Part shown: piece after piece, positions 1 through 32,000 of the stretch | Numbering within the stretch: the stretch's first letter is position 1 | How the letters are laid out: every line of letters starts with the position of its first letter | NCBI RefSeq assembly: GCF_000306885.1 | Contig: NC_018267.1 | Location: 150,001-182,000 of the forward strand | Source: Wolbachia endosymbiont of Onchocerca ochengi | GTDB lineage: Bacteria > Pseudomonadota > Alphaproteobacteria > Rickettsiales > Anaplasmataceae | Direction of reading: 5' to 3' | DNA length: 32,000 nt | Notes under the pieces: model-generated | The model's input: the letters and a program-made list of their open reading frames with translations, nothing else | Told to the model about the DNA's origin: nothing | Databases searched by the model: none | Program-made: the position numbers and the translations under genes

Positions 1-1619
<1,619 letters not shown>

Positions 1620-1736
1620 ATAAACTACCAAGAATAGTGCTCAATTAGTACCTACAATTGTGCAGATGCTACATGTGGCAGTTTTTTTATGTAGTTTCCG
1701 TTACCAAGCATTGAAGTGACAAAATTTACAGCTCTT

Positions 1737-2123
1737 GATTAAGTTTTTAGGTAAATTACTAAAAACCTTAATTTTAATCAAGTCTAATCAAACTTTATAA
1801 TAATAGTTTATTGCATGCCTCACACGGCTAAATCATTAATACTCTCTCAAACTTTACTGAATTGATAAACACAGTTTTAAAATGCTTACTGCTTAAATTC
1901 AAGTATACATCAATTTTTCTATTGTGAATACTAAATTTATAAACCACTGATATTCTTGCTCTTCTTTTTTATCCATAATTTAAAATTATCGTTTTAAGTA
2001 GCTGCTTTTAACTTAAAGCATATGACTGTGTAACATACACTACCTTTTAGGTAGAAATGCATCAAAATGCTTAAGGTTTACATCTTAACAAACTCTATAG
2101 AACTTACTCTGATAACACAAACT
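1737..2123 (+). repeat. dispersed non-coding repeat, copy A (best-conserved core 1737-1910)
   Basis: It is collinear with 16865-17132. Shared blocks include TCTAATCAAA, TAGTTTATT, TAATACTCT, TTTACTGAATTGA, TTTAAAA, TACTGCT, TTTTAACTTAA and AAACTCT.TATA.A. All six frames are full of stops. Confidence 0.65.
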
Positions 2124-2177
2124 TATAAGTAGAACTGTAAACTTTGCATAAAAGTGTTATGATAGCTAGGATAATAC

Positions 2178-2969
2178 ATGGGAAACATGAACATAACTAT
2201 ACATTCGCAAAAAGACTTTGACTTTATGCGTAAAGCTGGTAGATTAGCAGCTGAAACTCTTGATTTTACTGTACCGTATGTAAAGGTAGGAATAACAACT
2301 AATGAGTTAAATGACTTATGTCATGACTTTATAACCAAAGCAGGTGCAATTCCAGCTCCACTCAATTACAAAGGATATCCCAAGTCAATCTGTACTTCAA
2401 AAAATGCTGTTGTCTGTCATGGTATTCCTGATGATAGACCGCTTAAGAGCGGAGATATTTTAAATATAGATGTTACAGTAATTTTAGATGGCTGGCATGG
2501 TGATACAAGTCGCATGTTTTGGGTTGGTAAACCATCAATAAAAGCAAGACGTTTGTGCAATGCTACCTATGGCGCATTGATGGAAGCAATAAAACAAGTC
2601 AAACCTGGTAATAAATTGAACAGAATAGGACTTGCTATAGAAAAATATATTGAAGATTTTGGATATTCTATAGTACGTAACTACTGTGGGCATGGTATAG
2701 GAAAAGCCTTTCATACTCTGCCAAATGTATTACATTTTTATGATAAAGATGAAAATCTTATCTTAAAGGAGGGTATGTTTTTTACAATAGAACCTATGAT
2801 CAATGCCGGAGGACATGAAACCTTGCTCAGCAAGTTTGACGGCTGGACAGTAACAACATGCGACCTTTCACTCTCTGCACAATTCGAGCACACGCTTGGA
2901 GTAACAAAAGATGGTGTTGAAATATTCACATTATCACCCAAAAACTGGCATTTCCCTCCTTATAACTAA
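2178..2969 (+). CDS. map: type I methionine aminopeptidase
   Basis: The 263-aa ORF carries MetAP-I metal-ligand context: VVCHGIP, LNIDVT...GWHGDTSRMF, CGHGIG..FH, FTIEPM, AQFEHT. The start could instead be the ATG at 2187. Confidence 0.95.
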   Translation: MGNMNITIHSQKDFDFMRKAGRLAAETLDFTVPYVKVGITTNELNDLCHDFITKAGAIPAPLNYKGYPKSICTSKNAVVCHGIPDDRPLKSGDILNIDVTVILDGWHGDTSRMFWVGKPSIKARRLCNATYGALMEAIKQVKPGNKLNRIGLAIEKYIEDFGYSIVRNYCGHGIGKAFHTLPNVLHFYDKDENLILKEGMFFTIEPMINAGGHETLLSKFDGWTVTTCDLSLSAQFEHTLGVTKDGVEIFTLSPKNWHFPPYN

Positions 2970-4349
2970 GGCCTTGCAGCTCTATCATTCTGTATCCATA
3001 CAGGAGATAGCAGTAAAACAACTACTCTTAAAAGCTGGACTGAAATAACTGTTACTATTATAGAAGATTGCACAAAGATGGAAACAAGAGGAAAAGTAGT
3101 AAAGAACTTTCATTGCCCATGTTTATTGGAAAGGCAAAAATCACTCTACATTTTGAGAAAGCGTCTAGTATCTTCAGATTAAATATCAGGTTATCTTTAA
3201 AAGGTACAAAACAAAGCAAAGAGTCTGTTTAAGTATTACTGGCTTATTCAAAAATAGATGATTTTCTGAGTGTAATGTAGTTCTTCAGTTTACAGATGGA
3301 TGATTCTTTTAACAAGATTATTGTTAATAAAAGTATATATTTAACAGAAAAAATTAGACTTTATACCAAGAAAGTGCGTAAGTTATTATAACTTGGTGCT
3401 GTTCCCCACCTGCAACAAGTCAACTACATCTCCAATATAATGGAGCTTAAGAAGAATGATAAATCTTTTTTTTAATTAGAGAAGACGGGGAGAAAGTAAT
3501 CAGAGTCAGGAAAGGTAACCGCTTATATCACGTAAATTACTGAAAGCTACGTGCTCAAAGTATGAATTAATCAACAATAGCAATATCAAGAAAATTCATA
3601 CTTATATTATAATACAGTAAAAAGCACTACTTTGAGCAACATAATAAAACAGGCGACTGAAATGATGATAACTTTTCAATTCATTGTAACAGAATATACA
3701 TTAATAAAAAATATTAATCTAAGCATAATAAAATTATATAGGCAATCGAAACGGCAGGGCAATGTGATAGAACAAATGTACCAGAAATTTTGCCTCTTAT
3801 TAATTTTTGTAATTTACTTGACTCTTTAGATAGAAATTTTATTTTACCTGATTAAACAGGTAGTAAAAATCCCCTGATGAAGTTCTAAAAAAAACAAAAA
3901 GTTTGCTGCCCTGCTTATTTAAAAGATAGTGCAAGACGCATTATACCACCTTTAAGAGGTTGGTGATGAAACTTAAAGAGAATTATTGCAATAACTATAA
4001 CTTTCCTATCAATTTTAACTGCTACAATGCTTAAGGAGATTTAGGTAGTTTTTCCTACTTTACGTAACATTATTTTACACTCAAAGTTGTACAGGAGATT
4101 CCTCTTAGGCATAAAAATAGTGAAATATTAATAAATATTTTTTTAAAATTTAAAGATTTAGATGTTTGCTATTTAAAATAGTTAAAACTAGATAAATTAA
4201 TACACCTATTTATTCTTTTTTTACTGTCAGATCAAGTTCTACCGAATACAATAACTTTTTAGACTACTTCTTCTTACTTTTCATACTCAAATTCTAAAGA
4301 ACAGAGAAGTATATCTTCCGTAGCACTCTGCTCTTTTCTTCAAAAGAAT

Positions 4350-4529
4350 TCATCCTTCTCTTACCGTATCTTTCAATGCATCTGATCTTTTAAAGAACTT
4401 CTTATTATTATATTTTTTAAACTGTGCACTATAATCAAAATTTGGTTCTCCTGCTATGCTCGAAAGTACAAGTAGTTTTCTCCTATCTTGAGGTGTGATA
4501 AAAGATAACGCATGTCCTTCAGCTCCAGC
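4350..4529 (-). other. stop-free 59-codon continuation of the helicase frame after the internal TGA; it encodes the rest of motif VI and the C-terminal tail
   Basis: Reading straight on from the TGA at 4530-4532 gives AGAEGHALSFITPQDRRKLLVLSSIAGEPNFDYSAQFKKYNNKKFFKRSDALKDTVREG, then TGA at 4350-4352. AGAEGHALSF is the normal continuation of HRxGRTxRAG. Confidence 0.75.
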
Positions 4530-5552
4530 TCATGCAGTCCTACCTACACGATGGATATAGTCAGCTTGCGATTGTGGTACATCATAATTGATAACATGTT
4601 GAACATGTGGAATATCAAGACCACGAGAAGCAACATCTGTTGCAACCATAATTTGATTACGACCATTACGAAAAGAACTAATAACCCTTTCACGTTCGCG
4701 CTGCATTAAATTACCATGAATTGCCAAAGCACTATAGTTATCTTTGCGCAATTTATTAGCTAACTGATCTGCTCCTTGTTTCGTTTTAACAAATACAATG
4801 ATTGATCCTTCACGTTGACATAGTTGCGTAATAAGTTTACCATATTTTTTTAGCTCTGATACATAAATAATCTCTTGCTTAACTTTTGTAGAAATTGTAA
4901 CTTCATTTTCAATAGAAATATGTTCTGGCTGATCAAGATATTTCACAGCAAGCTTCATTATACTATTAGGAAGAGTTGCAGAAAACATGAGAGTTTGTCG
5001 TATTTTTGGGAGATATTTCATAATCTCTTCAATTTGAACTCCAAAGCCCATATCGAACATACGATCCATTTCATCAAGCACAAGAGTATTGACATTATAG
5101 GCCATCAAAGCTTCACGTTCAATATGATCTATAATACGACCAGGAGTACCTACCATAATTTGTGGCTCTTTCTGAAGCTGACTTAACTGCTTAAAAATAG
5201 ACTCACCACCAATTAGCAAGGCAATTTTTAACACGGAATTTTGAGATAAAAGCTTTCTTATTTCATTTGTTATCTGCTGTGCAAGCTCTCTAGTTGGCAC
5301 AATAACTAAAGCTGAACTAACACTAAAATCATCTAACAACTTAGCAATCAACGGAATAACGAATGCCAAGGTTTTTCCAGTTCCCGTTTGAGCAGAACCG
5401 AGAATATCTCTACCTTGTAGAGCTAGAGGAATTGCCTGTGCTTGAATCGGAGTTGGAATGAAAAAATTATGTTTATCTAGAACTTGCTTGAGTGAAACTG
5501 GAAGATCCATTTCATGAAAGCTGCCTATAGCTCTATTAAAAACTCTTACCAT
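4530..5552 (-). CDS. rhlE: DEAD-box ATP-dependent RNA helicase (RhlE-like), ended by an in-frame TGA inside motif VI; probably an interrupted gene whose full frame is 4350..5552
   Basis: Motifs found: Q motif (F..M.L...L + PTPIQ), motif I AQTGTGKT, Ia PTRELA, Ib TPGR, II DEMD (DEAD variant), III SAT, V (ATDVASRGLD). Motif VI reads HRVGRTA then stops, where HRxGRTxRAG is expected. Confidence 0.9.
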   Translation of the reverse strand: MVRVFNRAIGSFHEMDLPVSLKQVLDKHNFFIPTPIQAQAIPLALQGRDILGSAQTGTGKTLAFVIPLIAKLLDDFSVSSALVIVPTRELAQQITNEIRKLLSQNSVLKIALLIGGESIFKQLSQLQKEPQIMVGTPGRIIDHIEREALMAYNVNTLVLDEMDRMFDMGFGVQIEEIMKYLPKIRQTLMFSATLPNSIMKLAVKYLDQPEHISIENEVTISTKVKQEIIYVSELKKYGKLITQLCQREGSIIVFVKTKQGADQLANKLRKDNYSALAIHGNLMQRERERVISSFRNGRNQIMVATDVASRGLDIPHVQHVINYDVPQSQADYIHRVGRTA

Positions 5553-5562
5553 CGAAATCTAG

Positions 5563-5817
5563 TTAACTTTCTAACAACTTTAAATTTATTGCAGATTTTT
5601 TTCCTTCTCCATTCTTACCGCGCTCTTCTCTGAGCTCATAGCTTACTCTTTCTCCTTTTATTCCCTTTTCCTTATTTTCTCCTTTAAGTGAATCAGGTCT
5701 TATCCCTGAACGCTCTAATGTACTAATATGCACAAAAACATCGCTGCCTTTAGCTTCTGGCACAATAAAACCATAACCTTTTTCAGCGCTAAACCACTTT
5801 ATATTACCAAATTCCAT
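5563..5817 (-). CDS. cspA: cold-shock domain protein (CspA family) with Lys/Glu-rich insertions
   Basis: GNIKWFSAEKGYGFIVP....DVFVHIS matches the RNP1/RNP2 cold-shock motifs. The SD AAGGGGG lies 6 nt upstream of the ATG. The gene ends 10 nt before the helicase start. Confidence 0.9.
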   Translation of the reverse strand: MEFGNIKWFSAEKGYGFIVPEAKGSDVFVHISTLERSGIRPDSLKGENKEKGIKGERVSYELREERGKNGEGKKSAINLKLLES

Positions 5818-5954
5818 GTAAACACCCCCTTAAAATTATTGACTAATATTGCTAATGTGATGAAAAACTTTGAAATTACAACTGAAAATGCTTGAAGTCT
5901 AGTTATTAAAACTAAACCTCTATACTCCATAGTCTACTCTAACATTACATGGTT

Positions 5955-5983
5955 ATAGTACACAATTATTGTATTTAATGCAA
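5955..5983 (-). promoter_or_regulatory. candidate sigma-70 promoter for the csp-helicase unit
   Basis: The minus strand reads TTGCAT, then a 17-nt spacer, then TACTAT. This sits just downstream of the pmbA stop and implies a 5' UTR of about 130 nt. Long leaders are typical of csp genes. Confidence 0.35.
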
Positions 5984-5992
5984 CTAGAATTT

Positions 5993-7327
5993 CTAATTAC
6001 CGAGCGAGCCTGCAATCATCATTTCATTAATTTTAATCGTTGGCGAATTAAACTGCCCACAAAAAGTTAAATCGTTTGCAACAACCAAGTTATTAAACAT
6101 ATTTTCTAAATTGCTAGCAACAGTAATTTCGTGTATTGGATACGTTATTTTTCCATTTTCTATAAAAAACCCTGACGCACCTTGACTGTAATCACCATTA
6201 ATTAAATTAACACCAAAGCCAAATAAATCAGTTATATATACTCCCTCTTTCACTTCCTCAATCAACTCTTCAAACGATATATTTCCATTTTCAATATAAA
6301 AGTTACTAGCTGCAGGAACAATTGCAGCGTTGTTTGCACGTATTGCGTTTCCAGTTGTTTCTAAATTTAGTTTTTTAGCTGAGTACAGATCTAAAATCCA
6401 ATTTTGCAGCACTCCATTCTTTACAAGTATGTTTTTTTTGCTAATTATCCCCTCTCCATCAAAAGGTCTTGATTCTATACCTTTCGGTAGCAATGGGTTA
6501 TCAATGATGTTAATTCTATTATTAAAGATCTGAGTATTTAAACTATTTCTCAAGAAAGAGCTGCTACTTACGATGCTACTACCATTTATAGCAGAAGCAA
6601 AACTTTTTACCAGTTCTTTTGCTGCTCTTTTTTCAAAAATAACTGGAAGTTTGCCAGTTTTAATTGAACGTGAATTCAATTGGTCAATCGCTCTTTTTGC
6701 TGCTTCTTTTCCTATTAACCTTGGCGATTTTAGGTCGTAAAAATTACACGCTACATCGTAACTATAACCAACCTTCATTTTACCTTTTCCTCCAGCAATA
6801 ACAGAAACTTGATTAGCAAAGATTGATTTACTAAATGAGCCGATAAAACCAGAAACAGTAAACAACACTGTATTTACTAAAGAATATGAAGCAGAGGCTC
6901 CTTCAGAATTAACAACTTCTTTACATAAAAAAGCTGAATTTTCTGCAGCTTCAGCAATTTTTTTTAAATTATCAATAGTTACAACACTGTTATCTAAGAT
7001 ACCTAAATCTGTAGAAGAAGTATAATTACCTCCATCTACAGCAAAATTAATATAAGGATCCTTTGGCACATTCTTTGCCATTTCTACTACTTGACTCACC
7101 GTATTACTAAGATTGTTTAAATCATTTGTAGAAATATATGCAGCTTTAGTTTTGTCTACTATAGCTCTGATTCCTACAGTGCAATTTTTAGATTGGGATA
7201 TTTGTTCAACTTTTGATAGGCGTTGAGAAACTGAGATTTTGTTAATTTCATATATTGAAACTTCTGCGCTTTGATTTTGCTTTTTTACTAATTTTATAAT
7301 ATCTGCTGCAATATTTAGTATATCCAT
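5993..7327 (-). CDS. pmbA: PmbA/TldE metalloprotease (peptidase U62 family)
   Basis: The 444-aa ORF has the C-terminus ...YITDLFGFGVNLINGDYSQGASGFFIENGKITYPIHEITVASNL..MF..L....D......NSPTIKINEMMIAG. This tracks the remembered E. coli PmbA C-terminus closely. Confidence 0.9.
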   Translation of the reverse strand: MDILNIAADIIKLVKKQNQSAEVSIYEINKISVSQRLSKVEQISQSKNCTVGIRAIVDKTKAAYISTNDLNNLSNTVSQVVEMAKNVPKDPYINFAVDGGNYTSSTDLGILDNSVVTIDNLKKIAEAAENSAFLCKEVVNSEGASASYSLVNTVLFTVSGFIGSFSKSIFANQVSVIAGGKGKMKVGYSYDVACNFYDLKSPRLIGKEAAKRAIDQLNSRSIKTGKLPVIFEKRAAKELVKSFASAINGSSIVSSSSFLRNSLNTQIFNNRINIIDNPLLPKGIESRPFDGEGIISKKNILVKNGVLQNWILDLYSAKKLNLETTGNAIRANNAAIVPAASNFYIENGNISFEELIEEVKEGVYITDLFGFGVNLINGDYSQGASGFFIENGKITYPIHEITVASNLENMFNNLVVANDLTFCGQFNSPTIKINEMMIAGSLGN

Positions 7328-7346
7328 TTATTACCTCCTTAGGTTT

Positions 7347-8219
7347 TCATAAAGATTCTGCACCACCTATCACTTCAATCAAGTCGGTTGTAATCGCTGC
7401 TTGACGAGAACGATTGTAAAGTAGAGCTAATTTATTCAGCATTTCTTCGGTATTTCTATTTGCTGATTCCATAGCAACCATTCTAGCGCTATTCTCACTT
7501 ACTACACTTTCAAGTAAAGCAGAGTAAAGAGCAGCTGTAATATAATCTCGAATTAAAGATTGCAAAATAAATTCAGTATTTTGCGGTTCGTACCCATAGC
7601 CATAACCTACCATTGAAGTAGTTAAAAAATTAATAATTAAAGATGAGTCTTTACTCCATGGCTTTATTGTTTCCAATGTCGGTTTTTGTGTGAAGGTATT
7701 ATAAAATTTGTTATAGAAAACCTTGACTTTATTGTATTTACTGAGATCAATATCATCAATTAAAGATTCTATATGCTTTAACGTAATTCCCTTACTGTTT
7801 TCAACCTTCAAGATAACTTCAGAGTCAAACCTATTTTTACCCATGTCAAAAGCTTTTCTACCAAAAAATATAATATTTACTTTTTTACCACTTATAATTA
7901 ACTTACTAATATATTCTTGACTAAACCTTACAATAGAAGAATTGAAGTTACCACACAAACCACGATCAGATGCAATAATAAATACTAGATAAGTACTGTC
8001 ATTATCAACATTTAAAATTTTTGCCAAAAATTCTTGATCAACTGATACCAGCAATGAAGAAACAATGTTATGCAGCTTAGATATATACAATCTTGAATTT
8101 GATAACTTTTTTTGGCTCTGCAATAACTTTACTGCAGAAACCATTTGCATTATTTTCGTGATTTTCTGTACAGATCTAATATTCTTGATTCTTAAAGATA
8201 GTTCCTTTAAGCTCTCCAT
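7347..8219 (-). CDS. atpG: F1 ATP synthase gamma subunit
   Basis: The N-terminus is [29 protein letters not shown]. The C-terminus is [17 protein letters not shown]...[23 protein letters not shown]. Confidence 0.95.
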
Positions 8220-8856
8220 TTTATATATAACTCTAGCTTATTAAAATATACAATCATTCATTTTAAAAAACAAGTTTTTTTGATATAAAGAAAATATAAG
8301 ATGATACACGGCACCAGAATTAGCGTTCATAATGTTACCTAAGTAGCTAACACTGGAAATCTAAAAAAAAGAAATATAGACTTCCAGCTTACATGTTGAA
8401 TGACGCTATCCGTTGTAAGAGCATAACTTCGTTCATAATTATATGGCTAACTATAAATATTTAGAAAATTTACTAAGCAGAAAAGAAAATAAAAGAAACC
8501 TTGTAGTAGCTAGTTGTTTAACATTCTACAAACTAGCTATTCTACACTATCTTAAATGACTTATAAATACGTTTTCAGCTTGAAATCTTAGAATCTTTCG
8601 AGATAAAAAATTAACAAAAACATGAGAGAAACAGATAGTGCAAAAATTAAATATAAGACACTAACTAAGTATACACTTTCGTCGTTTAATCTGCGCAGCT
8701 TAAAGACAACTAAATACTTTCATTACCATAAATGGGAAAATTGGCAAGGTTTGTTAAGCAGTTTTACGTTGGATTTGAATTCTTGAAGTCACACTATTTG
8801 TAAAGTGTAAATAACGAGAAAGGGGTGATAAAAAGTTTATATGCTCACGGCACTTC

Positions 8857-10722
8857 TCATTTCCTCCCAAACAATTTTTCAATATCACTTAGTTTCATTT
8901 CTATGTAAGTCGGCCTTCCGTGGTTACATTGCCCGGAATATGGTGTTTCTTCCATCTGCCTAAGCAGCATATTCATTTCTTCTAACCTCATTTTTCTACC
9001 TGCCCTAATCGATCCATAGCAAGCAATCGTAGCTAATATTTTGTTTACTTTATCTTCTATTGGTAAAGTGTCTTCTATTTCGGTTAATCTATCAACTATA
9101 TTCATCAGCATCTCCTTCACATCTATTGTTCCCAAAATTGCAGGAATTTCTCTTGCTATAACTTCATTTTCTGATTTAATTTCAATATCAAAACCTATTT
9201 CAAAAAGCTTATTTTTATAAATCTCAACCATCTCCATTCCAGTTTGATTCTTAATTTCAACTACTTCAGGAAAAAAAAGCTTTTGTCTTTTTATGCTTGA
9301 CTTTTTTTTTAAGCATTCATAAATTAACCTCTCATGAGCTGCATGCTGATCAATTATAATTAATTTGTCTCTAGCTTCAGCAATAATATAAATATTGTAA
9401 ACCTGGCAACGTGCAAATCCAAGAGGATAGCTTTCTATCAAGTTAATTTGTTCCCTTTCTAAAACCATAGTCTCTGCTTGTAATGGAGATTTTTGTATAC
9501 CAGTACAATCAAATAACTCTGACCGTTCTGATAAGCTTTTCTCTCCCTTATTTAGCAAATTGAACCCTTTCATTAGCTGATTATCTAAATTGCTTGACTT
9601 TTCCTTATAGAATCCTTTACGAGTACTAAATGCACTAGGTAACATGTTTTTAACGAAACCACCCGTTATTGAAGTAATTGAATGCCGGAATTCACTGCAG
9701 ATTTCAGAATTACATACTGGAATGACATCAGAAATACCTATTCTAGTTGATAATGCTTTTATTATTCCCCTTGTCACTATCTCATATATTACCCTCTTAT
9801 CCTGAAACCTTACTTCTAACTTGTTCGGATGCACATTCACATCTACTTGGTCATATGGTACGTTTAAATGCAATGCTACAAAAGGATACCTGTCGCTCGG
9901 AATAAAATCATGATACGCATATCGAATTGCACCGATAAGTAGATTATCTTTAATCGGTCTTCCATTCACAAATGTATAAATCATAGTTGACTTGCTATAA
10001 TTAACAGTTGGCTTGCAGATGTGTCCTATAAGTCTAATACCATCTTTTTCTTCATCAATTTCCAAAGCATTGCCATAAAATTCTTCTTCTATTTCACATA
10101 GTCTACTAAATAATGAGGTTTGCTTGACATATTTTAAGAGCTTTTTATTGCCTGAACTGAGATTAAATCCGATATTATAGCTGGCCATCGCTAAGTTGTT
10201 TACAATATCAACAATATTTTGAGTCTCTGCTCTTTCAGTTCTTAGGAATTTCAGTCTATTCGGAGTAGCAAAAAATAAATCACGAACTTCAACATGTGTA
10301 CCCTGCGATAAAGAACAAGGCGTAATTTCTACTACTTCTTCTCCACCCTCATAACCTACAGACCACGCTTCATTTGTTCCTCTTGCTCTAGACGATAACT
10401 TTACTCTACTTACTGCCGCTATCGATGGTAGCGCTTCCCCTCTAAAACCAAGATGTTTAATTTCTATTAATTCACTATCATTCAATTTTGAAGTAGTGTA
10501 GCGCATAAATGCAAGTTTTAAATCACCCTTCTCCATTCCATTTCCATCATCTATAACAGTAATAAGATTACGCCCACCGCTTTCTATTTTAATCTCTATT
10601 TTTGAACTTCCAGCATCTATTGCATTTTCTATTAGCTCCTTGACTACACTTGTTGGCCTCTCAATTACTTCTCCTGCTGCTATACGATTTATAGTTTTTG
10701 CGTCTAAAAGAACTATTGCCAT
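8857..10722 (-). CDS. mutL: DNA mismatch repair protein MutL
   Basis: The N-terminal GHKL ATPase motifs are present: [32 protein letters not shown].....G...[23 protein letters not shown] also matches. The C-terminal dimerisation region ends ...[17 protein letters not shown]. Confidence 0.96.
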
Positions 10723-10729
10723 AAGCCTA

Positions 10730-11230
10730 TTACGGTGCTGGTTTTTCTTTTACTAAATCTGTCTGTTTGCTTCTCCATTTCCTTAATCTACCTGCAATTT
10801 CACCGTTAGAAATTGATAACATAGATGCTGCTGCAATAGCAGCATTGCATGCTCCACTTTCTCCTATAGACATAGTTGCAACCGGAACACCCTTTGGCAT
10901 TTGCATTATCGATAATAGACTATCCAACCCATTTAACTCTTTACTATACACAGGAACACCAATAACAGGTAAACAAGTAAGCGACGCTACCATACCAGGT
11001 AAATGAGCTGCTCCCCCTGCACCAGCTATAATAATTTTATAACCTTTTTCTTGTGCAGATTTAGCAAAATTAAAGAGCCTTTCTGGTGTCCTATGCGCAG
11101 ATATTATAAATACATTATGCGAAATTCCTAATGCTTTTAACATATCAACAGCATAAACCATAGTACTATAATCTGACTGACTTCCCATAATTATAGCAAC
11201 ATCTTTTTCTACTTCTGTCATATTAAACAC
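10730..11230 (-). CDS. purE: N5-carboxyaminoimidazole ribonucleotide mutase
   Basis: [10 protein letters not shown]...M......L..LGI......ISAHRTPE......A......[28 protein letters not shown] is the PurE signature. Confidence 0.94.
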
Positions 11231-11520
11231 AATTTAATCTATTAACTAAACAGTGTTCCAGTTAAAAAACAACAAATATTTGAATTACAAGTAATAGTGT
11301 ATAGCATTCTTATTAAAATAAAAGTTATAAATAAGCATCCACACTTAAGACATAGGAACATAAATCTCTCTTTTTTCATATAAAATAGAAAAATTTATCC
11401 TAAATTTTGTAGTTATTACCAGTTCTTGCTATAAACGACCTTTTAAGGCTAAATAATAGTTTAAAATTAACGTAAATCTGATAAAAATATCAACAACAAT
11501 AAATTCAAAGTCTTGCCGTA

Positions 11521-11562
11521 TTAATATCATATAATTATTTAGCATAAATTATATGATATTAA
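11521..11562. promoter_or_regulatory. perfect 16-bp inverted repeat (TTAATATCATATAATT, 10-nt spacer, AATTATATGATATTAA); candidate operator
   Basis: The arms at 11521-11536 and 11547-11562 are exact reverse complements. The repeat lies about 60-100 bp upstream of the XRE ORF and abuts a putative -35. Confidence 0.45.
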
Positions 11563-11566
11563 CACT

Positions 11567-11594
11567 TTGAGATATCAAATTTATGTTGTAATGT
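11567..11594 (+). promoter_or_regulatory. candidate promoter of the XRE gene
   Basis: TTGAGA, 16-nt spacer, TAATGT. This sits about 30 nt upstream of the ATG at 11624. Confidence 0.3.
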
Positions 11595-11623
11595 TTTACA
11601 GAGCTATTGATAGGTAAGTATAT

Positions 11624-11905
11624 ATGGAAATAATATCGTTAAACAATAATTCATGCAATGTAGAAGTAAAAAAGAAGTTGCTTAACATAATCAGTAAAGT
11701 TATAGAAAGAAACGCTTGGACTCAAGCTCATGCAGCCGAAAAGCTAGGTGTTGACCAACCAAAGATATCACAAATTAAAAATGGCAAAACAGATGGTTTC
11801 TCCTTAGAAAGACTATTAAGCTTTCTCAAAAAATTCGAACATGAAATAACAATTACGATAACAGAAAACCAAGCAGTAAGATCTGAACACGAAGCTAGAT
11901 TTTAA
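11624..11905 (+). CDS. small XRE/Cro-C1 family helix-turn-helix DNA-binding protein (HigA-antitoxin-like architecture, no toxin partner seen)
   Basis: The 93-aa ORF contains WTQAHAAEKLGVDQPKISQIKNGKTDGFSLERLLSFL. This is the typical HTH pattern (Q..aA..lG..Qp.iS....Gk...fSlerL). A stop lies 9 nt upstream in frame, so 11624 is the first ATG. Confidence 0.8.
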   Translation: MEIISLNNNSCNVEVKKKLLNIISKVIERNAWTQAHAAEKLGVDQPKISQIKNGKTDGFSLERLLSFLKKFEHEITITITENQAVRSEHEARF

Positions 11906-11969
11906 AGAAATACACAGTTGACATTTTGTTTTTTATAGTATAGTATGAAACTTATTCAAGTAGTATTTT

Positions 11970-12356
11970 ATGGCTGAATCTATTATAGAAAAATGTATAA
12001 GGCAAGTAAGCAACCGCTTTAAGTTAGCTCTGTTAGCAAGTCAGAGAACACATGATTTAAATACAGGAGCAAGCAGTTCAATTCAAGCAGATGAGTTCAA
12101 GGGTCATAAAAATACTATTATTTCTTTATATGAAATAGCAGAAAGACAGGTAAATATTCACGAGCTATTTAATCTCTTGGTAAGTAGATGCAAAGGATAT
12201 ATGAAAGAAAATATAAGTAACATAAGCAAGTTAGAAAAGCTACTGAGTTCTCCTCATAACAAGTTCAACGTAAGTTCTGGTGTAAATCAAGAAAGTACTA
12301 ATATCCAAGGCAACGAAGTAAAAAGTAAAACAGATGATCAAGATAATGAAAAATAG
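11970..12356 (+). CDS. rpoZ: RNA polymerase omega subunit
   Basis: The N-terminus ...VSNRFKLALLASQRTHDL matches the omega consensus NRF.L...A..RA..L. The C-terminal tail is low-complexity. Confidence 0.88.
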   Translation: MAESIIEKCIRQVSNRFKLALLASQRTHDLNTGASSSIQADEFKGHKNTIISLYEIAERQVNIHELFNLLVSRCKGYMKENISNISKLEKLLSSPHNKFNVSSGVNQESTNIQGNEVKSKTDDQDNEK

Positions 12357-12408
12357 ACGACAAAGAGCAAATCAAGTAGAAGGCTACTAAAGAGTTTGTA
12401 ATTTATAA

Positions 12409-12654
12409 ATGATTCACGCTGCTGTTTATGTACTATTATTTTGCATTGTTACAATGTTATGCCATACAGTATTCAGTTCGACTATTTATGATAAAGTGCT
12501 AGCGTTTAATAATTTTTCAACACAAGTAGTTCTACTTATACCAGCAATATCGATTATTTTAAACAGCGTCTTTTTGCTTGATATAGCGCTATTATATGCT
12601 GGCATTAGCTTTATGTCAACCTTAGCATTAATGAAATTAGTGTTGCTTCGATAA
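12409..12654 (+). CDS. mnhF: monovalent cation/H+ antiporter subunit F (MrpF/MnhF)
   Basis: 81 aa with three predicted TM segments. ...TIYDKVLAFNNFSTQVVLLI... resembles the MrpF pattern (DR.lA.d......v.li). It is the first gene of a tightly packed cluster. Confidence 0.75.
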   Translation: MIHAAVYVLLFCIVTMLCHTVFSSTIYDKVLAFNNFSTQVVLLIPAISIILNSVFLLDIALLYAGISFMSTLALMKLVLLR

Positions 12655-12657
12655 TTT

Positions 12658-12945
12658 ATGATAGGGTCTACTTTTATATTTTTAGGTATATGTTTAGTAA
12701 TTATCTCAACTATAGGGATAATTAGATTCCCAAGTTTTTACACTAGATTACATGCAGCAGGCATTACAGATTCTAGTGGCGCAATGTTATTGTTAATTGG
12801 TTTTGCTCTGCAAAATAAACTTTCAATTAACACTGTCAAAATCACATTATTGATTCTTATACTATGGGTAGCCAATTCAACTAATAGTTATATTCTAGCG
12901 CATACTTACTATAGAAGTAAGGAAAAAACTATTAAAAAAGATTAA
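12658..12945 (+). CDS. mnhG: monovalent cation/H+ antiporter subunit G (MrpG/MnhG)
   Basis: GIIRFPSFYTRLHAAGITDSSGAMLLLIG matches the MnhG signature (lRfpD.ytRlHa......G). Confidence 0.85.
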   Translation: MIGSTFIFLGICLVIISTIGIIRFPSFYTRLHAAGITDSSGAMLLLIGFALQNKLSINTVKITLLILILWVANSTNSYILAHTYYRSKEKTIKKD

Positions 12946-12946
12946 A

Positions 12947-13468
12947 ATGTTAGAAATACTAAATATAACATTACTTTTACTGTTACTTATGGTTACAGTT
13001 TTTATAGTCCTTTCAAAACACTTAATTATGAGTGGTATTCTAATGTGCGCATTCAGCTCACTTATTGCACTTATGTACCTAATTATGAATGCACCCGATG
13101 TTGCAATTACTGAAGCTTCAGTTGGTGCAGGACTTAGTACAGTTTTTACGTTTGCCGCACTTTCTTTAATAAAGAACCATAAAACAAATCTATCTCACAG
13201 CCCTATAATGCTTTTTTTTATGTCATTTTTAGCTATATGTTTATCATACTTTATGACTCAACTACCAGATTTCGGCAGCCATGATGCTCCAATCCACCTG
13301 CATGTTGCTCCTTATTATATAGAAAATACTGAAAAAATTACTGGTGTTCCTAACATAGTAACGGCCATTTTAGCAAGCCTCCGTGGCTATGATACATTTG
13401 GCGAAACTATAGTAGTTTTTACCGCAGCACTCTGTATAATACTGACACTAAAAGAAGAAAAAGAATAA
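12947..13468 (+). CDS. MrpA-C-terminal-like / MnhB-related membrane protein (DUF4040-type)
   Basis: The 173-aa membrane protein contains APDVAITEASVGAGLSTV, the motif typical of the DUF4040 domain. That domain is found at the MrpA C-terminus and in Mbh-type subunits. Confidence 0.75.
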   Translation: MLEILNITLLLLLLMVTVFIVLSKHLIMSGILMCAFSSLIALMYLIMNAPDVAITEASVGAGLSTVFTFAALSLIKNHKTNLSHSPIMLFFMSFLAICLSYFMTQLPDFGSHDAPIHLHVAPYYIENTEKITGVPNIVTAILASLRGYDTFGETIVVFTAALCIILTLKEEKE

Positions 13469-13470
13469 GA

Positions 13471-13887
13471 ATGGTTAAAGATCCTGTGTTAAATACAATA
13501 TCATTTTTGATGATACCCTTTATTATTCTATTCGCTCTATATATACAATTTCACGGTGACTACACTCCAGGTGGAGGTTTTCAAGCAGGAATAATTATCG
13601 CTTCTGGAATAATACTGTATTCAATGATATTTAGTATATCCACAACTTTAAAAGCGATACCCTATTCTGTGATTAAATTTACTAATATATTAGGTATTTT
13701 AATTTATGGAGGAACAGGCATTGCAACAGTTTTACTTGGCCAAAGTTTTTTATCTTACGATATACTGTTAGCTAACAATGTTACTGGTCAAAAATTAGGT
13801 ATTTTCTTGGCGGAACTAGGTATAGCACTTACTGTCTGTTCCTCCATGCTTATTATATACATAAGCTTTACCCGTAAAAAAAAATAA
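13471..13887 (+). CDS. mnhB: monovalent cation/H+ antiporter subunit B (MrpB/MnhB)
   Basis: FHGDYTPGGGFQAGIIIASG matches the MnhB signature (HG...PGGGFQaG). Confidence 0.85.
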   Translation: MVKDPVLNTISFLMIPFIILFALYIQFHGDYTPGGGFQAGIIIASGIILYSMIFSISTTLKAIPYSVIKFTNILGILIYGGTGIATVLLGQSFLSYDILLANNVTGQKLGIFLAELGIALTVCSSMLIIYISFTRKKK

Positions 13888-14213
13888 TGACTTTATATAA
13901 CTATACAATTATTATTATATTAATGATGCTGGGTTTATACATTATCATAAATGACAAAAATTTAATCAAGAAAATGATAGGAATAAATGTTTTTCAAGCA
14001 TCCGTTTTGTTATTTTATATATCTTTAGGATATATAAAAAACTCCTTACCCCCTATACTGGTACCAAGTCTTCATTTATATAGTAATCCTATACCGCAAG
14101 TTCTAATGCTTACTGCCATAGTAGTTGGAATTGCAACATTTTCAGTTGGGTTATCTATAGCAGTAAAAATAGAAGAAAAATATGGAAAAATTGACCAAGA
14201 TAAATATATGTGA
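13887..14213 (+). CDS. mnhC: monovalent cation/H+ antiporter subunit C (MrpC/MnhC, NuoK-like)
   Basis: 108 aa, three TM segments, NuoK-like. The start overlaps the upstream stop (TAATG). Confidence 0.8.
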   Translation: MTLYNYTIIIILMMLGLYIIINDKNLIKKMIGINVFQASVLLFYISLGYIKNSLPPILVPSLHLYSNPIPQVLMLTAIVVGIATFSVGLSIAVKIEEKYGKIDQDKYM

Positions 14214-14332
14214 ATTAATAGTATCTTAAACTATACGAAGTAATAAGTAGCCAGAAGCTAAACCATAGGCTTTCATTCATTGTAGGTCTATTTACTAGCA
14301 TAGTAAATAAAGTTTAGATTACAAAGGTAATA

Positions 14333-16270
14333 ATGTCAGCTATTAATAACGAAGAAGATAAGAAAAAAATCATCAGAGATCTCGTAACCAAAAGTATAAG
14401 AAAGGGTGGTTTTATCACTTTTGATGATATAAATGAAAAATTATCAGACGAAAATTTTTCATCTGATTTTATAGATGATACCGTATCCCTATTGCAAGAC
14501 TCCGGAATTAACATACTTGAAAGTAGCGAAGATGAAGAGGATGCTCCCTCCAATAATAATGACAGCAAACTAGATGACGACGATACATTATCAAACGCTG
14601 CTACAACTTTAATACAAAATGACGATCCAGTAAGAGTTTATCTACAAGATATGAGCTCTGTGAAACTCTTATCAAGAACAGATGAAATCACAATAGCAAA
14701 AAAAATTGAATCTGAAAAGCACAATATGCTACGTGCAATAATTGAAACATCAGCAACATTAAAAATGATAAAAGCATGGCGTGATGATTTGAGCAGCGGA
14801 TCTCTCTCACTGAGAGAAATCATAGACCTAGATGCAATTTATAATTCCGATTTTAATGCAATGCCTAAAGAAGATGTTAAAGAAAATATTGAAGATATTG
14901 ATGGTTCTGAAGATGCTGAAAATGATAAACACTGCGAAGATTATAAAACGGATAACAAAAAAAACAACGACGAGCAAGAAAGCGGTAACGAAGATATAAG
15001 TTCAACAAACTTAAATGTTTCTATCCTCGAAATGGAAAATGATTTATTACCTAAGATAATGGTTGCACTAGATGAGATAATTACTTTAGCAAATAAAGCA
15101 CTAACATTAAAAAAAAATTCTTCTAGTGAATTAACATATAAAGATTTATATAATCAAATATGGTCCACCGCGCTACAAATTAAATTAAGCGACACCGCTA
15201 CTGCTAAAATCACACAAAAACTTTATAATATAAATAGATCTATTATGCTTGAAGAAGCCAATCTTATTTCTGAAGCTAAAAAATACGAGATCGATAGAGA
15301 AAGTTTCTACAAGGTTTATGACAACGTACTATTAAAGTATGAGTCAAAAAATATAGATCTTTTAAAAATTAATAAAAATCTATCTTTTCTCAAAGATGAA
15401 GTAAAAAACAAATTCGCAAAGTTTATAAATGACAATTTTGAATACATAACTAATACTTTAAATAATATAAAGCAGTATGTACAAGAAGATAATGTACAAG
15501 AATTTAAGGAATTAATCAAAAAAATACAAAAACATGAACGAGAAATCTCTGAAGCAAAACAGGAGATGATCAAAGCTAATTTAAGGCTAGTAGTTTCTAT
15601 CGCTAAAAAATATTCAAACAGAGGTCTTGCTTTACTTGATTTAATACAAGAAGGCAATATCGGTCTCATGAAGGCTGTGGATAAATTTGATTACAAACGT
15701 GGATACAAATTTTCAACTTATGGAACTTGGTGGGTAAGGCAATCAATCACTAGAGCAATACCAGAACAGTCCAAAGTGGTTAAAATACCGGTTCACATGG
15801 TAGAAATTATTAGCAAAATCAATAGAACACTAAGAAAGTTAACTCATGAGATGGAAAGAGAGCCTACATTAGAGGAATTGAGTATAGAACTTGGAATGCC
15901 CTTGGAAAGAATACGTAAAGTTATGAAAATAGCAAGAGATCCGGTAAGTCTTGAGGCTCCAACAGGAAAGGATGACAGTAGCACTTTCGGTGATTGTATA
16001 GAAGATAAGCGAGTTTCAAAACCAGAAGATGCTGCAATACTTGCTGATTTACGAGGCATTACAACTAATGTTCTTGCAACTTTAACGCCAAAAGAAGAGA
16101 GAATTCTAAGAATGCGTTTTGGCCTTGGTAAAGACGGAAAGGAACACACATTAGAGGAAGTAGGAAGAATCTTCAACGTAACACGTGAGAGAATTAGGCA
16201 AATAGAAGCAAAAGCTCTGCGCAAATTAAAACATCCAAGTCGCGCTAGAAAACTTAGAGGATTCTTTTAA
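14333..16270 (+). CDS. rpoD: RNA polymerase primary sigma factor (sigma-70)
   Basis: Acidic region 1.1 is present. Region 2 reads [59 protein letters not shown]. Region 4 reads [15 protein letters not shown]......[27 protein letters not shown]. Confidence 0.97.
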
Positions 16271-16864
16271 AGGAATATTTAACTACTATAATTACAATCA
16301 AATATAGGATATGCTGCTTCCTTATCAAGCAATAGCAACACTTGACAAATTTAATACTATAAGTACATGTAAGAACTAGTCAATACAAAGAAAGAAAGCA
16401 AAAACAAGGTTAGTATTGCTGTCACTTGGAAAAAAAGAAGGTATAATACCGTATATTGGACGCTAATCTTTCTGTAGGTGTATACTATTTAATTCTTTAA
16501 TAAGATTATTTATATCATCTACTAATTCCTAGAACTTGGTGATAATGTTTATGCTTATTTAAGATGATATGAAGGAAACAAAATTGAAAACCAAATTTTC
16601 CACATAAAAAAGAATGCTATCCGTTACCTGTAAGTACGAGCTTAATAAGAGTTAAAAAGTAAACATTTGCCAGATGCTTACAAAATGTCACTAAGGTACA
16701 ATAAAAAGAAAGGAAAAGAAACTTCCAAATAAAAAATAGGCAAGATAAAGGATTTTTCTAATTCACTAGAGTTTTTTAGGCAACCTTTCACATCTGACTA
16801 GAGAAAACATACAAGCATTAAACCGATAATATATACAATTTCACTGCAGTAATATCAACTATGG

Positions 16865-17132
16865 ATTAGATTTTAGATAAGCTATTGAAAATCCTAACTT
16901 TCTTGATTAAATCTAATCAAATTTAAAAACAGTAGTTTATTAAATGTTTCATACTACTAAGCTAGTAATACTCTTAAATTTTACTGAATTGACAAATATA
17001 GCTTTAAAACACCTACTGCTCAAGTAGACAGTATACTTTTTTTAACTTAAGCTTACTGCTAAAATAGCTTATAAAAAACTTCTTAGTTTACTAGATAAAC
17101 TCTCTATAAATAAATCAGGTTTAGCACAAATC
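16865..17132 (+). repeat. dispersed non-coding repeat, copy B (best-conserved core 16865-17037)
   Basis: See copy A. By eye the ~175-nt core is about 70-75% identical, and copy B lacks a block of about 90 nt that copy A has. Confidence 0.65.
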
Positions 17133-17659
17133 TACTCCACCGTTTCTTGAAAGACAAAGAGAAATCCACCCAATCTTTATTATATAAGACAGTTTATACA
17201 GACTTCTTCGTTAGCATACAGTATAAGCATCATCATATATAAAATAGTGTATAATGAGATACTTAATATAAGACTAAGCAAAATACTGAGAGGTGATAAT
17301 CATTTTGTATTTTACTGCATTTTTATCTTTTCCTCAGTAATTTCCCCAATTACTTTTAATTGTGCTATGGGGGAATGTAATGCACTCCAGTTTATACGTA
17401 TAAGATACAATTTAAGGTAATTACTGTTGTATTCAGTACTTTATACCATATTCTACAATACAAAAACAACACCTTAAAAGGTATAAGAAATAGTTCTATT
17501 TTATAATATAAAACCAAAAGATAAACTTAATGCTTCTAATTTCTCTTGTGTCTCTTTACATTGAAAAAATTTTCCTCCTGTTTCCTTAATATCAATTCTC
17601 ACATACTAATTTAATAGTAACTGAATATCAAGGATATTTAATTTTAATGGCTAGCTAAG

Positions 17660-20209
17660 TCAACTACCTCCTTCACCAATTACAGTATTAAATATTAGAT
17701 CTTCATCAAAACTCATTTTAGGACGCCAAATAGGACCATCCAAATGCACATCAACATAAATTGGACTACTACGACCTGGTAATATGAAGAAGAACCTCGA
17801 TAAAGAAATTAAAGCAAAGTTAGGTAAGGTTAAGTTAGAAGAGACAGATCCTGATGCTTGATCAATTTCAAATTGTAGACTAGTTGAACATACACCATTT
17901 CTAATGCTTGCTTTTCCGCTAACATTTTTAAAAACCGTACTACCATTATATATACCAACATGAGTAAGTGTGGAAATCCCAGATTTATTTTTACTGCTAA
18001 ATAAATCAGTGATGAAAGAATTAAAGTCCACATTAGCAAATTCTATTTCCTGTGCTTGCAAATTAACCTCTCCTGACAAAGTATTAGCCCAATTGTGAAA
18101 GCTTTTTCCTTGAGCTTTAATCTCACCATCTAAGTTTAGTTTACCACTTAAATTATCAATTCCAATAACCTGAGCAACCCTTTTAATATCTAAACCTACA
18201 ACAAAAAATTTTATATACATTAAGTTTAATCTTAAATAACCCTGAAAAGACACTTGTCCATATTTCAATGCATAACTTACTTTTTTAACAGTTATAGTAT
18301 TATTTATCACTACCGCATCCAAATTAAAGTCCTTCAAAACATCCTGTCCAGTATTAAGCTTTGTAACACTAATCTGCACATTTGCATCAAAATCTTCTTT
18401 GCCATTTAAGAAATTAAACTGTTTCCTTGACCATTGAACCTGATCTATCTTATTTCTCGAATCTTTTCTCACTTCTATTAAATTCGGTAATTTTAAAATA
18501 CCAGCATTAAATTTATCGCCAGTTATGCTTACATCTAACAAAGGTTTAATATATTTTTGATCCGCTAATATTTTTATATTACCAGTAACATTGAAATCTT
18601 CTCCAGATAACTTTATTTTACCTGTAACAAGCCTGCCCTTTTCTATCTTCAGTAAGAAACCTAAACCTTCAATTTTTGTACCGTTCAACGTGAAACCATT
18701 AACATTGATTTTTATATTTGCATCATACTTCAGATCTTTTAACCATTGCACTTTTGATAAACCATCCAGTAATGAATAATTATATTTATCTAAGTTGAGA
18801 TCGTGTACACTGAATCTACCACTAATTACATTATGCTTTTTTGTGTAGTTTACCTTAACTGACCCTCGCCAAAATTCTTTATCATTCAGCAACTTAATAT
18901 CTGAAATAGACAATATCCTGGGCGCAAAGTGTAACCTCGAACTCATTGTAAATTGATTTCTCTTGTTTTCTCTAATCTTTATAAAAGGAAAAAAACATGA
19001 AATGAACGACTCAAAATCATCTCCTTTTAGCAATAAATCACCATCAAACTCAGACAAGATAAGATTGTTTGAAACTTTCCCTGATAAACGAGCTACATTA
19101 TTAGCTCCAGGAAGCCGAAGAAGCGTATCAACTTTTATTTTGCCATCAGCAAATTTTAGCATAGTATGAAATTTATCCAATATTCTGTTTTGGTATTGAA
19201 TACTTGAAGCTTCTACATTGAAATCTAAATTCAAGTTCTTTGGTACAACCTCTCTTAAACATTCTAGAAGACCCTTCATACTTATTACTTTTCGTGAGCT
19301 GTTTTGTATAGAGTCTAAATCAACTTTACTAAAAGTAATATCAATATTAGTATAATTATTTTTTTTATCGTTTCGTACTGTACCACTAGCCTGTATGTTT
19401 TTAGAATTAATTTTTAAATCATTTAACGTGAACTCACTTTCATTAAGGTTAATATTAGATGACATCTCAACATTTTCACTAGGAACAACATAAGCAAGAA
19501 AGCCAAGACCGATAATTTTTGCTAAATCACTCATAAAATTAGAACCATTATCAATTGACAGCATCAATTTGCCTCGGAGGCCTTCTCGGTTTTTATCACC
19601 TGCAAACAGCAAATTTATAAAACTTGATTTGATATTAATATGTACATTCTTTTTTGTAATATCAGCCTTCCCCGAAAAATCATAATTATTATCATCTACC
19701 TTTGCTTTACCATAGAAATGTCCGTTCTTTTTAATAGCAATCTCTTTTATATTAACAATACTTCTATAATCAGCAAAGTCATTGTTTAAATCTATTTGGC
19801 TATCTTTCATTATTACATCAACCTTACCAGGTCTTTTATTTACGATACTAATAAAATCTTCTTTACTACCTTTTACACCAAACAATGTGACCAATTTCGG
19901 TTGTAACGAAAATAAAAATAATGATAGAAAAGATGGCCTTATTTCAATCCTATTTATGCTAACCGAATCTGACAATTTTTGTTTTTTATCGTTGTTATAC
20001 TGCACATACACGTTATAAATAGTGAGCTTCGGAGTAATTAGTGAAACTTCAATTTTTCCTCCAATATGGATTCTAGCATTAAATGTGTCTTCTAATTTTT
20101 GTACAATAAGTTCTTCATAGCTATTCCAATCTTTAAAAGATATAGCAACCTTCAGAAGGATCAATATTAAAGAAATTGATAATATTATGTATATAAGAAG
20201 TCTTCTCAT
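17660..20209 (-). CDS. AsmA-family (AsmA/TamB/YhdP-like) large envelope protein
   Basis: 849 aa. An N-terminal signal-anchor is followed by ...DWNSYEELIVQKLEDTFNARIHIGGKIEVSLITPKLTIYNVYV, which fits the AsmA N-domain pattern. The rest is long and beta-rich, and the C-terminus is ...PIYVDVHLDGPIWRPKMSFD. Confidence 0.7.
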   Translation of the reverse strand: MRRLLIYIILSISLILILLKVAISFKDWNSYEELIVQKLEDTFNARIHIGGKIEVSLITPKLTIYNVYVQYNNDKKQKLSDSVSINRIEIRPSFLSLFLFSLQPKLVTLFGVKGSKEDFISIVNKRPGKVDVIMKDSQIDLNNDFADYRSIVNIKEIAIKKNGHFYGKAKVDDNNYDFSGKADITKKNVHINIKSSFINLLFAGDKNREGLRGKLMLSIDNGSNFMSDLAKIIGLGFLAYVVPSENVEMSSNINLNESEFTLNDLKINSKNIQASGTVRNDKKNNYTNIDITFSKVDLDSIQNSSRKVISMKGLLECLREVVPKNLNLDFNVEASSIQYQNRILDKFHTMLKFADGKIKVDTLLRLPGANNVARLSGKVSNNLILSEFDGDLLLKGDDFESFISCFFPFIKIRENKRNQFTMSSRLHFAPRILSISDIKLLNDKEFWRGSVKVNYTKKHNVISGRFSVHDLNLDKYNYSLLDGLSKVQWLKDLKYDANIKINVNGFTLNGTKIEGLGFLLKIEKGRLVTGKIKLSGEDFNVTGNIKILADQKYIKPLLDVSITGDKFNAGILKLPNLIEVRKDSRNKIDQVQWSRKQFNFLNGKEDFDANVQISVTKLNTGQDVLKDFNLDAVVINNTITVKKVSYALKYGQVSFQGYLRLNLMYIKFFVVGLDIKRVAQVIGIDNLSGKLNLDGEIKAQGKSFHNWANTLSGEVNLQAQEIEFANVDFNSFITDLFSSKNKSGISTLTHVGIYNGSTVFKNVSGKASIRNGVCSTSLQFEIDQASGSVSSNLTLPNFALISLSRFFFILPGRSSPIYVDVHLDGPIWRPKMSFDEDLIFNTVIGEGGS

Positions 20210-20286
20210 AATTTCATATGCTTATATATTACCCATGAACATTAGAGTACCAAAATAAATAACAACACCTAAAGGTACTAAAACTG

Positions 20287-21274
20287 TCAAATGAATAATG
20301 CAAGCAAATACTCTATCAAAAGAGATAATCCTGCCAATAAGAAGCTAAGAATGTAAAGAGCTATCGACATAACTAAAGTTGCAACAATAACTCTTACAAC
20401 ATTTAATAATAGTACCTGGTTAATCTTATACATTTTACTTATCGTTAAATAATGAGAATTAATAAAATAGAATTTACCCAAGTGAAAATAAAAGTAACAA
20501 TAGCAATCCCTCTATTATAGGACATTGCATTTAGTATAAGACTTACAATAATTGTATCAACCCATAGACTTATCTAAATTACACAGTTGTTGATAGTTGC
20601 TAGTATTATATGCTTGAAAAACTACTTTACTGCATTACTCAACTTTACACTAAAAAAAGGTAGCCTTTGACTTATATGCGCCAAACACCATTAACAATAG
20701 TCACAGAATTCCTCTAATTAAAACAAAACTGCTATAGAAAGATTGTGAACCAATGTTTTTATGTAAGGCACAAATAAACTGATAATTAGGCAATGATTTA
20801 AAATCACAGATGCAATAGCTATCGAAGCAAAGTATTGTTTTATTTACAACATTCTCCCAATAAATAACGCAACTAAAATGAAAATTATTAAAGAATCATA
20901 ATTCTTGACAGAGTCACAGTAAAGGTAAGCTTACTTTAATTAAATTCAGAAAGTAAATATTTGAACCATATAAGAAAGTTTGCATGGTAAGGCAAAAAAT
21001 TACCAAAATAATAAACGTAAGAGGTATTATACTACTTACAAAATTAAATGCCTTTTTATTATCACATGATTCTGTTGAATATAATGTAGTACAAAAAAGG
21101 TAGCAAACGCTCCTTCTGCAAAAAATGCTCGAAATAGATTAGTAAAATGAAACGAAGAAAAAATATATCTGTAAAAGAAGTTGTACTAACAATTTGAGCA
21201 ACCGATACATTCCTTATTAAAGAGACTCTTGAAATAGCTGTAAAAAACCTAAATGTGAGAATATTTTCAAACAT
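20287..21274 (-). pseudogene. murJ: decayed lipid II flippase gene murJ/mviN
   Basis: The N-terminal fragment is FTAISRVSLIRNVSVAQIVSTTSFTDIFFLRF..., compare E. coli [31 protein letters not shown]. The internal fragment is FASIAIASVILN......FVPY, compare FSIPAFAPTLLN....FAAPY. The C-terminal fragment is LLLNVVRVIVATLVMSIAL...LLAG, compare FLLRLVVAVLVMSGVL...VLAG. The fragments are collinear but separated by stops and frameshifts. The relic is about 1.0 kb against about 1.5 kb for an intact gene. Confidence 0.7.
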
Positions 21275-21299
21275 TCCTATTTAGCACTACTTCAGACTG

Positions 21300-21816
21300 T
21301 ACTCAATGTCAATATAATTGACTGTAATGTCTATCTTAGTAAGACTAGCGATAATGAATTAAATGAAAAGAATAGTGCAAAAATAATAGCCATGATAAGC
21401 ATACTTTACACCATCGTTAAAATCTATATCTATTATTAAATGTAAACTTTAAAAGTTCAGTTAGCACAGACCTGATTCTGACTTTTTGATTAGCCTTTAA
21501 AACAATCAAACAATGGATAAAGACACAGAGAAGCATAAGAAATGCTTCAATGCTGCCGTCTACCTAACCAGGCTTTAGTAAAAATTCAAGTATGTTAAAA
21601 ATAAATGATATAATTAAACATGAAAGCGAAATATCAAAACCGAGAAATAAAAATACCAATAAAAATAAGTATCGGTAACTGAGTAAGAGCAAAACCTATA
21701 ATAAATACCACAAAAGGTGTAACACAGAGAGCTACATAACCAGTATTAGAAGTATTTCACTAAAAAAAATGCCACCTTGGCTTTATGTGAGCAAGAAAAC
21801 GTGAGAAAATTGCCAT
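21300..21816 (-). pseudogene. possible remnant of another membrane-protein gene (identity unresolved)
   Basis: ATG at 21816 gives MAIFSRFLAHIKPRWHFF then a stop. It is followed by hydrophobic stretches (GYVALCVTPFVVFIIGFALTQLPILIFIGIFISRF, MLIMAIIFALFFSFNSLSLVLL) broken by many stops. Confidence 0.25.
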
Positions 21817-22243
21817 ACAAGCCACAAAAAAACACAAGCCTACACACTATATAATAGTATATAATAACATTAATACAAAAACAGAAGATTATATTACATA
21901 CAAAACGCTAATTTACTTTATATTAAGTTAATGTTAACAGCATTAACAATCATTAAGGACACACAAAAGTGTAAGCTATACCATTCGATTTCAGCTTAAA
22001 TGAGCTACTGGTCCATTAATTATTGGTATTGTCCTTAAAAAAACAAGAAAAATACAAAGCATAAAGTTAAGTACCACATTCATCAATAAACATAAACGCT
22101 GAATTTATTAGAAACTCTAGAATTTTATATAATGAAACTACAATACAGCTCAAAATAAAAGAGTCTACTTAAATAGTCAATTGACTTTTTTTTGCTAATA
22201 TGCTAGAAGCTTTACAATTTTTGCACTTATGTGCTAAAAATTT

Positions 22244-22317
22244 GGCGGGTGTAGCTCAGTTGGTAGAGTGTCAGTTTGTGGTACTGAATGTCGCCAGTTC
22301 GATTCTGGTCACTCGCC
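22244..22317 (+). tRNA. tRNA-His (anticodon GTG) with encoded G-1 opposite C73
   Basis: Hand-folded cloverleaf. Acceptor is GCGGGTG/CACTCGC, D arm GCTC-AGTTGGTA-GAGT, and anticodon arm TCAGT-TTGTGGT-ACTGA with GTG at 22278-22280. The variable region is ATGTC and the T arm is GCCAG-TTCGATT-CTGGT. An extra 5' G sits at 22244. The 3' CCA is not fully encoded. Confidence 0.93.
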
Positions 22318-22447
22318 CAGTTAAATTTTCTACTTTATAAAAATAAAAGCATTCGATGTACTTTTATATATCTTTAAAGACCATTTGAAAACTTGATCTA
22401 ATTTACTAGTTAATTTTTAAAGCACATAAAACAACTTTGTAATGCTA

Positions 22448-22996
22448 TTAATTAATTAATCTAATGAAAGCCATGTTATTTCCTCGCAGTACTAAGTGTA
22501 TGTTTTTCGCTATCTTCTCTACTAAAAAGGTAACTTTATTAAAATTTAGAAATTTAGACAATACATAATCTGTTAGACTCCTTTGGTTATCGGGTCTACC
22601 TATTCCAAACCTTAGGCGCCAATAATCATCACTAATAAGATTATCTATAGATTTAAGACCATTATGTCCAGAAGAACTACCACCTTTCTTTATTTTTATT
22701 CTTCCAAGTTCTAAGTCGGCATCATCATGTATAACAATGATATTATCTGATGAAAATTTATAAAAATCCTGTACTCTTGCAACAGGAATACCTGAGTTAT
22801 TCATAAATGAGTAGGGCTTTAGCAACATAACCTTGTTTCCATTAATTATACCAGAGGTTATTAAATAATCATCTTTTTTAGAAAATGGCTGAAGGCTCCA
22901 ACACTTACAAACTGCATCAACAATGAGAAAACCAACATTGTGATAAGTCAGCTTGTATTGACTACCTGGATTACCGAGTCCAACTATTAAATACAC
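22448..22996 (-). CDS. pth: peptidyl-tRNA hydrolase
   Basis: YLIVGLGNPG..Y..T.HNVGF and HDD.DL..G..K.K.GG...GHNGLKSI are Pth signatures. The GTG start overlaps the rplY stop by 1 nt (TAGTG). Confidence 0.94.
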   Translation of the reverse strand: MYLIVGLGNPGSQYKLTYHNVGFLIVDAVCKCWSLQPFSKKDDYLITSGIINGNKVMLLKPYSFMNNSGIPVARVQDFYKFSSDNIIVIHDDADLELGRIKIKKGGSSSGHNGLKSIDNLISDDYWRLRFGIGRPDNQRSLTDYVLSKFLNFNKVTFLVEKIAKNIHLVLRGNNMAFIRLIN

Positions 22997-23607
22997 TATT
23001 CTCCTGTTTCTGTTTTAGATTCCTCAACATCACTATCAACAGTAGAAATTGTAACAACGGTAAAGTTTTCTTCCTCATGTGCTGCAAGCTTAACACCTTC
23101 TGGCAATTTTACATCACTTATATGTATAGACTGACCAATCATTTTATCAGATAAATCAACTTCTATAGCTTGAGGTATTCTATCTAGAGAACTTTTAACA
23201 GTGATAGAACGACATAAAATATTAAGTACCCCACCTAACTTGATTCCTGGAGATTTACTTTCATTCACAAACAATAAAGGTATATCTATTTTAACTTCGC
23301 CATCTTTATCAACAAATTGAAAATCAACATGCTGTATAGTATCCTTCACCATATGCCATTGAATACTACGAACAAGAGCATATTCTTTTTTACCTGAGAT
23401 ATTTAATTCTATCACATGTGCAGAAAGAGACCCTAATTTGTATTTCTTCGTGAATTCCTTTGTAGACAATGTCAAATTTACATTATCATGCCCTTTACCA
23501 TATATAACTGCAGGTATGTACCCTTTCTCTCTCAGAGAATACATTGCCTTTGTTTTTGTTACATCACGTAATTCTGCATTAATTGTTACTATTTCCTGTT
23601 GTGCCAT
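22996..23607 (-). CDS. rplY: 50S ribosomal protein L25 / general stress protein Ctc
   Basis: 203 aa. ...REKGYIPAVIYGKG..N..L......F and ...VRSIQWHMVKD.I.HVDF match long-form L25/Ctc. The C-terminal tail is acidic. Confidence 0.92.
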   Translation of the reverse strand: MAQQEIVTINAELRDVTKTKAMYSLREKGYIPAVIYGKGHDNVNLTLSTKEFTKKYKLGSLSAHVIELNISGKKEYALVRSIQWHMVKDTIQHVDFQFVDKDGEVKIDIPLLFVNESKSPGIKLGGVLNILCRSITVKSSLDRIPQAIEVDLSDKMIGQSIHISDVKLPEGVKLAAHEEENFTVVTISTVDSDVEESKTETGE

Positions 23608-24828
23608 CAGTTACTCCTACTTAGCCAAAGTCCTTCTAGAATAATTTAATAGTATAACATAAAAATATTTATTTTTAACTCTATTCTCACCTTTACCCAC
23701 TGAATGTCTAAAATTATTAGAATATTTATAAATATGGGCAAAAAAGCAAAAATCTACCAAGAACAATGCTAATTATTGTAATATATTTCTCAAAAAACAC
23801 TCAGAAAACGCTGTTCAATAGTAAACTTAACCATATATAAATACATCAATCAACCATAAACTAGCAACTAACAAAAAAAGAGGTATCTTTTTGATCATAA
23901 CTGGACCTTAATTTAAAATTAGGTCAAACAAAGTAACTTAAGAATAAACTTAAAGGAATAGATGAAATACATGTTATAGACTTAATGCCCTAAATACGAT
24001 CCTTATTAAAAAGAAGCTGACTAATAATAAGAAAGACAAATAAAAAAGACATAAAATTCAAGATTATTTTCACGACACATACAGCAAAGAATTTAAGGAA
24101 AGAACATTCTTCGATCGAGAGGTTGATACCTTTCAGTACTATTGAAGCTTATCGCACATTATGTGAGCAAAAGGAACCTTAAATAGAAGAAGAAATAATT
24201 TACACATAGATTTTAATTCTCTTAAGAAGACCAGCAACAATAAGTATCAAAGAGAGTAGAGGAAAAAACTTTATGCAAGGAATGACGAGCAGAAAGCATA
24301 GAAAGAAGCGGTATAAAACTTACATGATAGAATTTTTGGAAAATAAAAATAGGTAAGACATAATTATCGTTATAGATTCACTTTATTGAAAAAATTTGTG
24401 ATGAGCATAAATAGAGTATATCTTACCTAACCAAGATAAAATAAAAGCAAGATTTGAAGAAAAGCTAGGCAAAGAGAAAATTAAGGCACTAATTCAAGTT
24501 AGATTCAATAGAGAAAGCACAATATTATATAGTATTCATACTCTATTATAAGCCTGACAAACCATATCTTTCTGAGCAGAATACACTACCTATTTTACCT
24601 TTAATTGTAAATTAAGAGATATGTTTAAATTACATGATATTAACTTTATTAAAAATTAAGATGAAGTACTTCTTGGACCAAAAAATAGATAATTAATAAT
24701 CGAAGAGTTAGCCATAATGATGTTCTTAATGCAAAAATATTTATATTTCATAGACAGCTAGTTTAATAATAATTAAACCATTGAGAATGTAAAATTCTAA
24801 TATATTAATATAGCCAAGGGGGTTAAAA

Positions 24829-25293
24829 ATGTCAACAAATTGGCTTCATAATTTGTTATTCGGTTCTAATGAATCGAAAATAGAAGCACTAAAAAAGGCT
24901 CAAAAAATTGATGCTAAGCAGTTTGAAGAAATATTCATTACATTAAAAGAAAAGATCGGCACTGAACAGTTTCAACTTATGCAAAATCACTTAAATGAAC
25001 TACAAGAAAAAGTAGAAACTCTCACAGAAACAGTAGTAAATCAAGAAAAAATAATGCTAACCTGTTGCATCGTAGCCAGCATTATTGCTTTAGCGGCAAT
25101 TAGTTTTATCTGCTTCTGTATCTATCAAGGAATAAAGAATGAAAAGGGGAAACAAAGAAGCTTATCTCAGAGTGCGCCAACCGAGAAACTGATTAACTTA
25201 CGTAAACCAAACCCAAACATGAAACTTAATGTAGATATTAGTAGCACTAAAAAACTACTGAAAGGTCGAGAATTAATGGCAATATATAAATAA
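24829..25293 (+). CDS. hypothetical coiled-coil / single-pass membrane protein (no family recognised)
   Basis: 154-aa ORF. A strong SD (AAGGGGG) lies 6 nt upstream of the ATG. About 70 N-terminal residues have a heptad-like pattern (LQEKVETLTETVVNQEK). One TM helix is present (IMLTCCIVASIIALAAISFICFCIY), followed by a basic C-terminal tail. Confidence 0.6.
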   Translation: MSTNWLHNLLFGSNESKIEALKKAQKIDAKQFEEIFITLKEKIGTEQFQLMQNHLNELQEKVETLTETVVNQEKIMLTCCIVASIIALAAISFICFCIYQGIKNEKGKQRSLSQSAPTEKLINLRKPNPNMKLNVDISSTKKLLKGRELMAIYK

Positions 25294-25374
25294 CACTTTT
25301 TCCTAAGAAGGTGTTACATACCCTGTAACACCTCGTACTTTAATGGAAAAGTACCCAATAAACTATTTTATTTT

Positions 25375-26520
25375 TTAATCATTTGTTCTCTTCTTTGTTA
25401 TCACAAGTCTTTTCTTCAGCACATTTTCAACTACAATACTAACTACCATAATTACAGACTCATCATGAACACTAAGCGATGTAATTAATGAACCATTCGC
25501 ACTAACAAAACAATTACTTAATATTCGTTTTATGTTTTTTCCTCCCATTACAGTTGCAAAAACATACAACACCTATATCACTTGCTTTTACTTTATGAAA
25601 TTCCCCACGATTACATTATCACCAATCATTGTACATTCATACTTAGTAAATGAGCCAATTCTAATACCGGACCCTATTTTTACTCAAGAATCAAAAAAAC
25701 TTATAGATAAATAATCAAAATTTATACTAATTTAAGTCTCAAAAAAACAGTCTCTGGAACAACAAGCATTACTCCTGAACCAATAAAGAATTTTCTTTAA
25801 CTTTCTTAAAAGTAAAACTCACCTTTTACAAGGTCACTTCTATCACTTATACTAATTGCTTCTTCCTCATCAACAGTAACATAACCGATATTTAAATTAC
25901 TCTTTATTGTAATGAAAATTGTATCAGTTAAATAATACTCATGAGTCAATTTATTACACTCTATTTTCCATCAAGTTAAGTAAATCTTTCATATGTGCAA
26001 CCATCATTCCAACACTCACAAAAAATTCTTCACTACTATTTTCGCCATTTTGTGCTTCTACGATTTCTCTCAAGAAATCATTCTCAACAACTAATCTACC
26101 ATACCTCTTATCGCTAGTTTTAAAACCAAAATAAACCAGAACCTTACCTTCTCTAAGCAACTAACCATTTCAGTTATCGTGCCACTTTTTATAAACGGAG
26201 TACCTCCATACTACACAATAACTATACTTGAACCTATAACTCTCTCAGGCCTCTTACCACAGTTCTGACCGCATCCCCTGTATCAACAAAAACATTAGTT
26301 CTTGTATAATTAACTGTACATCCTTAAAAAACCACAACCTTTTAATTAAAGATAAATCACCTACAATAGATATATATTCCAAGATTTAACCGTTTCGCAT
26401 TATAAGTAATATATTTGGCATGGAAAATTACCTATTTTATGTAGGACTTTAGACAAGTTTAAATTCATACACTTGTTCATACCCCGTGAGTATAACAAAT
26501 GCGTAAGTTTTGTTCTTCAC
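25375..26520 (-). pseudogene. glmU: decayed bifunctional GlmU (GlcNAc-1-P uridyltransferase / GlcN-1-P acetyltransferase) gene
   Basis: Collinear GlmU-like segments appear across three frames: AFVILTG, VQLIIQE then DTGDAVRTV, VVWRYSVY, KRYGRLVVENDFLREIVEAQNGE, HEYYLTD, SGVMLVVPETVFF and IGDNVIVGNFIK*K. A hexapeptide-repeat tail follows: SANGSLITSLSVHDESVIMVVSIVVENV..KRLVITKKR. There are many stops and frameshifts. The relic is about 1.15 kb against about 1.4 kb intact. Confidence 0.78.
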
Positions 26521-27564
26521 TTATCTTAAAGATGAAAAATGAAAACCATAGTGGTCAAGCCAGCTAATTCTATTACTATAAAAGCTTCTTAGGTCACCAA
26601 TTTGATATTTTAGCATTGCAAGCCTTTCTATACCCATGCCAAACGCAAAACCACTATATCTACTATAGTCTATTCCAACATTTCGAAAGATGTTTGGATG
26701 TACCATACCACATCCAAGTACCTCGATCCACTTACTATCCCTATAACTTATATCCACCTCTGCAGAAGGCTCAGTAAAAGGAAAAAAACTACTACGAAAA
26801 CGTATCTTTAACCCTGTATCTCCAAAGAACCTATTAAAGAAATAGTGAATAGTAAATTTTAGCTGGCCCATATTAACATTTTCATTTACATATAGTCCCT
26901 CTATCTGATGAAACATGGGAGTATGAGTTGCATCAAAATCATTTCTGTATACCCTACCTGCAGCTACTACTTTGATTGGGAAAGTTTTCGCCTTTTGCAT
27001 AGTTCTAATCTGCACAGACGAGGTATGAGTACGCAGCAACACTCTTCTGTTATCTACTTTATTCTTTAAGTAGAAAGTATCTTGCTCTTCACGTGCAGGA
27101 TGATAACTTGGAGTATTCAGCGCATCAAATACATAAAACTCATCCTCAATTTCAGGACCGTCTACTGCTCTAAAGCCCATATGTGCAAAAATGAGCTTTA
27201 CTTCGTTTATAACTTTACTGAGTGGATTAACTTTACCAATTTTCTCTGGCCTAACTGGTAATGTGATATCAACTGCTTCACTTTGCAGTTTTAAATTAAT
27301 TTCCTCGGCCTTTAATATATTTCCCTTATCTATTATAAGCTGATCTAACTTATTACGTAAGGAATTGACGGTCCTACCTAAATTACGCTTCTTTCCTATG
27401 TTTCCTATCTTCTTTAAATTACTAAAATACGCTTTAATTATACCCTTTTTCCCTAAATATAACAGCCTAACTTTTTCTAAATCTTCCAAAGAAGAAGCAC
27501 TTTCAATTTCGGACACAGCCTTATCTTCAAGCAAATGTACTTCATTCAATAGCTCTTTATTCAT
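26521..27564 (-). CDS. pheS: phenylalanine--tRNA ligase alpha subunit
   Basis: The class II aaRS motifs are present: ...HP......DTFY........LLRTHTS.VQIR.M..........GRVYR.D.DATHTPMFHQ.EGL.V......LK......FF..........R.SFFPFTEPSAEVD......WIEVLGCGMVHPNV......D......GFAFGMGIERLAML.Y.I.D.R. Confidence 0.96.
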   Translation of the reverse strand: MNKELLNEVHLLEDKAVSEIESASSLEDLEKVRLLYLGKKGIIKAYFSNLKKIGNIGKKRNLGRTVNSLRNKLDQLIIDKGNILKAEEINLKLQSEAVDITLPVRPEKIGKVNPLSKVINEVKLIFAHMGFRAVDGPEIEDEFYVFDALNTPSYHPAREEQDTFYLKNKVDNRRVLLRTHTSSVQIRTMQKAKTFPIKVVAAGRVYRNDFDATHTPMFHQIEGLYVNENVNMGQLKFTIHYFFNRFFGDTGLKIRFRSSFFPFTEPSAEVDISYRDSKWIEVLGCGMVHPNIFRNVGIDYSRYSGFAFGMGIERLAMLKYQIGDLRSFYSNRISWLDHYGFHFSSLR

Positions 27565-29987
27565 TCCGAAAATGCTAGCTTAAACCTTCATTATAGCAAA
27601 CTTACACAACACCAACAACTCAAAAAATTATCCTCATTTCGATTATTAATCTGCTGATTAATTATACTTTTTTATCTAATTTTATATTGAAAAACATACC
27701 GTACTACTATATTTAACAATAATATTAAACTAACGAAGAATACAAAGCAGATGATGATCTAAATTGTTTAAGGAGAAATATATAAAGACATAAGTAAAGC
27801 ATTCCATGATTAACTAATGGAAACCAGTACTACTTATTCAAGAAGCCTTATAAGCAACACACAGAAGTTTTCCATTTAAGCCAACAATATCGATGACAGC
27901 AGATCAAGGCATCCACGATACAATACTATTCAAATAAAACATTTAATCGACTTCTTTAAAATCTGCTTCTTCGAGGAAAAACTTTCATAGCTAACACAAA
28001 AGTACCAAAAGAAAGCAGTGAATTATATAACGACCACTATAAAACCGTGTAAGGATTCATTAGTAACGATCTACTCAAAATCCTTCTACGTAAATACTAA
28101 TTACACTATAAGTAAACACTAAAGACACTAACTTAGTAAGTTGCACCAAATTTAGCTATTCTTAAATTAAGAGCCAGAACATGTAGAAAAAACTGAAAGC
28201 AAATAGCAAAGTTAAGTTATAGCACAAGCAGAAAAAACTAAAAACAAAGAAAAACAGGATATAGTTCAAAAAGAAACCACATGAGATAAATAAATTGCAT
28301 CAATTAAAAATTCTTTTAGCTATAATAAAGCACAAGTTACATATCACCCAGCAATTATTGTAGCAATAATAAAAATGCTTCTTGGATTAGTTTTTTCTTA
28401 CTCACTAGACTTTCTTAATAAAACGTAGTCCTTCTTTTTACACCTACCGGAACTTTCTACATAAAAAAAGGCTTCGACTCGTCACTTAATATCTCAAAAC
28501 CAAAAACGTGCAAAGAATAATCAAGTAACCAGATCACACATAGAGTATATTAAGGCCAACAAAAAAAAATCAAGAAAGTAGACAGAAAAAGAAAGATAAT
28601 CTACTAAAATAAGCTAAAATTAATATCAGGTCAGCTACCGTAAATAATCTAACTGAGCACAAGAAAAAATTTTGATGAGACATTTACTAAAGTAGTCAGC
28701 AAATACCTGAAGACCAAGAAACATTTTGCAATACTATCAACTAAGAGTTTAACATTGTTTATTTTCAAAATAAACAATTACATGAAATATTAGAAATACT
28801 ACAACCAATTAGTAAGTCTTCTACTCCAAAAGAATATTTATAAAAGTAATTACATAGAAAAAAAAAGAGCGATTGCTTAAATTAAGCTCAGATATTCATA
28901 TACAACAATCTCTTCCACACCTAAAAACATTTTTCATAAAAATGGGAACTATGTACCAAACAAGCTGCAGATCCCTAAGCTGAACAAAGCTCTAGCAGCT
29001 AATACTATTTTCAAATCACTGTTTAAACTGTATTTTCCCCAAAAAAAACACTTCGTCTATTCTTGATAGCGTCCTTTATATCAATATTCTGCCTACAGGC
29101 ATTTGCTACTTGGAAAAGCATCAATCTTTAAAGGATCAGTGCCATCAGAAAAAAGAGAAATATTAGGTTAGCATTGAACATAAAGTTACTAATAACAATC
29201 ATACTATGTATTTTGATTCGGTTTATTTTATATATTCTAAATATTTGGTAAAATCTACCGAACAAATAAGCCAAAACAAGTTTACTTCATCCACTTAGAA
29301 AAATAGAAACAAGTTGTTTTAAAGAACTTCGTGTGATAAATAATTTCGTTTTTGCTATATGTTTAAAGGAATCATTACAGTATTGGAGCTATAATTAATA
29401 TTACCTTCTACTCCAACTCTGATCAAGTTTTCTACATTAAGGCACAAAACTTACCTTCTATATATAAAGGAGATCCAATAGCCTGTTCCAGTGTATGTTT
29501 AACTAATGTTAACAATCAATAATATATTCACAGCTCAAGCATCTCAAGAAACTATGAAAGTTTCTAATCTCAACACGTGAAAAGTAAGAGAAAATAAACC
29601 TAAAGCAAGCAACAATAAAATTAAGCGATAGGAGATTGATAACCACTTAGTTCAAGGTTATCTAGATAATAATAGTATAAATTTTAACAATTAGTAAAAA
29701 TTTAGGTTCCCATGAAATCAAGTTATCATGCCCAGAAGAATTATTAAATTCGTTGCAAAATAGTTTCCCTTACAGTAAACTCAATTATTACCAAGAAATT
29801 TACAGTAAACACTATTCTCTATAAATGGGAAAATATAACTTTACAGTATAATAAAGTAAATAATAGCTTAAACTTAGAAGTTAACATGATTACTCAATAT
29901 TTATATCAGCCGGCTCAGTATAAATACAATTAATTTTACAACCTTAGTATTTACAACTATTATACTTGCGAAGCACAAATATATAGT

Positions 29988-30578
29988 ATGCTTTTTGATT
30001 GCTTAATTATCTTCATTATTATTTTATGTATAACAATCTCAATAACTAGGGGCTTTATAAAAGAGTTATGTGCGTTAATATTTTTATCCTCATCAATCTT
30101 TTTAACAATTAATCATTATGACTTCTTCACTATAAATTACAGTAAATATTTTGATTCTAAAGCTATACAGAATATACTTTCCATAGTTTCTGTATTTATT
30201 ATACTTAACTTCATATTTATGGTAATAAACAACTGGCTGATGTACATATTATCACCTATAAGGCTAGGGTTAATCGACAGAGTTACTGGGATCTGTATTG
30301 GAACACTTAGAGGAATACTGCTTTCCCACATATTATTCTTCGTTGTACACTTATATTGCTATATAGCATATGACAAAAAAGAGGAAAAATCAAAAATAGA
30401 GACAGAAGAAATATTACCCAATTGGATAATAAGATCGCACTCTTATCAAGCTCTATTTGTAACAATAGAAAACATAGTTGATATGTATATACCAGAGTCA
30501 TTGATACTAAAAATCAAAGAAATTGGAGAAGAAATGACTGATCAAGAAAAGTCTAAAAGTAATAAGAAAGAAAAGTAA
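29988..30578 (+). CDS. cvpA: CvpA-family membrane protein
   Basis: The N-terminus is D.LIIFIIILCITISITRGFIKELCALI, compare the CvpA pattern D.ii..il..s...G..rGfv.e. It has four or more TM segments and a charged C-terminal tail. Confidence 0.8.
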   Translation: MLFDCLIIFIIILCITISITRGFIKELCALIFLSSSIFLTINHYDFFTINYSKYFDSKAIQNILSIVSVFIILNFIFMVINNWLMYILSPIRLGLIDRVTGICIGTLRGILLSHILFFVVHLYCYIAYDKKEEKSKIETEEILPNWIIRSHSYQALFVTIENIVDMYIPESLILKIKEIGEEMTDQEKSKSNKKEK

Positions 30579-30734
30579 TAATCATATCTATGAAGCAATA
30601 ATCGATGCTATTTATTTAGCAGCAATTTTTTTTGATCAACATAATTAGCCTCCAGCTCACTAGCAGTCTTTTCCTATTATGAGTTAAACTAAAAATCTCG
30701 TAATATATTAAAGCTCAAAGAAATATCTTTTAAT

Positions 30735-31184
30735 ATGGAAGTTATTACAGAAAATAGAAAAGCAAAGTTTGAATATTTTATCTTAGAAGAATTTGAAGCA
30801 GGCATGGTTTTGTTAAGTAGTGAAGTTAAATCGCTAAGGGAAAGAAAAGTAAACATTTCTGACGCTTACGTCATTGAAAAAAATGGTGAAATATGGCTAC
30901 ACAACATGCATATTGCAGAATATAAAGACGCAAACCGAAAAAATCATAAGACAAAAAGAGAACGTAAACTGCTTCTGCACAAAAAAGAGATAAATAAATT
31001 AATTAGCCAGATTAAGACTGCTGGAATAACTGTTATACCAATTTCAATTTATTTTAATTGTAAAGGATTAGCAAAAACTAAAATTGCTATCGTGAAAGGA
31101 AAAAAACTTTACGACAAGAGAGTAACCATAAAACAAAGAGAATGGAATCGTGAAAAAAGCAGATTGTTTAAAAATAACTTGTAG
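30735..31184 (+). CDS. smpB: SsrA(tmRNA)-binding protein SmpB
   Basis: ENRKAKFEYFILEEFEAGMVL.SSEVKSLR......ISDAYV.......WL.N.HI..Y........H...R.RKLLLHK.EI.KL matches SmpB. Confidence 0.95.
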   Translation: MEVITENRKAKFEYFILEEFEAGMVLLSSEVKSLRERKVNISDAYVIEKNGEIWLHNMHIAEYKDANRKNHKTKRERKLLLHKKEINKLISQIKTAGITVIPISIYFNCKGLAKTKIAIVKGKKLYDKRVTIKQREWNREKSRLFKNNL

Positions 31185-31190
31185 CAAAAT

Positions 31191-31979
31191 ATGTCTTTAA
31201 ACCCAGTAATTTTCAGAATTGGTTCTATCTCTATATATTGGTATTCTCTAGCATATGTTCTTGGTATAGTATTTGCACACTGGTATTTATATAAGCTAGA
31301 TAACCAAAAGGTATTTACCAAAAACTTTCACAACTCATTATTAACAGCAACTATCATAGGAGTTATCCTTGGAGGAAGGCTTGGTTACATATTGATATAT
31401 GATTTAAGTTATTATGTAAGCAACCCTATTGAGATATTAAAAACCTGGAAAGGAGGTATGTCGTTCCACGGTGGTGCCATAGGAGTTTTTCTTGCGGTAA
31501 TAATTTTGTGTAAAAGATATAACATTCCCATATTTTATACATTGGATCTAATTTCCTGCGGAGTCCCTGTAGGTTTATTTTTAGGTCGTATAGGCAATTT
31601 TATAAATGGAGAGCTATTTGGCAGAACTACGACTATACCATGGGGTATAATATTTCCAGAAAGCGATAATTTACCGCGTCATCCGAGCCAAATTTATGAG
31701 GCATTTTTTGAAGGATTACTGCTTTTCATAGCTATGAATCTACTGTTTTTCTTGACTAGAATAAGACTATATTGTGGTGTGTTAACTAGCATCGCAGCTA
31801 TGTGGTACGGAATAGCACGTTTTATAGTTGAGTTTTTCCGTGAGCCAGATTATCAAGTCGGCTACTTATGGCTTGGTTTAACCATGGGACAGTTACTTTC
31901 AGTACCCATGATTTTGCTGGGAACAATCTTACTTTTGAGTGCGCTAAATTTGAAATTTACGAGCATAGAAAAAAGGTAA
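31191..31979 (+). CDS. lgt: prolipoprotein diacylglyceryl transferase
   Basis: I.IYWYSLAY..G........., GGRLGY, W.GGMSFHGG, GR.GNFINGEL.GR.T..PWG..FP........RHPSQ.YEA..EG are Lgt signature blocks. Confidence 0.95.
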   Translation: MSLNPVIFRIGSISIYWYSLAYVLGIVFAHWYLYKLDNQKVFTKNFHNSLLTATIIGVILGGRLGYILIYDLSYYVSNPIEILKTWKGGMSFHGGAIGVFLAVIILCKRYNIPIFYTLDLISCGVPVGLFLGRIGNFINGELFGRTTTIPWGIIFPESDNLPRHPSQIYEAFFEGLLLFIAMNLLFFLTRIRLYCGVLTSIAAMWYGIARFIVEFFREPDYQVGYLWLGLTMGQLLSVPMILLGTILLLSALNLKFTSIEKR

Positions 31980-32000
31980 ACTTGACTAGAAAACATTTTC

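Follow-up and report, generated by a model that had tools for sequence, protein, structure and literature searches.

A predicted murJ (mviN) pseudogene upstream of asmA in the Wolbachia endosymbiont of Onchocerca ochengi

The window, by which we mean the whole 32,000-nucleotide stretch of DNA that was analysed, has a G+C content of about 30%, and from position 8661 to position 29208 it is 99.56% identical at the DNA level to the wOv chromosome HG810405. It carries an intact asmA-family gene whose product is 99.4% identical to its wOv counterpart and whose strong homologues are all from Wolbachia. Since this product is also 100% identical to wOo_01830, the stretch itself is from the Wolbachia strain wOo, which belongs to supergroup C and lives in a filarial nematode of cattle, Onchocerca ochengi; it is not from an Ehrlichia-like organism. 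An earlier interpretation made from the letters of the stretch (referred to here as the sequence-only reading) had named Wolbachia as an outside comparator that retains parts of the peptidoglycan pathway, a role that it cannot have here. The genes and gene relics of the region are as follows.

17660..20209, minus strand: asmA-family gene, intact, 849 aa, the conserved downstream partner of murJ; 100% identical to wOo_01830 (CCF78005.1)
20206..21274, minus strand: murJ/mviN pseudogene, entire relic; based on tblastn, DNA alignment (with wDimm murJ, WOLB0982 and wLsig murJ), lesions, Pfam on a repaired translation, and shuffles
21327..22147, minus strand: older relic of a DsbD_TM/CcdA-like membrane protein gene; tblastn matches in several frames, E 2.6e-11 to 2e-7
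22245..22318, plus strand: tRNA-His (GTG), whose place between pth and murJ is conserved at every filarial Wolbachia locus examined
22448..22996, minus strand: pth, upstream syntenic anchor
22996..23607, minus strand: rplY (L25/Ctc), upstream syntenic anchor
25366..25847, minus strand: glmU pseudogene, C-terminal half in two frames; tblastn with the wDimm GlmU C-terminus, E=9.2e-29

The spacer between pth and asmA is 2.24 kb long and consists of the tRNA-His gene and two gene relics of different ages. An Rfam scan of the stretch returned tRNA-His alone, and thus no structured RNA within the murJ relic. The DsbD_TM/CcdA-like gene is intact at the same position in the Wolbachia of Cantharis cryptica (locus L008) and in wStur (L029), where the ORF measures 298-299 codons from stop to stop and matches Pfam PF02683 with E=2.6e-12. 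We found that the approximately 0.97 kb between tRNA-His and the murJ relic are 69% identical between wOo and wDimm, with no ORF in either strain or in wLsig. Because neither wDimm nor wLsig has a DsbD_TM/CcdA-like ORF, the loss of that gene predates the loss of murJ. The sequence-only reading had supposed that much of the unusually long spacer DNA of this region is degraded gene material. For one spacer, that between pth and asmA, the long "intergenic" DNA is indeed made of gene remains, and the supposition holds to that extent. On the other side of asmA, 1.39 kb (16271-17659) between rpoD and the asmA 3' end contain no ORF; the matching gap in wDimm is about 1.2 kb (L001 8553-9737).

A decayed glmU gene had been proposed to lie 5 kb from the murJ relic. 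Its C-terminal half is there, running from 25847 to 25366 in two frames; Pfam on the X-masked frames of the putative relic gave nothing significant. For the N-terminal half we have a possible fragment, SKVLHKIGNFP near 26450, recognised by eye only, and the relic possibly extends up to about 26510. At the corresponding place wOv has only small unannotated ORFs (L030 3051-3837). Between the glmU relic and rplY lies a 154-aa ORF (24829-25293, plus strand) that matches no Pfam family and is conserved as a called gene in wOv (L030 3919-4383) and wDimm (L001 626-1087).

At its start the murJ relic has kept an ATG (21274-21272); its last codon is the ancestral TGA, in overlap with the ATG of asmA (ATGA, 20206-20209). 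We aligned the DNA of the wOo stretch with murJ of wDimm, murJ of wLsig and the corresponding region of WOLB0982, an uncultured Wolbachia MAG (CACRCM010000008.1). Against the intact 495-codon wDimm murJ the relic showed 86% DNA identity (930/1082). The wDimm protein aligns end to end with the solved MurJ structures 7waw and 6cc4 (E about 1e-68 to 1e-66) and this reference is therefore a true MurJ. When intact wDimm MurJ (495 aa) was used as the query, tblastn returned six collinear minus-strand matches in three frames, extending from 21274 to 20228, with reported E-values of 2.4e-38, 1.1e-23, 7.5e-14 and 2.4e-9. The six matches are given below by position and by residues of wDimm MurJ.

21274..21149, minus strand: tblastn match to aa 2-44, 67% identity
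21212..20517, minus strand: tblastn match to aa 29-255, E=2.4e-38
21084..20653, minus strand: tblastn match to aa 66-209
20552..20469, minus strand: tblastn match to aa 384-411
20454..20320, minus strand: tblastn match to aa 416-460, 76% identity
20371..20228, minus strand: tblastn match to aa 449-490

The best of these matches scored 144 bits. The region was also shuffled 200 times, in 100 cases by mononucleotide and in 100 by triplet; these controls averaged about 16 bits, and the highest reached 23.5. The similarity of the relic to MurJ is far beyond chance. Membrane-protein-like ORFs are common in AT-rich sequence and the two ORFs that had been listed for this region have no MurJ match in Pfam when taken singly (only a sub-threshold SecE was returned), but with these scores, an E-value of 2e-38 and 86% DNA identity to the orthologue at the orthologous position, a chance resemblance of hydrophobic peptides can be dismissed.

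The MurJ signal in Pfam emerges only once the frames are stitched. The stitched N-terminus matched PF03023 MurJ with E=8.7e-6 and 25 bits, below the cut-off of 27.4, and TIGR01695 with E=1.4e-6 and 27.3 bits against a cut-off of 235.55. In X-masked translations, the middle frame covered positions 17-234 of the Pfam MurJ profile (E=5.8e-5) and frame 1 reached 22.3 bits, again below 27.4; NCBIfam gave no match on X-masked frame 1. An alignment-guided repaired translation scored 91.3 bits on PF03023 (E=7e-26), well above the cut-off of 27.4, and was 76% identical to wDimm MurJ over 342 aa. Intact wDimm MurJ scores 319.5 bits on the same profile. The relic is a descendant of the MurJ/MviN family (PF03023, TIGR01695; MOP superfamily) and not a functional member of it.

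The relic can be divided into three parts and one deletion junction.

21165..21274, minus strand: N-terminal piece in the original frame, about codons 1-37, reading SRVS-LIRNVSVAQIVSTTSFTDI; from six-frame translation, alignment, and TIGR01695/Pfam on the stitched N-terminus
20517..21164, minus strand: central part, MurJ aa about 38-254, including NLFRAFFAEGAF and FASIAIASVILN...FVPY (20831..20763); from tblastn, alignment and lesions
20516/20515, minus strand: junction of a 420-bp deletion that removed MurJ aa 255-395 including the YYADR motif; in wOo and wOv, absent in WOLB0982
20206..20515, minus strand: C-terminal part, MurJ aa about 396-495, including VVRVIVATLVMSIAL; from tblastn, alignment and lesions

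Lesions were scored relative to the reading register of wDimm murJ. The total came to 11 frame-breaking small indels, one 3-bp deletion, one 420-bp deletion and 5 in-register stops. In the N-terminal piece a 3-bp deletion near 21221 is specific to the wOo stretch, and the piece is closed by a 1-nt deletion near 21164 that is common to WOLB0982. In the six-frame translation we read SRVSLIRNVSVAQIVSTTSFTDIFF and then a frameshift, after which the following frame continues with NLFRAFFAEGAFATFFV, the most conserved N-terminal motif of MurJ. The central part has indels near 21088 (+2), 20978 (-5), 20952 (+1), 20889 (-1), 20730 (+5) and 20659 (-2), and the in-register stops fall at ancestral codons 115, 146, 192, 219 and 235. 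The C-terminal part has insertions of +2 near 20457, +2 near 20325 and +1 near 20227, all of which are common to WOLB0982.

This anatomy agrees in large part with the sequence-only reading, which had proposed a murJ/mviN fossil beside the AsmA-like gene from three hydrophobic pieces. All three are MurJ fragments on the minus strand, in the correct order and in three frames, and the frameshift-tolerant alignment that it had suggested is collinear on one strand with E-values down to 2.4e-38. Its estimate of about 1.0 kb where about 1.5 kb is expected was right (1,069 bp versus 1,488 bp for intact murJ), and the shortfall is almost wholly the one 420-bp deletion. It had ended the relic at 20287, short of the overlapping stop codon at 20206, and had overlooked the best-conserved piece, NLFRAFFAEGAF, in the next frame. 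It had also taken ORF 21062..21274 as the N-terminus of MurJ; this is correct for the first 37 or so codons, and the remainder is in a frame shifted by the 1-nt deletion near 21164.

No single uninterrupted frame of about 495 codons is left, the longest ORF being 70 aa, and what remains cannot encode a 14-helix transporter of the MOP family. Residues essential in the cavity of E. coli MurJ are R18, R24, R52 and R270. In the conceptual translation of the relic one can still make out the N-terminal SR..IR..TD..FR motifs. The YYADR segment, which we take to be the site of the R270 equivalent, falls within the deleted 420-bp block, and the essential cavity residues are thus not all retained. With its ATG and roughly the first 37 codons preserved, ORF 21062..21274 of wOo could in principle yield a hydrophobic peptide of 70 aa. 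The start codon of WOLB0982 is ATA, and this ORF is therefore not conserved.

Tracts of T or A are the site of several lesions (those near 21164 and 20659 are examples), and one such tract (alignment columns 653-655) differs in length between wOo and WOLB0982. One could therefore argue that murJ is really intact and that its frameshifts and stops were introduced by errors of sequencing or assembly, the genome being AT-rich and full of homopolymers. We regard this as extremely improbable. Identical disabling lesions recur in the independent assemblies of wOv (HG810405) and WOLB0982, as in a unitary pseudogene, and on a second MAG contig (L031) the gene calls between pth and asmA do not include murJ. 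Furthermore, five of the lesions are stops that arose by base substitution, a 420-bp block is missing and the substitution pattern is neutral (see below). Taken together, and as judged from sequence comparison, 21274..20206 on the minus strand is almost certainly a non-functional pseudogene of murJ (mviN), the lipid II flippase gene, in Wolbachia wOo of O. ochengi. We met nothing that contradicts this pseudogene status.

The order of genes in wDimm (CP046578) is glmU ... rplY - pth - (tRNA-His, on the opposite strand) - murJ (495 aa, PF03023) - asmA - rpoD. The relic occupies the orthologous position: it adjoins asmA on its upstream side and has pth/tRNA-His on its other side, in the same order as in wDimm and wLsig. 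At the shared locus pth - tRNA-His - murJ - asmA the wDimm gene is open over 495 codons whereas the wOo copy is broken. The murJ stop overlaps the asmA start in filarial strains, and the adjacency of murJ and asmA is present in arthropod Wolbachia strains too. The wDimm murJ has been reported as a transcribed/expressed gene (Luck et al. 2014, PMC4289336).

We scanned species-representative genomes and judged by tblastn the status of murJ upstream of asmA at 25 Wolbachia loci. A full-length, single-frame murJ was found in 20 of the 25 species-level loci. The other five are wPpe, with a match to aa 2-462; wTis, with one frameshift; one contig that is too short; and WOLB0982 and wCtub, in which murJ is degraded. 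WOLB0982 is the closest relative of wOo in this collection. In wTis (Wolbachia of Tettigetta isshikii; L025 4539-5998) murJ lies in two frames with a single frameshift near aa 103. Either the gene was inactivated very recently or the assembly, a draft of low coverage, is wrong at this point. As a separate observation, a large number of the MurJ entries from Wolbachia measure only 391-398 aa, their first residue corresponding to about residue 98-105 in wDimm MurJ; one of these entries was seen on 361 contigs. They include the "integral membrane protein MviN" of wMelPop and W. pipientis, and lack the N-terminal segment with the conserved FAEGAF motif. Such short entries could reflect start-codon miscalling or real N-terminal disruption.

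The relic might instead be a redundant, discarded copy if wOo had a second functional murJ, or an analogous flippase gene, elsewhere. The part of the genome that we inspected directly is 32 kb of about 958 kb, which leaves room for such a gene, but we think its existence very improbable. Every Wolbachia locus examined has murJ upstream of asmA and a second copy was seen in none of those loci; no Onchocerca Wolbachia appears among the named entries of the best 120 homologues of wDimm MurJ; and in a published table murJ is missing from 2 of 12 supergroup B/C/D genomes (PMC10591338).

The relics of related strains give a relative date for the loss of murJ. The wOv relic is 99.44% identical to that of wOo, with 6 mismatches and no gaps. 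The WOLB0982 relic is 94.9% identical to that of wOo and has 7 indels and 3 stops in common with it. Unlike wOo and wOv, WOLB0982 has kept most of the 420-bp block and has lesions of its own: its start codon is ATA, 70 bp are deleted and there are additional stops. The lesions common to wOo, wOv and WOLB0982 show that murJ died in the ancestor of the Onchocerca Wolbachia, after the split from wDimm. On this comparison the inactivation is placed after the wDimm split and before wOo/wOv separated from WOLB0982, and the 420-bp deletion is a later event on the wOo/wOv branch. The relic differs from wDimm murJ at 13.9% of positions, slightly above the expectation for a still-constrained gene scaled from asmA. 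As a rough inference, murJ was probably inactivated only shortly before wOo and WOLB0982 separated.

The substitutions themselves are consistent with neutral decay. Between wOo and WOLB0982 they number 17/15/20 at ancestral codon positions 1/2/3 (p=0.68 for uniformity, with only 52 substitutions), whereas the functional murJ genes of wDimm and wLsig differ by 79/49/151 at these positions (p=1.5e-13). The absence of a codon-position bias in the relic is the signature of neutral drift after the loss of purifying selection. Together with synteny and the frameshift-tolerant alignment, it bears out the murJ fossil that had been proposed beside asmA. The course of events is almost certainly as follows. 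The ancestral state was a 495-codon murJ directly upstream of asmA, as in other Wolbachia. In the common ancestor of wOo, wOv and WOLB0982 frameshifts and stops put the gene out of action, after which it drifted neutrally, and on the wOo/wOv branch a further 420 bp (aa 255-395) were lost later.

The explanation that survives best beside simple decay is compatible with a pseudogene: the coding function would be dead and the DNA kept as the promoter or 5' leader of asmA. On this view asmA would originally have been co-transcribed with murJ and translationally coupled to it via the ATGA overlap. We consider the explanation unlikely, though less so than the alternatives above. Around the start of asmA every base of the ancestral murJ-asmA junction has been kept, asmA is intact, there is no other obvious upstream gene on the asmA strand before pth, and more than 1 kb of relic persists. 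However, a scan of 20000-22500 for promoter and terminator patterns found no excess over shuffles (14 promoter-pattern sites versus 15.0 expected). Moreover, divergence between wOo and WOLB0982 is 5.1% in the relic and 6.4% in the adjacent non-coding spacer, and thus gives no sign of constraint. Returning to the pseudogene, the relic would be without function beyond, perhaps, that of transcribed leader DNA for asmA, and the wOo/wOv/WOLB0982 lineage would live without MurJ.

Decay of murJ is also seen in another supergroup. In wCtub, the Wolbachia of Cruorifilaria tuberocauda (supergroup J), tblastn found scattered MurJ fragments upstream of asmA (L026 4936-5981), corresponding to aa 114-155, 281-333 and 356-490 in three frames. 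This decay is an event independent of that in the Onchocerca clade. The fragments agree with the published absence of MurJ from supergroup J (wCtub, wDcau), in which murJ is lost and the cytoplasmic lipid II genes, rodA and pbp2 are kept (Harpring & Cox 2023, PMC10591338). Supergroup J thus resembles the wOo clade in having lost murJ and retained the cytoplasmic lipid II genes, rodA and pbp2, but differs from it in that the loss of murJ is accompanied by the loss of ftsZ.

Parts of this picture are already in the published record. The table of Harpring & Cox gives murJ in 83% of 12 supergroup B/C/D genomes, a list that includes wOo, wOv and wDimm, without discussing the figure (PMC10591338). 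In all likelihood wOo and wOv are the two from which it is missing. The same source gives ftsW in 8% and rodA in 100% of the B/C/D genomes; it discusses the loss of MurJ and FtsW for supergroup J only, and asks whether RodA might be a lipid II flippase (PMC10591338). Darby et al. (2012, PMC3514676) described the wOo genome as highly degraded, with 88 lost genes, and reported pseudogenes of argD and the riboflavin pathway, which like the murJ relic reflect reductive decay in the same genome. They stated that the peptidoglycan gene suite of wOo equals that of wBm except for the pseudogenised argD, and murJ, mviN, glmU and a flippase all go unmentioned in their main text. Read literally, the 2012 statement conflicts with the loss of murJ, and the relic qualifies it. 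In the literature on Wolbachia murJ, mviN, flippase and glmU we came across no paper that explicitly describes how the Onchocerca clade lost murJ. The absence of murJ is nevertheless implicit in published tables and probably in database annotation. To this the present analysis adds an account of each lesion and a date for the loss in relation to wDimm, WOLB0982 and wOv, both of them small additions.

The murJ relic is an ordinary pseudogene in a genome known as highly degraded, and what modest importance it has comes from the identity of the lost gene, whose product is generally accepted as the lipid II flippase. Wolbachia cell division is considered to depend on lipid II synthesis, which is being pursued as a target against filarial disease. 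In both O. ochengi and the river-blindness worm O. volvulus the symbionts would have lacked MurJ from a time before the two strains parted; published gene tables show them to lack FtsW as well, and a glmU relic lies nearby. The Onchocerca clade would then stand beside supergroup J as a second, independent case for studying how lipid II gets across the membrane, or if it still has to. The clade (wOo, wOv, WOLB0982) may keep MurA-G and MraY without MurJ, FtsW and GlmU, and for this combination we put forward two readings, which even taken jointly are tentative. If RodA or some unrecognised transporter does the flipping of lipid II, and the worm supplies UDP-GlcNAc, then the clade and the loss in supergroup J would together form a natural experiment on a SEDS protein substituting for MurJ. 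If instead the river-blindness symbiont is in the course of losing its entire lipid II pathway, lipid II would be weakened as a drug target in onchocerciasis.

Follow-up and report, generated by a model that had tools for sequence, protein, structure and literature searches.

UDP-GlcNAc, the cell-wall sugar that MurA and MurG use as substrate, is synthesised by the product of glmU, a bifunctional UDP-GlcNAc diphosphorylase and GlcN-1-P N-acetyltransferase, and MurJ (MviN; Pfam PF03023) is the canonical lipid II flippase. To our knowledge, no enzyme other than GlmU forms UDP-GlcNAc in the bacteria considered here. The genus Wolbachia retains the lipid II pathway (PMC3514676; PMC5814848); reviews describe it as a 'peptidoglycan-intermediate' genus with murA-G, mraY, and MurJ (PMC5814848), and a 2022 paper found the cell-wall genes to be highly conserved across Wolbachia, with the exception of wHow (PMC9515626). 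The strain of Onchocerca ochengi, wOo, has a highly degraded genome in which 88 genes are uniquely lost or pseudogenised (Darby et al., 2012, PMC3514676), and its gene density is the lowest of any Wolbachia genome (PMC3514676). Transcripts were obtained from about 98% of its gene models, pseudogenes included, and no peptides of pseudogenes were detected; the glmU locus is not named there (PMC3514676). The wOo genome is 957,990 bp long. Its peptidoglycan gene suite was described as identical to that of wBm except for a pseudogenised argD (PMC3514676), and wOo MurA is annotated as protein YP_006555880.1 (PMC4062475).

Neither glmU nor murJ is named in the main text of the wOo genome paper (PMC3514676), and since the suite described there is 'identical' bar argD, the two genes were either outside its list or overlooked. 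In the searchable literature, to which the supplementary lists of that paper do not belong, we found no text naming a loss of glmU or murJ in Onchocerca Wolbachia. Pseudogenes are already known in wOo, and that of glmU could be annotated as such already, either in the public record or among those supplements. Here we describe a relic of glmU in a 32-kb stretch of wOo DNA, the whole of which we call the window. The relic, on the minus strand from 26520 to 25363, is almost certainly the dead remnant of the orthologous wOo gene, inactivated in the common ancestor of wOo, wOv (the strain of the river-blindness worm), and wOgib after that lineage had split from wDimm, the strain of Dirofilaria immitis. 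It is an ordinary pseudogene, one more in a highly degraded genome, and none of our results speaks against calling it one.

The glmU relic and its neighbourhood

Several lines of homology evidence identify the relic. A DNA alignment with wDimm glmU gives 80.6% nucleotide identity over 1158 nt, and tblastn of wDimm GlmU against the whole window recovers the locus in two frames (E 1.75e-55). Three stop-free fragments of the minus strand, searched without stitching, match consecutive stretches of NF010933, the NCBIfam model of GlmU, in the correct order and are thus colinear with GlmU: 26160-25957 (profile 125-190, E 3.1e-07), 25970-25809 (profile 191-239, E 7.2e-05), and 25572-25378 (profile 381-428, E 4.1e-03). 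A stitched pseudo-protein of 377 aa matches NF010933 over profile positions 3-312 and the C-terminus (E 1.3e-43), PDB structures of GlmU (2e-15), and, as its closest database protein, a Wolbachia GlmU (4.5e-113); the stitching was done by hand, guided by expected motifs, and the un-stitched fragments and the tblastn result therefore weigh more. Despite the hand-stitching, the curated equivalog cut-offs are missed (149 vs 505 bits for NF010933 and 112 vs 366.85 bits for TIGR01173). A conceptual translation with the frame restored at each alignment column shares 66.7% identity with wDimm GlmU. Pfam, run on the stitched sequence and on the fragments, yields only a weak Hexapep match (E 2.5e-4, in one fragment), which marks hexapeptide-repeat remnants surviving in the acetyltransferase half, and no match to NTP_transferase in either; the full-length NCBIfam GlmU models are far more sensitive than Pfam for this relic. 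The close homologues, about 411-431 aa long, are without exception GlmU proteins of Wolbachia; among the matches listed, that of wDimm is the best (55% identity). No intact GlmU from any Onchocerca Wolbachia stands among the matches listed from the 5.8 billion proteins searched, and more than 80 clusters of intact GlmU in the protein search indicate that the genus keeps the gene.

These results bear out the central proposal of an earlier note on this DNA, that a fossil of glmU lies immediately downstream of pheS. The ordered series of GlmU-like peptides which that note read from the minus strand, allowing for shifts of frame, is present where it was claimed, and the open reading frames 25375..25572 and 25954..26160 are, as it held, nothing but the longest surviving fragments. 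Its starting point at 26520 is right, but the relic continues past the end it gave, 25375, for another twelve bases. One of the peptides offered as GlmU-like, VVWRYSVY, was read in the wrong frame, the homologous reading being IVIV*YGGTPFI, and the clearest N-terminal match, LSKVLHKIGNF (LPKVLHKIGNF in wDimm), had been missed.

The neighbourhood settles which glmU this was. In Wolbachia, pheS is the upstream operon partner of glmU, and in all four other Wolbachia of our synteny sample (those listed under Psylliodes, wStur, Meromenopon, and wDimm) the pheS stop is followed, after 0-7 nt, by the start of an intact glmU, so that the intact copy for which the earlier note had suggested looking in relatives is indeed found at the syntenic site. 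The contig search with PheS was dominated by a widely conserved peptide pattern and returned 3 Wolbachia loci among 80, which was enough for synteny. The wDimm gene order (lgt-smpB-cvpA ... pheS-glmU, a convergent 153-aa gene, and L25-pth-tRNA-murJ-asmA-like-rpoD) is also the order in the window. The intact PheS of wOo is 83% identical to that of wDimm, ribosomal protein L25 in the window matches wOo protein CCF78007.1 exactly, and the intact gene wOo_01900, which has no Pfam match and converges on the relic, is 71% identical to the 153-aa ORF found at the same place in wDimm. The synteny with pheS together with the convergent neighbour makes the relic the ortholog of glmU and not a stray paralog, and a paralogous, phage-associated GlmU copy is ruled out on the same grounds. 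Between the convergent genes lies an inverted repeat that the terminator scan skips because it lacks a T-run; wDimm carries a different hairpin at the same position. Coordinates of all features are given in Table 1.

Table 1. Features of the 32-kb window, numbered from its first base.
Feature	Position	Strand	Basis or remark
glmU pseudogene	25363..26520	-	wDimm glmU DNA alignment, tblastn, NCBIfam GlmU model
Destroyed nucleotide-binding loop of glmU	26478..26490	-	2-nt deletion, reference codon 13
72-nt deletion junction in glmU	25560..25575	-	alignment to wDimm glmU
Inverted repeat GGTGTTAC-N7-GTAACACC	25310..25332	.	read from sequence, between convergent genes
wOo_01900, intact hypothetical gene, 154 aa	24829..25293	+	exact match to CCF78008.1
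pheS, intact, 347 aa	26521..27564	-	exact match to CCF78009.1 (wOo)
murJ pseudogene	20203..21274	-	alignment to intact wDimm murJ (L086:15187-16674), tblastn
tRNA	22245-22317		sole Rfam match in the window
Relic of a 593-aa conserved hypothetical gene	~27784-29168		between pheS and cvpA
Riboflavin synthase (ribE) relic, two lumazine-binding domains	~29353-29930		between pheS and cvpA

Lesions, constraint, and age of the inactivation

Relative to the intact wDimm frame, the relic has 15 indel events, 13 of them frameshifting, and its in-frame deletions are of 6 nt and 72 nt. Internal stops interrupt it at six reference codons (103, 238, 241, 265, 275, and 281), the longest stop-free stretch is 68 codons, and an uninterrupted frame of about 410-460 codons is absent. 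The original GTG start is retained directly after the pheS stop, and the first lesion, the 2-nt deletion at codon 13, turns wDimm LAAGHGKRMNSNLPK into LT(frameshift)GMNKCMNLNLSK in wOo and breaks the N-terminal nucleotide-binding loop (LAAGxGxRM...PK). Codons 13-185, in the N-terminal half, carry eight frameshifting indels and one stop. The 72-nt deletion removes wDimm codons 320-343 (NARVKHLSYIGNTKVGTGSNIGAG), including the stretch KHLSYIGN, which we take to be the acetyltransferase His motif (HLxYxGD), its histidine being presumably the catalytic one by comparison with H363 of E. coli GlmU. The relic very probably encodes nothing, and neither enzymatic half is expected to be made. The damage is far heavier than an earlier count of several stops and at least three frame changes. 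The acetyltransferase half had also been said to lack about 70 codons, a figure based on the E. coli enzyme of 456 aa; measured against intact Wolbachia GlmU, with its native length of about 412 aa, the shortfall is 24+2 codons, or 26.

The pattern of substitution indicates that selection on the gene has ceased. Divergence of the relic from wDimm at codon positions 1, 2, and 3 follows a flat profile (0.195/0.165/0.222), as against 0.118/0.084/0.219 for eight intact neighbours. A rough dating of the gene's death from positions 1 and 2 implied that the pseudogene fraction of the wOo branch exceeded 1 and was replaced by branch counts polarised with two outgroups, wStur and Meromenopon. By these counts, glmU has undergone 91 changes at positions 1 and 2 on the wOo branch vs 17 on the wDimm branch, and nearly equal numbers at position 3 (20 vs 21); pheS, the control, shows 19 vs 25 at positions 1 and 2. 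Constraint was lost specifically on the Onchocerca branch, and wDimm glmU is still under purifying selection.

Most of the damage is old. Across the glmU spacer, wOv (HG810405) is 99.3% identical to wOo and has 13 of the 15 indels, including the same 72-nt deletion and the 2-nt deletion at codon 13, and all six stops in common with it; two 1-nt deletions are private to wOo. The wOgib sequence (JABUMP01), 95.7% identical to the wOo relic, carries most of the wOo lesions, as judged by eye from a four-way alignment without a tally, among them the P-loop deletion, an insertion of 5 nt, the codon-103 TAG, and a large deletion that is near-identical, lies in the same place, and is shorter by about 1 nt as aligned. 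In each of the other public assemblies returned, about a dozen, a 68-aa ORF fragment is called at the locus together with a second one of 65 aa (64 aa in two assemblies). The recurrence of the lesions in the independently sequenced wOv, in wOgib, and in these further assemblies rules out an assembly artefact. Since most lesions are common to wOv and wOgib, glmU must have died before wOo, wOv, and wOgib diverged and after the wDimm split. Its loss is lineage-specific inside Wolbachia and so far restricted to these three strains.

The glmU relic has company. Only 4 kb away, a relic of murJ lies between pth/tRNA and an asmA-like gene, as murJ does in wDimm, with 86.2% nucleotide identity to the wDimm gene (tblastn E 1.9e-39). 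Its reading frame, no longer intact, is interrupted by 5 internal stops and 10 frameshifting indels, and 420 nt have been deleted from it. Inspection of the alignments by eye shows the 420-nt deletion and nearly all of the remaining damage in wOv and wOgib too, and murJ died in the same ancestor as glmU. A database search with wDimm MurJ found intact MurJ in the strains of Brugia, Wuchereria, Mansonella, and Dirofilaria and in many insect strains, and among the matches listed with a source name there is none from an Onchocerca strain. Two further relics lie between pheS and cvpA, of which that of ribE fits the published loss of the riboflavin pathway in wOo.

The lipid II pathway in Onchocerca Wolbachia

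The ancestral state would have been that of other Wolbachia, an intact glmU of about 412 codons starting at or a few bases from the pheS stop. Once inactivated in the common ancestor of wOo, wOv, and wOgib, following the split from the Dirofilaria immitis strain, the dead gene would have drifted without selection, accumulating frameshifts, stops, and the deletion in its acetyltransferase half, and it may still be readable because the genome removes dead DNA slowly, as the low gene density suggests (PMC3514676). The Onchocerca strains would then be unable to make UDP-GlcNAc and, given that murA and the other lipid II genes are reported to be intact, would most likely draw it from the worm cell. 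With murJ dead as well, lipid II would either be flipped by another protein or no longer be exported in the usual way. Judging from gene content, wOo, wOv, and wOgib are probably dependent on host UDP-GlcNAc. Our preferred account, towards which we lean with some reserve, is that the pathway may still run, fed with UDP-GlcNAc by the host and served by a flippase other than MurJ; the intactness of the wOo mur genes is taken here from the 2012 paper (PMC3514676) and one accession (YP_006555880.1).

Alternatively, the whole lipid II or peptidoglycan pathway could be functionally dead: Onchocerca Wolbachia, including wOv, may have effectively abandoned lipid II and peptidoglycan-like synthesis, in which case glmU, murJ, and argD would be the first visible decay and the remaining mur genes functionless passengers on their way out. 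Three linked genes are dead, glmU and murJ by the present analysis and argD by the genome paper (PMC3514676), AmiD is likewise absent from filarial strains (PMC5543032), and wHow sets a precedent as a Wolbachia without any cell-wall genes (PMC9515626). However, glmU has been dead since the ancestor of wOo, wOv, and wOgib, and useless mur genes would be expected to show damage comparable to its 13 frameshifts and 6 stops over that time, yet those of wOo are reported to be intact. Because glmU is long dead, with 19 disabling lesions, and the mur genes are nonetheless reported intact, a host-fed pathway is better supported than a pathway collapse, which we regard as unlikely. A different inference was drawn in the earlier note, which assigned the DNA to an Ehrlichia-type member of the Anaplasmataceae and read the relic as a record of that family's loss of both peptidoglycan and lipid A. 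A G+C content as low as 31% and the overall character of the genome would fit such an origin, but PheS, L25, and the wOo_01900 product match proteins of the O. ochengi Wolbachia exactly, and Wolbachia is the source of every close homologue of both the relic and PheS. Since this genus keeps glmU and the lipid II pathway, the mur genes being reported intact in wOo itself, the relic does not record a family-wide loss of the two polymers, and the Ehrlichia-type assignment can be discarded with next to no hesitation.

Could the locus still do something? A working glmU might persist as a short uridyltransferase-only enzyme, be rescued by programmed frameshifting, or be hidden by sequencing errors, and both the kept GTG start and the example of Rickettsia, whose GlmU naturally goes without the acetyltransferase half (PMC5615194), speak for such a function. 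We nevertheless consider it extremely improbable, as the damage to the N-terminal half sets in at codon 13 and amounts to eight frameshifting indels and a stop, no stop-free stretch exceeds 68 codons, the lesions are reproduced in wOv, wOgib, and every further public assembly returned, and codon positions 1 and 2 are no longer under selection. A truncated GlmU of the Rickettsia type in particular is ruled out, an intact N-terminal nucleotidyltransferase ORF being absent and codons 13-185 heavily damaged. It is slightly less far-fetched, though still very doubtful, that the DNA has been kept for a secondary non-coding role, for instance serving pheS as its 3' UTR or terminator, or giving rise to a regulatory or antisense RNA. 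About 1.16 kb have survived from a time before the divergence of the Onchocerca strains, a hairpin lies at the 3' end of the relic, and the transcripts from about 98% of gene models include pseudogenes (PMC3514676). Against this, the relic has about as many promoter-like sites as chance predicts (9 found vs 7.6 expected), the terminator scan calls no terminator in it, and Rfam gives only the tRNA elsewhere in the window. Between wOo and wOv the relic also diverges faster than the intact neighbours (0.65% vs 0.26%), and the other long relics nearby, those of murJ and ribE, fit slow deletion better than functional retention.

Each of the three Onchocerca Wolbachia sequenced has lost both glmU and murJ as functional genes, and the remaining strains of filariae and insects whose names appear among the matches listed carry intact copies. 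This leaves a lineage-specific hole at the entry (glmU) and the exit (murJ) of the lipid II pathway, with the enzymes between reportedly kept, and corrects the picture of this pathway in the lineage of the river-blindness symbiont. It also suggests a concrete host dependency, the uptake of UDP-GlcNAc. The lipid II pathway is a target of anti-Wolbachia drugs (fosfomycin, MraY inhibitors), mostly tested in insect-cell strains, and GlmU, a listed target in wBm, is not transferable to onchocerciasis. If lipid II synthesis had in fact been abandoned, the consequences would go further: the working assumption of a conserved and essential pathway throughout the filarial Wolbachia would be contradicted, and inhibitors of cell-wall precursors validated in insect-cell Wolbachia would fail against onchocerciasis.

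Comparison with known systems

The closest counterpart is wDimm glmU (412 aa; CP046578, L086:10001-11239), an ortholog with the same place after pheS and the same convergent neighbour as the relic. It differs in being an uninterrupted ORF under purifying selection, whereas 13 frameshifts and 6 stops break up the wOo copy, which also bears the 72-nt deletion. Within wOo, other pseudogenes (argD, the riboflavin pathway, and bfr; PMC3514676) share with the glmU relic both the genome and its reductive decay, and the relic combines homology to an annotated gene with premature stops or frameshifts, the features by which that paper defined its pseudogenes. Rickettsia, another obligate intracellular alphaproteobacterium, has likewise shed part of GlmU, keeping the uridyltransferase, and relies on host amino sugars (Driscoll et al., 2017, PMC5615194). 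However, Rickettsia retains a working N-terminal enzyme that uses host GlcNAc-1-P, whereas in wOo both halves are destroyed, and only ready-made UDP-GlcNAc would serve. Among nematode Wolbachia, wHow, from Howardula, resembles the Onchocerca strains in having lost cell-wall genes (PMC9515626), but it has lost essentially the whole pathway along with ftsZ, while the Onchocerca strains have reportedly lost only peripheral steps, namely supply through glmU and argD and flipping through murJ.

Decay of the glmU relic

The glmU relic, which lies directly after pheS, differs more between the Wolbachia of Onchocerca ochengi (wOo) and another Onchocerca strain, wOv, than its surroundings do: 0.65% of sites differ in the relic, compared with 0.26% in eight intact neighbouring genes. 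The relic also has two 1-nt deletions that are private to wOo with respect to wOv (window ~26378 and ~25747). Its decay is thus still in progress. In public assemblies (loci L081-L085 and L087-L096), gene callers have turned each of the two longest fragments into a hypothetical protein, 64-65 aa long at window 25375-25572 and 68 aa long at 25954-26160, and the wOv record has an additional call of 47 aa; these calls are annotation artefacts of the pseudogene.

The hairpin beyond the relic may be a bidirectional terminator. It has no T-run, and the terminator scan makes no call there. In wDimm, the Wolbachia of Dirofilaria immitis, a hairpin is present at the equivalent place (L086 11251-11298), but it is a different one.

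Other features of the window
Feature	Position	Strand	Remarks
DEAD-box helicase ORF	4530-5552	-	340 aa only
mutL	8857-10722	-	apparently intact, 621 aa, all domains present
murJ pseudogene (lipid II flippase)	20203-21274	-	10 frameshifting indels, 420-nt deletion, 5 stops
hairpin	25310-25332		between convergent glmU relic and wOo_01900
probable pseudogene	27784-29168	+	piecemeal tblastn hits from a Wolbachia ORF of 593 aa
ribE relic (riboflavin synthase, two lumazine-binding domains)	29353-29930	+	piecewise matches to intact genes of L001 (Wolbachia from Psylliodes), L002 (wStur) and L003 (Wolbachia from Meromenopon)

A relic and a probable pseudogene between pheS and cvpA

The ribE relic fits the published finding that wOo has lost its riboflavin pathway (PMC3514676). 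In wDimm the corresponding gap contains no called gene, so ribE may be degraded there as well. The 593-aa ORF (L001:8125-9903) has no Pfam domain. The region that matches it is probably another pseudogene, and it takes up the greater part of the 2.4 kb that separate pheS from cvpA.

Helicase, mutL and murJ

The helicase ORF ends exactly where its Helicase_C domain ends, and is followed by ~1.5 kb of DNA without annotation (the flanking gaps are 2970-4529 and 5553-5992); the gene may have been cut short, and more relics may adjoin it. mutL has been kept; nearly all homologous-recombination genes have reportedly been lost from the wOo genome.

No MurJ from any Onchocerca Wolbachia is named among the database matches listed. 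The murJ copies of wOv and wOgib, both Onchocerca strains, show degradation matching that of wOo, the 420-nt deletion included, and wDimm has an intact murJ at the equivalent position.
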